64,000 nucleotides of DNA, taken from positions 1 through 64,000 of IMG/VR virus record IMGVR_UViG_3300037483_000361, one strand, 5' to 3'. The stretch's first letter is position 1; the number at the start of each line of letters is the position of its first letter. A model generated the notes under the pieces. The model saw nothing but the letters and a program-made list of their open reading frames with translations. It was not told the origin of the DNA and searched no databases. Positions 1-64,000 of the stretch are shown here, piece by piece. Position numbers and translations under genes: made by a program. This DNA is from a virus.

Positions 1-336
1 CTCAGAAATGATAGTGATGCGAGGGAGCGGAGAAGCAATGATGTTCTTGCCCGTAAGGTTCTGATCTAGTGACCGACCTTGAAGGTTGAACATGTGTTCT
101 CGCACATTGAACTGATTTACCTGATGCGCATACTCGGTGATTGCTTCCTCAAAACAGGCGTAAAAGTGTTTGTCAACAAGCTCTACATCAAGAGTGGGAA
201 AGCCGAGTTTGCGGGCGCACCAGTCAGCAACTTTAGGCGCATCCTGAACAAACCGTTCGTCGTTATCGTAGAATGAAAACGGTGTCAGTCCGACCGGATT
301 CTCACCCCTACCCTTCCATACGACTGGTTCTGCCAT
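1..336 (-). CDS. Neck protein, T4 gp13-like (runs off the window edge)
   Basis: Not in the ORF track. Manual translation from ATG 336 gives MAEPVVWKG...CARKLGFPTLDVELVDKHFYACFEEAI, matching the gp13-type LG.P...VEL motif; it follows the capsid gene and has an upstream TACTTATA motif. Confidence 0.75.
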   Translation of the reverse strand, partial: MAEPVVWKGRGENPVGLTPFSFYDNDERFVQDAPKVADWCARKLGFPTLDVELVDKHFYACFEEAITEYAHQVNQFNVREHMFNLQGRSLDQNLTGKNIIASPLPRITIISE

Positions 337-373
337 GCTGGGACCTCATAAGCATACGGATTCTACAACTGAC

Positions 374-381
374 TATAAGTA
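374..381 (-). promoter_or_regulatory. Putative late promoter motif TACTTATA
   Basis: The motif recurs in intergenic gaps upstream of structural genes; this copy lies about 38 nt before ATG 336. Confidence 0.6.
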
Positions 382-414
382 GTCTATACCTTCGTCCTAC
401 AACCGGTTAGCATG

Positions 415-443
415 AAAACGAGGAGACGTAATGCCTCCTCGTT
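415..443 (-). terminator. Rho-independent terminator
   Basis: Hairpin ACGAGGAGGC...GTCTCCTCGT followed by TTT on the minus strand. Confidence 0.65.
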
Positions 444-466
444 CATCAACTCAACCCAATCAAGTA

Positions 467-1123
467 TTATGCCTGTGATCCGCTCGAGTATTCGGTGATG
501 CGAATGAATCCCGCCACACCTGTAGCTCCGCCTGCGCTGTTGATGCCGCCGCTGCCACCCGAACCAAATGCAGACCCTGCTACGGACTGTGCGGCCGCGC
601 CACCAAGACCAGCTTTCACTACGAAACCGCCTTTGCGGATGGTGTTGGCTTGTGCCTTGCCGTACTCCACGACCAATCCTGCAGTTCCCGGTGCGCCAGT
701 CAACTGCAACGATCCTGAGTGGCCAACGCCACCTGCTCCGCCGCCAGCTGCGATGCTTGCTGCTGCCGTATCACCGGCCGCACCACCACTCGCTGCGCAA
801 ATGACGACAGAACCAGTTGCGATCAAAGTGACACCGCCTCGAGCGCCTGCGGCGCCTGCTGCGCCAACTGCTACAGTGAACACAAACTGCGTGCCCGATA
901 GCGGGGCTCCGTGCAAAGGCGTGGTGCAATCCTTGAATGCGGCTGCATACGCGCCTCCGCCGCCTCCGCCACCTGCTGATGGCAATGCGCCGGCGTTTCC
1001 ACCACCACCGCCACCACCAATACACTCAACATAGAAGCCTGTGGTGTTTTCCGATGCAGTGTATTCCGTAACGCTGCCGCTAATGATGCGAGTAGCGAGA
1101 TATGAGCCAGAGTGGAAAGACAT
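467..1123 (-). CDS. Glycine-rich virion (head decoration or fibre-like) protein
   Basis: ECIGGGGGGG and G.IRITEY motifs are typical of phage Gly-rich domains; an upstream TACTTATA lies at 1161-1168. Confidence 0.6.
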   Translation of the reverse strand: MSFHSGSYLATRIISGSVTEYTASENTTGFYVECIGGGGGGGNAGALPSAGGGGGGGAYAAAFKDCTTPLHGAPLSGTQFVFTVAVGAAGAAGARGGVTLIATGSVVICAASGGAAGDTAAASIAAGGGAGGVGHSGSLQLTGAPGTAGLVVEYGKAQANTIRKGGFVVKAGLGGAAAQSVAGSAFGSGGSGGINSAGGATGVAGFIRITEYSSGSQA

Positions 1124-1204
1124 AGTAGTATCCTCAAAATGTTGTTGCTAAATCGTCTGCTATAAGTAGTGCGAATAGTGAGAAAGCATTATGCGATTAA
1201 GCAT

Positions 1205-1933
1205 CTATACGTGAGTCCACGATTTTCGTTGCAGAATACTCAATATGGTTTTTCTGTCTACTCCATACTTCTTTGCTAATCGTTGAAGTCCAAACTTGAA
1301 CGGAACATATTCTTCTCGTATGCTGACAACTTGTTTTTCAGTAAGTTTGGAGTTGACATGGCTAGAGCCGCGAACTCTAGTTCGTTTATAGTTCTCTCGC
1401 ACTTCCGATGAACAAACACACCCCAGTCGTTGAGTTTGCAATCGCTTCAACTGATCTGGATGAGTTTTATAGTGGAGAACGAGCGCCCTACGAAACTTTT
1501 GTTTATTTTTTGGAGATTGAAACCATGCTTGGATTGCTTTGGATAGATTTTTCTTGTGAGTTTCCGTTTTAGGGCGGCCTCGATGCGCATCTCCTATATG
1601 TTTCTTGTGCTCAATAGCATGAGGAATCCCCATCATATTAGGTGGTGCATCCGCTGTTGGGTTGATGTTATATAGAAGTCCCGAAACCCACCATTTATCC
1701 AAATGCTGTTGTTCTATTAGTAAAAGTTTGGTTCGAGAACATTGTTCTATACACTCCACACTAAATGCATCTTTTCCATATTTGTTCCATGCTGCTTGAA
1801 GATGAGGATTATCATGAGCATTGGTATTAAGTTTCCATTTATGAGTATACCAACGATGCTGCACATCATTGGCCGATCCGATGTAGAATTTCTTGCTTTT
1901 GGTGTTTCTAATATAATAGATGCCACAGCTCAT
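1205..1933 (-). CDS. Free-standing GIY-YIG homing endonuclease with NUMOD3-like repeats and C-terminal HTH
   Basis: CGIYYIRN...FYIGS motif, H..EHKK.I repeats and SKLTEKQV..IR HTH. Start moved to MSCGIY (GAGG RBS). Confidence 0.9.
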   Translation of the reverse strand: MSCGIYYIRNTKSKKFYIGSANDVQHRWYTHKWKLNTNAHDNPHLQAAWNKYGKDAFSVECIEQCSRTKLLLIEQQHLDKWWVSGLLYNINPTADAPPNMMGIPHAIEHKKHIGDAHRGRPKTETHKKNLSKAIQAWFQSPKNKQKFRRALVLHYKTHPDQLKRLQTQRLGCVCSSEVRENYKRTRVRGSSHVNSKLTEKQVVSIREEYVPFKFGLQRLAKKYGVDRKTILSILQRKSWTHV

Positions 1934-1984
1934 AAAACTACCTCTTGAAATGACCACACCTATACATAGTTCGTATTAGCATGA

Positions 1985-2012
1985 AAAAGCCCAGTCATTT
2001 CTGACTGAGCTT
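1985..2012 (-). terminator. Terminator downstream of the major capsid gene
   Basis: AGCTCAGTCA-GAAA-TGACTGGGCT followed by TTTT. Confidence 0.8.
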
Positions 2013-2039
2013 CCTCATTACAGATTACTTTCGATCAGA

Positions 2040-3767
2040 TTATAGGAGGGAAATTCCCTTAACCAAAATCTTACCGTAGAATTCCGGTCGGACAATCTTC
2101 TTCGCGTAGCGGGTTAGAACGCCCCTGCGCGGAGTAAAGTTGTCAGGATCGTAGACAAGCGGAGTCATTACGAGAGGAACATATGGCGCATATACAGCAC
2201 CGGTCTCTAGGAAGTTTGCTCCCTTGTAGCCAAGAAGGATGACGTTCGTCAACATATACGGGTTCTTGTAGACCGTATAGCGGTTCTGGAAGGAACCGAT
2301 CTGAGTCACGCCTGCTGCATACTTCATCTTGTCACCGTCAGTCTCGACCGTGAAACCAGGAATGGTTTCAAGAATCGTGGACACGTCCGGCGAGCAGACT
2401 AGGAAGTTTGCTCCACCACGCATGGTTAGCTGGTGAATCTTGTTGCTGACCTTCTGAATCTTCTGACCAAGCGTTTCAAACCATGTCTGGTTCGTCCATG
2501 CTTGACCAGCAAGTGTTGAACTTGCTGCGAACACACCATTAGTGAATACTTCACCAATTGTGGTTGACCAGAAATCAGTCGTTTGTGCGTTGATCATCAG
2601 CATGTCCAAAATCTCAAGGTCAATTTCGAGTGAGATATACTCGCTCAACATTGCCGTTAGCTCGGCCTCAGCGTCGATGCTGTGGTAAGCGTTAAGGTCT
2701 TGTGCCAATTCTGGCGTCCAGACAGCCTTCAACTTACGGGTCTTTGCAACGATTGGAATGGAACGAAGTTCCAAGTCAATCTGCGGAATACCCAACGAAG
2801 CCTGTGCTGTACCTGCATCATCAACAACTTCGGAGCGTGTATCTTCGAAGTCTCCACGAGTGGAGTCCGTCGGCTGACGGTGATAAACGACACTGGACAA
2901 TGCCTGTCCCAAATCTGCGATGAAAGTCACCCAATCAACGCCCTGTGAGGAACTGATATGCGTGAATTCAGGCAACCAACCAGTCAATGCGGTAAAGCCC
3001 GCGGAGACTGATCCAGTACCAGGAACGAATGCGCGGATACCTTCAAAGTCAGGACGAGTAAATGCGCTCATCGAAACTTGATATGCCATCAGGTTCGTTG
3101 CAAATGTACCTGCTGCTGGGTTGGTGATGAGTTCGTTATAGTTGACCGAAGCCGAATCAAGCGGTGTGCCTGCGCCGGCTGCTGTCGTTCCAGTCGAACC
3201 CGACAATGCAGTGCCAATAATGGTAAGTTCCTGATCGTTGATCGAATAGCCGAACTTACCGTCGCCGTATAGACCGCCCTGTGGGACGACCGATGCGGAT
3301 GGGAACATTGCTCCCTTGCTGCTCGTCTTGGTAATACCAAAGACGGAATCAGAGGTCGCGCGACCAGGCTTTGCACCGGATGCTAGACCACCGTACTTGA
3401 AGTCCATGAAGAAAATCAGGCCGGAAGGAAGGTTCATCGGCTGAATGCTGACGAACTCCTTAGCTGCGATTTCCCCAAAGACCTTTCGAACCAATGGAAG
3501 GGCTACGCCTGCCCACTGTTCGCCCGATCCTGCCGTACCGATACCGATACCAGCGGAGCTCGGATTAGTCGTTGTGCTCTCGTCGATGAGCTGACGGGCT
3601 TGGTTCTCTAAGAGAACAGCCATACCATGACGCTGTGCTTCGCCGTCTAGTCCCTCAAGTAGTCCTGTTGGGGTCCACTTGCTAACCAAACCACGAGTCT
3701 GCTCTAGGAGCGCTCGCTGAGGCGTCTGGGCTTCAGCCATCAACTGGCGGATGTTAATACCACTCAT
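2040..3767 (-). CDS. gp23: Major capsid protein, T4 gp23-like
   Basis: QPMNLPSGLIF, AKTRKLKAVWTPELAQDLNAYHSIDAEAEL, YAPYVPL and FTPRRGVLTRY motifs. Confidence 0.97.
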   Translation of the reverse strand: MSGINIRQLMAEAQTPQRALLEQTRGLVSKWTPTGLLEGLDGEAQRHGMAVLLENQARQLIDESTTTNPSSAGIGIGTAGSGEQWAGVALPLVRKVFGEIAAKEFVSIQPMNLPSGLIFFMDFKYGGLASGAKPGRATSDSVFGITKTSSKGAMFPSASVVPQGGLYGDGKFGYSINDQELTIIGTALSGSTGTTAAGAGTPLDSASVNYNELITNPAAGTFATNLMAYQVSMSAFTRPDFEGIRAFVPGTGSVSAGFTALTGWLPEFTHISSSQGVDWVTFIADLGQALSSVVYHRQPTDSTRGDFEDTRSEVVDDAGTAQASLGIPQIDLELRSIPIVAKTRKLKAVWTPELAQDLNAYHSIDAEAELTAMLSEYISLEIDLEILDMLMINAQTTDFWSTTIGEVFTNGVFAASSTLAGQAWTNQTWFETLGQKIQKVSNKIHQLTMRGGANFLVCSPDVSTILETIPGFTVETDGDKMKYAAGVTQIGSFQNRYTVYKNPYMLTNVILLGYKGANFLETGAVYAPYVPLVMTPLVYDPDNFTPRRGVLTRYAKKIVRPEFYGKILVKGISLL

Positions 3768-3794
3768 AGTGTTATTTCTCCAAAAGTTAATGGG

Positions 3795-5165
3795 TTATTT
3801 AATACCTGCTAGCTTCTTGAATCGTGCTGCGAGATCAGCGCCTTCTGCCAAAATAGTCGGCGTGGATGGAATTGTTGATTCCGACTTCGGCTTACTACGT
3901 GGCTTCGTGCTACCCGCAACTCGTGATGCTAGTCCCTCGGTAATGGATCGCTTACGCGAAACCGGCTTACCTCGGAATGCTTCCGCGAGTGTTGAAAATA
4001 CCAACTTTGCTTCGCGAATGGTTGTTGCTCTGTCAAAGTTCTCTACAACACGCATCTTCTGACGAACGTCCATATTGTACGACTTGAACAATTTGTTCGT
4101 GTAGAGCAACTTCGCGTTAAGTAGATTCACTTCATTGAGCTTACTACGCAGGTATTTAACAGCGTCCCGGTATTCCTTCAGCTCACTTCGGAGCGATGTG
4201 ACTTGAGTTTCAAGTTCATCATCCTTTTCTTCGTCCTCAATCTCTCGCAGAATTTCTTCGAGGTCGATTTCATCTTCCTCTTCCTCACCTTCTGCTTCGG
4301 AGATCGGACCAGTTTGCTTCTTCGTGCCAGCGGTGAATGAAGACTTTTCAATAGCACCAGCCTTCTCTTCACCACCTTCATCTGCACCGTGTCCGTCTGC
4401 TGCATCTTCCATGACAGGTTCTTCCTCTTCCTCACCTTCCTCACCCTCGATGCCTGGCAAGCCTACTTCTCCTTCTGCTTCGCCGGCAATATCGAGAGGC
4501 TCTTCATCCTCTTCGGGCTCGTCGGTGATGTCCGCTTCAAGCTCACGGATGATGGTTTCGAGATCAAGGTCCCGACCTTCTTCATCATCTTCTTCACCTT
4601 CCAATCCTTCAATTCCAGCATCTTCGGTATCGAGTGTCTCTTCTTCGCCACCGAGTTCTTCGCCACCAAAGTCATCTTCCTCTTCATCGCCATCAAAAGC
4701 ACCCTCAGATACCTTACGGCCTGCTGGCTGCTCTAATCCTGCGTTTTCAATGTCAGAAGAATCTCGAACATTCGCTGCTGGCTCTTTAGTATCGGTTGTA
4801 CCGTACTTCTGAGTTGCTCGTGTTGCGATGCCTGAAGACTTTAGTTGTTCTGCATCAGTTTCTGCGGTATCGTCCACTTCTTCCTGAACGAATGAAGACT
4901 TCTCAACAGCATCGACATCAGTCTCGCCGCCGTCATCAGAACCATGAGCATCGCCCTTGACTGGATCATTGATCTCTTCGAGATCATCTTCATCGTCCAT
5001 ATTCATCTCGTCATCAGCTTCGTTCTTTAGTCTGTTTGACAGCATCGAAGTTAGATGCGGCGTAAATGCCTCTTCCAAAGCGGCCTTCGCGTTAGCAAGT
5101 GCTGTCTCTCGGACGGCCTTTGCGTCAGCAATGGCGTCTCGGAGTAGCTTGTCCTTTTTTGCCAT
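3795..5165 (-). CDS. Prohead core/scaffold protein (gp22-equivalent)
   Basis: Highly acidic with a C-terminal coiled coil, many x-x-E sites, and directly upstream of the major capsid gene. Confidence 0.8.
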   Translation of the reverse strand: MAKKDKLLRDAIADAKAVRETALANAKAALEEAFTPHLTSMLSNRLKNEADDEMNMDDEDDLEEINDPVKGDAHGSDDGGETDVDAVEKSSFVQEEVDDTAETDAEQLKSSGIATRATQKYGTTDTKEPAANVRDSSDIENAGLEQPAGRKVSEGAFDGDEEEDDFGGEELGGEEETLDTEDAGIEGLEGEEDDEEGRDLDLETIIRELEADITDEPEEDEEPLDIAGEAEGEVGLPGIEGEEGEEEEEPVMEDAADGHGADEGGEEKAGAIEKSSFTAGTKKQTGPISEAEGEEEEDEIDLEEILREIEDEEKDDELETQVTSLRSELKEYRDAVKYLRSKLNEVNLLNAKLLYTNKLFKSYNMDVRQKMRVVENFDRATTIREAKLVFSTLAEAFRGKPVSRKRSITEGLASRVAGSTKPRSKPKSESTIPSTPTILAEGADLAARFKKLAGIK

Positions 5166-5317
5166 GTGATTTCCTGTTGTTCAGGAACTATTGAGAGTCC
5201 CTACGGATGGATTTATTTTGCGCATAACACCTTATAGAAGGTGTATTTCACTATTATTAAGTAGTGGGTTCATTTTCAAAACGCATGAAAAAGCAACCGT
5301 AACTACTTGATATACAC

Positions 5318-5542
5318 TTAGTTCTTAACAACGCAACGACTACGATTCACGCTGACAACTGCACCAGAAGCTAGTTGAATGCGTACGTTTGGATGCGACA
5401 ACGATAGAACATGACCAATACCATGCGGTGTATCTACCTTATCACCGCGCTTGGGAGCAGACTCATTCAGTGAGACTCCGCTCTCCTTTAGTGCTTTGCG
5501 GACTTCTTCTCGAACGATCTCCCTTACTCTTGATTCTCGCAT
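5318..5542 (-). CDS. Small putative internal head protein (IVREEV leader, SH3/KOW-like domain)
   Basis: N-terminus VREIVREEVRKALKES; KRGDKVDTPHGIGHV beta-rich domain. Confidence 0.55.
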   Translation of the reverse strand: MRESRVREIVREEVRKALKESGVSLNESAPKRGDKVDTPHGIGHVLSLSHPNVRIQLASGAVVSVNRSRCVVKN

Positions 5543-5729
5543 TTTCTTCTCTCCTTCGGCGTTTAAACGCTTCTTGCTGTTTTAACTTGCGCCGTACAGA
5601 CGGCTTAACATGATATTCATGTCGTTTCAAATCTTGAAAAATATCTGCGCGCTTAACTTTATTTTTAAACTCTGCCATTGCTCGGTCAAGAGCTTCTTGG
5701 GTGGTGCCCTTCACTTCTACATACGACAT
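5463..5729 (-). CDS. rpsU: Phage-encoded ribosomal protein bS21
   Basis: V.V...EALDRAMAEFKNKV...DLKRHEYHVKPSVRRKLK matches the bS21 signature; it lies next to head genes as in known bS21 phages. Confidence 0.88.
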   Translation of the reverse strand: MSYVEVKGTTQEALDRAMAEFKNKVKRADIFQDLKRHEYHVKPSVRRKLKQQEAFKRRRREENARIKSKGDRSRRSPQSTKGERSLTE

Positions 5730-5784
5730 ATAAACCTTCACTTTCTCTATGGAGTCTTTCTATAACTATCTGCGTGATTACAGA

Positions 5785-6060
5785 TTAGCCCTTTTCTTCC
5801 TTATTTGGTATTTCGTCCTGAGCAACGTTTCCGTTCTGAACACTGACTGTGCCCGGTTTGAATGTAGCACGCTTGCTATGATATGCAGCTGCATCTACGC
5901 CGCTCATAATTGCAATCAGTGCGGCAAACTCAGCTTGGAGGTCGCCGCCGGCCCAAACCCAAATTGCTGTACCTTGCCAAATTAGGAGCGTAACCGCTAT
6001 TCGTGTTTGAATGGTGGGCAGTTTTCCCACCAATTCAAAAATACGCTCAATCTTTGACAT
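5785..6060 (-). CDS. Small two-TM membrane protein (holin-like)
   Basis: Two hydrophobic helices and a charged C-terminus. Confidence 0.45.
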   Translation of the reverse strand: MSKIERIFELVGKLPTIQTRIAVTLLIWQGTAIWVWAGGDLQAEFAALIAIMSGVDAAAYHSKRATFKPGTVSVQNGNVAQDEIPNKEEKG

Positions 6061-7775
6061 TACTTTCGTACAGCCTTCAGTGCCAACATGGCTTCGCCGA
6101 CTGTCTTTGCTCCTGACTTGCGGAGAATGTCCTTGGCTCGGGCGTGCGTCAAACCAGTCTGACCACGAGCGAGTGCTGCGGGCGTTTTGACCGACTTGTG
6201 TGCCTGATAGTCCGATGGTGCCGGATTGACTTCGGGGATGACCGCTAGTTCATAGGCATCTCGACCGACCCACGCCAACTTTCCAGACCGCACCAATGCA
6301 TCGAGTGCTGTCTTGGCATCGGCAGGCTTGACGCCCAGCGTGCGAGCAACATCCCCACTGCTGACGGCATCCCCGTACTGCGCAGCGTGCTCGACCGCCT
6401 TGAGAACGTTCGAGTACTGCGGCGTGGATGGTGCCGGATTGGCCTCGGGAATGACGCTCTCGTGTGCATACTCAACCGCAACCACACCCGTTGGCGTTCG
6501 CATGATGTAATAGCCATTGCGACCAAAGCCCATTTTCAATGCTAACCGCTTTGCTGCACCCTCGGTTTCTTGCGGTTCCGTTTGACGAAGCTTTGGTTCT
6601 CGATGAATATACCCTTGGTTCTTCCGGGACCGGGCGCTCTTCTTTGATGACTTTGCTTCTTTCATTGTTGACCGAAGCGTAGCCAATCGTAATAGTCCAT
6701 CATCTACAGTTGAACCAAATGTTTTTTGGAGATGCTTAAACAAATCCATTCTCGTTGCGTTGGGATTACCCGATATGAACTTTCTTGCTGCACTGAGAAT
6801 ATCCATTCTTGACGGACCTGTGTCTGCTTCTCGGAGACCTTCTTTCTTTGACTCAAACGTCGGCGTGGGCTTGCCTCGCTGAACGGCTTGCCGACGGAGC
6901 TCCGAACGGCTTTGCACTCCCTTCTGCTTCTCTGCTGCGGCTTTTCGAATGCGATCCACATAATCCTCATACTCTTCTCCAGCTCGGCGAACCGGCGCGC
7001 CGATCTTTCGTGCAAGGTCATCCAATCGGGCGGCGGCCTGTCCTTCGGCGCCGGGCGTAGCTTCTTTAAACATTCCCGAGCGCGCTCCTGCGTAAGCCAA
7101 CTTGGCGACCTTCTTACCAGCTTTTGCTGCACCATGCTTTCTTGCCAAACTCTTTCTGAGCGCACGAAGGTTTGCTCCGGCGCTAGCGAGCTTCTGCATA
7201 CGAGTGGCTTCCTCTACGGGTTCTTCCTCATCAGGCTCTAACTCTTCCTTGGGCTGATTCGAGCTGCTGAATGGTTCCTGTTTCTTATCCCCGAGATTGG
7301 AGAGGTCTTCGTCCTTTGGACCTGCCAACTCGAAATACCGAGTCAAAACATTTCCCATGTCGTCATAAAGTGCTGATGCCCGTTGGTGCATTACATCTAA
7401 ATCTTCGGCAATCTTATTAAACTGTCCCGCATACTTTTTGAGTTCGCTCATGTTGCGAGAGATAGTATGCTTATCAAACCAATCACCGGCTTCTTGCATG
7501 ACGGTGGATTCGGCGAGTTCGGCAATTCGCGCAATCTCGGTTGCGATCTTGCGGAAGTTGCCCGCATCTCGAAGGCTTTCGCCGAGACGAGAGTAATTGG
7601 CGATCACCGAAACTGGATTTACTCCCATCTGCGGCTCAGCATCAATGTGTCGTTCGCCGGCATAGCCGCCGCGGTCAAAATCCTGTACATCATTGGATTC
7701 TACCGAGTCCGTGGCACTTCGTACTTTTTGTGAATAGCGGTTTGCGCCCTTCCCTGCCGCTGGATTCTGTGGCAT
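6060..7775 (-). CDS. Modular putative internal head polyprotein (includes a wHTH module)
   Basis: Located in the head cluster; short domains are separated by x-x-E-[AS] sites. Confidence 0.55.
   Translation of the reverse strand: MPQNPAAGKGANRYSQKVRSATDSVESNDVQDFDRGGYAGERHIDAEPQMGVNPVSVIANYSRLGESLRDAGNFRKIATEIARIAELAESTVMQEAGDWFDKHTISRNMSELKKYAGQFNKIAEDLDVMHQRASALYDDMGNVLTRYFELAGPKDEDLSNLGDKKQEPFSSSNQPKEELEPDEEEPVEEATRMQKLASAGANLRALRKSLARKHGAAKAGKKVAKLAYAGARSGMFKEATPGAEGQAAARLDDLARKIGAPVRRAGEEYEDYVDRIRKAAAEKQKGVQSRSELRRQAVQRGKPTPTFESKKEGLREADTGPSRMDILSAARKFISGNPNATRMDLFKHLQKTFGSTVDDGLLRLATLRSTMKEAKSSKKSARSRKNQGYIHREPKLRQTEPQETEGAAKRLALKMGFGRNGYYIMRTPTGVVAVEYAHESVIPEANPAPSTPQYSNVLKAVEHAAQYGDAVSSGDVARTLGVKPADAKTALDALVRSGKLAWVGRDAYELAVIPEVNPAPSDYQAHKSVKTPAALARGQTGLTHARAKDILRKSGAKTVGEAMLALKAVRK
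6214..6455. repeat. 29-bp imperfect direct repeat pair (VIPE[AV]NPAPS) at 6214-6242 and 6427-6455
   Basis: GATGGTGCCGGATTG is identical in both copies, which are 213 bp apart and in frame. Confidence 0.85.
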
Positions 7776-7811
7776 ATCTTTCTCCGTTTACTTTGGTATT
7801 CCTGCAATCAA

Positions 7812-9071
7812 TTAATTCTTCTTGCGTTCTGTTACTTTCTTCTTCCCAAACGGCTTTGCTTGCTTGCCCTTGAAGTTGGCGAGATTACCGGCTTCACGGA
7901 GCTTGCGTTCCTGTAGAACTTCGGTCACCTGACGACGGATGTATTCACGAAGTTTTGCGAGTTGTGGTCCTTTCATGTTATTTCTCTCCTCGGTTTCTAG
8001 GCCGCGTGGGTGCGTCCATGTTGCTGCATCTTTGTCGGAAATGGCCCCACTCCTTGCCAACATATTTATGTAGTCGTTCCATGCTTCTCTGCGCGCGGGC
8101 TTATCGGGAATTTTATTCTTCTCATATTGCATTTTGATTGACGGAAGAATCTCGCGCTTGAAGTCCCGCCATGCTTGATCCAGCGTCAAGGCATACGATA
8201 TATATGATCCAGCGGCTTCTTTCTTGACAGCGTTCTCCTTGAAATTTCCAACAGTAGTGGGCTTTACATGATATGTGCTCTTGAAAAACACGTTCTTCTC
8301 AATGGGCAACGCAACATATCGTTTTGCTCCGCCGGCGGCGCGCATCTTGTCAAGCTTAGCAAGAACCTCTTTCTTATGAGAATTGACCCACGCGATTGCT
8401 TCTTTCTCGTTTGTTGCTACTGATGTTGGAACATAATATCGTACCGTGCGATGGTCGTAGTATTTACCATCATAGATGTTTGCTGGAATATGGACGGCAA
8501 AAACTTGAGTATCTGCCTCAGCGATGACGGCTTCTTTCTTGACATTCTTGACTTCTTTAACGGGCGGCTCCTGGGCCTCGGACTGCGCTCGATAGGAACC
8601 TTCAATGATGTCCCCTAGAAACTCGGCCAATTCACTGTTGTACGTATCAATGGCCTGCATCGTCAAATCGGTCAACTTTTGAACCATTCGCCGAACAGGC
8701 GTTCCTTTAGCAAGACCATTAGAAATAGCAGCAACTATCTTTGCTTGTTGTAGTCCATCAGAAACTATAGCATGATATTTCTTAGGATTGGTAAATATAG
8801 CGGCATGATGAGCGTGCGCATCTTTCACTTCAGGAATAGCTCTCATAAGCTGCTGTGCTGCCGTGCTTTTGTTCAGACCCTCTTGTATGGCTGCTTCTTT
8901 CTTGACGTGCGCTGGCAAGCCCTTGCGAGGCGTTGCGGCGAAGTCCGTTGCCGACTTCTTCTTCATCGACCCGGCTGCCTTGGCAACCGCAGGACTGGCC
9001 GGCTTCGCACCTTTCTGTGTAGCATGAACCATGCCCATGAACTTTTGCTGTGCTTGGCTTTTTGCTGGCAT
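7812..9071 (-). CDS. Modular putative internal head polyprotein with N-terminal DUF3008-like domain
   Basis: PAKSQAQQKFMGMV...DFAATPRKGLP; three VKKEA linkers; C-terminal LREYIRRQVTEVLQE. Confidence 0.6.
   Translation of the reverse strand: MPAKSQAQQKFMGMVHATQKGAKPASPAVAKAAGSMKKKSATDFAATPRKGLPAHVKKEAAIQEGLNKSTAAQQLMRAIPEVKDAHAHHAAIFTNPKKYHAIVSDGLQQAKIVAAISNGLAKGTPVRRMVQKLTDLTMQAIDTYNSELAEFLGDIIEGSYRAQSEAQEPPVKEVKNVKKEAVIAEADTQVFAVHIPANIYDGKYYDHRTVRYYVPTSVATNEKEAIAWVNSHKKEVLAKLDKMRAAGGAKRYVALPIEKNVFFKSTYHVKPTTVGNFKENAVKKEAAGSYISYALTLDQAWRDFKREILPSIKMQYEKNKIPDKPARREAWNDYINMLARSGAISDKDAATWTHPRGLETEERNNMKGPQLAKLREYIRRQVTEVLQERKLREAGNLANFKGKQAKPFGKKKVTERKKN
8213..8906. repeat. Three in-frame direct repeats encoding VKKEA
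   Basis: CGGCTTCTTTCTTGACA at 8213-8229 and 8528-8544; its 14-bp core GCTTCTTTCTTGAC at 8893-8906. Confidence 0.85.
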
Positions 9072-9343
9072 TATTGTTTCCTCACTTGACTAAACCAATT
9101 CGACATGTTCAATCGCGCAATTTTGACTTTTTCGGATGCATCTATCAAGGGTCGAAGAAGAAGATTAGGATTGAACGGCTCCATTTTATTTCTTGGAATA
9201 GCTCGAATTTCTTCTTCTACTGTGCTGAGTATATCCTCAACCTTTTGCAAACGCTGCATCATATCACGCACATGAATTGGTGATGTGCCATCTTCATTGA
9301 GAACATGCTTGTTCTCAGTGAGAAACTTTTTGAGGTCGAACAT
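9071..9343 (-). CDS. Small putative internal head protein
   Basis: Leader MFDLKKFLTEN; TAATG coupling with its neighbours. Confidence 0.6.
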   Translation of the reverse strand: MFDLKKFLTENKHVLNEDGTSPIHVRDMMQRLQKVEDILSTVEEEIRAIPRNKMEPFNPNLLLRPLIDASEKVKIARLNMSNWFSQVRKQ

Positions 9344-9927
9344 TACCGAATCTCCACCAAAAAGTCATGGATAAGTGTATCTACTCGTGCCCACGGATTG
9401 CGCTTTGTGGGAATGATGGACTCATTGATGAATGCGCCTTGCGTTGATGGGTTGCTCACCACATCAAAACAGATGAGACTGAAATCCTCTTGAACTTCTA
9501 CCGTATCTTCTCCAAGTTCTTTGATTGAGCCAAGCCCACGGCTTGACACGCCCAAACGAATGTCGTTCTTCAACAGCTCTTTCAAGATGTTGCCCGACGG
9601 CGTAGACAAGATTTCCAGGGTGCCCATAAGATTCTCACCATCAAAATGCATCTCAGTAATGTTATGCGATACATTCTTCAAGTTGACAACAGGACTGTCA
9701 GGATGATCGAGCTCACCGAGCGCCCTACGATCACGGATAAAGTCGGTATACTTCTGTGCCTCACGCTGAAGAATTGAAAGAGGATAGATGCGTCCGTTCT
9801 GATTCTTTGCGTTGGCTCGCTGCAGCACCACATCCCGCAATACTACTGGACCACCCTTAGAAATTGCCTCAGTAATGAATTGACGATTGAAGTGCAATGG
9901 CGTATAGCCGTGCAATAGTTGTGTCAT
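9343..9927 (-). CDS. gp21: Prohead protease, T4 gp21-like
   Basis: NQNGRIYP, ALGELDHP, VSHNI, GVSSRGLGS and DVVSNPS motifs. Start moved to MTQLL (GAGG RBS). Confidence 0.95.
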   Translation of the reverse strand: MTQLLHGYTPLHFNRQFITEAISKGGPVVLRDVVLQRANAKNQNGRIYPLSILQREAQKYTDFIRDRRALGELDHPDSPVVNLKNVSHNITEMHFDGENLMGTLEILSTPSGNILKELLKNDIRLGVSSRGLGSIKELGEDTVEVQEDFSLICFDVVSNPSTQGAFINESIIPTKRNPWARVDTLIHDFLVEIR

Positions 9928-9940
9928 GGTCATCCTCTTG

Positions 9941-10570
9941 TTAGTTGTGCAGAATTCGAAATATGCGCGCGTCATCTGGTCCCGCTATAAGTTCATACAG
10001 AAATCTATTCGTATAGACAACGCTCGTTGCCTTTAACTGCACTGGGCTGAGAGAGTATGATGCGGCCAAGCTCGCCGAAGCAACCGCAGTAGCCCCATAG
10101 GCAATTCCAAAGAATTGGCCATTGTCGGGTGATGCGATGCCTGATACGGTGATCGACGCAGAACCAGATTCGACTGAGCCGCTGAGTAGAGTGAAACTTT
10201 GCGTTAGGGCATAGACTGTATTGCCAAGTGCAGCATCAATGTATACTGGCACGGTGATCGATGCGGTGCCGACTGAACCGGAGGCGGTCTCCCAATTTCC
10301 CGAAGCGGTCAGTGCAAACGATGCGGTAAATGTTCCGCCGCTATGAACCGAGCCGGTGACGGGAGCAGTGGTAACCGCAAAGGTGCCCGGCGTAGCAACA
10401 AGAGCAGTTGGGAACGCGAATGTTTTGGTTCGCGTCTCAATCTGTCCTGTGTTCCAACTGCGGGAACCGAATGTTTGATATCCACCAATTTGTGTGATGG
10501 CACTGGCCGTGACGGTCGCTAATGCAGCAGATAATGCGGTTTCACCAACAACTGTAAGTATTCCACTCAT
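9941..10570 (-). CDS. Ser/Thr/Ala-rich virion protein (possible head decoration)
   Basis: Beta-rich, low-charge sequence with many [ST][GA]S tripeptides, located in the head cluster. Confidence 0.5.
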   Translation of the reverse strand: MSGILTVVGETALSAALATVTASAITQIGGYQTFGSRSWNTGQIETRTKTFAFPTALVATPGTFAVTTAPVTGSVHSGGTFTASFALTASGNWETASGSVGTASITVPVYIDAALGNTVYALTQSFTLLSGSVESGSASITVSGIASPDNGQFFGIAYGATAVASASLAASYSLSPVQLKATSVVYTNRFLYELIAGPDDARIFRILHN

Positions 10571-10571
10571 A

Positions 10572-11327
10572 TTAGCCCCTCATGTTTCGGACAGTCGCCG
10601 CGATGCGATTAATCCGCCCTTCCATTTTCAGGAATGCGTTATTAGTTCGTTGCCACAAACCGCTATTAGGAACGCCCATTTCTTTCTTGAGGCGTGCACT
10701 TCGTTTAATGACTTGTTCCACTTCATGCAATTGCTTGTTGATTTCCGATATTGCCTTACCGATCTTCATTCGGGGTGACGCAGTTTCGTCATTGCGCCAT
10801 GCGTAGTATGGATCACCACCTTCTTGCACAGCCTTCTTGTCAGTTTCTCGGCGAACGCGGTTACTATCTTTCTTTGCATCTGCTTTGCGGCCATAGAACG
10901 CACCCTTGCCTTTCTTTGCGCCGGTATGTTCGGTTTCTTTGGCCTTGCCGGCTTCACTCAATTTACTAAAAACTTGATGAAGTGCTTGTTTTACATCATC
11001 GTAACTTGCATTAGTACTTAACTGTCGCGAACTTGGGTTGATTCCCTTGCTACTAAGGCTAGCCTCATATCCATTATATTGCAGTATCTTCACCAATGCT
11101 TCTGCTCTGTTTCGAGACATGTAAAACAAGTCGATATTACCCTCGCTGATTGTAGTTTTGACAGATTCGTTCGTCGGCTTGCTGCGTGCGCCCTTCTTCT
11201 TTTTCTTGCTCGTCGGGGCGCCTTCGCCCGAAAAAGCATACGGCGTAGCAAAGCCCGACACTGCTCCGGTGCCCGTCATCTCGTCAATCAACTCACGAAT
11301 CATCTCTTTGAGGTTTGATATTTTCAT
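10572..11327 (-). CDS. Putative internal head protein, modular
   Basis: Leader LKEMIRELIDE, then TGAVSGFATPYAF; internal ISEG, LSEA and VQEG sites. Confidence 0.55.
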   Translation of the reverse strand: MKISNLKEMIRELIDEMTGTGAVSGFATPYAFSGEGAPTSKKKKKGARSKPTNESVKTTISEGNIDLFYMSRNRAEALVKILQYNGYEASLSSKGINPSSRQLSTNASYDDVKQALHQVFSKLSEAGKAKETEHTGAKKGKGAFYGRKADAKKDSNRVRRETDKKAVQEGGDPYYAWRNDETASPRMKIGKAISEINKQLHEVEQVIKRSARLKKEMGVPNSGLWQRTNNAFLKMEGRINRIAATVRNMRG

Positions 11328-12205
11328 TAGGCGTCCTGAACAACATCAATTTCTTTGATGATCTCATATGCAATCATGAGCGCCGTGACTTGGTTATCAC
11401 GAACGGTCTTGCCTTTCTTCACCATATCCAACTGATGCAACACTTCTTCTAGCTTGATGCGCACCACCTTGTCGTCAACCCCCTTTAGGCGCGCTCGGAT
11501 TTCTTGTTTAACAATTGGAACCTCAGTATTGATATGGTCCCGCAGTGAATTCGTGTTAGCAACATTATTGATATACTCTCGGAGCAACTTTTTTTGCTTA
11601 TTGTCCAAACTCTTGTACTTCTCGTTAAACCGATCAACGAGAATCTTGTAGCTCAACAACCGGACTTCTTCAGCCTCGGCCTTGTAGCTTTCAATGAGAG
11701 TCGCCTTTTTGCGCTCCTCGGCGTTGTCCTTTGCAGCGATATGTTCGACAATAGTAAACCGGGACTTTGCAAGATCGCTGACATCGCGAGCGTCAAAGTT
11801 ACCGGTGGATTCGCAAACAAACACTTTATAGATTGAAGCAAAAATTTTGTAATCAGGAATCTTAGACGACAAAAAGTCCTTTAATGGATATGCATCCCTA
11901 ACGGCCTTGATTAAGCCGTATTTTTGTTCGTTAAGTTTAGAGTCACGAAGTTTCTTGCGTTGATCCAATACCAGATCAATAAGCTTCAATGCACGAGGTT
12001 CGGACAAATTTGTTGCTTCGAGCAATGCTCGATACAGTTGCAACTCTTTGCCTAACTCCGTGGTTGGCTTAAAATACTCTCTAATAATGTTCAGCGCTGG
12101 CGAATTTTCACGGCCATTCAACGTGTCAGCTGTGACTTGTCTGGTCAGCAACTCGAAAAGTATGCCCGTGTTACGATATTTGGAATGACCAACGGACTTA
12201 CGCAT
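11327..12205 (-). CDS. Conserved helical head-morphogenesis protein
   Basis: HSKYRNTGILFELL N-terminus; lies between portal and protease; GAGGAG RBS. Confidence 0.55.
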   Translation of the reverse strand: MRKSVGHSKYRNTGILFELLTRQVTADTLNGRENSPALNIIREYFKPTTELGKELQLYRALLEATNLSEPRALKLIDLVLDQRKKLRDSKLNEQKYGLIKAVRDAYPLKDFLSSKIPDYKIFASIYKVFVCESTGNFDARDVSDLAKSRFTIVEHIAAKDNAEERKKATLIESYKAEAEEVRLLSYKILVDRFNEKYKSLDNKQKKLLREYINNVANTNSLRDHINTEVPIVKQEIRARLKGVDDKVVRIKLEEVLHQLDMVKKGKTVRDNQVTALMIAYEIIKEIDVVQDA

Positions 12206-12351
12206 AAGTGACTCCTCGACCAATTTTACTTTCGCATGCTGATTTCATAGATTGCTCCAATGGTATATCCGGCGAATCATTAAGTCATTCCCGTATTGTT
12301 ATATACCCTCTCCGATAAGTATAACTCAACTACTTTATAATCACATTATCC

Positions 12352-14271
12352 TTAATTTTCAATGTCGGCGCCTGCTGCGTTCAATCCTTCCTCGTCCATG
12401 TAGCTATTTTTCTTGCTTTCTGCAAGCAGTTGCTCCTCGTTCTTCTTGACTTCGCCGAGCTTCTTCGACAGAGACTTGACAAATTGCTTTAGTTCGAGCG
12501 ATTCACGGGCGAGACCCTTGCGGCGTCTGCCGAGTTCGCCGCCTTCCGGGTCGCGGTGAAGCGCCTTCTGGTTCTCCTTGCGACCGAACGGGTCGCGGCC
12601 GAGGTAGTGTCGGTCAGTCCCGAGTGCCGCACCCTCGCGCGGCCGGCCAACTTTTGCGTCGGCGATGACGCCTTCCTGCTCGGCCTCTGGCTCCGCTTCG
12701 GCCGAAGGGAGCCCAGAGAGGTCCGCCCCACCAGCGGGCTTCTCGTCTGCTCCGTGCTGCTCTTCGCCTGGGACGGCTTCGCCCGGCTGACCCTGCGTGC
12801 CTGCGGCGTTGGCTGGGTCTTCCCCACGCTCAATGGCCTGGAGGCGGAACAACCGCTTCTTGTCTCGAACGACTGCATTGCGCTGCTCTTCAACTTCATC
12901 TTCACTCATACCAAACACATTGTCGTATATCCAATCACTGCTGACCATATTGCTGTTCTGCATTTCGGTAGCAAGGCGAACACGATCCGACCACAACTGA
13001 ATCTTCTCTTGTTCGTAAATGGTCGATGGATTAGTTAAATCAAGACTGAAGTTGACCAACGATTCATCTGTGTGTCCTTGTGCAAACAAATGAATGATGG
13101 CAATCTTGGTTAGCTCTGACAGCACAATGCGCTGAATGCGTTCAATCGTTCGAGCGAACCGAACATCTTCTGCTGCCAATGTTGCTTTGCCGGCGATTTG
13201 CTCCTCATAACCAAGGAATGGGCGAGGCACCTTGAGCGAACCAATCATCTTGTTGCGCAGGTATTCTACGTCCTCAGTAGCATTGAAAGTAAGACCACTG
13301 AGGTTTTCTATCTGTGTGCCCGAGTCCCCACCGCGCACGGGCAGATAGAAGTCTTCAATGACATTCATTAAATTGAATTTGAGGTTGTAATCGCCGGTTT
13401 GTGGATCAATGAGAGGCGTCTTCTGCATCTTCTTGATGAGCCTCTCCATAAATGCATCAACCTCCAACGGCGGAAGGTTGCCAATGTCAACTTTGAAAAT
13501 ACGACGATCTGGCGCGCGCACAAGTCGATGGACCAACATTGCATCTTCCATGAGCTGCAACTGCTTCCATGTTCGACGAGCCGGCTCAATCATTGCCTTA
13601 CCATACGGCAAAAAGTTGCTGTCTGCCAATAGACGAAAATGCGCAATCTCGTAATTTTCAAATCGGTCACGAGGCGTTTGAACGCCTAGTGTCTGGAAAT
13701 AAACTTCATACGGATTCGCTGGATTCTCACCTTCAACTCGAATGGTATCATAGACGGAAAGCGGCAGGACATTGACAATACCATACTTCTCCGTAATCTC
13801 AAGAAACAGGAAGAAGTCTCCATACTTACACATGTTTCGAATCCACGGCCAAAGATTGAACTCAATGTTCAAGATGTCGTAGAAAAGATTGTGTAGAATC
13901 TCACGGATATTTTCGTCAGGAGACTCAATAACAAGAGATTCACCCATTTCAGATTGAATGGTGGTTTCGTCTGAATAAATGTCCAGTGCTGATGCGATGA
14001 TTGCGTCATTGTCCATAATATCATAATCACGGAACAACTGCAATCGGGCTCCCTGATACGCTAGACCATGTTCAGTTCTATTCGCCGTGTGGGGGCCGAA
14101 GTGCTGATAGTGGATTCTGTTGTATCGGTCGTAGAGAGTGCGGCTTGTAAATGCCTGCATACGACTAGTGTCAGCAACTTTGAGTTTGCTGCCGCCGACG
14201 TTGCGCACAATAACGTTTGTGCTGAACAGTCGCTTTAGTCTACGAAATAGGGATGTGCTTGGTGGTGCCAT
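12352..14271 (-). CDS. gp20: Portal protein, T4 gp20-like
   Basis: QLQLMEDAMLVHRLVRAPDRRIFKVDIGNLP, EDFYLPVRGGDSGTQI and LKVP motifs. Confidence 0.96.
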   Translation of the reverse strand: MAPPSTSLFRRLKRLFSTNVIVRNVGGSKLKVADTSRMQAFTSRTLYDRYNRIHYQHFGPHTANRTEHGLAYQGARLQLFRDYDIMDNDAIIASALDIYSDETTIQSEMGESLVIESPDENIREILHNLFYDILNIEFNLWPWIRNMCKYGDFFLFLEITEKYGIVNVLPLSVYDTIRVEGENPANPYEVYFQTLGVQTPRDRFENYEIAHFRLLADSNFLPYGKAMIEPARRTWKQLQLMEDAMLVHRLVRAPDRRIFKVDIGNLPPLEVDAFMERLIKKMQKTPLIDPQTGDYNLKFNLMNVIEDFYLPVRGGDSGTQIENLSGLTFNATEDVEYLRNKMIGSLKVPRPFLGYEEQIAGKATLAAEDVRFARTIERIQRIVLSELTKIAIIHLFAQGHTDESLVNFSLDLTNPSTIYEQEKIQLWSDRVRLATEMQNSNMVSSDWIYDNVFGMSEDEVEEQRNAVVRDKKRLFRLQAIERGEDPANAAGTQGQPGEAVPGEEQHGADEKPAGGADLSGLPSAEAEPEAEQEGVIADAKVGRPREGAALGTDRHYLGRDPFGRKENQKALHRDPEGGELGRRRKGLARESLELKQFVKSLSKKLGEVKKNEEQLLAESKKNSYMDEEGLNAAGADIEN

Positions 14272-14293
14272 GTTTCACCTCTGCGTTGTAACC

Positions 14294-15094
14294 TTACTCG
14301 CCTTCCATTTTCTTGAGACGAGTGTAATAATCTGGTAGTTCTTTAAGATGATCCGATGCGATCAATGCGGTTGCTTCGTTCGGATCAATGGTTGATTGTG
14401 CTTTCTTCAATGTTTCAAGATGTTCTTGTTCCACTTCCATGCCCATACGAAGTTGTTCTACATCAAACTTCGTAAGGCCAAGTTTTTGTGCTACTTGCTG
14501 TGCTACTTCAGAGCTAACAGGCGTGGGCGTGAATACGTCTTCCGTTTTCAATATACGATCTTTGGGGCAATGTCCACAATGCTCACGAATGCGCTTGGGA
14601 ACAAGGTTCGTTAACTTGATCATCTCAGCGATCCCCTTAATGTACGATCCCTCGAAATCATGACCGGCTCGGACGAGATCGTCAATCGGTATCTGAATCC
14701 GAACGACTCTAACCAACATGTTAGGATCGACCGCTTTCATTGCCGCCCAACGATGATGCCCATCCATAATGTGATTGTCTTGATCAACGATGAAGATGTC
14801 GTTCTTGAACTTCTCTACATCCTTCATCATTCCTTTCATTTTGTCTACATTGAACTCATTCTGTGTAGGCTTTAGTGCTTTGATCGGTAATTTTACTGCG
14901 TTGACTGCAACATCGGTGCGATGACTGACGTTGTAATAGTTGCCGCCCGAAGCGCCACCACGAGAGGGGTTACGTTGTTCAGGATAACTGAGTGTTTGAC
15001 AGTATCGTATGAACTCAGGAATTTTATCCTGTGGAATCTGCGGGAGTTGCTTGCGCTTGGCGCCGTCATTACCCGTCTTGACGATGGTTGGCAT
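14294..15094 (-). CDS. ParB/Srx-like domain fused to a DUF5661-like domain
   Basis: LKPTQ...IMDGHHRWAA (ParB/Srx); GMEVEQEH...IASDHLKELPDYYTRL (DUF5661-like). Confidence 0.7.
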   Translation of the reverse strand: MPTIVKTGNDGAKRKQLPQIPQDKIPEFIRYCQTLSYPEQRNPSRGGASGGNYYNVSHRTDVAVNAVKLPIKALKPTQNEFNVDKMKGMMKDVEKFKNDIFIVDQDNHIMDGHHRWAAMKAVDPNMLVRVVRIQIPIDDLVRAGHDFEGSYIKGIAEMIKLTNLVPKRIREHCGHCPKDRILKTEDVFTPTPVSSEVAQQVAQKLGLTKFDVEQLRMGMEVEQEHLETLKKAQSTIDPNEATALIASDHLKELPDYYTRLKKMEGE

Positions 15095-15501
15095 TAGGAG
15101 AGTGACAGCACCACATCATAACTATCAAGGCGAGCATTCGCGGGGCCAGTGCCCTCACACACAACTCTGCCAAATAGAGAATCTTGTTTATCGTTCTGAT
15201 TGATGAAGTCAATCTTAAAAATGTATGTCTTGCGAATAGGAGTGAGAAATCGTGACCCATCAGAATACGTGGTAATGTCCTGATCGTAGAACGCATTTTG
15301 AATGTAAACCTTGATACGTAGCTTTTCTAATTCCTTCCATATAGCTTGCACAGGCTTCCAAAAATCGTCACTAAATTTGCCCTTAGTGAACTTGTCCACT
15401 TTAGAATGAATAAAGTTCTTAGCAGCAGTTTTCGTCTTGCCGTCAATAGGACTGCCTTCGAGTTCTTCTTCATTCAGGACTAGTTTCTTCAAATGTATCA
15501 T
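15094..15501 (-). CDS. Putative internal head protein
   Basis: Leader MIHLKKLVLNEE; TACTTATA at 15528-15535. Confidence 0.55.
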   Translation of the reverse strand: MIHLKKLVLNEEELEGSPIDGKTKTAAKNFIHSKVDKFTKGKFSDDFWKPVQAIWKELEKLRIKVYIQNAFYDQDITTYSDGSRFLTPIRKTYIFKIDFINQNDKQDSLFGRVVCEGTGPANARLDSYDVVLSLS

Positions 15502-15564
15502 CGTATAGCTCCGGTAAACACACCAACTATAAGTAGTTAGTGAAACAGTCTAGTTTGTAAACTT

Positions 15565-17184
15565 TCAATCGAGCAACCACCGGAGATCTTCCGTATCATT
15601 GAGCCGCGTCGGGCCGCCCAACGGCATACGGTAGGGATCATTTACTGGCGATTGCGGCGAATAAATACCCTCATATTGAGTATGATGCGACATGTGATCA
15701 AGTGCTGTGCGCGTAAGCGCATCACTATGCTGCCGCATGCGCAACGCCGTGTCTCGAACCCACAGCGCGATAGACAGTGATATTACCAAGTCATCATTGT
15801 ATCCTTCCATTGCTTCTGAACGACTGCCTTTCCAAATGAAAACTTCTAGTTCTTCCAAAGTGCGTTGAGATTGAACGACAACAGCATTATCACGCATATA
15901 CTCATCCAACTTAGAGATAATAAGCGGCCGAGTACGAACAGATGTAGTAAACCCCGGAACCGATTTTCGCTCAAAGTAACGTCGTTTGGTGGTTCGTTGC
16001 CGTGGGTGCTTTGCATCGACAAAGTGCCAATCCTCTTCCATGTAGAATAGGTTCTTGTACCCTCGATCAATGGCGACTTGAAGAACAGACCAGCCTACCG
16101 TCGAGTTTTCAATAACAAGTAATGCGTCGTTGTATTCTGTGGCGATAGCAACGAGCATGGCACCAAACTCTTTCGTTCCGATCTTACCACGATATTCTGC
16201 CACCTGCGTCACGCTTTCCAATTCAATAACGTGAAATGCAGAATAGTCATTACTATCGCCCCGTGCTACGTCAGCAACTACCATATAGGCTTTGGTGGGA
16301 GTTGCATATTCCCACACCCACAAATTGTTGTCGAAGGCACGTTTTGCGATAGGTGGTTTCTCAAAGGTCTGACGATAGAATTGAATGATATCGCCTGGAA
16401 TGACGGTATTGCCGGAAGCGATGAAGTCGGCATCATGTTCCTGGCGAGCACCAATGTCACCCAATTGCTTGGTTTGTTCATCACGCCATACTTGATCACG
16501 TTCAGGATGAACAGCCCAATTCAAGAAGATTGGAAAAAAGTTATTTTCACCAACGCCAGCTGCGATCCATGTCTTATGGAAAAAGTTACCCATACCATTT
16601 GGCGTGCTAAGAATAATGCCTTTACCACCCGTCGAGAGTGTAGAAAATGCGGCCGTCCAGATGTCCTCGGCCCCATCAATAAACGCCCCCTCGTCAAGAA
16701 TGAGAAGAGAAAGTGACTCGGAACGGCCGGCGTCCGGGCTACTTGCGATAGCTTTGATTTGCGAACCATTGGAAAATGCTAGTGAAAGCTTATTATCTTC
16801 AATACAATCTCCTCGGAGCCATACTGGCAGGTTCTGGTGCATAACTCGAACTTTTGTGACCAAGTTCTTTGCTGTATCTTGTTTTGTAGCGATAACTAGT
16901 ACGTTTTGATCATTCGTAAACAGCATCAGCCATAACGCATACCCAGCCACCAAAGTTGATAGACCAATCTGTCTTGCTTTCAACACAATACTAAATCGAT
17001 GATCGAGGAAACCGTTCAAGGTTTCTTCTTGAAATTTGTACAGATTGAACGGAATTTTGCCGCGCAGAGGATGTTGAATTACGCAATACTTGCGCATGAA
17101 ATAAATCGGGTCAACAATACACTTCTTGTATTCCTTTTTGATAATATCACGCAACTGCGTTGTTTGTGAAGTTGGAGCAGTCAT
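15565..17184 (-). CDS. gp17: Terminase large subunit, T4 gp17-like
   Basis: KARQIGLST Walker A, LLILDE Walker B, STPNG, nuclease DVARG.DYSAF and NDDLV motifs. Confidence 0.96.
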   Translation of the reverse strand: MTAPTSQTTQLRDIIKKEYKKCIVDPIYFMRKYCVIQHPLRGKIPFNLYKFQEETLNGFLDHRFSIVLKARQIGLSTLVAGYALWLMLFTNDQNVLVIATKQDTAKNLVTKVRVMHQNLPVWLRGDCIEDNKLSLAFSNGSQIKAIASSPDAGRSESLSLLILDEGAFIDGAEDIWTAAFSTLSTGGKGIILSTPNGMGNFFHKTWIAAGVGENNFFPIFLNWAVHPERDQVWRDEQTKQLGDIGARQEHDADFIASGNTVIPGDIIQFYRQTFEKPPIAKRAFDNNLWVWEYATPTKAYMVVADVARGDSNDYSAFHVIELESVTQVAEYRGKIGTKEFGAMLVAIATEYNDALLVIENSTVGWSVLQVAIDRGYKNLFYMEEDWHFVDAKHPRQRTTKRRYFERKSVPGFTTSVRTRPLIISKLDEYMRDNAVVVQSQRTLEELEVFIWKGSRSEAMEGYNDDLVISLSIALWVRDTALRMRQHSDALTRTALDHMSHHTQYEGIYSPQSPVNDPYRMPLGGPTRLNDTEDLRWLLD

Positions 17185-17909
17185 TATTTCACCATGTATT
17201 TATTAACCAACGCACTACCAACAACGCCCAATCCTACACCAACAAACAATGACATCTTTCGGCTCGGTAATGGAATGAATAAAAACTTTTCGCGTGGTGG
17301 TGCAGTTGGGATACTACTGACGATAACTTGCAAGGAATCGCCTCGTTCTTGTAGGCTTGCTACAGATTTCTTCAACTCCATAATGCTCGTCAGCCGGAGA
17401 GAATCCCGTTGCTGTAATTCTACTACTTGAACAGAAAGCATATCATTCGTTACACGAAGTAAGTCATTCTCTTCACGAAGACGGAATGTAATATGAATCC
17501 ACGCTGCTGATCCTGGATTCTGTGCAACGACTGTGCTTTCTGGTTGACCGTGTGTTAATGATGCAAACGTCGAGTCGTTTGCTCCATGCACTACCGTAGC
17601 CTGTTGCTTGAGCTTGGCGATGGTGCTGTCACGCTCTGTGATATGTACAGTCAAAATTGCTGCATGTGCGTCGGCCGTGTCTGCCCGAGCGAGCGCTGCA
17701 TTAGCAACTACTTGGAGCGAATCAGCGTGATGCGTCGCGGCCGCAGCCGCGGCTCGGAATTCATCATACTTATGACGCCACCTGTCCATTGCTTTGTCAC
17801 TGGCACAACTCTTGTACGCCATTCCTGCCACCACAACTACTGCTACGGCAAGAACAATCTTTGCCGTGCCATTGAGATTAGTCCAAATGCTGAGTATTTT
17901 GTTGCTCAT
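17184..17909 (-). CDS. Membrane-anchored coiled-coil protein (spanin-like)
   Basis: N-terminal TM, long coiled coil, C-terminal TM. Start moved to MSNKIL to avoid a long overlap. Confidence 0.5.
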   Translation of the reverse strand: MSNKILSIWTNLNGTAKIVLAVAVVVVAGMAYKSCASDKAMDRWRHKYDEFRAAAAAATHHADSLQVVANAALARADTADAHAAILTVHITERDSTIAKLKQQATVVHGANDSTFASLTHGQPESTVVAQNPGSAAWIHITFRLREENDLLRVTNDMLSVQVVELQQRDSLRLTSIMELKKSVASLQERGDSLQVIVSSIPTAPPREKFLFIPLPSRKMSLFVGVGLGVVGSALVNKYMVK

Positions 17910-18531
17910 TAAGTAACTCCTTAAGCCATTCCTCAATTTGTTCAATATACGTTTGTATATCTTGCTTGATTTGTGAGGAATCAATCTTCCACGTTTCGAT
18001 GCGACCGTCGGCAAAATGAATTTCTGGATTACCAATAGCATCTTTGTATGCTGTAAACTCCTGAATGACATCCTTAGCCATCGCGATGGCATTGGCAAGC
18101 ATGCGGCTACGTTCATAGGCTTCCCATGTTCCGGCGAGCCGCATCGTGGTTTCTCCTTCAATGACGCAGCGATGACATTTTCCGTGGAGAATCCACATGC
18201 GATCATCAGCTTTCCCTCGGAGTATGCGTTCGCATTGAGGGCAGAAGAACGGTTTTCTAGCACCAGCTAGTTTGCTGATGGTCTGCTTGATGCCGTGCTT
18301 GATTGTCCATTTCTTGTCATTTTCTTCCCACACATCACCTTCTTTGTGATCAGTAGTAGGAGTGACGTAAGTACTGACTTTGAGTGCTTGATCTTTCTTG
18401 AGAACGCCGCCCATCTTTTCCCGAACGGCACGTAACGCACCCATGCCCTTTTCAAGATCAATCGTATTTCTCTTTGGAAGTGCATCCTCAATTTTCTGAT
18501 TGGGGGTTTCCCACGGTTGATATTCTGCCAT
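17878..18531 (-). CDS. Zinc-finger hypothetical protein upstream of terminase
   Basis: CPQC...CHRC; KEGDVWEENDKKWTIK. Confidence 0.55.
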   Translation of the reverse strand: MAEYQPWETPNQKIEDALPKRNTIDLEKGMGALRAVREKMGGVLKKDQALKVSTYVTPTTDHKEGDVWEENDKKWTIKHGIKQTISKLAGARKPFFCPQCERILRGKADDRMWILHGKCHRCVIEGETTMRLAGTWEAYERSRMLANAIAMAKDVIQEFTAYKDAIGNPEIHFADGRIETWKIDSSQIKQDIQTYIEQIEEWLKELLNEQQNTQHLD

Positions 18532-18544
18532 AACCTATCCTTTC

Positions 18545-18775
18545 TTAGTGTTTCTTAATTTGTGGCCATTCATAAGAGGCGAGCTGCACCAATTTATTGC
18601 TCTTTAAAGTAGATATTTCTATTACATCATCCCCCTTATCTCTAAATGCTCTGGTCACGGTTGCGATCATTCCTTTATATGTCACTTTTTGTCCTATCTT
18701 CAACCCAGCGGTCTTCAAAATACGTACGTCGTCGGCCACTCTGCTCTCCACGATGAACTTTTTGATGTCAAACAT
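18545..18775 (-). CDS. Small putative internal head protein
   Basis: Leader MFDIKKFIVES, nearly identical to that of 9071..9343. Confidence 0.55.
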   Translation of the reverse strand: MFDIKKFIVESRVADDVRILKTAGLKIGQKVTYKGMIATVTRAFRDKGDDVIEISTLKSNKLVQLASYEWPQIKKH

Positions 18776-20754
18776 TACCGTCCTCCATACTTTATAATGC
18801 CGAGTATTTGATTGAGCGGCGCAAATGCACCTGTCAACTTGTAAATCTTTCCACCATACATAAATACAATGCCTTCGGTCGGAACCAGCTTATCTAGCCC
18901 GATTGCATTGATCTTAGACAACTGATCTCTGATTTTTCCCAACTGTTTGACATCAGTCGTATTGCGAAGTGTCGTTGTGGCCGCTTTCAGTTCTTTACGA
19001 AGTGATGCTGCTGCTTCGCCCGGAGAAACTGAAAGTAGTCCCTGTGCATTCTGTAGAATGTCCGCACCAAGCTGGAGAAAGATCAACTCAAACGGAGCAA
19101 TGTTCTTCTTGAATTGCTCTTCTTTGTTAGACTTGTCAAATTCTAATGCCCAATCAAGAAACTTTTTGGCGCGTATTTGGTTTTGTACTGACAGGCGTGC
19201 ATTGATTATCTGTTGCTTCATGTCATTGACAGAAAATGTGCCAGTTTGTTGAAACGCCCATCGTTTTAGTAATCCGGCTTTCACCGTGTTGGACATTGCG
19301 TACTTCATTCGAGTAGCTTGTGCATCAATGAAGCTCTCCCACCAATGCTGATGCCACATCATTACTGAATCGGCATCACTCAACCCAAACTGGTCTTGTA
19401 ATTTAGAAATACGACCGAAATAGTAACCCTTCCGGCGCGCGAAATTTTCTGAGCGAGGCAACTGAACCACCACCGGGCCGCCGAATGTAAACGTCTTCTG
19501 CACATTCTGATTTATTTGCCGGATCATGCCGTCAAGCATCCTGCCCGTATCAGGAATAACGTCGAGAGCATTACCCTCCCTGTCTGCCGAAAAAGCATTA
19601 TGGAATACTAACATATTCTGGCCATACGGTATGACATTTTGCGTTGCTGAGTAAATGATCTCAATAGACATCCACCGATTTCCCTGAGCGAACGACTTGT
19701 CTTTTTGTTTTGCTGACAACTTACTAATGGCCGTGTCAAGATCGGATGCTGCATAAGAGAATGCGTTAGACAGCTCGCCGCGTCCAGAAAACATTTGTGC
19801 AACCTGTTGAGAATTCATTGCATTCAAACCACCATCTTTCATGTGCGACTTGTTGCGAGCAAAAATGACACCTTTGTCATCACGCCAACTGACCGATATA
19901 TTCTGTCCATCCAACTTCTCGGTGACGGGCGACTCTACGTTGAGCTGACCGCTGAGGCCTAGTTCAACGATGCGCTTGAGGTCACCAAAAGTCAAGTTGA
20001 AGTCATCGAATGGGTGTGCCATATGACCTGCCGCGCCGCCTTCCCGAAGTAAGCTGCGTTGGCGATATCGTTCTACTAATACTCTGCTAATCATATCTAT
20101 GCCTTCTCCGACACCCGAATTGAGTTTTGATGTGATGAGTTCAAATACATGGGCATTCCACTTGCCATACAACTTCTTAAAGAGTGACTTCTTTGCATCC
20201 ACACTAGTATGCGGGTCACCAAAAACCGAACGAATTGCAGTGCCACTGATGTTCTTCCCCGCAACATCCATGTGAAATTCGGGTGCTACAATGTAATACC
20301 CTCGTTCCAAATAGCCGTCCAAATTTTTGTTACCCTTCCAGGGCGTATAATACTTTCCACCCAGGCGACCAACATCTTTAGAACCAAATGCAGTGACAAA
20401 TGCGGTGGTGTTCGAGTCAAACTTATTGAGAATCTCTTCCGGTGCAAATGGACTCTTGACTTGCTGAATCTTATCGGCAGGAATACCAAACATTTGGGAT
20501 ATGATGTCTCTTTTTTCACTAAACGAAAACGGTGAAGATGGTGGGCTTACTACGTCGCTCGTGCCAACATAGACATTGCCAGCACCAAACTTACTGACCA
20601 GCATCTTATAGATGGAATAATGCCCCATATGAAATGGTTGGAATCGACCAGCATAGACAGCAATGATTCGTTTATTGATCTTGCCCGCTTCAGTGACCAA
20701 CTTTGACGCAAGTGTGTTACCAACTTGATTCCCTACATCATATGGATTTTTCAT
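18775..20754 (-). CDS. HIGH-family nucleotidyltransferase fused to a DUF6267-like ligase-fold domain
   Basis: YAGRFQPFHMGH and ISGTAIR; then EGGAAGHMAHP, TEKLDG, EGIV and YKLTG. Confidence 0.75.
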   Translation of the reverse strand: MKNPYDVGNQVGNTLASKLVTEAGKINKRIIAVYAGRFQPFHMGHYSIYKMLVSKFGAGNVYVGTSDVVSPPSSPFSFSEKRDIISQMFGIPADKIQQVKSPFAPEEILNKFDSNTTAFVTAFGSKDVGRLGGKYYTPWKGNKNLDGYLERGYYIVAPEFHMDVAGKNISGTAIRSVFGDPHTSVDAKKSLFKKLYGKWNAHVFELITSKLNSGVGEGIDMISRVLVERYRQRSLLREGGAAGHMAHPFDDFNLTFGDLKRIVELGLSGQLNVESPVTEKLDGQNISVSWRDDKGVIFARNKSHMKDGGLNAMNSQQVAQMFSGRGELSNAFSYAASDLDTAISKLSAKQKDKSFAQGNRWMSIEIIYSATQNVIPYGQNMLVFHNAFSADREGNALDVIPDTGRMLDGMIRQINQNVQKTFTFGGPVVVQLPRSENFARRKGYYFGRISKLQDQFGLSDADSVMMWHQHWWESFIDAQATRMKYAMSNTVKAGLLKRWAFQQTGTFSVNDMKQQIINARLSVQNQIRAKKFLDWALEFDKSNKEEQFKKNIAPFELIFLQLGADILQNAQGLLSVSPGEAAASLRKELKAATTTLRNTTDVKQLGKIRDQLSKINAIGLDKLVPTEGIVFMYGGKIYKLTGAFAPLNQILGIIKYGGR

Positions 20755-21206
20755 GAAAATACTCCACGCGGAAACACTTGACCTTCCGTCGGAACTGCCG
20801 CAGCGGCGGCGCCGGAAATTATGGTGGTTAATGGAACTGGATATGCCAGTGCACCACTCACAGCAATCAACGATTGTGTTGGATGTCCTATCGTAAACAA
20901 AGAACACGATCCACTCCAATGAAACTTGTCACCACCAAAAATATTTCCTGATACGAACGAGCCGGTAAGTTCTTCAATAACCGAAAAATTGCCATCCAAT
21001 ATTGTCAATGACGTAAAGGTAGGCGGTATGAACGCACTCACCGATATAGACGCTGTACCAGCCAGGCCCGCTTGCGCAAAACTCGTTGAAACACTCGTAG
21101 AGACTGCTGCATAATACAAGTTGGTTAATGAAGTGACTTGAACGGTGGCTGATTCGCCTGTGTCATTGCCGGTATTGATTCCCCGTCTCACGTATCGTAT
21201 TAGCAT
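20751..21206 (-). CDS. Hypothetical virion/fibre-associated protein
   Basis: Translationally coupled within the fibre operon; Ser/Thr-rich. Confidence 0.45.
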   Translation of the reverse strand: MLIRYVRRGINTGNDTGESATVQVTSLTNLYYAAVSTSVSTSFAQAGLAGTASISVSAFIPPTFTSLTILDGNFSVIEELTGSFVSGNIFGGDKFHWSGSCSLFTIGHPTQSLIAVSGALAYPVPLTTIISGAAAAAVPTEGQVFPRGVFS

Positions 21207-22117
21207 TAATCTTGAAACCTTAAGCCAAGAGCTTGTGTGAGACCGTTAGTAAAGTCGGCTGCTGGGCGGAAGACGCTATCGTAGATACGAAACGGAATAA
21301 TCTGATCATTGAGATTGACAAAAATGTCTTTCCATTGCGAAAACTCGTTTTGCGTCATTGCTATGAGATTATATGATGTCTCCGTTGTTCTTTCACCATA
21401 GACAGTAAACATGCTAATAGGAATAACCGTGCCAGTCGAGCCCGATGCGGCGGCCGGGTTTCGAGTACCCATGATAGTGGACCATGTAGGAACCAACGTC
21501 TGGCCGCTGCCAGAATCAAGATACAAAACGGCTGCTTCCCGAACGCCGTTTCCGCCTAATACCGCAATCACACCTCGGCCATCAGAATTGCCACTTTCAT
21601 CATGCGTACGTTCGAGTGAAAACAGACAGCGAGAGTTTGCCAATGTCCACCACAAGGCACCCATTACAAATGAACCGTCGCCGCTCCACGAATGACTATG
21701 CGCCGTTGCAGTAGTTCCAGCAGTTCCAATGACAAACTCATCAATGAAAATACCTTTGCCTGCACCGGTTACATAAGTGTCCCCGAGAGAACCGGTATGG
21801 CGAATGGACCCCGACGCATGGCTAAATCCGATAATACAATAGATAGTCGGACGCGCGGTGGCTGCACCACTTCCATAATCCAACCGAAAATAAATGGGAG
21901 TTGTTGACTGTAATGCATCATTGAACGAATACAACTTAAATCCCGTTTTTTCATTGGTCGTTGCTGGTGCATCTACTGTCGCGAAATCTATGTCACCACT
22001 GACAGGAATATAAAGCATTCCACTGCCAGTGATTTGATTGTGAACGAACTCCGTCCACGCGCGAAAACTAGCCGAATCGGCATTAGTGCATAGAACCGAA
22101 CCCAACAATGCGGTCAT
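21206..22117 (-). CDS. Fibre-associated protein, paralog of 22119..23000
   Basis: Shares GFK.Y.FNDALQ...PIY.....G.G and FS.ER with its neighbour. Confidence 0.55.
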   Translation of the reverse strand: MTALLGSVLCTNADSASFRAWTEFVHNQITGSGMLYIPVSGDIDFATVDAPATTNEKTGFKLYSFNDALQSTTPIYFRLDYGSGAATARPTIYCIIGFSHASGSIRHTGSLGDTYVTGAGKGIFIDEFVIGTAGTTATAHSHSWSGDGSFVMGALWWTLANSRCLFSLERTHDESGNSDGRGVIAVLGGNGVREAAVLYLDSGSGQTLVPTWSTIMGTRNPAAASGSTGTVIPISMFTVYGERTTETSYNLIAMTQNEFSQWKDIFVNLNDQIIPFRIYDSVFRPAADFTNGLTQALGLRFQD

Positions 22118-22118
22118 G

Positions 22119-23000
22119 TTATGTCCATCGTATTAGTGCTATTGCAGTGCTTACACCCGCGACTGTTCCGGCACAATTTGGGGTAAGTTTAACGTAGGTA
22201 GCTCTAACACCCGGATATACTTCTATTGGAATAATATCCAAATCACGAAAGTTACTGTCTTGACTAACCAGGAATCCCAACATCGGGTTTTGGCTAAGTG
22301 CTGGAATCGGATACAGTGGCGATACAATTCCTCTACCATCTTGAGTATTCGGGTCTACTGATCCGATCATCGCGGGCCATATCGTCTCTGCCGTTGGAAT
22401 ACTTCCGGTTGCTGGCATTGTGAGAAACGCAAAGGTTGTGCGTGTCGTAGAATATGCAATAACGGCGCCGCCAGCATTATCAGTACCGTCTGCATTTTTG
22501 AATCGTTCAACAGAAAACGTAAAAGTGTTGGGTCCATCGGCTTGTGTTTCCAAGTTGCGAGTTGGTCCAGTGGCAGAGAGATAACTCCCAGAACCGCCCG
22601 TGAAGAACTGGCAAGCGTTAGTTGTAGTTGCGGCATTTGTTAGCTGTTTTCTAGACATGAATGGTAAGCTGCCAGTGACATTGGAAACGCCGTCGAACGT
22701 CGTGCCAACCGATAACCATATACCGGGGGTAGCGGCGGTGACGCCCGTGCCCCATTCTATCTTGAGATAAATGGGCAAGGATGCTTGCAGAGCATCGTTG
22801 AATTCATAGACTTTGAACCCCGAGGCAGAGTTTGCCGCTGGCGGGGCAGGCAATGTGCTGAAGTCAGAAATGGCAGCAGACGCCGATGAGTCGGTCAAGC
22901 CTACCATAAGAATAGACTCGTGCATTTTTCGTGCCCACTGATTGAGGTCAGCAGCCACCACGATTTGAGCAGTTGCTACATAACTCGTGCCAATTCCCAT
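22119..23000 (-). CDS. Fibre-associated protein, paralog of 21206..22117
   Basis: Same shared motifs as 21206..22117. Confidence 0.55.
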   Translation of the reverse strand: MGIGTSYVATAQIVVAADLNQWARKMHESILMVGLTDSSASAAISDFSTLPAPPAANSASGFKVYEFNDALQASLPIYLKIEWGTGVTAATPGIWLSVGTTFDGVSNVTGSLPFMSRKQLTNAATTTNACQFFTGGSGSYLSATGPTRNLETQADGPNTFTFSVERFKNADGTDNAGGAVIAYSTTRTTFAFLTMPATGSIPTAETIWPAMIGSVDPNTQDGRGIVSPLYPIPALSQNPMLGFLVSQDSNFRDLDIIPIEVYPGVRATYVKLTPNCAGTVAGVSTAIALIRWT

Positions 23001-23003
23001 AGG

Positions 23004-23249
23004 TTATTTCTCTTGCGTCGGAACTACTGCAGTAACTAGCAATTCCTGTGTTTTCGGGTCCATTTGTACTTCCGATCTTTCTGTTATACCATGCGCGTCA
23101 AACACCAATGATTGAATTTGAGTTAGGTGCGTTCGAGCAGCATCCAGTTGAGAATTGATCCCATCAAAACGAAGTTGTGCGTCAATAAGCAATCGAAATT
23201 GAACTTCACTCAACTTATATCGGGTAATTACTTTTGCTGTTTCACTCAT
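23004..23249 (-). CDS. Small coiled-coil protein (possible fibre chaperone)
   Basis: GGGAG RBS; upstream TATGTATA at 23288-23295. Confidence 0.45.
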   Translation of the reverse strand: MSETAKVITRYKLSEVQFRLLIDAQLRFDGINSQLDAARTHLTQIQSLVFDAHGITERSEVQMDPKTQELLVTAVVPTQEK

Positions 23250-23316
23250 AAAACTACTCCCTTTGTTAGTAACGATTATGCTACCTCTATACATATCCAA
23301 TGCTGACGCAAATGTC

Positions 23317-23535
23317 CTATGATGCGCCGGATGGTTCCGTTGCGGTCATTTCGCTCTTAAAGCGTAACCACAATGCAGCAACCGTAATCCGTGTATGCCT
23401 ATCCTCAAGGTCGGCATCTATAATACAATGACCATTCGGATTACGCCAACTTCCATCAGAACCTAATGTATATCCTAATTTTCCGAGAACGATTCGTGCT
23501 CGTTCGGCACATCTACATCCCATTAGACGGTGCAC
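23317..23535 (-). CDS. Hypothetical protein
   Basis: Fills the operon gap on the coding strand; start uncertain. Confidence 0.35.
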   Translation of the reverse strand: MHRLMGCRCAERARIVLGKLGYTLGSDGSWRNPNGHCIIDADLEDRHTRITVAALWLRFKSEMTATEPSGAS

Positions 23536-24029
23536 TCGCCAACAATTTCGGTGGACAAGATATTGGTAAATTTCGCGGACACTATGCCGCTGTCGCTGGT
23601 GCGAATGATCTTGACGAGCGCTCTATAATAGCGTTGCGTTTCTCCGGCATCAAAATAAAATCCTTCCCACGTATCTGCATAAGGACTACTTGCAAGAGCG
23701 AGCCCGGTTGCTACGCTAGACACCGATGGTGGCGTGCTCAAATCAAACCCCGCATCAATGCTAATAGTGTAGCCAGCAGAAGAATTGGCTATAGTCCATT
23801 CCACACTGAAAATATAGGGATCAATACAGTTACCACCAGACTGCGTACCTTGTTGAGAGACGGACGCGACGGCGGTCACCAGTGACGGTTCCACTCCTCC
23901 AAAGAACTGGCGCCATTCCTCTACATCACGGACCCATGCGGCCGATCCAGTGCGCCAGACATTGGCGTCCCGAACGAAAAGCGCACTGCCAGTGCGCCAC
24001 GTCTCTGCATCACGAGCATAGAAAGTCAT
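23523..24029 (-). CDS. Putative fibre-tip adhesin
   Basis: Three N-terminal xVRDxxxWR repeats, typical of adhesin attachment domains; follows a fibre ending GTIWVKY. Confidence 0.55.
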   Translation of the reverse strand: MTFYARDAETWRTGSALFVRDANVWRTGSAAWVRDVEEWRQFFGGVEPSLVTAVASVSQQGTQSGGNCIDPYIFSVEWTIANSSAGYTISIDAGFDLSTPPSVSSVATGLALASSPYADTWEGFYFDAGETQRYYRALVKIIRTSDSGIVSAKFTNILSTEIVGECTV

Positions 24030-24032
24030 ATC

Positions 24033-26276
24033 TTAGTATTTCACCCAGATCGTTCCTTGTGGGTAATCTTCTGTTGCAGGATTGCTGGTGCTGACGACCA
24101 CGCCGGCAAGTGCAGACTTCAACGTTGACCCATCGTCCAAGGAGCCGGTCACTCCACCCGTTCCCAAGAATCGAAACGGGAGATCGCTGGTAGATGGTGC
24201 TTCCAGTGTTCCGGCCGTCACTCGGCGTACTGCAAGATCGATACTGCTGGTGTAGCGGAGTTCCGGAGCGAGGCCACTCTGTTTGACTAATCCGGCTCGA
24301 CGCAGGCTGCTGGCGTCCCACACAAAGGCGTTGCCTTCTCCGTTCATTGTGATGCCGCCGCCACCAACTCGCAAGAGACCTGCGCCCGGGTCAGTGCCGA
24401 CGATGACCGCACCGGTCGTAGTATCCACAGACAACCCGATTGCGGTTTCACCTTGCCTCTGCAATCGGACGAATCCACCGGTGTCTCGGGTGATTGCAAT
24501 ATCTCGACCAGCGTTGTAAATCGTATTGCCAGTGTCTTCACCACTGATGCGCAGGCCATCTATGAGTGCATAGTTGAGTATTCCGTCCACCGCGCCCATG
24601 CGCAACCCCTCATCACCATTTGCGACCGCGCCGATGCGAAGTGACGCTGCGCCCCCAGGATCACTGCCGATGACGACTGCACCGTTGGGGAACGCAACGG
24701 TAGGAACGGTAAAACCTGATCGCGTGATTGTGATCCAGTTGTTAGCGTTGTTGTCGGCATCATTGACCGCGCGGCCTTGCAGCTGCGTAGCAGTCAGTAA
24801 CCAATCCCATACCTTTTCATCTGTTCCTGCGTTGAGCTTGGTCTGTGTGATCTTGGCGTCGGCCGTGCTGCCAATACGTATCTCGCCGCCCACTCGCAAG
24901 AAACCACTGCCGCCTGGGTCGCTTCCAATAACAAGCGGGCCCACCAGTATATCTACTTTACCAACAGAGCTTATATTAAACGCCTTAAGTGGAACATCCG
25001 TGTTGCCAACAATGATCTTGAAGCTATTGAGGTTCGTGCCTGCATCACTACCACTGATGTAGCCAACCAGACGAACAACTCGGGTATCCGTGACTGTGCG
25101 AAACTCAACAGCGCCCATCTCTCGGTCTTGAGCGTTTGATCCTGCGGTCAATCCTATATTCGCGATAATAAGTTGCTTGTAAGGGCCAAGATCGGTGTTC
25201 TGCGACATGGAAACTGCGCCATCAAAAAACGCGCCGCCACCAATGCGCAACGGTTCCGGGCCGCCTGGATCGGTACCGGCGATAATGGCGGCCGTGCCAT
25301 AGAGTCGGAGCGCTCGAAAGTTGGCGTAGTTTGAGGCGTCACCGGTGATGACTTCCAATGCTGTCGGCGAGCCGGCGCTGTCACGGAGTCGGAAGTCAGT
25401 AGACGACGTACCAAAGTAAATGTTCTTGCCGTTCCCAAGGTTGATGTCGCCACCAACACGTAATGCCTGATTACTACCCGGGTCAGTGCCGACGATGACC
25501 GCACCGGTCGTAGTATCCACAGACAACCCGATTGCGGTTTCACCTTGCCTCTGCAACCGAATAAATCCGCCAGTGTCTCGGGTGATAGCAATATCGCGCG
25601 TTGCGTTGTAAATCGTATTGCCAGTGTCTTCGCCACTGATGCGTAGGCCGTCGAGGAGTGCATAGTTGATGTTTCCATCGACGTTGCCCATATGCAGCCC
25701 TTCTGCTGCATCTGCAACCGCGCTGATGCGAAGCAGGGCGGCGCCGCCAGGGTCCGCACCGACAACGAATGTCGGTGATGCAGCAGATGCGGTTGCTGCG
25801 TAGGATGCGGACGTGACTGCGGTCGTTGCTGTAAATGATGCGGTAGTTGCAAATGACGCCGTTGTCGCGAACGATGCCGTGGCAGGGACAAATGTGATGC
25901 TGTCGGCGGCACTTGCAGTGACCGCAAATGATGCCGTCTCTGCAAATGACGCAGAAGTAATGGTTCCAGAAACAGCGTCAGCGACTTCTGCGTGCGAAGC
26001 AGATATTGCAAATGATGCGGTTGCGGGTGTAAAAGTGATACTATCTGCCGCACTAGCAGTGACCGCAAAGGACGCCGTGGCGGGTGTGAAGGTGATGCTG
26101 TCTGCCGCACTTGCGGTAGTTGCGAACGATGCCGTGGTCGCAAAGGATGCAGTCAAGGCATACGACGTGCTGACCGCTACAGACGAGGTGCCGGCGATTT
26201 GCCCTGTGAAACTACCCGAAAAACTACCAGTAGCCTCCATGCCTTCTTGAGTAATAGAGCTCTTTCTAAATGTCAT
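24033..26276 (-). CDS. Modular tail fibre
   Basis: TASFA repeats, six G[AST]DPG..LR[IV] linkers and an internal duplicated module. Confidence 0.75.
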   Translation of the reverse strand: MTFRKSSITQEGMEATGSFSGSFTGQIAGTSSVAVSTSYALTASFATTASFATTASAADSITFTPATASFAVTASAADSITFTPATASFAISASHAEVADAVSGTITSASFAETASFAVTASAADSITFVPATASFATTASFATTASFTATTAVTSASYAATASAASPTFVVGADPGGAALLRISAVADAAEGLHMGNVDGNINYALLDGLRISGEDTGNTIYNATRDIAITRDTGGFIRLQRQGETAIGLSVDTTTGAVIVGTDPGSNQALRVGGDINLGNGKNIYFGTSSTDFRLRDSAGSPTALEVITGDASNYANFRALRLYGTAAIIAGTDPGGPEPLRIGGGAFFDGAVSMSQNTDLGPYKQLIIANIGLTAGSNAQDREMGAVEFRTVTDTRVVRLVGYISGSDAGTNLNSFKIIVGNTDVPLKAFNISSVGKVDILVGPLVIGSDPGGSGFLRVGGEIRIGSTADAKITQTKLNAGTDEKVWDWLLTATQLQGRAVNDADNNANNWITITRSGFTVPTVAFPNGAVVIGSDPGGAASLRIGAVANGDEGLRMGAVDGILNYALIDGLRISGEDTGNTIYNAGRDIAITRDTGGFVRLQRQGETAIGLSVDTTTGAVIVGTDPGAGLLRVGGGGITMNGEGNAFVWDASSLRRAGLVKQSGLAPELRYTSSIDLAVRRVTAGTLEAPSTSDLPFRFLGTGGVTGSLDDGSTLKSALAGVVVSTSNPATEDYPQGTIWVKY
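24385..25556. repeat. 80-bp perfect direct repeat (24385-24464 = 25477-25556) within a longer duplication
   Basis: Direct sequence comparison; the copies are 1092 bp apart and in frame. Confidence 0.9.
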
Positions 26277-26301
26277 ACCGTCTATACATATCCCGTCTTA
26301 A

Positions 26302-26365
26302 GGGGTTGATATGGTGTCAACCTTCTAAAGTTGACAGGACGAATGTCAACCTCATGGGGTTGACA
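26302..26365. repeat. Tandem palindromes TGTCAAC-N8-GTTGACA (two copies) plus a half-site
   Basis: Copies at 26315-26336 and 26344-26365; GTTGATA at 26305-26311. Confidence 0.85.
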
Positions 26366-26374
26366 CGACCACAG

Positions 26375-29300
26375 TTAAACAATGAACCAAACAGAAGACG
26401 AAGGTTGAAGCGTGACGCCCTCATACTGATCCACCAGGGAAAACGATGGGTCACCAATAAGCGTTTCCGATCCCGATGGCACCACATCCACAAAGTTTGC
26501 TCCTGCGTCTATCTTGATAATATTGACCACCTTTGATGCCGGCCCTCGCATGAAGTCAGCTATTGCCGGCAGTGTAACCTTATACGGAGACGAACCACTG
26601 CTTGCGTCAATAAGAACCGTAAAGTCATCAAAGGATACGGCGTATGGATTGACATCCACCGTGATGATTGGGTGGTGTGCTGTGAACAGGTCCGGGTCTG
26701 CGAACGATGCGGTGTCGGCGTTTGATGCTGTCAGCGCAGTGACTGCACTGGTTGCGAGGTCTGCCGAGGCGGCGGTCTGCGCGTGGGACGCACTCACTGC
26801 GAAGCTGGATGTGACGGCGTAGGATGCGCTCAACACCGAAGAGGCAGACACTGCATAGGATGCCGTCACTGCCAACGATGCGGTTATTGCAAAGGACGCG
26901 GTTGCTGGAGTGAAAGTAATGCTCGTTGCGGCACTTGCTGTTTCTGCGAATGACGCACTCTGCGCAAACGATGCGGTCACTGCAAACGATGCGGTGGCAG
27001 GAACGAATGTGATACTGGTCGCTGCCGATGCGGTCACTGCAAAGGAAGCGCTTTCAGCAAACGAGGACGTCGTTGCATAAGACGAACTTGGGATTGATGG
27101 TCCGGCAAAGAACGAACACGTCAAAGCATATGACGCACTCTCAATAAGACTGGCGGAAAGTGCATTTGCCTCAAGCGGAAGTATCGTAAACGACAAGCTG
27201 TGAGTTGCTGCTACTCCGCTAAGGTCATTGATCGTGTAGGAAATCTGCCCATCGGGCGTTGGTTGAGCATCTACACCAATGACATATGGAGCTAGGTTGT
27301 AGACGAGGAAGTTCGGCGAACCTGACAACACCAAGTCAACAATGACTCCGTGCTCCAACACCGGATCGACGCCAATTGAGCGCGTCAAGTCCGTGTTGCG
27401 GAAACTCGCACTTGAGTAGAGGCGGACGCGCGACTCAACACTGCTGGACACCCGATAGAGAATGAAACCCTTGCTCAGACTGAACGAGCCGGTCTGAACA
27501 GAACCACTTGCAATGCCGTTAGTGACCAGTGGAATGTCGCCGCGAAGAGAAGTTCCTACGATCAGGAACGTGCCGCCGCTGCCTCCACCATTGAGCGCAA
27601 ACGATGCGGTCTCCGCAAACGATGCGGTCACTGCATATGACGATGATGCGTTTGAGCCCGACGAACTGAGGCCGGTCCAACCAATACCATTTGGTAGATA
27701 CCAATACGGTCCCGAACCAGATATCCATATGTTATCCCCCTCGGAGCCGGATTCAATGGGCGGAACCAACGTTGCGGGACCGGGTGCATAACTCAAATGC
27801 GGTTCGTGGCCGCCTGACGAGAACAATCGTAGATTGCGATGTGTTAACAAACCGGGGTCACCGCCCGCGGAAGATATCCAGGTTATACCTGTAGTCGTGC
27901 TACCAGAGATAGATGCAGTGCTTGCTCCAGATAGAGTGTCTCCGGTACGTGCCTGTTGGACACGAAGTCGGAATTCAACATAGGAGGGCGGCCCGGCCAC
28001 GGTGACTGTATCGGCAAAATTTTGTGTTTCGTCGGGACTATAACCGAAGGTATTTGCGTTTGAAAATGGTAATTCTATTCGTATCCACGAAACATCAATG
28101 AGATCATCTACTAGACCCGAGTCGGTGATCACTCCAACTCGAAGATCGTTGTAATTAGCAATCGATGAAGTTATTGTAAATTCATCCGTCTGATACCCGG
28201 GGACTGGGCTAATTCCCCAACTTTCTTTAAACGTAGTACCTTCGTAAAGAATGAGTGCAGTATCGCCGACCAGAACATCGGTGCCGCCCACAATATCAAT
28301 CTGATGTCGTACTCTAATTTTGCGATTTAATCCCGTCGGCGTATTAACTGGATTGGTCATGCCTACAATGAATGTATCCGCTGGGTCGCCACTAGAAACG
28401 AAATCAACATCACTTGGAGATACTTCATCAAGCGCTTCCCAAAGCGTTGCTTCTGTTGATGTCCATAAATTTCCCGCCGAAATATCAGAATCAGGAAACA
28501 AAAAGTCTGATCCCGTCGCCAGCGCATCAAATGCATGAGTAATTGTATGCGTCTTTACGTTCGTCCAACTTCCGGTGTCAGCAACACGATAATCAAGATA
28601 TCCAGTAGCAACAACACTTGAAAACTTGCCAATTTCTTTTACCATGTCGCTTGTATTGAGTCGCAGTGCATATCGGACGGTATACTGATCATCGATAGCA
28701 TCAACACTGGTTGATCCAGTCAAACTATTGAACGCAGGATCAGAACCTTCCGTAGTCCCATTAATCGTCAGAATGACTTGATCAGCTACTTTATTCCAGA
28801 ACGTATCTTGCTCGTTGGTCGTGCTAGACCCAGACTGTGTTCCTGCAAAGACCGAAAATGATTTAATAGTCAATATCGGATTATCAGAGTCAAGACTTCC
28901 ACTAGCGTAAATGAACAGGTCGCCACCGTCCATTTTCAATCTATTATCTATAGTGTTCCATACGTTATCAGTAGCAACGAGCAATGACCGCACTGCCAAC
29001 TGCGTGTTGATGTGAGCATCAGTCGAAACCACAAGAGTTGATGCGTTGACATTACCTTGGAGGGTAACATCACCGTCGGCGGTAGCTTGGATTGCACCAC
29101 CGGATGTCTGCAAAAATACCTGCGATCCGGTTGCTGCCATGTTGATGAAGTTGTTCCAGCCTTGCCAAAATGATCCAGTCGAAAATTGAATACCCGCATC
29201 ATCCACTATATTATGAATGATACCAGCGGTCAATTCGCCCATATCTGCGGTAATAGCGCTCAATACATCTACATCAAGCTTATCAGCAGTGATCGAATTA

Positions 29301-31312
29301 GCGGCAATTTCTATTGATCCACTGATCGTGCCGCTCACGTAGAGAACGAACTGGCCGGAGGCCGAATCGATGTAAGCTTTGAGCTTGTCACCGATGCTAA
29401 TCTTTGGGCTTCCCGATACATCTTCTGCTAGCAATATTGCTGTGCCGCTCGAGAAGAACTGGCCTAGGCCCAAATATATTGCCGAACCTGATTGCTGGGA
29501 GCCGCTTTCATCGAGCCATCCCACCGAAGAAATGGTAACGCCACTACCCGATGGAGAGACGGTTAGTTTACCTTCTACTCGATGGTCAGTACCCCGAAGC
29601 AACATGTTACCGCCATCAAAAAATACGATGTTGGAGAAAATATCTTCTGGATAGACATTGTTATTCGGATCAAATAGTTGCGCTTTGAATTGTAGGTGCT
29701 CGAATCGTTTGTTAACAATTGGAATCAAGAATTCTGCATTGTCGGGGTTGAATCCAGTTTCGAAAGCAGATTCAATGAACGGATCAGCGATGTACCAATC
29801 CCCAGCCGTAATGACGAAATACAATTTTGCATCGCCTGTATTCAGTGCTGTGAAATTGACCGCAGTTCCAAGATCAAGACTGCGAGCTCGGCCATTGGCT
29901 ACACTAATTTCGGTGACCTTATATCCAAGCATATCAAGACTTGGAAATGCACTGCCAGATAGATACACCGCAAGTTTTGCCTCATAGGAGTCAATATCCT
30001 TGAGACACAACGAATCCATGCCGAACACATATTCCAATCCAGCTATGAAAGGAAGTGATACACTGCCCGACAGTCCAATGAAATATTGTGGAGCGGCGCC
30101 AGAACCCGTGCCTGCCGCCAAGCTCGGCACATTAGAGATGTGTATAGAATCAAGGAGATTGGCAGTGTCCCGAGTGACGAGAATGGATGCGGCCGGTACA
30201 TACGGCGGGCGGATGCTGCCCGTGATGCTGCCAGCGGTCCAGAACGCGTCGATGACTGCTTGGTCGAACAGGTAGCCCATGCGGGTGGTCGGGCCGAGCG
30301 CTGCGCTCGAGGTCTGGGTGAGCTCCATCTGCTCGAGCTTCTGGTCTGCTACGGGTTCGAAGTCACCCTCGGAGTCGAGGCTGCGCACGAAGAGCTTGGC
30401 TCTGGCGACGTCGCCAGAAAAAGTCTTCAGGTTGAGCAACTTCACGTCGGCATAGGAGCGAGTGAGCGTAGTAGTCGAAAACGCGTCGGTATCTTTGAAA
30501 CTGATCGTGAAGTCGCTTGCCGCAAACGGAATGTAGCTGTTAAATGCGCCGGACCCCGTTGCAGCAATGAGACTAGATTCAAGCTGCATGGTGGCGTCAT
30601 TCAGAACCAACAGAATTGAACTAGTGAAAATACCCAAGAACGCCGCTTCATTAATAGAAGCAGTAAATGAGCCACCTTCCATGCTCTTGCTAAGCGGGAA
30701 AGTCGGCGTGTTTACCGTGTAGATGTTGGTGATTGGATTGGCAGAATTGATGATTCGCAGAAGCGTACCACCGACTGCTTGTGTTCCCGAAATGATAGTG
30801 AGAGAGCCCGTAATAGCTTTACGGAACGGAGATAATATCTCAGAGACGACAAGTTGCGGTGTAGTATATACCCGAATCTTCGAATCGTTGGTGCGAAGAG
30901 AATCTACCGTAAACTGTCGTTGATACTTGACATTGAATTTTCCGCGCCATTCTTTTGGAATGGGGCTGCCATCCAAACCAACAGCGGCCTCACCAAGAAT
31001 TGTAAGAGTTGCTGGGCCTGGCGGTGTATCTTCATAGACTTCAATAGCAATGAACCGGGCTCGGCCTTCGGCATAATTACGAACAGCAGATAGGAAGATC
31101 GGATCGCCATTGGCATCCTTGATCTCTATAAGCACTTCGGTGTCATTTATTAACGCATTGCTTCCTGCTATCAGAAAACCTTGGCGACCCGAGTGAAGAA
31201 CGTCCGTAACGTCCCGAAGCTGAAAGTAGTGCGAGTTCGCTTCAAGGTCGTTGATTAAGACACTGGCTTGGTCTAGATTTTGTTTTTGTAGATAGTACTT
31301 GATTTTTGCCAT
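26375..31312 (-). CDS. Large tail fibre/baseplate-attached protein
   Basis: About 1645 aa, beta-rich, with an ITADKLDVDVLSAITADMG stalk motif and C-terminal TASFA repeats. Start moved to MAKIKY; TACTTATA at 31347-31354. Confidence 0.7.
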   Translation of the reverse strand: MAKIKYYLQKQNLDQASVLINDLEANSHYFQLRDVTDVLHSGRQGFLIAGSNALINDTEVLIEIKDANGDPIFLSAVRNYAEGRARFIAIEVYEDTPPGPATLTILGEAAVGLDGSPIPKEWRGKFNVKYQRQFTVDSLRTNDSKIRVYTTPQLVVSEILSPFRKAITGSLTIISGTQAVGGTLLRIINSANPITNIYTVNTPTFPLSKSMEGGSFTASINEAAFLGIFTSSILLVLNDATMQLESSLIAATGSGAFNSYIPFAASDFTISFKDTDAFSTTTLTRSYADVKLLNLKTFSGDVARAKLFVRSLDSEGDFEPVADQKLEQMELTQTSSAALGPTTRMGYLFDQAVIDAFWTAGSITGSIRPPYVPAASILVTRDTANLLDSIHISNVPSLAAGTGSGAAPQYFIGLSGSVSLPFIAGLEYVFGMDSLCLKDIDSYEAKLAVYLSGSAFPSLDMLGYKVTEISVANGRARSLDLGTAVNFTALNTGDAKLYFVITAGDWYIADPFIESAFETGFNPDNAEFLIPIVNKRFEHLQFKAQLFDPNNNVYPEDIFSNIVFFDGGNMLLRGTDHRVEGKLTVSPSGSGVTISSVGWLDESGSQQSGSAIYLGLGQFFSSGTAILLAEDVSGSPKISIGDKLKAYIDSASGQFVLYVSGTISGSIEIAANSITADKLDVDVLSAITADMGELTAGIIHNIVDDAGIQFSTGSFWQGWNNFINMAATGSQVFLQTSGGAIQATADGDVTLQGNVNASTLVVSTDAHINTQLAVRSLLVATDNVWNTIDNRLKMDGGDLFIYASGSLDSDNPILTIKSFSVFAGTQSGSSTTNEQDTFWNKVADQVILTINGTTEGSDPAFNSLTGSTSVDAIDDQYTVRYALRLNTSDMVKEIGKFSSVVATGYLDYRVADTGSWTNVKTHTITHAFDALATGSDFLFPDSDISAGNLWTSTEATLWEALDEVSPSDVDFVSSGDPADTFIVGMTNPVNTPTGLNRKIRVRHQIDIVGGTDVLVGDTALILYEGTTFKESWGISPVPGYQTDEFTITSSIANYNDLRVGVITDSGLVDDLIDVSWIRIELPFSNANTFGYSPDETQNFADTVTVAGPPSYVEFRLRVQQARTGDTLSGASTASISGSTTTGITWISSAGGDPGLLTHRNLRLFSSGGHEPHLSYAPGPATLVPPIESGSEGDNIWISGSGPYWYLPNGIGWTGLSSSGSNASSSYAVTASFAETASFALNGGGSGGTFLIVGTSLRGDIPLVTNGIASGSVQTGSFSLSKGFILYRVSSSVESRVRLYSSASFRNTDLTRSIGVDPVLEHGVIVDLVLSGSPNFLVYNLAPYVIGVDAQPTPDGQISYTINDLSGVAATHSLSFTILPLEANALSASLIESASYALTCSFFAGPSIPSSSYATTSSFAESASFAVTASAATSITFVPATASFAVTASFAQSASFAETASAATSITFTPATASFAITASLAVTASYAVSASSVLSASYAVTSSFAVSASHAQTAASADLATSAVTALTASNADTASFADPDLFTAHHPIITVDVNPYAVSFDDFTVLIDASSGSSPYKVTLPAIADFMRGPASKVVNIIKIDAGANFVDVVPSGSETLIGDPSFSLVDQYEGVTLQPSSSVWFIV

Positions 31313-31378
31313 AATAACCCAAGCAAAAAGGTGGTATGCCTCAACATATAAGTAGACACCGCCTATAATGTTGGGCAC

Positions 31379-31410
31379 AAAAAGGGCGCCCTGGTTCCTT
31401 CAGGCGCCCT
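31379..31410 (-). terminator. Rho-independent terminator
   Basis: AGGGCGCC...GGCGCCCT followed by TTTT, after the SbcCD gene. Confidence 0.8.
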
Positions 31411-31439
31411 GTTAGTTATTCGTATCTAAGAGATTATCA

Positions 31440-34400
31440 TTAGTAATTTATACGTGAGTAACCATTATCCAACTGAATTTCCATGAGAGAATCTACCATA
31501 TCACGAACAGCTTCCAAGTGACTGACGATGACAATAAAGTCGAATTGATTCTTCAATATCGCAAACATCGTTTGCATGCTAATTAGATTTTCCGACGACA
31601 GAACACCCAATCCCTCGTCCACAACTAAGAAGTTTGGCTTCGGCAGGTTTGACACGGTGATCAGCGCCACTCGGATTGCAAGGGAGCCGATGAACCGTTC
31701 CATGCCACTGGACATCTCAAGCGGCCAATGTCGATCATCGTCATAGATGATGCGACCGTTGATATTCTTACCATCCACTTCAAGAGCAATGGTGAAGTCC
31801 ACTATTTGTGACAATAGATTGTTGATCTCCGCCTCAATCGACGGAATGATCTTCGAGATCAATTCATATGAGATACCGTCACGCCTAATGGCGGCAACAT
31901 AGAACTCGTATGCTTTGATAAGCGTTTCGATCTCTTCCATCTCACCAAGCTGTTCGAAAATACTACGCTTGCGTTCTTTCTGAACTTGAAGATTGCCATG
32001 CAAACCACGCAATTTCGTATCCAACGTCTTGAGCTCATTGAGCAACTCATTTTGTTTCTGTTCTAATGCTTCGATTTTTTGATCTATAATAGTGTTCTTC
32101 TTGATCTGATCAATGTTCTGATGATACTTCTTGATCTTGTCCTCAACATCTTTTAGATTTCCTTTCTTGGTTGTAATCGTGCTCTTAAGTTCACTCAACT
32201 TAGCGGTATGAACGAACAACTCCCGTTCTGCCAATAGAAGGGATGCCAGAACCTCCTTCTCTACAGTATAATCCGCAGATACATCATCAAAATCTACCAA
32301 TACGAGAGACAACTTTTGCTTCCGGGGTTCTAAGATACCTACTCGCTGATGAAATTGAGTTAGGTCTTGCTTTATGGCCTTAGAATGCCGCACCAATTCA
32401 CCATTGTTCTGAACGCAGAATTTACAATCCGGGTCGAACTCTTGAGTCACAATATGGTCGAGTTGTGTTTGGCTCGTTGCGAGCTGTCTTGTCAACAATG
32501 CTAATTCGTTAACAATAGAAGTAAATTCATGTTGTGCAGTAACCAACTTCTCATACCGCTCGGTAGTTCCGTGTAGACCAGTTACAGTGCTTGCCAAACT
32601 GCCCGATTGTTCTTGTAAACGAGTTCGTTTGCGATCTATATCAATCGTGCGTTCGCTGAGAGTAGAGAGTGTTTGTCCCAAATCCCCTGCAGCACGATCC
32701 AGTTTAGAAATATCCGTTTCAGTAAGGTCGAGCGGAACTTTCGATTCATACAACGAAGATACATCTCGTTCAATATTCGTTAGTTCGACACCAATGATGT
32801 CTTTATCCGTTTCATATTTCGTATAGTCATTCTGCAACCGGTCAATTTCGGCTTGAGCAACAACAAGTTCCTGCGCGAAGTCTTCTTTGCTCATACGCTT
32901 CAACGCACCTTTGCTCTCCTTCATTTCGTCAAGAGCTAGGTTATAAAGCATATCGAAGATATTGATGCCCATAAACTGGCTGAGCAAATCTTTACGTTCT
33001 GACTGGCTCTTATCAATGAACAGAGCGTTGTTATTTTGAACACTGAGACTAGTGAGAATGAAGTCTTCATAAGTCCCAACATATCGGCGAATAACAGCAT
33101 CAGTAGCTCGACGATCTTCAGCGTTAAGCGAAACTTGCTCACCCTCGTCATCAATCTTCCAGAAATCCACATCGACTTTCACATCATTATTGGGTTTTCG
33201 TATCCCTACTCGGCGAATTCCATACTCAACACCATTGATTTCAAACTTCAATTGACACCTAAATCGATTCTTGCGATTATTTATGATGTGCGAGGCTTTG
33301 AATGCACGCGGCGTCTTATCGTAAAGACAGAACATGAATGCATCAAATGCTGCAGTCTTGCCCGACGCATTAGGTGAGAACAAACCATGAACACCTTGCA
33401 TAGATTCAAAATCTATGGCATTGCCCTCACCATACGAAAACATATTGCTAAACTCGAATAATAGCGGACGCCAGCGAACATTGCGTGATAAATCCTCCAA
33501 AGCAACTTTGGAGTTCAATTCCTTGTTAATCTCAAAAATTCGCTCCATCAGTTCCGAATCAACAACAGCATAATGGCGGGTGAGATACTCCTCAATAAGT
33601 TTATTCTGAACATCAACATTCTGCACATCAACCATAGCAGTGCTATGATGCTGATTGCCAATTTGAAGTTGATCGTCACGCATCTTATTGACGATGAACT
33701 CTTGTAGATTGAATTTCTTCTTTAGAATAGATTCAATCTTCTTGACTTTGCTTGCATCCAAATCTTTGACGAATACTCGCAGTCGAGCATTCTCAGGAAT
33801 GTGCGACAAGTCTGGTATCTTGCCATTTTCTATAATGAGCGTGGCAAAACCATACTTGTTCGGAACCTCATGGTGTGTAAAAGAGCGTTTCTTGACATCC
33901 CATTCCAACCAGCCGTGTCCTTCTAACTTTTCACCATGATTTTGCTGAATGAGTGAGCCAGCATAAACGATACATGGCTTCTTATTGGCCGCCTCATATT
34001 CTTGCAATGTTTGATGCCGATGAATATCTCCAAGCAATACCATGTGGTATCCATTGAATGTTTCAAGTGACACATGCCGTGACGTGACTGTAAATCCGGT
34101 GTCTGTCAGAGCCGCATCAACCGGTGCATGAAGAATGGCAACCTTGTTAGGCGACTTGCACTGTCTAACCTTCGGCCAATCTTTGCGGTCACCGATGATA
34201 GAATAGACAGCAAGGTCGGTATCGGCAACAGTGTAAATGCCGCTATCTTTTAAATAATACAGATCGGGGTGGGAAATGTTTTCAAGAATTGGGGAGAGCG
34301 AATCCAACCGGAAAGTATTGGCCAGATTCAAATCATGATTTCCTACAACAACCAAAGTCGGTGCTATGTCGGCTAATCGATTCAAGAAGTCCGATGCAAG

Positions 34401-34634
34401 GGCCACCATCTCTGGTGAGAGATCCGTTTTCGCGTGTAGCAAATCTCCGGTAAATAGAATAACGGAGTTGGCAAACATCGACCCCTTATGAATGATCTGA
34501 TCGTATAGTGCAGCGAAGATTTCTTTGTATTCTTTGTGTCGCTTAAACAACCGGATATGAACATCCGAGATATGAATGATCGTGTCCAATTCTTGAAACG
34601 GAACCTTTATTGTTCGTGGGTTAATTTGCGCCAT
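31440..34634 (-). CDS. Fused SbcD/gp47 nuclease and SbcC/gp46 ATPase
   Basis: DVH, GD, GNHD and GDIH phosphoesterase motifs; NASGKT Walker A, CKFC zinc hook, SSGME signature, VVDEG, VSH. Confidence 0.93.
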   Translation of the reverse strand: MAQINPRTIKVPFQELDTIIHISDVHIRLFKRHKEYKEIFAALYDQIIHKGSMFANSVILFTGDLLHAKTDLSPEMVALASDFLNRLADIAPTLVVVGNHDLNLANTFRLDSLSPILENISHPDLYYLKDSGIYTVADTDLAVYSIIGDRKDWPKVRQCKSPNKVAILHAPVDAALTDTGFTVTSRHVSLETFNGYHMVLLGDIHRHQTLQEYEAANKKPCIVYAGSLIQQNHGEKLEGHGWLEWDVKKRSFTHHEVPNKYGFATLIIENGKIPDLSHIPENARLRVFVKDLDASKVKKIESILKKKFNLQEFIVNKMRDDQLQIGNQHHSTAMVDVQNVDVQNKLIEEYLTRHYAVVDSELMERIFEINKELNSKVALEDLSRNVRWRPLLFEFSNMFSYGEGNAIDFESMQGVHGLFSPNASGKTAAFDAFMFCLYDKTPRAFKASHIINNRKNRFRCQLKFEINGVEYGIRRVGIRKPNNDVKVDVDFWKIDDEGEQVSLNAEDRRATDAVIRRYVGTYEDFILTSLSVQNNNALFIDKSQSERKDLLSQFMGINIFDMLYNLALDEMKESKGALKRMSKEDFAQELVVAQAEIDRLQNDYTKYETDKDIIGVELTNIERDVSSLYESKVPLDLTETDISKLDRAAGDLGQTLSTLSERTIDIDRKRTRLQEQSGSLASTVTGLHGTTERYEKLVTAQHEFTSIVNELALLTRQLATSQTQLDHIVTQEFDPDCKFCVQNNGELVRHSKAIKQDLTQFHQRVGILEPRKQKLSLVLVDFDDVSADYTVEKEVLASLLLAERELFVHTAKLSELKSTITTKKGNLKDVEDKIKKYHQNIDQIKKNTIIDQKIEALEQKQNELLNELKTLDTKLRGLHGNLQVQKERKRSIFEQLGEMEEIETLIKAYEFYVAAIRRDGISYELISKIIPSIEAEINNLLSQIVDFTIALEVDGKNINGRIIYDDDRHWPLEMSSGMERFIGSLAIRVALITVSNLPKPNFLVVDEGLGVLSSENLISMQTMFAILKNQFDFIVIVSHLEAVRDMVDSLMEIQLDNGYSRINY

Positions 34635-34640
34635 AGGCCC

Positions 34641-35561
34641 TCATAGTAACGCCACTCGTTCCTTCGTCAAATCACCGAAGGTGAGTTTGCTAGTGGTGTT
34701 GCGAATTGCTTCGATCATTCCCCCAAAGCCAATCATACCGGGGTCTTTTCCTGGTATCTTAACAAGATATACACTCATCTCGTGGCTTAAAAGAGTTTGT
34801 GCAATCCGTAATGCATCACTGCGAGCGTCGGCATCAAGGGCCAAATAAACATCCGTTACGCCTTTGGATGTAATTGCTTCCAGTACTTTTGACTGCATCG
34901 ATTTGCCGAATAACGGAATAGCATTTCGGCGAATCGCGATTGCATCCATTGGTCCCTCACATATAACTATCGGAAATTTCCATGAGATGAGCGACTCAAA
35001 GCCCACAATGTTTTTGCTGACGTGCGGATTACGATACGGCATGGTCGATTCATAATAAGATCGGCCGACAAAATAGTTCAACTTACCAGTTTCGTCATAA
35101 CTTGGAATGATGATGCGGTTGGCAAACTCACCGGTTTCGCAATAGCCAATTTGATACTTCATAATATCAGAAAGCGTGACGTTGCGGCGATGAAGATACG
35201 CCAATGCATTTTTGTATTCGTAACTGCGACTGCTTTCCCACAAAGGTATAAACCCCATCGGGAGTGTTAATAACACCACTTCTTTCGGAATGTTGTCAAA
35301 CTTGATTTTCTGGTCTAGTGCGGCTGCTAATTCCGCAAAATGCTTCTTGGAAGCATTCATTCGTTTGAGCAAACTAAAAAGGCTGCGACCTTTGGTATTA
35401 CAAACCCAACAGTGCCACTGCCCCATTGCTACATTAACGGCAAGTTTTCGTCTGTGGTGGGAGCAAAACGGGCAGAACCAAGCATATTCATTTTGTTGCT
35501 GTGGTGCGTGACTCCCAAGAACATTGTCCAAAATAGACAATAATTGAATTACATCGGCCAT
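34641..35561 (-). CDS. DNA primase (DnaG-type)
   Basis: CPFC...CWVC zinc finger, RIIIP, CEGPMD and Toprim LDAD...KDP. Confidence 0.9.
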   Translation of the reverse strand: MADVIQLLSILDNVLGSHAPQQQNEYAWFCPFCSHHRRKLAVNVAMGQWHCWVCNTKGRSLFSLLKRMNASKKHFAELAAALDQKIKFDNIPKEVVLLTLPMGFIPLWESSRSYEYKNALAYLHRRNVTLSDIMKYQIGYCETGEFANRIIIPSYDETGKLNYFVGRSYYESTMPYRNPHVSKNIVGFESLISWKFPIVICEGPMDAIAIRRNAIPLFGKSMQSKVLEAITSKGVTDVYLALDADARSDALRIAQTLLSHEMSVYLVKIPGKDPGMIGFGGMIEAIRNTTSKLTFGDLTKERVALL

Positions 35562-35575
35562 AAACTATTTTGAAT

Positions 35576-35616
35576 TATACTCCGTAGTTATCAGCAATGA
35601 ACAACTACGGAGTATA
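35576..35616. repeat. Perfect 14-bp inverted repeat upstream of the primase gene
   Basis: TATACTCCGTAGTT-N13-AACTACGGAGTATA. Confidence 0.85.
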
Positions 35617-35622
35617 CTGCGT

Positions 35623-35988
35623 TCACTCTAACTTGTCAAGTCTAGATTGTAATAGCTTTAGAAAAGTTTCCATTCGGAGCGACACATAGGTTTCTGACCG
35701 GTTTCTCTTAAATACAAGGAGTGCATCGGTGTTAGGAACACAATTCTCCTCGGCCTGTTCCAAAGATTGCCAGATGTTGATCTTCTCTTGATTCTTACAT
35801 TCTACAGAAAATGGAAACACCCGCTTGGCTGCCGGAGAGAGTTTCAGATCGGTGCCTGACTCGCCCATGATGGCCTTGCGGATGTCGTCCGGTTCCAGTG
35901 TATCTTTGAATTGTTCGAGTAACCTAATTTGAACATCGTCTTGCAGGCGACGGCCCTTTGCTTTTCTACTGCGCGGCGTATTAGCCAT
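35623..35988 (-). CDS. Holliday junction resolvase-like PD-(D/E)XK nuclease
   Basis: SRKAKGR, G.D, VECKNQE and LVFKRNR motifs. Confidence 0.8.
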   Translation of the reverse strand: MANTPRSRKAKGRRLQDDVQIRLLEQFKDTLEPDDIRKAIMGESGTDLKLSPAAKRVFPFSVECKNQEKINIWQSLEQAEENCVPNTDALLVFKRNRSETYVSLRMETFLKLLQSRLDKLE

Positions 35989-36096
35989 TCATTTTGTCCT
36001 CAAATAAAAGATTGACTTGAGCGCCAATGTCTAAATACCTATGAAAACACCAACCTTGAGCACCTTTTGATTTCATTGTAACCCCTTTATTCTTGA

Positions 36097-36585
36097 TTAT
36101 CTCATCTCATCTTGCCAGTCAAGATAACAGTCCCTACATACATCGCCGCGGCCTGGGACATTTTTGAATATCTCAGGAGAACCACACCGGGCGCATTTCT
36201 TCTTTGCGACCGTAGGTTCGGCTGCTTCGGCCATTCCGTGTTGTTTTGCCCACTGTTCGTAGTATTTCTTGTAGCGTTGAAAACGATCATAAAAGATTGG
36301 CCATGAATATCGTGCCCGCGATCCTATTCCACGAGGATGTTCCCTAAACCAGGCCTCAGCGGCTTTTAACCCAAGGCGTTTAATAACCCCAAACATCGTC
36401 TTATCGACAGGACCAATATATCCTTGATCTGTGATGTTGGGCGGATTAGATCGTGTTTTAGTAGCATCATCACCAGTGCTGGTTCGATCTATATATTTGC
36501 CCGGAACTGACTTATCAATGACGGCTTCGTTGAGCACACGGTTGATCTCTTCACGGATCATTTGCTTGAAACGTGACTGCTTCAT
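36097..36585 (-). CDS. Putative internal head protein with C-terminal zinc ribbon
   Basis: Leader FKQMIREEINRVLNEA; CARC...CRDC follows a MAEA site. Confidence 0.55.
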   Translation of the reverse strand: MKQSRFKQMIREEINRVLNEAVIDKSVPGKYIDRTSTGDDATKTRSNPPNITDQGYIGPVDKTMFGVIKRLGLKAAEAWFREHPRGIGSRARYSWPIFYDRFQRYKKYYEQWAKQHGMAEAAEPTVAKKKCARCGSPEIFKNVPGRGDVCRDCYLDWQDEMR

Positions 36586-36597
36586 AGAAATCTCCTA

Positions 36598-36891
36598 TTA
36601 ACTCTTCGGCTGACCGATTGGTGAGAACGGAGTTTCGGGCGTGTACCGATGCAACGGCGTGGCGGGATCATACGATTGTGGAGGAACGAGGTTGTTTCGT
36701 TCGGTCGTATATTCATCCTGCGCAGCCTGTGTGAATTCTGTTGGACTGAGTTTGTCACGGCCTACGGTGAAACCACCAGCAAACTTGTGGTCACGGTCAA
36801 AGAAATCTGTACCGCCGCCGGGAATCAGCGTACGTGACTCCACCGGGCGAAGTTTCTTAGTGCTGTTGTATAAATCTACTAGATTGCTCAT
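36598..36891 (-). CDS. Hypothetical protein
   Basis: GGAG RBS and operon position. Confidence 0.5.
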   Translation of the reverse strand: MSNLVDLYNSTKKLRPVESRTLIPGGGTDFFDRDHKFAGGFTVGRDKLSPTEFTQAAQDEYTTERNNLVPPQSYDPATPLHRYTPETPFSPIGQPKS

Positions 36892-36903
36892 GCTAATCTC
36901 CAT

Positions 36904-37407
36904 TTAGAGATGCGGTACCTGTACGGTTTTAATTCGTATTTGAGGATATTTTAGTTGTAACGTGCTGACCGCGGCGATGTTTTTGGGCGAGTCGTCATAA
37001 AACTCAATGTCAGTTGCTCCTCGTCGGGTGATCAGCTCTTCAATGTAATCCCTCTTAAGATTCGGATCGGGATTGCCCATCGTCTTAATTTTAACACCAC
37101 CACGAATGCCTATTGCACGAAGGAATTCTGCAACGGGCTGCGAATCATGGCGCGCCGTCAAAATAATAACTGTTGCCGCTCCTGAATAAACGGTTGTGAG
37201 TAACAACCGCACATACTTTTCAATCATCCGTGGATTAATGAGTTCGCCTCCAAACTGCGACACATCTGTCTTATCCGACGGGTCTAGTTTATAAGTAGCA
37301 AACTCCGTCGATGACAATTCACGACGACCACGTTTTCCGGTAATGACTACCTTTGCGTCAGTCTTGACTAATGTGTCATCAAAGTCAAAAATACGAAACT
37401 TAGACAT
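36904..37407 (-). CDS. HAD-superfamily phosphatase (polynucleotide 3'-phosphatase-like)
   Basis: FDFDDTL, ILTAR, K and FYDDS..N motifs. Confidence 0.85.
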   Translation of the reverse strand: MSKFRIFDFDDTLVKTDAKVVITGKRGRRELSSTEFATYKLDPSDKTDVSQFGGELINPRMIEKYVRLLLTTVYSGAATVIILTARHDSQPVAEFLRAIGIRGGVKIKTMGNPDPNLKRDYIEELITRRGATDIEFYDDSPKNIAAVSTLQLKYPQIRIKTVQVPHL

Positions 37408-38311
37408 CGAACCGTATCACCACACTTTGCTGACTGGTTGCCAACCGCTTGAGCGGGCGAGGAACCTTTGCTACTGCCACCAACTGCTGGCGGTCGTTGT
37501 ACAAACCAATCGTTGTGATATACGGACTGAGTGTGCCACTCTCCACGAGATCGAGGACTTTTTCTACCTCTATACTTCCCGACAGAGTTTTCTTGAAGAA
37601 CGACGGGTTATTCGAAAAGTTGAACTCCATCGGCTCCATTGTTGCGAGAATCGTGTATTCGTATAACTGCTGAGTTGCTTCAAAGTCAGCTTGCAGTGTT
37701 GAACCGCTTGGAAGATAGGACCCCGATTCTTGAATCAGCTCATCGCCGGTTGCACTGGTCAGGCGGTGAACAATCGCAACTCCTAGATTATAGAAGATGT
37801 TTCCCACCACACTACCCGAACCACCAACATAAAGATGTCCCCGCGCATCATCAATTATGCTGCCCGAGCCAGCCGATGGCGTTGTCAATACAAACGAGCC
37901 TGGCCGAATTCCCTCCCCCCAAAGAGCCTGGGCGATATTCACTACATACGCGGACCCGCTCAATAAAAAATTACGATAACCGTCGCCAGCAGCAGCAAAA
38001 CGGAATGTTCCAGAAATCGATCCAGACTGTGATGCAGATTCGTAAAACAGATGCTTTACAGAGCTGAACAGAGGTTCTTGAAAAGTTCCATCTTCATTCG
38101 TTGCCGCAGTAGGTACAAAATCGTCGAGCACAAGTACCTGACTACCCGAATCGGGTCCGACCGTAACTGTAGAGAGAGGAAACTGTTTCGCCGTAGCGAC
38201 ATTTATCTCAGCAATTGCGGTCGAGCCCGAAATGTAGGTTACTACTTGGCTTTTATGGACTTTGAACGGACGGACGATTACATTTTCCGAACCCAAAATC
38301 TTGAATGCCAT
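37400..38311 (-). CDS. Baseplate/fibre-attachment protein
   Basis: C-terminal YITTIGLYND..LVAVAK; paralog of 38325..39401. Confidence 0.6.
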   Translation of the reverse strand: MAFKILGSENVIVRPFKVHKSQVVTYISGSTAIAEINVATAKQFPLSTVTVGPDSGSQVLVLDDFVPTAATNEDGTFQEPLFSSVKHLFYESASQSGSISGTFRFAAAGDGYRNFLLSGSAYVVNIAQALWGEGIRPGSFVLTTPSAGSGSIIDDARGHLYVGGSGSVVGNIFYNLGVAIVHRLTSATGDELIQESGSYLPSGSTLQADFEATQQLYEYTILATMEPMEFNFSNNPSFFKKTLSGSIEVEKVLDLVESGTLSPYITTIGLYNDRQQLVAVAKVPRPLKRLATSQQSVVIRFDV

Positions 38312-38324
38312 TTATCTCGTTCCG

Positions 38325-39401
38325 TTAAAAGTCTAACCGCACCCTAATCAACAGTTCACGGTCAAAGCTCTTGCGTGTAGGTTGACTCAACTTACCAACT
38401 GCAAGCAACTCGTTGGCATCATTATACAAACCAACTGTCGTCACGAAGACTTGTGGGTCTTGGATAAAGCCAGAATTCAAGATGACACCGTTTGCTTCAT
38501 TGAAGAATGATGGGTTGTTGGAGTAGTTAAGCTCCTTGTTGCGTAAACGAACAAAGTAATGCGTTGACGCTATGTTCTCGGCCGACCGTGCCTGGAAATC
38601 CGCGGTAAGCGATGTTGGCGCGCCATTGGTTGGATCACCACCAATCATAGAATTCAGCAATACTTTTTGGTTTCCTGCCGATCCCAAATCAGGATTAGTT
38701 GTAACTGTTGCTGCGCTTGCACTAACAGCGAACAATGCCCGTGGATTGAGAATAATAATTCCCATATCTGGATACACCAAACCGAAGCCGCCTGATACGG
38801 AAGACGATGCTACGACGGTAGAACCAGAAACTCCTGTCAGCGAACCGCTAACAACATTGAACACTCGGCCCGAAGTGCCGAATTGCTCACCAAGAGTTTG
38901 TCCACTATCATCAATGAACGAACGCGTGATTAGGCCGCCGGCCTCATATGCTAATGTTAATGACCAGTTGCCCGGATCAAGCTTTTCCTTTAGGCGCTGA
39001 CGGTGGATATTGATTACAAAGATTTCATCTGCGTTGAATGTGGCTCCATCCGAAGTTGGTAAGAAGGTAAAATGTGTATCGCCTGGATCGAGAAGAACAT
39101 TGCGATACTGGAAATATACTGCTTTAGTTGCTAACAGTGCATTGTCATCATCGGCCAATACTGATGCTCCCCCACCGTTGATATTACCATATGCGAGAGA
39201 AAATTGAATCTCTGCTAATGACGATGATGGATTGATATTGTAGATATCCCAAAAATGCTGACCGGCAGCGGAGGCGGTTTGCTCACTGGATGTGTAGAAT
39301 GCTACCAAACTGCCAGTGTCGCTCGACCACAGTCCAGTCGATACTTGTGTGGGATTTGCCCGTACAATATCGTCCTCTTCAAATCTCTTAAAGACTTCCA
39401 T
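38325..39401 (-). CDS. Baseplate/fibre-attachment protein
   Basis: NYSNNPSF...VTTVGLYNDANELLAVGK. Confidence 0.6.
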   Translation of the reverse strand: MEVFKRFEEDDIVRANPTQVSTGLWSSDTGSLVAFYTSSEQTASAAGQHFWDIYNINPSSSLAEIQFSLAYGNINGGGASVLADDDNALLATKAVYFQYRNVLLDPGDTHFTFLPTSDGATFNADEIFVINIHRQRLKEKLDPGNWSLTLAYEAGGLITRSFIDDSGQTLGEQFGTSGRVFNVVSGSLTGVSGSTVVASSSVSGGFGLVYPDMGIIILNPRALFAVSASAATVTTNPDLGSAGNQKVLLNSMIGGDPTNGAPTSLTADFQARSAENIASTHYFVRLRNKELNYSNNPSFFNEANGVILNSGFIQDPQVFVTTVGLYNDANELLAVGKLSQPTRKSFDRELLIRVRLDF

Positions 39402-39412
39402 TGTTTATCCCC

Positions 39413-40048
39413 TTATACCGTAGGCTGTGGATTGACCACCACAGTTATTGTCAATGAAGCACCGGTTTGGTTTCCAATGATCGTCAACTGCGTGGTGATG
39501 GCCGTTGCTACGTCACGAGGCGTGAGCGTAAACTCCAATCCCCGTGCAACAGTTGCGTTTGCAGACTGTACATCACTGAGGAATGTTGGGGTTGTTGCTT
39601 GTGCCGTCGCGGCGAGGCCAGTTCCGACCAGAATGGCTGCGTCGGAATTGTAAAGTATTGCTGTATAGCCAAACCCTGCTCCGTTGAGCCCTTGCGAGGT
39701 CGTAGGACGGATTGGGAAGGCGTTAGATCGTCCGGCTGTCAGGGTGATCAAGGTTGTACCAATCGTGATGATTGGAATCTCCTTGGTGCCTCTTGGTAGC
39801 GTGACGAGCTTGAAACGCATGTTCTGTGTTTCGTCAGGTGAAGCTTCGAGCACGGGCATATTTTCAATAATTGACCCAAAGTAATTTGTGCCGAGCGGAT
39901 GAGAAGTGGTAAATAGTGAGTAATCTACCTCATCATCCCCTACGGCGAATTGGGTAATTGCAAATCCCTCGCCCTTAGCTAGCAGCTCACGACCCTTCTT
40001 AGTCAGAATCGCGTCTACTGTCAAAGTTGCATTGTTTAAATATCCCAT
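39413..40048 (-). CDS. Baseplate/tail-collar protein
   Basis: ILTKKGRELLA...ITQFAVGD resembles the N-terminus of tail-collar fibres. Confidence 0.6.
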   Translation of the reverse strand: MGYLNNATLTVDAILTKKGRELLAKGEGFAITQFAVGDDEVDYSLFTTSHPLGTNYFGSIIENMPVLEASPDETQNMRFKLVTLPRGTKEIPIITIGTTLITLTAGRSNAFPIRPTTSQGLNGAGFGYTAILYNSDAAILVGTGLAATAQATTPTFLSDVQSANATVARGLEFTLTPRDVATAITTQLTIIGNQTGASLTITVVVNPQPTV

Positions 40049-40122
40049 GTACGAACTCCTAAAGTGGTGATGATACTAATACATATCATGTTACTGAAAA
40101 TTAAGTAGTTTAATACCATATG

Positions 40123-43100
40123 TTAAGCATTTGGCGTATTGGGCCGAACCTCTAGTATTGGACCGGACTCGTCTGTTACGGTCTGCCGCGGCGTACCATC
40201 CTTAACGAATAGTTGTGCATCAGAGCTAAGTGTGATTTCGATAGGCGGCTTTCCATCTATCGTGGTGTCCTGTGTATTCTTGACACCCGAAAACCGGGAT
40301 CGAATATACGCCGTATAGGTCGGGCGGAAAAATTTGTAGTGATTAGATGAATAACCAACAAACGGCGTCGCGGCCGTGCTCACGCCGGTCGCAAACGGAA
40401 CAAGTGCGATACCGCCGGGGCCAGAATAACTGCTTCCACTAACCACGGCCATAAACAACACCGGAATTGCCACAATCCGAGCCGACACCGGCACCCAATT
40501 ACGCTGATCTTTGTCTGGCGTAATATAGCTGACAAATCCAGCCACGGTTCCGGCGGCCGTCAATATTGTCGAAGTCAAACAACGGAATTCACTACCACTA
40601 ACCGTTACCATATCGTGCTCGACATATGCGGTTCCGTATACCCACGCACCTTTATCGACAAGAATGCCTTGGCGAAGACGAACCCGCTTGTAACCCGTCA
40701 ATGCGAATGAACCACTTATGTGTGTGAAAAATGTAGCATTGCGGGGGTCATCCAAATCGTTTTGGGACTTGATCTCAGGAACCATGAAATCGCCGCCAAT
40801 GCTAGCCGACGGTAGCGTGAAAATAATATTGCAATCAATTGTTGGATTGAGCACATTCATCAATGCTTCGAATGTGCGAGTATCATCAATCGTAACAAGT
40901 GCTAATTCGGTCAATTCTGCGCCTGCTAATGCGAGAATGTCATTCTGATTGATTCGAGCAGTTAGTTGTGAAACACCTGCGATCAAGCTCTGCGTTGTTT
41001 GCTGCACCACCACAGCCAGCGGCGTGGTGTCGGCGGTAGCGCTCTCCGCAAACTGCTGCCCCACGAGGGCAGTGAGCTGCGTCATCGTAGCTGACCACGA
41101 GCCCGAGAGTGAGCGGTCGATGCGTGCGTCTACGTTGCGAGCGGACGGGAGCGAACCGCTCTGCTGAAGGATCGTGTAAGCATTTCTCTCGCGTCGAGTA
41201 CCTGCACCCTCAAGGTTGAGCGGACGGACCAAGCGTACTCGATTGCGCTCGAGGATGGTAGGTTCAACAACAATGCCAGTGATCAACTTCGTCGAGATTG
41301 GAACAATCTTACGAGCATGATCAAAGAATGCGTCTAGCAAACCTTCCACCGAACGAATGAAGCCATTCTGATCAAATGTTGGCGCATAGTTGCTCTTGTA
41401 AAACGTGTTCAGCGCAATCAAGTCAGAATATTCGTCGGAATACAAATTGCGTGGATCGCCGATCAAATCGTTCAAATCAAAGTTTCCAAGTGATCGCAAA
41501 ATGCTGTCATTGATGCTTTCTGCAAGCGTAAGATACAATCCCACTCGATTGTCTCCCTTGGTAGCATTTTTTCGATCAATGTTCGTGCGAACCGCAGACT
41601 TGGTGCGGCTGAGTACTGGGAAGGCGGAGCTTCCAGTAATAGCAAGCGCATCGCTTCTAAATGACGACGATGGCGCAATGGTGATCTTAGCGGAACTAAA
41701 CTGGCTGCCACCAGCACCAGGCGTGAAACGCTTCGTTTGTCGAGTGGTTCGCTTGTATTGATGCGGGAATGTGGATATGTTGTAAAATCCCGCGGCGACC
41801 GATGCGGTCAAAGCAGACGGATATGCCGAACCTGAATTTATGAACGGCGTCTCATTGGGCATTGATGCAGAGATAAACAAGTTTTGTGGAATGCCAAAGG
41901 AATGACGAACGAGTAAATTTTCGTTTGCGGAATCACCCTCATTACCAGCATACATGCCCGGAAACTCGGCATGGAATCTGAAGGTTTCGTCGGTGATACT
42001 TTCTCGCCACAAACGGAATTCATCAACCAACATATCGTTGCTAGCTGTGCTGTTCGCAGTGCCGATAACCACCGAATCAGAACGGAATGATGCGGTTACA
42101 GATTGTGTAACGGAAGTGTTATACACATACTCAAATACGTCATCATCAAACTGTCTGATCTCAAGAGCAATAGCGGATGTGGAAGTATCTTGCCGTAGCA
42201 TGATACTATAGAAGTCACCATTATAGAACTTTGCAATATCACTCGTTGCGATATATGCTCCCAATCCATCAAGCAACGAAATATGACCACGATGATTTTC
42301 GGCGCTCCCGGTTGGTTCAAGAATGAGCGACCAACTCGGTGATGACGACAGCAATGCGGTTGATACGAACGATCCAGTTGTCGTCATTGCGAAACGGAGT
42401 TCAATAGTGGTCGGCGTCGATGCTGAAATGAATGTGGACGCAACAAATGGAACAGTCACCGATGCAGTGGTATTGAATAGTACAGTCCGCGTCAATTCAT
42501 TGAACAGCTCAAAAGAACCCGTAGTAAACAGTGGTGATGGTGTTGCGCTTTCACGTACACGCATCAACTCGGGCGGAATGCCATAGATGTTGAGTAGTGC
42601 ATAAAGAGACGTGATGGTTCCCTTGGACTTAGCAATCAAGATATGATTGTGAATGAACCGCTTCCAAGTCTCAGCAATAGCTTGCTTGTACGTCTTTTGT
42701 GTAAGAGTTGCTTGGCCGACGCCGAATTCCAACAGTTCTTTGATAGCATACTGGTTTGGTAATTCAATGCCAAGAGATTGCGCTACATGCCACATCAACT
42801 CTTTAGCTAGGCCACGATCCGGGCTCGGATCACGATCATAAATGGTTGTCATGTTATCAATATACAACTTGAGCATATCGAAAAAATGACCGACCATATT
42901 CAAAAATGTCAAGAAGTCAACAGACTTATCATCTCGCTTCAAATACAACGGAATGTTGTTCACAAGCGAAGTCGCATTCAACGCATCATACTCTTGAGCA
43001 TATCCCAGCTGTGTGGTATAATAGGTGACGGACGCGGAACTCGTGACCGATGCTGGAATTCCAGCCGAAGCAGTCGGCCACGATACATTGCTGATAACGA

Positions 43101-44541
43101 TGATTGGGTCTTCCGGCAGTCCTGACAAGGACCCCGAGAAGGTGCCACTAGCAAAGTAGAGAAATCGTTCATACCCATCAAAGCCGCGAATTAGTGCTTC
43201 TCGTTGTGCAAGTAAGTCCTGTGTGGAAGTATACACTGCACTCGACGATACATGTATTAAACCACCACTAGATGAGATTGCGGCTATTACGGACATATTC
43301 TGTAATGCAATATTGCTGTTGAGTGCCTCAATCTGAATGAGCTTTTCGCGAAAAGCGGTAAGCCGGGCCGCCGCAGAACTAAAGTGAACAAACTTCGTAT
43401 AGTCAGTATAATCTACATTAAGTTCTACGCCAGCAACATCTGTTCCAAAGAACTGGCGAAGTGTAGGGTCTTCTAAAGTGATTTCATTAGAACCGGAAAT
43501 TTGCAGCGATCCACTTGGAAGTAGGTCATTAAGCGTAACATTGCTGAGTTCCCTGCCGAACAATTGAACCGTTTGCGTTGATCGATTTGGGGGCCGCAAG
43601 AAATAAACGATCTGACGTTCTGGCGTAATAATAACTACTGCATTATCTACCCACGTAGGCGACAATTCTCGTGATATCCAAACTAGAGATTTTGTGCCAA
43701 TGTTCACTGGCAGCGGTCGATACAATTTTACGAGAATACCACCTTCCGCCAAATTCGTCGCATCACGTTGCCAATTAGTCAAAAGTGACTGGAAGTCGTT
43801 TCCAAAATTCAAGACTGTTTTAAGTTCACGATCTGGATCGAAATAGCCAGCAATCTTGCCAGCAGTTAGATGCTGAGCAATATTTTCAATGGCCATCGCC
43901 ATATCAATCGGCAATGGACGTATGTCAATGTGCGTTGGTGTAGTATTGGGTATACGAGTAATGACCGGCGCCGGCGGCAGAACACTCAAGAACACATTTA
44001 TGGATGTATTTTGCGACGCTGGTTTGGCAATCAACTTAAGTTGTAGGGGAATTGATACTAGATTGGCCGGCGTGGCGCCGGTCATAGTAGAGATAATTTC
44101 GTTTTCGTTACGAATGGTTAGCCCACCATAGAAAATTAAGCCCTCTGCGGCAGCTGGATGTAGCTCAATGCGCCGTATCCCGCTTATTTCAAGTCGTTTG
44201 GTACTAACGGGATTTTGGTTCGTACTAGTGACGCCAAGTAATGAAAAAATTTGGCCAAAGTCAAACTCAGCTTCGCCAATTTGCTTACCATCTTTATTGA
44301 AAACTACTATCTTATTGCCGGGAACGGTGCTGTTCTTTGCAGTAATTTGAACATAATCGATTGGCTGCTCAAAGATAATGACGACGATTCCACTCTTTGC
44401 TCCGATGTTTGCAGCAAAATCCCCCACGGCGGGAGTAGGCAATACAGTAGAAACCGGTCGAGCCAATGGTGCAAATTTGACTGCGTTGGTTCCAACCGTT
44501 CCATTTCCCGTTACGGAATAGAGTTTTCCTGTTGTTGCCAT
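40123..44541 (-). CDS. Large baseplate wedge protein (P2 gpI/T4 gp7-like segment plus LamG-like domain)
   Basis: KSKGTITSLYALLNIYG wedge motif; VDEFRLW LamG-like motif; position in the baseplate block. Confidence 0.6.
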   Translation of the reverse strand: MATTGKLYSVTGNGTVGTNAVKFAPLARPVSTVLPTPAVGDFAANIGAKSGIVVIIFEQPIDYVQITAKNSTVPGNKIVVFNKDGKQIGEAEFDFGQIFSLLGVTSTNQNPVSTKRLEISGIRRIELHPAAAEGLIFYGGLTIRNENEIISTMTGATPANLVSIPLQLKLIAKPASQNTSINVFLSVLPPAPVITRIPNTTPTHIDIRPLPIDMAMAIENIAQHLTAGKIAGYFDPDRELKTVLNFGNDFQSLLTNWQRDATNLAEGGILVKLYRPLPVNIGTKSLVWISRELSPTWVDNAVVIITPERQIVYFLRPPNRSTQTVQLFGRELSNVTLNDLLPSGSLQISGSNEITLEDPTLRQFFGTDVAGVELNVDYTDYTKFVHFSSAAARLTAFREKLIQIEALNSNIALQNMSVIAAISSSGGLIHVSSSAVYTSTQDLLAQREALIRGFDGYERFLYFASGTFSGSLSGLPEDPIIVISNVSWPTASAGIPASVTSSASVTYYTTQLGYAQEYDALNATSLVNNIPLYLKRDDKSVDFLTFLNMVGHFFDMLKLYIDNMTTIYDRDPSPDRGLAKELMWHVAQSLGIELPNQYAIKELLEFGVGQATLTQKTYKQAIAETWKRFIHNHILIAKSKGTITSLYALLNIYGIPPELMRVRESATPSPLFTTGSFELFNELTRTVLFNTTASVTVPFVASTFISASTPTTIELRFAMTTTGSFVSTALLSSSPSWSLILEPTGSAENHRGHISLLDGLGAYIATSDIAKFYNGDFYSIMLRQDTSTSAIALEIRQFDDDVFEYVYNTSVTQSVTASFRSDSVVIGTANSTASNDMLVDEFRLWRESITDETFRFHAEFPGMYAGNEGDSANENLLVRHSFGIPQNLFISASMPNETPFINSGSAYPSALTASVAAGFYNISTFPHQYKRTTRQTKRFTPGAGGSQFSSAKITIAPSSSFRSDALAITGSSAFPVLSRTKSAVRTNIDRKNATKGDNRVGLYLTLAESINDSILRSLGNFDLNDLIGDPRNLYSDEYSDLIALNTFYKSNYAPTFDQNGFIRSVEGLLDAFFDHARKIVPISTKLITGIVVEPTILERNRVRLVRPLNLEGAGTRRERNAYTILQQSGSLPSARNVDARIDRSLSGSWSATMTQLTALVGQQFAESATADTTPLAVVVQQTTQSLIAGVSQLTARINQNDILALAGAELTELALVTIDDTRTFEALMNVLNPTIDCNIIFTLPSASIGGDFMVPEIKSQNDLDDPRNATFFTHISGSFALTGYKRVRLRQGILVDKGAWVYGTAYVEHDMVTVSGSEFRCLTSTILTAAGTVAGFVSYITPDKDQRNWVPVSARIVAIPVLFMAVVSGSSYSGPGGIALVPFATGVSTAATPFVGYSSNHYKFFRPTYTAYIRSRFSGVKNTQDTTIDGKPPIEITLSSDAQLFVKDGTPRQTVTDESGPILEVRPNTPNA

Positions 44542-45884
44542 TATTGTATCGGTTCTCCTTCACCGTTTGTGTTGATCTCGGTCAGAATGGATGCTGCCAG
44601 TCCCACAATACGAATGCTCTGAAATCGCTCATCGTTAAGCTCGGCGGGCACTTGTATTTTCACACCTTCATTAACGAGTTGATTTGTGGCATTAACATTC
44701 AAAGCAAGCGGTTGCGACGCAGAGAAAATCGTCAATGAGGGAATTATTCCCTCTTTTACTAAGCTTACCACTTCGCTCGCTGCATTCTCCGAAGCTCGAG
44801 CTTGTGCTGCTAAAAAGTTTGCAGCAATCGCGCCCACATTAGAACCACTCTCATATCCCACGGCCTTAATGATCTTGAACTTTGTGTCGCCCCGAACACT
44901 GTCTGCAACTACGAGGCGTGGCTCAACACGAGCAATGCGATTCGTCTGAATGCCTTCGAGGAATGGTAACACGTCAATGACGTATACACGGCGCAACGTT
45001 AGTGAACCAAATGATGGCGGGATCGAACGAGCATCAAGCAGCAGTTGATTTGTCGACGACAGGGTATCGTCGGTTCCTGTAGGATTGGCCGCGTCACATG
45101 GATTGGTTGGGATAGGCGGATATGAACGACCATCCACTTCCGTGCGCCAGCCGGCCGGCGGTGAGCCCGGAACAAGTGAATCGGCCGAATACATCGTTCC
45201 GTCCACTGTGATTTCGACTCCGTTGCGCCAATATGGTGCGATGATCGGTACTTCGACAGACTGCGTAACGTAAACCGGAATTTTGACCACAGGCGGTCGA
45301 GGCGGTTCGAGCGGCACATCATCATCTACCGGAACGCTACCAGTAATAATCACGCCATTCAAGTCCTGTGGCGGTGCAATCGTGCGATCAATAAAAATCG
45401 GCGATGTCAACACATCTCGCGGAGCAAAATCAAAAATGATTGCATCATCGGTTCCCGGCGGGATCAAAGTATTTGCTTGTGCTTCGCTGAACGAAACCAC
45501 AACGTTGATCAGTCCTTTTCCGGTGCCAGTTCCAAAGGTTCCGCTAGCAGGAGCAGATAATTGAATCGGATGTGTTTGTGTGTCACCTACAAAGGGAATA
45601 TCAAAAACATTTCCCAAACTAGATCGTAAATACGGTGGTAACGTCAACGTGCAGCGCAATGCTGTATTGATGGAGCGATTCTGAATACTGAAAATATACG
45701 GCTTGATTTTAGGATCAACCCCCACATCAAATACGAAGTGTGAAAACTTTTCTCTATTAGGCACTATATAGAAAGTATCCGTGATTGTATACGCACGAAA
45801 TGTATTCACAGGGTCTTGGAATGAACGGACAAGCCGCATCGGTCTATGGTCGCCAGAAATTAATCCAATAATAGGTGCTGTCAT
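44541..45884 (-). CDS. Hypothetical virion protein
   Basis: Long ORF in the baseplate operon. Confidence 0.5.
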   Translation of the reverse strand: MTAPIIGLISGDHRPMRLVRSFQDPVNTFRAYTITDTFYIVPNREKFSHFVFDVGVDPKIKPYIFSIQNRSINTALRCTLTLPPYLRSSLGNVFDIPFVGDTQTHPIQLSAPASGTFGTGTGKGLINVVVSFSEAQANTLIPPGTDDAIIFDFAPRDVLTSPIFIDRTIAPPQDLNGVIITGSVPVDDDVPLEPPRPPVVKIPVYVTQSVEVPIIAPYWRNGVEITVDGTMYSADSLVPGSPPAGWRTEVDGRSYPPIPTNPCDAANPTGTDDTLSSTNQLLLDARSIPPSFGSLTLRRVYVIDVLPFLEGIQTNRIARVEPRLVVADSVRGDTKFKIIKAVGYESGSNVGAIAANFLAAQARASENAASEVVSLVKEGIIPSLTIFSASQPLALNVNATNQLVNEGVKIQVPAELNDERFQSIRIVGLAASILTEINTNGEGEPIQ

Positions 45885-45890
45885 CTATCC

Positions 45891-46706
45891 TTATAATGTC
45901 AGAGTCTTAAGTGACGGCGCTATTCTCACCAAAGGAGCCATCGGCGCAACATATACTCCATCAGAACGAAGAATGTAATTTACCGGCGGAAATCCTTCTC
46001 GAACCACAATCGTGCCAGAGGTGCCATCCTTCCAGGTCGGCGTTGGTGCTACTGTAGGTGCTGATGCCGGCGGTGGCGTTATAGGCGACGCAATATTAAT
46101 AACAGGAGTAGTAACAAAAATGATATCCTCTTGATCCTTTGCTATCGTGACCGTTCCAGCCGCGAGCGTCACAAGAATATCCGATTGAACAACTCCCTCT
46201 GGCAATTTATTCAATTCTGCCTGAAGAAATTGTATATCAACCTGGCGCCCTTGCTGCGGCTGTAATTCAAAACTATCCGAAGCAATATTCTGACCGACAA
46301 CAAACTTCAATGGCAGTGGACCGGTTAATTTTACAATCACCGACATATTTGTGGATTGATTAAAAAACGTAAGCCGGTGTGGCTCCAATGCCACTCCGCT
46401 TCCTATCACATAAGATCGTTCAATGCGATCTAATACTGACGGCGTAATATTTACAACTTGTCGTAAATCAACCGAATTGGTCGGTCCAGACCCCGGAGGC
46501 ATATAACAACCCCGTGCCGTTAAAATCCAATCATCGGGCGGGGGTCCTTGCCGTTTTCGACCATCTTCACAACTTATCCACGAACTAATATCCTCATTGG
46601 GTATATCAACAATTGGTTCTTCTGGTGGACGGGGGGTCGTTGGCGCGGTTGCTGTCGGGCCACTAGGCTGCGGCTCATCGGGCTCAAACGATATTGGGGA
46701 ACTCAT
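45891..46706 (-). CDS. Pro-rich hypothetical virion protein
   Basis: Long ORF with repeated G.PP..W/Y motifs shared with 44541..45884. Confidence 0.5.
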   Translation of the reverse strand: MSSPISFEPDEPQPSGPTATAPTTPRPPEEPIVDIPNEDISSWISCEDGRKRQGPPPDDWILTARGCYMPPGSGPTNSVDLRQVVNITPSVLDRIERSYVIGSGVALEPHRLTFFNQSTNMSVIVKLTGPLPLKFVVGQNIASDSFELQPQQGRQVDIQFLQAELNKLPEGVVQSDILVTLAAGTVTIAKDQEDIIFVTTPVINIASPITPPPASAPTVAPTPTWKDGTSGTIVVREGFPPVNYILRSDGVYVAPMAPLVRIAPSLKTLTL

Positions 46707-47728
46707 AATGTCACTCCAAGCCTGACTGGTCTGACAGGCGATGTGAATATTGGTGAATTAGTAGTAGTGGGTGTAATTGCAGTGCCATCACTATCATTAA
46801 TTTGTAGTCTTCGATCTACCTCACCAGTGCTAACCATTGCAATTAATACTTTGGTCACGCTTTTTCTAATAAACTCTTGTAGTTCTGAGTCTTGAATTTG
46901 TAGATCGCCGATATCTGCTTCCAACTCATTCAACACTTGCTCTCGAATTCGAGGAAGAGAAGCATCATAGATCGATTGAAAATGTGGTTCAAGTCTTGAT
47001 CGTTGTAATCGAGCCGCAGTAGTCAATTCCGTTGCTTTATCTGCATCCAATGCCGCCACCGCAGTCTTAAAGGCGGCATAAGAAACATCAACGCCTTGCC
47101 CCCCATCAGTGATAGACGAAAGTGCTACCCCAAACGTCTCATCTATGATTGCTTGCGCAACAAATCGAGGAACCGAGGGTTCGACAAACTCATGTATTTC
47201 CGATACCATTTGTGCATCGTTTTCAACAGAAACAAGGCGTAATTCCGTTCGTGAGGGTGAAATCTCACTAATAAAAAGTCGGCGATTATTACCGCCCGCT
47301 TCTTGGCCAACCTCATCTCGAAAAACATTAGCAACAAGATTATATCGTCCCGGCGGAAGGCCTATGGGAATCCCGGTCATTGGGTCGGCAGGGCCCATCT
47401 GTTTAAGAATGCGAACCAAATCCAGCTGAAGAACATCAGGCGTCTTGTCCTGACCAATACCAACCTGTTGGCTGGGCACAAATGCTATTAGTCGTAATGC
47501 ATCATTTTCTGGACGAATATTAATATGGCCAACAATGTTGTTGAGTTCATCATAAGCATAAACTTCAATAATGTCCCGGGCAGTTTGGCCGAAAACTACT
47601 TCCTTCTCTTGTGGAAGGTCACCAACATCCGTACGTCGAACGAGTGCCAGGTCCTGCTGCGAAAGACGACGAGGGCGGCTGTTCGGAACATTGACAATTG
47701 GGTTTGGAAAATTCTTAGAATTGGCCAT
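46703..47728 (-). CDS. Baseplate-associated protein
   Basis: LFISEISPSRTELRL; operon position. Confidence 0.5.
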   Translation of the reverse strand: MANSKNFPNPIVNVPNSRPRRLSQQDLALVRRTDVGDLPQEKEVVFGQTARDIIEVYAYDELNNIVGHINIRPENDALRLIAFVPSQQVGIGQDKTPDVLQLDLVRILKQMGPADPMTGIPIGLPPGRYNLVANVFRDEVGQEAGGNNRRLFISEISPSRTELRLVSVENDAQMVSEIHEFVEPSVPRFVAQAIIDETFGVALSSITDGGQGVDVSYAAFKTAVAALDADKATELTTAARLQRSRLEPHFQSIYDASLPRIREQVLNELEADIGDLQIQDSELQEFIRKSVTKVLIAMVSTGEVDRRLQINDSDGTAITPTTTNSPIFTSPVRPVRLGVTL

Positions 47729-48111
47729 TATACAAACTCTCTAAATTCAATATCGATAATCTTGTTCACTTGCTCCGGGCGAAATACATCGTGCTTCATA
47801 AGAACGGACGCATACGTTGCCTTGCTTCCGTTTTCATCAACAGCAAGTGCACTGGACAAATCTCGTTGTGTCTGTTCTTTCTCGGGATCAAAGACATTTG
47901 CGCGGTCGATCAATTCTTGTAATGCACTATCGACTTGTTCACGAAATCGTTCGTCAAGTACAAACTCTATACTTCCCCTCTGTTCACCAGCGACAAAGTT
48001 ATCTATGACAAGAATCGTGCGAGAAATCTTAGGCGGCTTAGCGTCAGCGGGCACTTGGATGCTAGACCGAACGACAGGCGCATCACCGCTCAAATCAAAT
48101 ATCTGTGTCAT
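47728..48111 (-). CDS. Hypothetical baseplate-region protein
   Basis: TAATG-coupled; ends KIIDIEFREF. Confidence 0.5.
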   Translation of the reverse strand: MTQIFDLSGDAPVVRSSIQVPADAKPPKISRTILVIDNFVAGEQRGSIEFVLDERFREQVDSALQELIDRANVFDPEKEQTQRDLSSALAVDENGSKATYASVLMKHDVFRPEQVNKIIDIEFREFV

Positions 48112-49121
48112 TATACTACTCTAAAAGCGTTTCCCGTGTGCATCACTTCAAACCCCCACGGTTTTGTAACTTGAACCAATACTTCATATGTGCGACCGAT
48201 AAACATGTTTTCAATCTTCAAATCAAAGTAACTTCCGGTATTGTCAGCACTGAGGAGTGAGCCTGTATCAAATGGAATGACCATTGCTTTGGTCGCTACA
48301 TCTTGAATGCCAATGTATGAACCGGAGGATAGATAGTATTTGGCACCATAACGAGACACGTCGGCAAAAGACTTAATCGGATGTATCGGTCGAGCGCTAA
48401 AGCGAATACGTTGCATTGATCCAGACGCAAATGTCTGTTTGAGTGCCGGAACATACACGTCGTATTCATCGGGCGTAGAAACCAAGTTACTTGCCGGTGT
48501 AATACTCATTGTTTGTGAGTTCCACACTGCTTCTATTGTCGGCGGATAGATCGTATGCGTATTACGTGAAAAGAATTTGATATTAGACAATACTTTACTA
48601 TTCGTTTCGTCTGATTCTGGCAATTTAAACAATAAACCGTAGTTTATACTGCCCGTAATCCATCCCCTAACGACACCGCTAATATCGATGCGAATGTCCG
48701 TTGGTTTGAATCCGAAACTATGCGAGCCGATTAGCGATCCCGTTGAACCACCCAATGTAGCCCAATTAGTATTGATTGCATCTCTTGTTCGCCACGTTAC
48801 CCCATCGTAGGGATTCACAAGGTCTTGAGCAAAAAAGCCCGTTCCTTCATCCCATAGTTGTGTAATAGGATAAATCTCGATATATTGTGAACGATGAAAA
48901 TTAGTGGCGTCGGCGACCCGCAAATTCAGATAAAAAGTCGAGCCCAACGGAACACTACCAGACAAATCATTGGCAATGTCGAATTGCACCAGCCCATGAA
49001 CCGATCCACTAAATGCGCGCGTTTTACCAACCTCAACGATTTCATCGAAGCCAGTATTGCGATACGGATATTGTTCGTAGAGCGACGCATCCATTGATGG
49101 AATTATGAACTTTCGTGCCAT
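48111..49121 (-). CDS. DNRLRE/CBM96-like domain virion protein
   Basis: DASLYE..P..NTG.DE, W.EGTG, NYGLLFK and FFSR.T...YPP motifs. Confidence 0.65.
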   Translation of the reverse strand: MARKFIIPSMDASLYEQYPYRNTGFDEIVEVGKTRAFSGSVHGLVQFDIANDLSGSVPLGSTFYLNLRVADATNFHRSQYIEIYPITQLWDEGTGFFAQDLVNPYDGVTWRTRDAINTNWATLGGSTGSLIGSHSFGFKPTDIRIDISGVVRGWITGSINYGLLFKLPESDETNSKVLSNIKFFSRNTHTIYPPTIEAVWNSQTMSITPASNLVSTPDEYDVYVPALKQTFASGSMQRIRFSARPIHPIKSFADVSRYGAKYYLSSGSYIGIQDVATKAMVIPFDTGSLLSADNTGSYFDLKIENMFIGRTYEVLVQVTKPWGFEVMHTGNAFRVV

Positions 49122-49152
49122 TATATGTATCTCCAATTCTATAACTTACGAT

Positions 49153-51156
49153 TTACTGCAACGCGCGGCCAATAATATCTGAGTCGGGAAATCGCACTTC
49201 AAAGATCATCGGGTCTAGTGATGGAAAAATGATTTGCAAGTTCTCATCAAGAGCATTTCCCGCTATGTCATAACGGAAGTTTTCATAATCTCCGCCATCT
49301 TTGAAAGCGTATCTATTAAAAACTTCAAGTTCCACAACACTCTGTACGCCCTCGACGGATGCCAACGTAAGATACAAATCATTCAATACAATGGGTTGGT
49401 TAACATCCCACCGAGAGATGTCAAAGAAATTCTTAACTGCATCGATGGCATTTGCCAATACGACATTCACATTCTTGTTCTTGTACACTACAACTTTAAA
49501 CTTGATGCCGATATTAACTACAAAAGCGTCAAGAATCTGAATATCATCAGTCAACATCTTGAATTGACTAAGATATCGTTTCAGATTGAGTTTCACTTGA
49601 TCATTCAATCGGCGAAGTCGTTTGTTGTTGTCAAATCCTAAAACATAAATGTTAATCAGTCGTGGGTTACCAGCATTCTGAACTAATACATCTGTAGAAG
49701 AAATGGGTGCTATGCTATTATCCACGCGAACATCGGCCAAACGAGAATTCTCAACTGCTGCTAACTGATCGTCCTGAATGACAAAAGATTTTGCAATACC
49801 ACCAAAACGGGGCGACATCGCATGAACGCGTGCTTTATAGTCTGCTACGGTAACCAACCGGTTTTGTGAATTGAAAAATGCTAGAGTCGATTGACGAATT
49901 TCTTCAACTGAATCTTGACCCTTACCGCCCGTGGCCGGATCGGGATTATTGACCGCGAGCGAACGAATTGCATCGTCAAACAGTGGTTGCTCTTCTACGC
50001 TAAACACATCACGATCATTAGACACCGAAACTTGACGGATGCGAGTGATTGTGTTAGCAGGAACATTGCTCTCTATGCCACCGCCGGTAACATAAGTAAT
50101 GGTAAGTGCAGTATTAGACGGCGCCAAACCGAAGGAATTGCTCGATAGAAAGTCTGCCGGGTCCAACGAAGTAGAACCTAATCGAGTTTGAAATTCATCC
50201 GAAGCAATCTTGCTTGCGTCGAGTGTAATCAACTCATCCTCATCATGTAAGACCCCCGAACCAAAGATAATTTCCAGTTTGAAATCAGAATTATACCGGC
50301 TAACAAATCGGCGAGCAGTCTTCTTAAATTTGATAATCTTCGAAGGACCAAGACTAACTTCATTGCCAACCGAACCCATTAGTGAAGCGATATTTGTCTT
50401 TTCATCAATGATCACGTCCTGTGCCAGATAGTCAACTTCACTCCATTCATTTCCATTCGAATCAACAATGCTCAAAATACCCAGCACATTCTCATCAGAA
50501 AGTTGAATTTTACTGAATCGAATTGGGTCTGTAAAGATACGAGCAATAGTCTTAATTACTCCAGCTTCAAGCTTAACCTTCTTGCGAACAAGATAGGTCA
50601 GTGGGTTATTATTGCCATCAATAGAAAATACAGTAACTTTGCGATTGTCTGCATCGCCGGCACCAAAATCAATATCCTCTACATTACGAAAGTCAACTTG
50701 GCCAAATTCTTGAGAACGTTGAAAAACACTATTAGCTGCGATCTTGAGATAGAATCGAGAGTCGGGCGCAAAGCCCGAACCGCTTGCTAAAGCAGGAACC
50801 AATTGAAACATATCTGCTATGGTAGAGGCGGCGGCGGCTGGCTTGGGCTTATATCCAAACGCCTGCGCAATACTGATAATGCTTTCATTTTCTTGAGCGA
50901 AATTTACAAGGTTCTCTCGAAACTGATTGTCGATGTAGTAGGAAAGCACATCACCAATATATGATGTCATTTCAATAAACATCATACCCGGCGATGCTTC
51001 GTTGAAGTCTGTATAGCTGTCAGGAAAATAAACCTTAGCAAAATCAATCAAGCTTTGTCGAAACTCAGGAAATGTTTTGTTGAGGAAACGAATCTCCTTT
51101 GAGATCGGCGCAAAGTCTTTTGACAGGCGTGGTATATTAGCTATATGTGTAGCCAC
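49153..51156 (-). CDS. Baseplate wedge subunit, T4 gp6-like
   Basis: DFNEASPGMMFIE..SYIGDVLSYY, ATGG...DSVEEIR and QNRLVTVADY motifs. Confidence 0.88.
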   Translation of the reverse strand: MATHIANIPRLSKDFAPISKEIRFLNKTFPEFRQSLIDFAKVYFPDSYTDFNEASPGMMFIEMTSYIGDVLSYYIDNQFRENLVNFAQENESIISIAQAFGYKPKPAAAASTIADMFQLVPALASGSGFAPDSRFYLKIAANSVFQRSQEFGQVDFRNVEDIDFGAGDADNRKVTVFSIDGNNNPLTYLVRKKVKLEAGVIKTIARIFTDPIRFSKIQLSDENVLGILSIVDSNGNEWSEVDYLAQDVIIDEKTNIASLMGSVGNEVSLGPSKIIKFKKTARRFVSRYNSDFKLEIIFGSGVLHDEDELITLDASKIASDEFQTRLGSTSLDPADFLSSNSFGLAPSNTALTITYVTGGGIESNVPANTITRIRQVSVSNDRDVFSVEEQPLFDDAIRSLAVNNPDPATGGKGQDSVEEIRQSTLAFFNSQNRLVTVADYKARVHAMSPRFGGIAKSFVIQDDQLAAVENSRLADVRVDNSIAPISSTDVLVQNAGNPRLINIYVLGFDNNKRLRRLNDQVKLNLKRYLSQFKMLTDDIQILDAFVVNIGIKFKVVVYKNKNVNVVLANAIDAVKNFFDISRWDVNQPIVLNDLYLTLASVEGVQSVVELEVFNRYAFKDGGDYENFRYDIAGNALDENLQIIFPSLDPMIFEVRFPDSDIIGRALQ

Positions 51157-51166
51157 AACTATCTCC

Positions 51167-51541
51167 TTAGAATTCTATAACTATAGTTGCAGTGATAACC
51201 GTGTTAATGCGTAAACTAAAAGTTATCTCAACTAGTGTGAAATTGCGGTCTTCGTTGCGTGTAACAATTTGATCTTCAATATTAAGAAACGGCATCCATT
51301 TGGACACAGCACTGACAATTGATTGCTTGACGTTTTGTTCATATTGTTCGTCCATTTGTGTAAAAACAAGCAAGTGAATGTCACATCCAAACGTAGGCTG
51401 AAAAACTCTCTCACCCTTGCGAGTCAGAAGCAAATTGATAAGATTGGACTTGACTTGTTCAATGGGCGTGAATGCCTGCGCAAAAAAACCGGTCTTGCCC
51501 CGCGTAATCGGTAAAGTGATCCCCAGTGCTATATCTGCCAT
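51167..51541 (-). CDS. Baseplate wedge protein, gp25-like
   Basis: NLINLLLTRKGERVFQPTFG...WMP. Confidence 0.9.
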   Translation of the reverse strand: MADIALGITLPITRGKTGFFAQAFTPIEQVKSNLINLLLTRKGERVFQPTFGCDIHLLVFTQMDEQYEQNVKQSIVSAVSKWMPFLNIEDQIVTRNEDRNFTLVEITFSLRINTVITATIVIEF

Positions 51542-52080
51542 TAACTTCTCGATTTCATGCCAGGGCGCCAATTAGATTTCTGTTCTGCTGCTTCGAGCAC
51601 CTTCTTTGCGTTCTTACCAAGTGCTTGAACTATCTGTGCTGGAACTTCAGCGCCGGCGGGCATTGCTGGAATATTGGTGAATTGAGGGTCATATGCTTCA
51701 TCAACTTCCGACGGAATTGCTTCGGACACTTTTGTATTATAATCTCGTAGATGCGCTACGCCGGCTGCTAGCTCATGTTCCATTAGACCACCAACAACCG
51801 GAACTCCCGCAATCTTTCGGATAGGCGGTACAGCGGCAGACCGTAAGCCTGGCTTCATATCTCCATAACCAAACATCGCGGCCAACTTCGTTCTGTCCAG
51901 AGGTGCGGCTGGTTTGCGTGGCTTGCGGGATTCTGCCACAACGCGCCGTTTGGCTGGCGGGCGCGCAGAACCTTGAGCCAAGACATCTCGAATTGCCTCT
52001 GAGATAAGTTGGGGAAGTATCTCGTATAATTCTTTTCTAACTTCTTCTCGAACCATTTTTCTGAGTTCTTCTTTATTCAT
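51541..52080 (-). CDS. Hypothetical protein with MVREEV leader
   Basis: N-terminus MNKEELRKMVREEVRKELYE. Confidence 0.55.
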   Translation of the reverse strand: MNKEELRKMVREEVRKELYEILPQLISEAIRDVLAQGSARPPAKRRVVAESRKPRKPAAPLDRTKLAAMFGYGDMKPGLRSAAVPPIRKIAGVPVVGGLMEHELAAGVAHLRDYNTKVSEAIPSEVDEAYDPQFTNIPAMPAGAEVPAQIVQALGKNAKKVLEAAEQKSNWRPGMKSRS

Positions 52081-52089
52081 AACATCCTC

Positions 52090-53433
52090 TTAGACTACAA
52101 AATTGGTTTGCGACTCAAAGGGAGCTTTCTTAGACCCAGCTACCTTAGTTCGAAGAGTTTGAAGAGCGGCCACCACAGCAGGAGACAGCGGCCCAATACC
52201 AATAGTTGGTAGTGTGTGCGACGTAGCGTTCTTCAAATGTGCATCAATAAACTCCAAAAGAAATGCACGAAGGTCTTCGCCGCGAACAAGTGGTTGCGCT
52301 TCATTATCCAAACTTCCAATGAAAATTTTTGGTGCTACAATTGCGTAAGTATCATTGCTTCGTTCAATCGTCTTTCCCGTTACTTCGGAAGTTTTGCTTG
52401 CGCCTACCTTCAATAAGTAATCAGCACCTACAGTTATGAGGTACTTTTGGCCAATTTCTATTTCACGATTAACCGCTGCATAACTTCTATAATTCTTTTC
52501 TGTATCTACAGTATGATCCTGCATTGTACTGAAATGCGTACCAAGAAAAGTGCTCACCAAAAGTTTGTCAGCTCTGGTATTAAGAACAATGCGGTCGGAA
52601 TTAAGAATGATCTGATTGCCATCCAAAGTGCCCGGAGCAGTTGCCGATTTGAAATGAGTTTGACCACGAATTGTGGCGAAAGTTAGTGGAATCGTTTGAT
52701 TCGCCACCATCCATATCGATGACCGATCTTCGTTAATATCTTCATCAATCAAACTATATGGACTATCCGTGCTGCGTTGTGCATTAGGATTCGGGCCACA
52801 ACGAAGAAGAAGAGTTGGGCTTAATTCTACATCTGGCGTGGAACCTAGTCGAATAGACTGCCCGGTGCGGCCTTCGTAGATGATGTCGCCCTCACGAGAG
52901 CGGAGGCGGTAGACCGTCGGCTTGTCCTCGAAGTAGGCGCCGAGGCGGTCGCTCTCTTGCTGCTGGTCGTCGCGCACGGGCGCGCCCGAGTCGGACACAC
53001 GGGACATTTCAGAAGTTTGCTGCTCAGTGCTCGGCCGAGCCTTGAGACCATCGTTGAGACCGAAGAGCGGCTGCGCGGTGACGCGGTTGGACACGTTGAG
53101 CCGGCGGGTGTAGTAGAATCGATTCAGCGCTGGCATGACTAAAACGATTTCGTTCAAAAGCGGATAATCTGTGACATTAGAAGACATCGGAAATGCCCAC
53201 GTCAAGTTGCTAGCTTGCTCAAACGCATCACTACTCAACATGCGAACCTTCACTGCGCCGACATTGTAACCATCAGTATCATAGTCGGGATGTTGATCAT
53301 TAACAACCACATCAACAACAATTGCTTCTTCTAATTGAAATGTTTCTTGGTATGATGTGCCAAAAGAACCCTGATTAAACGGGTTGGCTTGTGTAAACCG
53401 GAAAGTATAATTGGCGCGTTTGACTCTGGACAT
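52090..53433 (-). CDS. Baseplate hub/central spike protein (gp5/gpV-like)
   Basis: OB-fold WAFP...YPLLNEIV, EGDIIYEGRTGQSIRLG, QIILNSDR and QPLVRGEDL motifs. Confidence 0.7.
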   Translation of the reverse strand: MSRVKRANYTFRFTQANPFNQGSFGTSYQETFQLEEAIVVDVVVNDQHPDYDTDGYNVGAVKVRMLSSDAFEQASNLTWAFPMSSNVTDYPLLNEIVLVMPALNRFYYTRRLNVSNRVTAQPLFGLNDGLKARPSTEQQTSEMSRVSDSGAPVRDDQQQESDRLGAYFEDKPTVYRLRSREGDIIYEGRTGQSIRLGSTPDVELSPTLLLRCGPNPNAQRSTDSPYSLIDEDINEDRSSIWMVANQTIPLTFATIRGQTHFKSATAPGTLDGNQIILNSDRIVLNTRADKLLVSTFLGTHFSTMQDHTVDTEKNYRSYAAVNREIEIGQKYLITVGADYLLKVGASKTSEVTGKTIERSNDTYAIVAPKIFIGSLDNEAQPLVRGEDLRAFLLEFIDAHLKNATSHTLPTIGIGPLSPAVVAALQTLRTKVAGSKKAPFESQTNFVV

Positions 53434-53885
53434 TATTGCTTCTTGATCTTAGAAACAGCTTCTTTCGTTTTTTCGGTGAGCTGACGCACTTCTTCATCGG
53501 CGGCGATTGCTTCTTCAAGTTCGGTAACTGCATCAACAGCAGCTTCTTCCGCAGATGCTTTTACTTCATCAAGTAGCGTCCGCTTTTCTTCCTCCGTCAA
53601 CAATTCTTCCAGGGCGTGACCCGTTGCGTGGGTTTCTGCAGTCATTAAGCGCTGGATGATAGTGGCCATTTTAACAAGATGTTCGTCGTTTTTAACTGCC
53701 ACGTCCATAAACTCCCGAACGAGCGGTGCTACTACAGCAGCGTCGTGGGGGGACGTAATCATTTTGGATAGGGTGTCCATAAGCATTTTGATCTGCTCTC
53801 GTTTATTCGCAGCGTGCTCATGAATTTCACGCATGATGTCTTGAAAATTCTTTCCCTCAAAAACTTCAGGGTTTCGCATAGTCAT
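53433..53885 (-). CDS. Conserved helical hypothetical protein
   Basis: VKNDEHLVKMATIIQR; GGAGG RBS; TATGTATA at 53902-53909. Confidence 0.55.
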   Translation of the reverse strand: MTMRNPEVFEGKNFQDIMREIHEHAANKREQIKMLMDTLSKMITSPHDAAVVAPLVREFMDVAVKNDEHLVKMATIIQRLMTAETHATGHALEELLTEEEKRTLLDEVKASAEEAAVDAVTELEEAIAADEEVRQLTEKTKEAVSKIKKQ

Positions 53886-53920
53886 AATGTAACCTCCCTA
53901 ATATACATAGTTTGAAGCAC

Positions 53921-53948
53921 AAAAATGGCGTCCGATTAGGACGCCATG
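53921..53948 (-). terminator. Rho-independent terminator
   Basis: ATGGCGTCC-TAATC-GGACGCCAT followed by TTTT. Confidence 0.8.
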
Positions 53949-53954
53949 GATGGT

Positions 53955-54671
53955 CTAGTGGTAGATGAAATATTGCGATTGATCTGCTATGGTTCCTTTA
54001 TCTCTGAACTCTGCTCGATGGGCATCAACGTATTCAGACATCTTGTTGACCACTCTAGTAATGTTACTAGTCTTATATCCAGTCATTTCTCGAACCATCA
54101 AATACAAAGCTTTTTTATTGAAATTATCAATTCCCTCTGCCCGGCGAAACAGCATAAGAATCGCCTCGACAATTTCCTGATCCTTGGATTTCTTAAAAAC
54201 ACGAGCAAGATTGTGATCCCAATATTCTAACATCAACCGAACAAATTCCTTAGCATCTTTCCGTGTATCATTTTGCCGTTCATCGGTCGAAAGAACATCT
54301 TCAAGCGGTGCTTGGCCATCTTCGGAATCGGAAAAATAGACCGATCTTTTCTCATGCTTGTATCGATTGTTGTTGTTGAGAATGAGATAATTCTTTGCGA
54401 TCACCGACAAATAGGAAAATGCTTTGCCCTTACCTTCCGAATACTTGGAAAGGTTGAGAACCAAAAACGAAACCACTTGATCCTTCACATCTTTAAACGA
54501 ACTATCCATATATGGAAATTTGAACCGATTAATGATGTTCTCGGCTAACTTATCCAGCGGATAGTAAATATGCTCCCGAAAGATGCGATTGCGTTCATCG
54601 GAATCATCACAATTGTTATATTGAATTATGGCGTTTTCGGTTTCTTTAGTAAAATAATTCTTACTGCTCAT
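53955..54671 (-). CDS. Phage sigma factor, T4 gp55-like (putative late sigma)
   Basis: NYF N-terminus, KLAENII and KY...KGKAFSYLSVIAKN, resembling sigma region 2. Confidence 0.65.
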   Translation of the reverse strand: MSSKNYFTKETENAIIQYNNCDDSDERNRIFREHIYYPLDKLAENIINRFKFPYMDSSFKDVKDQVVSFLVLNLSKYSEGKGKAFSYLSVIAKNYLILNNNNRYKHEKRSVYFSDSEDGQAPLEDVLSTDERQNDTRKDAKEFVRLMLEYWDHNLARVFKKSKDQEIVEAILMLFRRAEGIDNFNKKALYLMVREMTGYKTSNITRVVNKMSEYVDAHRAEFRDKGTIADQSQYFIYH

Positions 54672-54942
54672 TGGATTCGTCCATTGCTTCTTCCACACCA
54701 ATGAACTTTGCATAATCCGCGACAATTTCTTTCAGTGAGCGAAATACTAGCCCGACCTCATCATCCGCAGCAAACGCGCCACGTTCATCAAGGTCTCTCA
54801 TATCTTGATATGCGTGGTGCGCCGCAATATAGGACTGGTCTAGGAAATTCTCTGTGATTTCTGCTTTTCGTGAAAGGTTCCATGTCGCGAACCCCAATAC
54901 ACAGTTCAATAGGAAGGAAATAATTAGTGCGGTTAAAATCAT
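54661..54942 (-). CDS. Small membrane-anchored protein
   Basis: N-terminal TM; GAFAADDEVG. Confidence 0.55.
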   Translation of the reverse strand: MILTALIISFLLNCVLGFATWNLSRKAEITENFLDQSYIAAHHAYQDMRDLDERGAFAADDEVGLVFRSLKEIVADYAKFIGVEEAMDESNEQ

Positions 54943-54960
54943 TGTAAACCTCTATATTGT

Positions 54961-54989
54961 AAACTACAACTACTAGTCCAACATGTCAA
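54961..54989 (-). promoter_or_regulatory. Sigma70-type promoter
   Basis: TTGACA-17 bp-TAGTTT. Confidence 0.55.
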
Positions 54990-55593
54990 GCGTATATCCC
55001 GAGAATTTGGAAAGATATTCTCCAACCGAGGTACCATTGCCATCAATCGTTCGTGGGCGGATAAGTCGTCCGTTAACCGAAATAGTATATGCTGGATCAA
55101 AAAATGCTCTAAGACCATGCGGACCCACAAGATGTGCTCCTGCTAGAAGTCCCGATTCCGTAATATAAATTCCTTGATACCATCTGCCATTAAATCTACC
55201 AATGATATCATCAATATTTATACGATTGTCTCGGAGATACTGCGCCATTGCGCTATCTTGTAGTGCAGCATTTCCAAGAAACTCTTCCCGAGTAACCTTG
55301 AATTGCTTACCCATCGCCCATAATGTACGAGGACTAAACTGATACTTGCCAAGATTTCCATAGCGATTGACTACAGTATCATTACCACGAGATTCGCGTT
55401 CCGCAATAGCGGCCATAAACACATACAAGTCGCCGCGATCCGACACCGGCGGCCTAATGATATGAGCGGTTTCAAGTACCTTAATGGTTCCCATCTCATT
55501 AAGAATACTGCTGCCCCTTTGATATTGAACGATGGACAACAGCCATAGTAACGGCACAAAAAGACTATATACTACATGCGTCGTTGCTTTCAT
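54973..55593 (-). CDS. Lysozyme-fold/lytic transglycosylase-like protein with N-terminal hydrophobic segment
   Basis: IAERES.G...N.YG.LGKYQF, Q D and AAHLVG-like motifs. Start moved to MKATTH (GAGG RBS). Confidence 0.7.
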   Translation of the reverse strand: MKATTHVVYSLFVPLLWLLSIVQYQRGSSILNEMGTIKVLETAHIIRPPVSDRGDLYVFMAAIAERESRGNDTVVNRYGNLGKYQFSPRTLWAMGKQFKVTREEFLGNAALQDSAMAQYLRDNRINIDDIIGRFNGRWYQGIYITESGLLAGAHLVGPHGLRAFFDPAYTISVNGRLIRPRTIDGNGTSVGEYLSKFSGYTLDMLD

Positions 55594-55612
55594 ATATATC
55601 CTCATAATTGAG

Positions 55613-56266
55613 TTATTCAAGCTCCACATTGTCCTGAAGGATTTGGGCATAGAATGCATTCTGTGCTTCCTGGCGGTCAATGTGCTTGTGGTGTAAGAGA
55701 GCGAATGTTTCCTCGGCGGGAAGATGACTAAAAGCGTCAAACCCATCGATGCGTTCATGCACTCGGCCAATCCACATAATCTCTGGACTGTTACGATACA
55801 ACCGTGTTTGATAATCCGGCCACATAATCCATCCCCGATCATTAACACGCCAATTCCATTCTCGAATATGCTCATCCGTCAATCCCATAACGGTATTCAC
55901 TCGCGGGACCAAAAACAAATCTACTTTAGAATTGGCGTTGAGAATGTCGTGAAGATTATCCAGCAGGTCGGGCGACAAGGTTTCATCAGCATCGATCTGA
56001 AAGATGTAATCGCCCTTACAGAGAGCGTTCAAATAACTTTTGTGTGCTCCGAAATCACGTTCGAGAGCATGCTGATACGATGTGACGTATGAAAGACTTG
56101 CATACTCTTCAAGAATGCTTACGGTATCGGCGTCCGTCGAAAAATCATCCAGAATGACGATTTCGTCATCGGTGTCATTCTCTTCAATAAAATCACGAAG
56201 TTGCGCTAGTAAATCGCCGAGCCGCTCACCTTCGTTATGTACGGTTACTGCAAATGATATTCGCAT
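55613..56266 (-). CDS. Glycosyltransferase family 2
   Basis: ISFAVTVHNE, ILDDFSTD, DADE (DxD), PDYQTRL and VHE motifs. Confidence 0.9.
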   Translation of the reverse strand: MRISFAVTVHNEGERLGDLLAQLRDFIEENDTDDEIVILDDFSTDADTVSILEEYASLSYVTSYQHALERDFGAHKSYLNALCKGDYIFQIDADETLSPDLLDNLHDILNANSKVDLFLVPRVNTVMGLTDEHIREWNWRVNDRGWIMWPDYQTRLYRNSPEIMWIGRVHERIDGFDAFSHLPAEETFALLHHKHIDRQEAQNAFYAQILQDNVELE

Positions 56267-56290
56267 AAAACCCTTTTGTAACAATTACTC

Positions 56291-56323
56291 TATAAGTATA
56301 TGACTATTCTTTAGAAGTGTCAA
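56291..56323 (-). promoter_or_regulatory. Sigma70 promoter overlapping a TACTTATA motif
   Basis: TTGACA-17 bp-TATACT, continuing as TATA. Confidence 0.65.
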
Positions 56324-57485
56324 GCGTAGGCTTGATGTGCATGCGATAGTACTCTACAGCATCCGGGTGTCTTTCCCACTCGGCTCTACGTCCTTTCCAA
56401 TCATAGCCAGGACGTTCAAAGAACGGATGTTCGTCATAGTTGATCAGATGTTTCGGCTCTCGCTTGAAAATGTGACTAGCTAACTGGTCGGCGTGACGCA
56501 TGTGCATAATGCGGTCAGGCGTGTCCGGCGTACCATGTACGATTTCTTGCTGAATGGCGTCCGCGTCTTTGCCGGTCACGGTCGGCGTTGCGGGGATCGC
56601 CGCCAACATGGACTTCGTGCGCTCGTGTGCAACGGAGACACGATTCGCAGACATACGTTTGCGTAAGTTAGAAAACGGCCGTGCCATGACTTCCATTCCC
56701 GGATCGATTTCGTCTGCTTGACCTTTGCGTTCACGCATGACGATATTGTTGTAAGCCAGGATGAGCGATACAGCAAGGGGATCAAACACAAAAACGATAA
56801 CCAATACGAACCACTTCACCACCGTATCCAATGGAACATTCAACGCTCGAGCGATGTAAACGAACGTACCAATCTTGCTATTCGTATTCAGTTCGGCATT
56901 GAGACCAACCTTAACCGTCTCTAAACTATCTCGCTCGGATTGAGCCGTTGTAATAAAGAGTTGATTAGTGCGGCGTTCTGCATCTAACTGCGCGATTTCA
57001 TTCCTGAGATTAGCAAACGCACTGCGTTGACTGAGTTCCGTATTGCCTGCCAATACATTGTCGAGTGACCGTTGCGCTTGTGCTTGGCGTCCTCCCAATG
57101 TGTTATTGTCGTTTGCCCACCGAGTGATGTTGTCGTTCAAAGTTGTTTGCCGGGATTCAACCGCGGTAATTTGATTAAGCGTATTCTGTGGAACTGACGC
57201 GATTGAAGCATATGCCGCAGAAAGATACGCGTAGATGCCCAATGATGTGATCATCATGAGAACAACTACACCTGAAATCAAGTAACCCTTGAGAGGCCGA
57301 GGCGTTCCTTTCCAATACCGATACAAGAATGATGCTGCTACCAGCTTTCCAACTTCTAGTGAGGCCGCCATAACAAGCACCGCATAGAATTTTCCCGAAA
57401 ACAGCGTAGCAATGCCGGTGACGGAAAAGAAAGCTGCGCAGAGCGCAATGAAAATGGCTGAAAACCAGACGATGAATTTAAACAT
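56304..57485 (-). CDS. Multi-TM coiled-coil membrane protein
   Basis: Three N-terminal TMs (LEVGKLV), a coiled coil, then a TM with VFDPLAV. Confidence 0.65.
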   Translation of the reverse strand: MFKFIVWFSAIFIALCAAFFSVTGIATLFSGKFYAVLVMAASLEVGKLVAASFLYRYWKGTPRPLKGYLISGVVVLMMITSLGIYAYLSAAYASIASVPQNTLNQITAVESRQTTLNDNITRWANDNNTLGGRQAQAQRSLDNVLAGNTELSQRSAFANLRNEIAQLDAERRTNQLFITTAQSERDSLETVKVGLNAELNTNSKIGTFVYIARALNVPLDTVVKWFVLVIVFVFDPLAVSLILAYNNIVMRERKGQADEIDPGMEVMARPFSNLRKRMSANRVSVAHERTKSMLAAIPATPTVTGKDADAIQQEIVHGTPDTPDRIMHMRHADQLASHIFKREPKHLINYDEHPFFERPGYDWKGRRAEWERHPDAVEYYRMHIKPTLDTSKE

Positions 57486-57516
57486 TATGTACTATAAGTA
57501 GTCCGCCGAACTACTC

Positions 57517-58140
57517 TTAGGTCCACATGCTTCCGCGAACTTGAATCAGGCGAATGAGCTGTTCATTGTCTTCCGTAGTAAATAGTTCCTCTTCATTGAA
57601 CGCCTTAGTTCCTGCGGCGGCGGCCTCGGGGTCTGGTTCAACACTGCCGCCCTCCCGAATGGTGATGATCGGATCAGGCAGAGCATTCCACGGATCGATT
57701 CTCGCTGGGCGAACATCCTTGTACCACAAATACAAATCTTTGATGATGGCAGATGACTGAGACTGATGTGGGGAATCATCCCCCAACTGAACTTCCCACG
57801 CCAAATAACGGAGGCCAAGTTCTCGGCCATTCTTAATCGGAACCCATCGATGATACCAACGAGCATGGCCTTCCGTAAGCAACTGCATCCACGCCAATTC
57901 CTTTTCCACATAGTCTACGAGAATCTGAAAACAGGCCTCGAAAACACGAGTATCAGAATCGTACCATTCGCCACGACGGAGAGCATGCATGCATACTACA
58001 TTGTGCCGCCTAAGCAGATTGATGATAGTGCGCCGCAACTGAATAAGGTACCAATGAATGGTACGAATCACGGGAAAATCGTACCAATACGAATCTTTTC
58101 GATTCAAAACATTGGGGGAAATGGCTCGAACTTTGGTCAT
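57517..58140 (-). CDS. Hypothetical protein
   Basis: GAGG RBS; Trp-rich ORF. Confidence 0.55.
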   Translation of the reverse strand: MTKVRAISPNVLNRKDSYWYDFPVIRTIHWYLIQLRRTIINLLRRHNVVCMHALRRGEWYDSDTRVFEACFQILVDYVEKELAWMQLLTEGHARWYHRWVPIKNGRELGLRYLAWEVQLGDDSPHQSQSSAIIKDLYLWYKDVRPARIDPWNALPDPIITIREGGSVEPDPEAAAAGTKAFNEEELFTTEDNEQLIRLIQVRGSMWT

Positions 58141-58152
58141 GTTAAATGCCTC

Positions 58153-58806
58153 TTAGCTGTTGAGTCTCCACTGGTCACGTTCACCAATCGTAGACATATG
58201 ATCTGCGAAGTGCAACACATAGTGCAGATTGGTGTGAAACGCCTGCGGCGGATACGAATAACTAATGAAATATGGTTCGTTTCCCTTGGAGTACAAACCA
58301 TCATGAACCAGAATAGCCTTCCATTCCTTTGGGGTGATCGCGACGCCGAAGTGGTTTAGTAAATGTAATGAGCGATCTGGAACCGCCATGAACGTCAGAT
58401 CGGTATTATGCTTATACAGCTCGCCACGATTTTCACGATGCCAATCGGATGTTTGCGGAACATAATAGGGGAGATCTAGATCGCCCAGCTTCCCTAGATC
58501 ATGAAACATGGCGGTAAAAATTGCTTCTTCTTTGGTGAAATCAATTTGCGCACCACGTTTCTTGAGAATAACGGCGACTTGAATCACACCCTCAATGACG
58601 TTGTGAACGTGATCCAGATACCCACCAGGATAGCAGTTATGATAATGTGCCATCCCGGAGGCTGGTGCCGACACCATGCGTTCTGCAAAGTGTTCGAACA
58701 ACTTCTCAATTTTTGCAAACCGTTCCGGTGAAAAGTTGTCTTTTGCGATCTGTATCATTTTCTCTAACTGATCGACCGCGGTTGGTTTTGCTACGGATTT
58801 GGTCAT
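58153..58806 (-). CDS. HD-domain phosphohydrolase (YhaM-like HD)
   Basis: APAS...YH..YPGGYLDH, FHDLGK, HDG and ADH motifs. Confidence 0.85.
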   Translation of the reverse strand: MTKSVAKPTAVDQLEKMIQIAKDNFSPERFAKIEKLFEHFAERMVSAPASGMAHYHNCYPGGYLDHVHNVIEGVIQVAVILKKRGAQIDFTKEEAIFTAMFHDLGKLGDLDLPYYVPQTSDWHRENRGELYKHNTDLTFMAVPDRSLHLLNHFGVAITPKEWKAILVHDGLYSKGNEPYFISYSYPPQAFHTNLHYVLHFADHMSTIGERDQWRLNS

Positions 58807-58811
58807 ACCTT

Positions 58812-59432
58812 TTACTCTCCATTATTAGGTAACTTGAGCGTTCCAGACGAAGCCCAGAGTTGCAGAATCGTTGGCGCTCGTGGCTTCAACTTCGTATCTA
58901 CGAGATACTTAGAAATCCATTCCGCGGTTTCTTTAGACGCTTTTCGCGTCTCGAAAAGTGCCGCAGTTTTAGCCTGTTCGTCAAGCTTGAAATACAAGTC
59001 TTCCATCTCAGACAAAAGATAGTCAGCCTTGATGTTATTACACTTGCGGCAGGCGGTGACAACATTAGTCCACGAAGTCTTGCCATTTCGTGTTTCTGGA
59101 ACGATGTGGTCACGAGTCAAATACTCGCCTGGCTCCAACTGCTTGCGCATACGACCACAGTACTGACACGTATACCTGTCCCGAAGGAACAAGTTACGTT
59201 GGGTCAGCTGCGCTGGTACCCTTGATGCCGGGTGACTCCTAATCATTTCCTTCATGCGAATCTGCGTTGGAAGTGGAAACTTCTTCGTTGCCGTTCGCAC
59301 GGAACCATTAGGGTGAGCTTCTGTAAGGAAGGCCCGGCCCTCAATAACGAGCCGAAGGCCCCGCTTAGCAGAGATCACGGACAATGGTTCATAGGATGTA
59401 TTGAGAACCACGCATCGCGTGTTTTCTAACAT
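58812..59432 (-). CDS. HNH endonuclease (McrA-like)
   Basis: VLNTSYEPL, RDRYTCQYCG, DHIVP and CRKCN..K motifs. Confidence 0.9.
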   Translation of the reverse strand: MLENTRCVVLNTSYEPLSVISAKRGLRLVIEGRAFLTEAHPNGSVRTATKKFPLPTQIRMKEMIRSHPASRVPAQLTQRNLFLRDRYTCQYCGRMRKQLEPGEYLTRDHIVPETRNGKTSWTNVVTACRKCNNIKADYLLSEMEDLYFKLDEQAKTAALFETRKASKETAEWISKYLVDTKLKPRAPTILQLWASSGTLKLPNNGE

Positions 59433-59453
59433 GAATTAACACTTTCTCCAAAC

Positions 59454-59765
59454 TTACTCGGTTTGAGTGTTGTGGATTACATCTTCTATCTTGATTTTCG
59501 TAAGTAAATCCCTGCACTTCGCCGCATCCTCATACATCTCTTGGGGAATAAAAAAGTCCATTGCTTGATCCAGAATAACTACAAATTCTTCTCGGCGAGC
59601 GGCAGCGCGGAACCCCGTATTCCCAAACCTGAACAAGTCTACTCGTGAGGCGTGTCGGGCTAGCCCCTTAGAAATTTCGGACATGATATACCGAAACATC
59701 AAGCCGCGATTATCCGTGAGAAATTTCTTAAGCGTGCCAGATGATGTAGTGGGAAGTGTTATCAC
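59454..59765 (-). CDS. Small protein with C-terminal UVR (UvrB/C) motif
   Basis: EMYEDAAKCRDLL; GTG start with AGGAGG RBS. Confidence 0.6.
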   Translation of the reverse strand: MITLPTTSSGTLKKFLTDNRGLMFRYIMSEISKGLARHASRVDLFRFGNTGFRAAARREEFVVILDQAMDFFIPQEMYEDAAKCRDLLTKIKIEDVIHNTQTE

Positions 59766-59769
59766 AATC

Positions 59770-60465
59770 TCAACCTCCTGTTTTCGTTCCGTTTTGCATA
59801 AATTCCTTCTCGTAGTTTGGATACATATAAAGTTCATTTATGTCTAGTATTCGACAGGTGCCAACGACGAGTGACCTGTGCATATGTCCACAAATCAGCG
59901 GCGGAAGTCCTAGGCGGCGCCAAAGAGTTTCAATAGCAACTGCCGATGGATCAATCCACGTTGCGGGATGTCCATAGTAAAGTAGTGTAGACTTGGTGAA
60001 AAATCCTTGCACGATTGAGTTTGGTGGTGCATGCGTCACCAACAAGTCTACATGATCAACGCCATCCATGCGTGCTAAGTCTGCATCGGTGATGACTTCC
60101 GCCGAGAACCACGACAATCCAGGCTGACGATACACCTTATCGATTGAGCTTGCCCCACCCATAAACCCGATTTTCATGCCCTCGATGTTGAGAACTGTTC
60201 CGCGTGGAACGTAAATCGCACCTTCCCAAAACTCAGTCGGAACTCGAATGCCGCTGAAATAGGGAAAGTATTCGTGATTGCCATCAATTACGTACATGGG
60301 ACGCTCAAACTTGAGCTTTTCCCATATACTGTCCCACAACTTATATGTGTATGGCCAGAAGCCAAAGTCTCCCACTTGGATCAACGTTGCGTCCCGCGGA
60401 ACATGCTCCAATATGCTCGGAAGCCATTCAAATCCTCCATGCAGATCACCAATAAAAACAAGCAT
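59770..60465 (-). CDS. Calcineurin-like metallophosphoesterase
   Basis: GDLHG, GDFG, GNHE, TH and GHMH motifs. Confidence 0.9.
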   Translation of the reverse strand: MLVFIGDLHGGFEWLPSILEHVPRDATLIQVGDFGFWPYTYKLWDSIWEKLKFERPMYVIDGNHEYFPYFSGIRVPTEFWEGAIYVPRGTVLNIEGMKIGFMGGASSIDKVYRQPGLSWFSAEVITDADLARMDGVDHVDLLVTHAPPNSIVQGFFTKSTLLYYGHPATWIDPSAVAIETLWRRLGLPPLICGHMHRSLVVGTCRILDINELYMYPNYEKEFMQNGTKTGG

Positions 60466-60468
60466 GTG

Positions 60469-60750
60469 TTATTGTCTTTCTGTCTTTCGTTTTGCCATTT
60501 TCTTATTATGACCGACAACATAATAGGTTCCAATTCCACTACCAAATGCGTAGGCAATGAGAATCAATATGTTGTTGCCACTTTCTGACCAAAGCGTTAA
60601 CGTAAGTGCGCTGGCGAGAAGGATAACGATGATATCCCACATTGCGGCGATGCGTTTACTATAGCTGGATACGGCGGCGAGATACTTGCCCCAACCCCAC
60701 GCTAATGGGATTCCTGCCAAAAATGCTAGAACTATCATCCAAATCAACAC
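60469..60750 (-). CDS. Small three-TM membrane protein
   Basis: Three hydrophobic helices, a basic tail and a GAGGAG RBS. Confidence 0.55.
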   Translation of the reverse strand: MLIWMIVLAFLAGIPLAWGWGKYLAAVSSYSKRIAAMWDIIVILLASALTLTLWSESGNNILILIAYAFGSGIGTYYVVGHNKKMAKRKTERQ

Positions 60751-60784
60751 TACATTGCTCCTCGCATGAGTCTCACCTTATTGA

Positions 60785-60813
60785 AATTTACTACATTTGT
60801 AGTCGTTTGTCAA
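60785..60813 (-). promoter_or_regulatory. Sigma70-type promoter
   Basis: TTGACA-17 bp-TAAATT. Confidence 0.6.
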
Positions 60814-60919
60814 GGGGTCTGACCGGGGTTTTGGTGTCCCTAAGTCCTTACCTGGCCTTACTATAAGTAGCAAGCCAGACGCAAACCTGGCGCATTCTGG
60901 CTACATTCGACGGATAGCA

Positions 60920-60956
60920 CCAAACGGCCCCGGGCCCTTACGAGCCACGGGGCCGT
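60920..60956 (-). terminator. GC-rich hairpin, likely terminator
   Basis: ACGGCCCCG-T-GGCTC-GTAA-GGGCC-CGGGGCCGT with only a short U tract. Confidence 0.5.
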
Positions 60957-60986
60957 GGAACCGACCACCATACAATTACAAGACAA

Positions 60987-61475
60987 CTACTCGACCGAGA
61001 GTTCTTCTGGCCCGGCCGATGAAACGGGATGGTCACCAGAATCGTCTCGGAATCGGCCGACAGTAATGCGTTGGTAAAGACGATGCTTACGCTTACGATC
61101 TTCCCACTCATCCTCATCAACTTCGTAATACTCATATGTCGTCTGACCGATGGCATGTGCAATCAACTGCAATGCATCTTCGATGTTCGCTACATAGAGT
61201 TCCTGAGTCGCACCGGCGAAAGACACCTTACCACCCGGCATTTCAACCATGTAGCCGCCACTGTCAAGACACAAAACGCTGATACGATCAATCTTCACCG
61301 GATGACGAACACGAACAACGCCGATGGTCTCTTCGTAAGAAGCGTTATCCCGAGGCGGAATAATCGGTATTTCGATCTTCCGCATCTCGGTGGGCGCATT
61401 CATCACGATCTTCGAGCTGCCCAAATCTTCAGGCTGCGCAACGATGGCGTTGGTCTCCGGTGCTACCGTTTTCAT
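60987..61475 (-). CDS. Hypothetical protein
   Basis: Start moved to MKTVAP (GAGGT RBS) so that it no longer overlaps the tmRNA. Confidence 0.5.
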   Translation of the reverse strand: MKTVAPETNAIVAQPEDLGSSKIVMNAPTEMRKIEIPIIPPRDNASYEETIGVVRVRHPVKIDRISVLCLDSGGYMVEMPGGKVSFAGATQELYVANIEDALQLIAHAIGQTTYEYYEVDEDEWEDRKRKHRLYQRITVGRFRDDSGDHPVSSAGPEELSVE

Positions 61476-61496
61476 AGTAACCTCTTTCGAAAATAG

Positions 61497-61843
61497 TGGA
61501 GCTGGCGGCATCGAAGCCGCGTCCAGCAAAAAATACAACCTTGACTTCTCCGTGCGCAGTCACCTGTAAAGGTTTCACGCTTGTAGAACAAATGACAAAT
61601 CTACTTTGCGTTATCCATCATCTGCAACAATATGACCGATGGCATGTCACACCGTTAGTCGGTTGTGCTGTCGTCCTAGCCTTGCTCCACGACTATCAGC
61701 TCAGTAGGACGGCTGCTAACGATTAAGCAGCGAGCTTAAGTGGTTCTGCACTTATCAGTTTGACACAGAGATTACGAGAGGTAGTGTCATCTCTCGGCAC
61801 GCTTCTCTCAGTTTACTTTAGCTGTCGAATCCAGTTCAGCCCC
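61497..61843 (-). ncRNA. ssrA: tmRNA; encoded tag AEPLKLAA*
   Basis: 5' GGGGCTGAACTGGATTCGAC; 3' GACGCGGCTTCGATGCCGCCAGCTCCA; G3.U alanine identity pair; pk1 (CGAGAG/CTCTCG, TGACAC/GTGTCA); tag ATAAGT-GCA GAA CCA CTT AAG CTC GCT GCT TAA. Confidence 0.95.
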
Positions 61844-61849
61844 GAGATA

Positions 61850-62305
61850 CTACTCCAACTGTTTGTCTATCATCTTCCACAGATTTTCAAACTCACCTTT
61901 CTTGTAAAGAATAGACTTAAACGTTGGGTGTTGCTTTCGATACATATTAATCTTTGCTCCTGCCGTGACGTTTGCCAACCGGTCACACAACTTCACAAAC
62001 ACCGCGGATTTGCTAGCCCGGATGCGTTGGAACGTTGCTTCTTTTGACTCACGATTGGAAACCAAGTCTACGATGTTTGCAATGTTGGAACCAAATTGCT
62101 GTTGAAGTTCTGCTTTGGTGACAGAAGTATCTTCAAGAACATCATGCAACCATGCGGCTGCTTGTTCATCAGTTGAGCCGCCAAATCGTCGAGCGAGCGT
62201 ATAGACTTGCGCGAGATGGTACGTATAGGGCGTCCCTACGCCGTATTGTTGGCCGCCGTGTGCTTTGATGGCGAACTTGGCTGCCTCTTTAATCACATCG
62301 TTCAT
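61850..62305 (-). CDS. Mesh1/SpoT-like HD hydrolase (small alarmone hydrolase-like)
   Basis: FAIKAHGGQ...PYTYH, AAWLHDVLEDT and VKLCDRLAN motifs. Confidence 0.88.
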   Translation of the reverse strand: MNDVIKEAAKFAIKAHGGQQYGVGTPYTYHLAQVYTLARRFGGSTDEQAAAWLHDVLEDTSVTKAELQQQFGSNIANIVDLVSNRESKEATFQRIRASKSAVFVKLCDRLANVTAGAKINMYRKQHPTFKSILYKKGEFENLWKMIDKQLE

Positions 62306-62307
62306 AG

Positions 62308-62381
62308 AGCTACCTCGGGGAGTTGAACCCCGGACCTCATCTTTACCAAAGATGCGCTCTGACCACCTGAGCTAAGGCAGC
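62308..62381 (-). tRNA. tRNA-Thr(GGT)
   Basis: Full cloverleaf; anticodon arm CATCT-TTGGTAA-AGATG; CCA not encoded. Confidence 0.93.
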
Positions 62382-62382
62382 G

Positions 62383-62458
62383 TAGCGGGGCAAGGAGTTG
62401 AACCTTGTACACCATTCACCTTATGAGGGTGATGAGCCGCCGTTGCTCGATCCCCGCG
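62383..62458 (-). tRNA. tRNA-Met(CAT), initiator-like, atypical
   Basis: CGCGGGG/CCCCGCT with a C1:U72 mismatch; GAGC/GCTC D-stem; TCACC-CTCATAA-GGTGA. Confidence 0.8.
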
Positions 62459-62476
62459 GCAATTAACCTGTATATA

Positions 62477-62550
62477 TGGCAGGGGTGGGATTTGAACCCA
62501 CGACCTCCGCATTATGAGCGCGGCGAGCTACCGGCCTGCTCCACCCTGCG
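62477..62550 (-). tRNA. tRNA-Met(CAT), initiator-like
   Basis: CGCAGGG/CCCTGCC with a C1:C72 mismatch; GAGC/GCTC D-stem; CCGCG-CTCATAA-TGCGG. Confidence 0.9.
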
Positions 62551-62555
62551 TCGAA

Positions 62556-62750
62556 TTAAATTCTATCGAACATTTTACTCATATCGTCAAACATCCGGTT
62601 CATATGATCGAACAACTTGTCCATTTGCTGTTCAATCACTCTTTGTTTTTCTGGCGGGAGCTTAACATCATTTGCTGATCCCATCTTCTTATCGGGTGAA
62701 TCCGAAATGGTCACGGTGACAGTTTTGAACATAGATGATGGACTCCTCAC
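62556..62750 (-). CDS. Hypothetical protein
   Basis: Fills a gap on the coding strand; start uncertain. Confidence 0.35.
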   Translation of the reverse strand: MRSPSSMFKTVTVTISDSPDKKMGSANDVKLPPEKQRVIEQQMDKLFDHMNRMFDDMSKMFDRI

Positions 62751-62776
62751 TGCCGCTAATGTCTGGTTAAGATTGA

Positions 62777-63067
62777 TTAGTTACTTTGACTAACTTTTTC
62801 GGGGTGCAAACTAACAGGGCAACACGGTTCAATACAAACGGATGCTGCTGCTTCGTCATGATATGTGGTAGTCTGCCCATTCCCCTTTACATCTTTGACG
62901 GTCGTCCTTAAGCGGCGACCGTCAGTTGTTGGACGAGTAATTTCTATAGTTGCTGTCTCTGATCCTACATTATATCCCATTGCTACGCGGACAGCAACAT
63001 CCCCTACATTTACGATGATTTGATCACCATCATCGAGATCGAATACATTTACCTTTCTTGTTTTCAT
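62777..63067 (-). CDS. Hypothetical protein
   Basis: GGGAG RBS. Confidence 0.5.
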   Translation of the reverse strand: MKTRKVNVFDLDDGDQIIVNVGDVAVRVAMGYNVGSETATIEITRPTTDGRRLRTTVKDVKGNGQTTTYHDEAAASVCIEPCCPVSLHPEKVSQSN

Positions 63068-63109
63068 ACTTTCTCCCTACGACATGCATGTCGCAGCGGA
63101 GTCCATCAG

Positions 63110-63193
63110 AGGAAGCAGTGGGACTCGAACCCACAAGACCTTGCGGTCATACTTGCTTTCGAGGCAAGCTCCTAATCCAGCCGGGTTACTTCC
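63110..63193 (-). tRNA. tRNA-Ser(CGA)
   Basis: GGAAGTA/TGCTTCC acceptor; CTTGC-CTCGAAA-GCAAG; long variable arm. Confidence 0.85.
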
Positions 63194-63845
63194 GTTCAAT
63201 TGCTAATCCGTTTCTTCTGACTCCTTTGCGTGACCAATGTTCATCATCTTCTTCAAGCACCTTGATGAATCCAGGCTTCACGATCTTCCCGCGAAAGTAT
63301 CCATGCTTTGCGTACCGCTTGACCACAACACCCTCGGCGAGAGCGCCATAAGCGGACTTGACCGGAACGATACTGTGAAGCTCATCCGCGGTGAACGCTC
63401 CACGGGCGACGAGCGGAACCATATGAAAGCCGTGCTCCTGGCAAAACTCTGCTCGTTCGTTGTAATTCAACCATGATCCATTATCCCGGATGTCAAATAC
63501 GAGAAAGTACTCGGGAAGGCGGTCATAGACGATGTGATGAACGGCATATAGCAATTCACCATAAATCAAATATCCCCCCGGGACACTCATGATGCGGTCA
63601 TAGGCGACTGTGTTTGCCCAATTGTAGAAGTAGTCAAACTGCTCGTGGACAGATGGGCCAACTAACGAGTTTCGCTTTTGGAGTGAGAATCCCTTAGAGT
63701 GACGAATGATGCCAGTATTGGAACCATCCATCTTCTCTTCGACAACCACTTCGCCGGCCAACAGTCGCTTGAACGTTGTGTTGTCCAAGTTGTATTTGCT
63801 GGTCACTGGAAAGACGTGATATGTCTTTTCATATTTTACGAACAT
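63186..63845 (-). CDS. RNA ligase (ATP-dependent nucleotidyltransferase fold)
   Basis: EEKMDGSN, YGE, VFDI, EGVVVK and GKIV motifs. Confidence 0.88.
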   Translation of the reverse strand: MFVKYEKTYHVFPVTSKYNLDNTTFKRLLAGEVVVEEKMDGSNTGIIRHSKGFSLQKRNSLVGPSVHEQFDYFYNWANTVAYDRIMSVPGGYLIYGELLYAVHHIVYDRLPEYFLVFDIRDNGSWLNYNERAEFCQEHGFHMVPLVARGAFTADELHSIVPVKSAYGALAEGVVVKRYAKHGYFRGKIVKPGFIKVLEEDDEHWSRKGVRRNGLAIERK

Positions 63846-63892
63846 GGCTTGAGCCTTTCAAGATAACCTCTAATGAACGCTAACTGCCAAGA

Positions 63893-63977
63893 CGGAAGCG
63901 GAGGGACTCGAACCCCCAACGGTGATTAGCCGTTACCAGTTTTCAAGACTGGGCCCTCATCCAGCCGGATCACTTCC
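63893..63977 (-). tRNA. tRNA-Ser(TGA)
   Basis: GGAAGTG/CGCTTCC acceptor; CCAGT-CTTGAAA-ACTGG; long variable arm; G73. Confidence 0.9.
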
Positions 63978-64000
63978 AGTCCGATATTTTTGAATCGCGT

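Follow-up and report, generated by a model that had tools for sequence, protein, structure and literature searches.

The locus examined here encodes a basic protein in which one short motif, VKKEA, recurs three times on identical DNA, next to the prohead protease gene of a T4-like phage. It raises the question of whether this chain is a polyprotein that the neighbouring protease cuts into several internal head proteins, or a protein that works as a single chain and in which the repeat serves another purpose. The best explanation, to which we assign a probability of about 0.5, is that the product is a mosaic basic internal head protein, probably cut by the adjacent S77 protease at Glu residues of its linkers. 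All coordinates refer to the window, that is, the whole stretch of 64,000 nucleotides analysed.

Genomic context of the locus

The gene lies inside a T4-type head module whose minus-strand order is terminase, portal protein, three unknown genes, protease, 90-aa gene, the gene under study, 571-aa gene, small genes, scaffold-like gene and major capsid protein (MCP) gene (Table 1). Its placement two genes from the prohead protease in a preliminary description of the locus was borne out, with the S77 protease gene upstream. The ATG overlaps the stop codon of the preceding gene (TAATG). The phage encodes both a gp21-type (S77) protease (PF03420) and a T4-type head module (PF07230, phrog_138), which is the context of CTS-bearing internal proteins.

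Table 1. Features of the 419-aa protein and its neighbourhood. Slashes mark the bond after a Glu residue.
Feature	Coordinates	Strand	Basis
Terminase	15565..17184	minus	
T4-type portal protein	12352..14271	minus	PF07230, E 1.1e-66
Three unknown genes	between portal and protease		
S77 (T4 gp21-type) prohead serine protease	9343..9975	minus	PF03420, E 4.5e-23; phrog_207, E 1.9e-51
90-aa gene, T4-CTS-like leader MFDLKKFLTE/NK	9071..9343	minus	leader layout
Mosaic basic protein, 419 aa, 46.7 kDa, pI 9.9	7812..9071	minus	
M1, DUF3008-like leader, residues 1-55 (MPAKSQAQQKFMGM...GLPAH)	8907..9071	minus	Pfam and PHROGs matches
Joint 1, VKKEA, residues 56-60, then AIQE64/G	8892..8906	minus	14-mer match
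M2, predicted all-helical, orphan, residues 61-176	8544..8891	minus	HMMER, AF2
Joint 2, VKKEA, residues 177-181, within PPVKE/VKNVKKE/AVIAE/A	8529..8543	minus	14-mer match
M3, alpha/beta domain, residues 182-281 (VHIPANIYDGKYYDHRTV...EKNVFFK)	8229..8528	minus	homology, AF2 model
Joint 3, VKKEA, residues 282-286, preceded by NFKE/N	8214..8228	minus	14-mer match
M4a, phrog_336-like, residues 287-362 (ALTLDQAWRDFKREILP...PARREAWNDYINML...HPRGLETE)	7986..8213	minus	PHROGs and HMMER
M4b, amphipathic helix KLREYIRRQVTEVLQERKL and basic tail, residues 363-419	7812..7985	minus	73% identical to P0152
571-aa modular protein, neighbour of the gene under study	6060..7775	minus	
Small genes, including a bS21 homologue	between 571-aa gene and scaffold-like gene		
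Acidic scaffold-like protein	3795..5165	minus	position and composition; conserved across relatives
T4-type major capsid protein	2040..3767	minus	phrog_138, E 1.6e-71

When the MCP was aligned to mature T4 gp23*, the first mature residue fell near residue 60, beside LIDE63/S. This site agrees with the T4 specificity, cleavage behind the Glu of L/I-x-E (PMC9026906; PMC5694885), and the propeptide is predicted to be cut there. The leader of the 90-aa protein, MFDLKKFLTE, shares with the T4 CTS, MKTYQEFIAE (PMC8442874), the layout of F at position 7, L/I at position 8 and E at position 10; roles of CTS residues 4, 7, 8 and 10 have been described in T4 (PMC9026906). The two closest relatives encode, beside the protease, five more proteins that have leaders of the same kind and unrelated bodies, so the slot adjoining the protease looks like an internal-protein locus.

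Modular organization of the 419-aa protein

Neither a search of 5.8 billion proteins nor a complete HMMER scan over 1.84 billion cluster representatives gave a full-length relative of the 419-aa protein. Separate sets of HMMER matches were obtained for residues 1-60 (M1), ~185-276 (M3), ~288-365 (M4a) and 357-413 (M4b). They include stand-alone proteins of 72-120 aa, and the homology borders fall within ~10 residues of every VKKEA. The proposal that the repeats separate unrelated domains is therefore upheld, as these modules evolve independently and each has relatives of its own. A tblastn search of 50,697 phage records returned nothing for the whole protein or for M3 and, for M1, matches in three cyanophages and no others.

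Against Pfam PF11450 (DUF3008), residues 3-56 of M1 aligned over the whole profile (positions 1-57 of 57), yet scored 19.1 bits (E 0.0014), below the gathering cut-off of 24 bits; the module is therefore named DUF3008-like. Its homology to proteins that carry PF11450 (P0004, P0013, P0037 and others) extends over residues 1-60 at 55-75% identity (E 1e-11 to 1e-15), and it matches PHROGs 30268, 28725, 26015 and 10538 with E 1e-11 to 1e-13. Relatives of M1 number in the hundreds, many with PF11450, and the module is N-terminal, internal or stand-alone (72-108 aa) in them. The DUF3008 family has no described function. All four pieces delimited by VKKE are basic (pI 8.2-10.6), the first of them, M1 with its VKKE (residues 1-59), having a pI of 10.6.

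Only two proteins, P0172 and P0182, match M2, both weakly and partially. The ESM Atlas gave no usable feature matches for M2 or M3, and its UvrC-like structure rows for M2 were disregarded because they stem from a low-confidence helical model. Elsewhere, M3 makes up stand-alone proteins of 96-120 aa or forms part of larger ones (229-1230 aa). Its AF2 model, built on an alignment of stand-alone relatives (A2), is a compact beta-beta-alpha-alpha-beta domain with a pLDDT of 81.5, in which the first four and the last eight residues are disordered. No meaningful fold match to M3 was found by Foldseek against PDB (best E 2.2) or by a wide VIA-align search (best Z 3.7). Relatives of M4a carry INE/A, VKE/A or LSE/A directly before the module, and ESVNE-type linkers are present in relatives such as L058, P0148 and P0207. 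The helix KLREYIRRQVTE or M1 may be candidate capsid-targeting elements.

Searched and folded separately, the modules thus give distinct match sets, and M3 folds alone. The single-sequence AF2 model of the full-length protein (pLDDT 43.5) was used for secondary structure only and places joint 1 at a helix start; as it is otherwise uninformative, a single compact fold of M1, M2 and M4 is formally possible. A global MAFFT alignment of stand-alone modules with the full protein (A1) was discarded because M3 and M4a were misplaced onto M1.

Glutamates at module borders

A protease-processed polyprotein is expected to consist of independent domains divided by a short repeated site, one that suits the specificity class of a cognate protease. 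Both features are present here: Glu occupies P1 of each VKKEA joint, and the protease belongs to a Glu-specific family. VKKE is not a canonical T4 site, because Lys rather than Leu or Ile stands at P3. We therefore examined how the borders of DUF3008 modules are built in other proteins.

VKKE proved to be a common native C-terminus of DUF3008, shared by 29 of 228 modules (for example GLPAHVKKEN, GLPGHVKKEG and GLPNKVKKEA). More generally, the C-terminal border reads GLPx[HK][VI]-x-E in 102/191 modules, with an E:D ratio of 102:2 and [VI]KKE in 31. In internal copies within other proteins, the position that corresponds to the initiator Met of N-terminal modules is a Glu in 123 of 132 cases (E-K-A-V-S versus M-P-A-K-S), and in 119 of the 132 the residues before the module read [ILV]-x-E, with I, L or V at P3, which is the specificity of T4 gp21. 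The E:D ratio at these internal borders is 123:1 at P1 versus 33:30 at P2. One protein, P0145, joins two DUF3008 modules through VKKE-A-KAVS. Conservation of the border Glu may reflect something besides cutting.

The family co-occurs with the protease: an S77 protease is encoded in all five tested records with DUF3008 polyproteins (140-357 kb) versus none of 14 control genomes. Two cyanophages add further detail. ORF93 of S-SCSM1, a 69-aa protein that consists of DUF3008 only, is annotated as a virion protein, and the virion proteins of this phage were identified by MS of CsCl-purified particles (PMC9602691). The S-SZBM1 protein gp194 (708 aa) contains DUF3008, four x-KKE motifs (MKKE55, LKKE426, KKKE520 and LKKE535) and an internal ITYREFIAE546/G, which is nearly the T4 CTS.

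Taken together, the border Glu statistics, the co-occurrence with S77 and the virion protein ORF93 make cleavage after Glu at the joints plausible, and cutting by the neighbouring protease appears to be the best-supported mechanism. The original reading of the joint as a cleavage site is thus strengthened by the Glu sites, the T4-type Glu-specific protease and the DUF3008 borders, while VKKE as such is noncanonical. The accompanying description of the products as injected effectors is an analogy and is not supported; an enzymatic or effector fold was not recognised in any of the modules.

The same data bear on whether the protein is cut at all. It could be an uncleaved multi-domain head or late protein that works as one chain, in which VKKEA is a flexible or helix-capping linker spread by duplication. 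The misfit of VKKE to L/I-x-E, the commonness of Lys/Glu-rich linkers and the predicted helix start at joint 1 are all in line with this. However, the E:D skew at DUF3008 borders (123:1 and 102:2 versus 33:30 beside them), the tight linkage to S77 genomes and the position among prohead genes make a passive linker hard to sustain, and we consider this possibility unlikely, though the strongest of the competing explanations.

A second possibility, slightly less likely still, concerns where the chain would be cut. Canonical sites are packed around joint 1 (AAIQE/G) and joint 2 (PPVKE/V and AVIAE/A), with I-x-E five residues downstream at these two of the three joints; no canonical [ILV]-x-E was found near joint 3, which has only F-K-E (NFKE/N). 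The protease may act at such hydrophobic-x-Glu sites beside the repeat (IQE64/G, VKE173/V, IAE186/A and perhaps FKE279/N), VKKE being a DUF3008 border with another role, for example DNA or scaffold contact. A DUF3008 module in a related locus (L004), ending in GLPAKKEAVVAE/K, repeats the KKEA-x-[IV]-x-E pattern, the T4 rule is obeyed by the MCP as well as by the CTS-like leader, and propeptides of giant phages contain redundant clustered sites (PMC9026906). On the other hand, a canonical site is lacking near the terminal VKKE of many DUF3008 proteins, e.g. GLPNKVKKEALKTLIAKYG, and P0145 has VKKE-A directly before KAVS, where others carry I-x-E.

The repeat at the DNA level

The 14-mer GTCAAGAAAGAAGC has three exact matches in the window, at 8215-8228, 8530-8543 and 8893-8906, on the minus strand only. 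At least three matches were seen in 0 of 100 dinucleotide shuffles, and the whole 96,880-bp record holds no fourth copy. The start-to-start distances are 315 and 363 nt, each a multiple of three, and the copies at 8213-8229 and 8528-8544 have the 17-mer TGTCAAGAAAGAAGCCG in common. Exact matching thus confirmed the triple in-frame repeat as first noticed, with 17-bp identity at two copies, 14-bp identity at the third and the 315/363 spacing. The three copies encode VKKEA in frame at residues 56-60, 177-181 and 282-286 of the 419-aa ORF 7812..9071(-). No other protein in the window contains VKKE, the nearest words being LKKEM in the 251-aa protein and IKKEY in the terminase.

The preliminary description emphasized that the copies are identical even at synonymous positions. 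The DNA is indeed identical, but only four synonymous sites lie behind this identity, and KKE is written AAG-AAA-GAR in 6/7 cases in the window and in 4/4 in the cyanophage homologue S-SZBM1 gp194. In addition, linkers 1 and 2 share the residues A, I and E directly after the motif but encode them by different codons. KK pairs are AAG-AAA in 43% of cases, and identical four-residue words elsewhere in the window share their DNA in 3.3% of pairs. Given the KKE codon bias and the four synonymous sites, the probability that three copies with the same amino acids have the same DNA is ~0.004 by codon-pair usage and ~0.01-0.02 when the KKE triplet bias is included, both being rough values for a repeat chosen post hoc. 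The identity of the VKKEA repeats therefore goes beyond codon-pair bias only marginally.

An exact search of IMG/VR for the 17-mer gave 10 matches, about the level expected by chance according to our own estimate and mostly in unrelated coiled-coil proteins; none of the 10 is at a comparable junction of a related head module. Two of them, in L087 and L094, encode GVKKEAVIDDE in a repeat protein, and no head-module homologues were found in these two loci. The idea that the purine-rich repeat is an internal ribosome-binding site was rejected because no start codon follows any copy.

Module turnover in the slot next to the protease

We compared 80 loci whose proteases are 52-73% identical. Gene order is kept in the relatives as portal, 298-aa gene, 251-aa gene, protease, a variable slot, the N-module of the 571-aa protein, S21, scaffold and MCP. 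The content of the slot differs even in the three loci with proteases 72-73% identical to that of the phage studied: a 395-aa protein with a DUF3008 variant ending in GLPAKKEAVVAEK in L004, a slot without DUF3008 in L005, and DUF3008 together with two tandem repeats in L006. In ~30 loci, the slot holds a DUF3008-led gene with unrelated bodies of 129 to 600 aa.

Modules are also re-fused in other combinations. In L007 and L050, the N-module of the 571-aa protein is linked to DUF3008; in P0130 its partner is M4a, which has GLSEA on either side. The 571-aa protein has a repeated joint of its own, VIPE[AV]NPAPS, whose two copies are encoded by 29-nt repeats of 90% identity. Module turnover was thus observed among related phages, with differing slot bodies and re-fused modules, and both the cassette-built architecture and its rapid module turnover are well supported.

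Whether the repeat itself drives this turnover is a different matter. P0152 is identical to the protein studied at 92% of residues 1-12 and 73% of residues 356-417 and looks like a deletion or expansion variant; as it matches these two segments only, its breakpoints (12 and 356) are not at VKKEA. Its locus was not found in viral or metagenome contigs. The earlier claim that modules are gained or lost by recombination at the repeat is consequently sustained for gain, loss and re-fusion in a hypervariable slot, and not for the repeat, since P0152 breaks elsewhere and the 17-mer is not shared with related phages above the estimated chance level.

It is doubtful, then, that the identical 14-17-bp repeats are recombination joints for in-frame gain and loss of modules. 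The threefold occurrence of the 14-mer, with 17 nt shared by two of the copies, at spacings that are multiples of three and with an identical-codon probability of ~0.004-0.02, would fit this role. Loss of the DNA from one copy to the next could drop M2 or M3 without disturbing the frame, and deletions with short direct repeats as endpoints are classical in T4. Nevertheless, no close ortholog was found in the 5.8 billion proteins or the 1.84 billion representatives, the P0152 breakpoints lie off the repeat, none of the 10 IMG/VR matches is at a comparable junction, KKE is nearly always written AAG-AAA-GAR, cyanophage included, and the conserved flanking residues use other codons. The case for recombination at the repeat is weak.

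Proposed processing and its implications

In the reading that we prefer, the chain begins with a DUF3008-like leader and continues with three to four small modules, which circulate independently among related phages. VKKE/A, the native C-terminal border of DUF3008, would have been copied to the two other junctions. The chain would be co-assembled into the prohead, and the adjacent S77 (gp21-type) protease would then cut after Glu in the three flexible linkers; the Glu could be that of VKKE or one of the canonical I-x-E or V-x-E sites packed around it. Four basic peptides of ~6, 13, 12 and 16 kDa would stay inside the capsid. Packaging and cutting of the 419-aa protein, and any role after ejection, are inferred, whereas the repeat, the module borders and their shuffling, the hypervariable slot, the Glu conservation at DUF3008 borders, the co-occurrence with S77 proteases and the virion presence of a stand-alone homologue were observed directly.

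The least likely alternative is a prohead core or scaffold component whose fragments would leave the head on maturation instead of staying in it as cargo: the gene lies between protease and scaffold, the place of core genes in T4, whose gp22, gp67 and gp68 are processed to small pieces (PMC5694885), but the 419-aa protein is basic and the scaffold-like protein here strongly acidic, the slot is hypervariable and core genes are conserved, and a DUF3008 protein is retained in S-SCSM1 virions.

With internal-protein processing as the preferred reading, DUF3008 gains a testable hypothesis for its role, namely a virion-packaged module with borders in the cutting code of T4-type head proteases. If the cutting is confirmed, such chains would show how T4-like and jumbo phages quickly gain and swap small internal head proteins, a class that in T4 includes anti-restriction factors, and they would offer a template for packing several foreign peptides in one capsid. 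Homologues are available in the cultured cyanophages S-SCSM1, S-SZBM1 and S-WAM1. It can be speculated, as a rather unlikely extension, that DUF3008-led chains serve T4-like and jumbo phages widely as an evolvable means of carrying cargo in the capsid. Any small module set between Glu-ending joints would enter the prohead, be released by the S77 protease and be delivered with the DNA; joints would be preferred recombination points, and turnover would be fast in an arms race with host defences.

Comparison with known systems

A literature search found no paper on DUF3008 and no title or abstract describing such prohead-protease polyprotein chains. The closest known systems are the T4 CTS/IP/Alt system and the multiply cleaved head proteins of giant phages.

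Like T4 IPI, IPII, IPIII and Alt, the 419-aa protein is basic, as are its VKKE-delimited pieces, and non-conserved; it belongs to a phage with an S77 protease and combines a conserved leader with a variable body. The neighbouring 90-aa gene shares the CTS layout of the T4 internal proteins. The leader itself is different: T4 internal proteins have a CTS of ~10 residues ending in L/I-x-E, whereas the 419-aa protein begins with MPAKSQAQQKFMGM, has its first Glu at residue 59 and carries a 55-residue DUF3008-like domain instead. The T4 leader is expelled, whereas a DUF3008 homologue of the leader is retained in virions of S-SCSM1. Further differences from the T4 proteins are the several modules per chain with a repeated joint, and the joint V-K-K-E in place of L/I-x-E.

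In the giant phages phiKZ, 201phi2-1 and SPN3US, a gp21-related protease cleaves inner-body and ejection proteins after several of their Glu residues, as proposed here, and head proteins have long propeptides with redundant clustered sites. DUF3008 polyproteins likewise occur in 140-357-kb phage records with S77 proteases. The giant-phage cleavage motifs are S/A/G-x-E or A-x-E (PMC5694885), while the joints studied here read V-K-K-E with I-Q-E, I-A-E and V-K-E nearby. The processed giant-phage proteins have no sequence relation to the 419-aa protein, and the giant-phage literature examined gave no instance of small modules shuffled as cassettes around one repeated joint. What sets the present case apart from both systems is the 55-residue DUF3008-like leader, the several shuffled modules per chain and the V-K-K-E joint.

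Leader-bearing genes and the neighbouring modular protein

The leader M(T)FD[ILY][KR]KFL[TAK][ED], which resembles a capsid targeting sequence (CTS), is common to six small proteins that are wholly divergent beyond it. All six leader-bearing genes, in the window and in the related loci L004 and L005, flank the prohead protease.

The 571-aa neighbour of the target protein contains two VIPE[AV]NPAPS joints encoded by a 29-nt repeat, whose copies are 90% identical. In two other viral loci (L007 and L050) DUF3008 is joined to the N-terminal module of this protein (..AGDWFDKHTISRN..ALYDDMGNVL..), and in the database protein P0130 a module of this type is fused to M4a, the phrog_336-like module of the target.

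Coordinates of the features described
Feature	Locus	Position	Strand	Remarks
CTS-like leader gene	window	9071..9343	(-)	
CTS-like leader genes	L004	5519-5992, 6588-6902, 6924-7352		
CTS-like leader genes	L005	6579-6809, 6819-7181		
571-aa protein	window	6060..7775	(-)	
29-nt repeat copies	window	6214-6242, 6427-6455		
S-SZBM1 gp194	L085	7001-9124		708 aa, DUF3008-led; cultured cyanophage (Synechococcus phage)
bS21 homologue	window	5463..5741	(-)	phrog_21469, E 8e-7; within head module
GIY-YIG/HNH-type homing endonuclease	window	1205..1957	(-)	phrog_314, E 7.5e-31
Amphipathic helix, target	window	7947..7982		residues 372-383
Genes with the amphipathic helix at the N-terminus	window	5318..5542, 10572..11327		
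Further gene with the helix at the N-terminus	L005	7171-8166		also P0138, P0129
Repeat protein	L087, L094			IMG/VR contigs 3300032073_000096, 3300025168_011553; units MELAPKGKG...KLYAGYGK.EGAGEEN
Prohead protease	window	9343..9975	(-)	GAFINE|S at residues 183-186

DUF3008 proteins and repeats in other phages

The jumbo-phage DUF3008 set comprises P0004, P0010, P0012 and their relatives (loci L096-L125, records of 140-357 kb). In these ~600-aa proteins the internal DUF3008 is preceded by KIE|EKAVS (bar, predicted cut after Glu) and after it come a Cys-rich CNECGMTEGSCEH motif and AT-hook-like GRGRPRK stretches; an S77 protease is encoded in all five records tested. Four x-KKE motifs (MKKE55, LKKE426, KKKE520, LKKE535) occur in S-SZBM1 gp194, which offers an experimental model ready for use, the phage being cultured.

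The 17-mer that encodes VKKEA at two of the three joints of the target, with additional bases, also encodes GVKKEAVIDDE in the repeat protein of L087 and L094; the retrieved flanks of that gene showed no head-module homologues.

Other features of the head module

The pattern (K/R)-L-R-E-[YI]-[IV]-R-x-x-V-x-E describes an amphipathic helix that is found repeatedly, either as the N-terminus of a head-module protein or directly after a DUF3008 module. This helix may provide a second element for targeting or scaffold binding. The position of the ribosomal protein bS21 homologue is kept in six relatives (L004, L005, L006, L016, L039 and L050). The homing endonuclease gene lies directly downstream of the major capsid gene.

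Comparison with T4

A canonical site, GAFINE|S, lies near the C-terminus of the window protease, is conserved in L004 and L005, and recalls the self-processing that T4 gp21 undergoes at its C-terminus. The T4 CTS, MKTYQEFIAE, has the same layout as residues 1-10 of the six leader proteins, and is nearly equalled by the internal ITYREFIAE|G of S-SZBM1 gp194.
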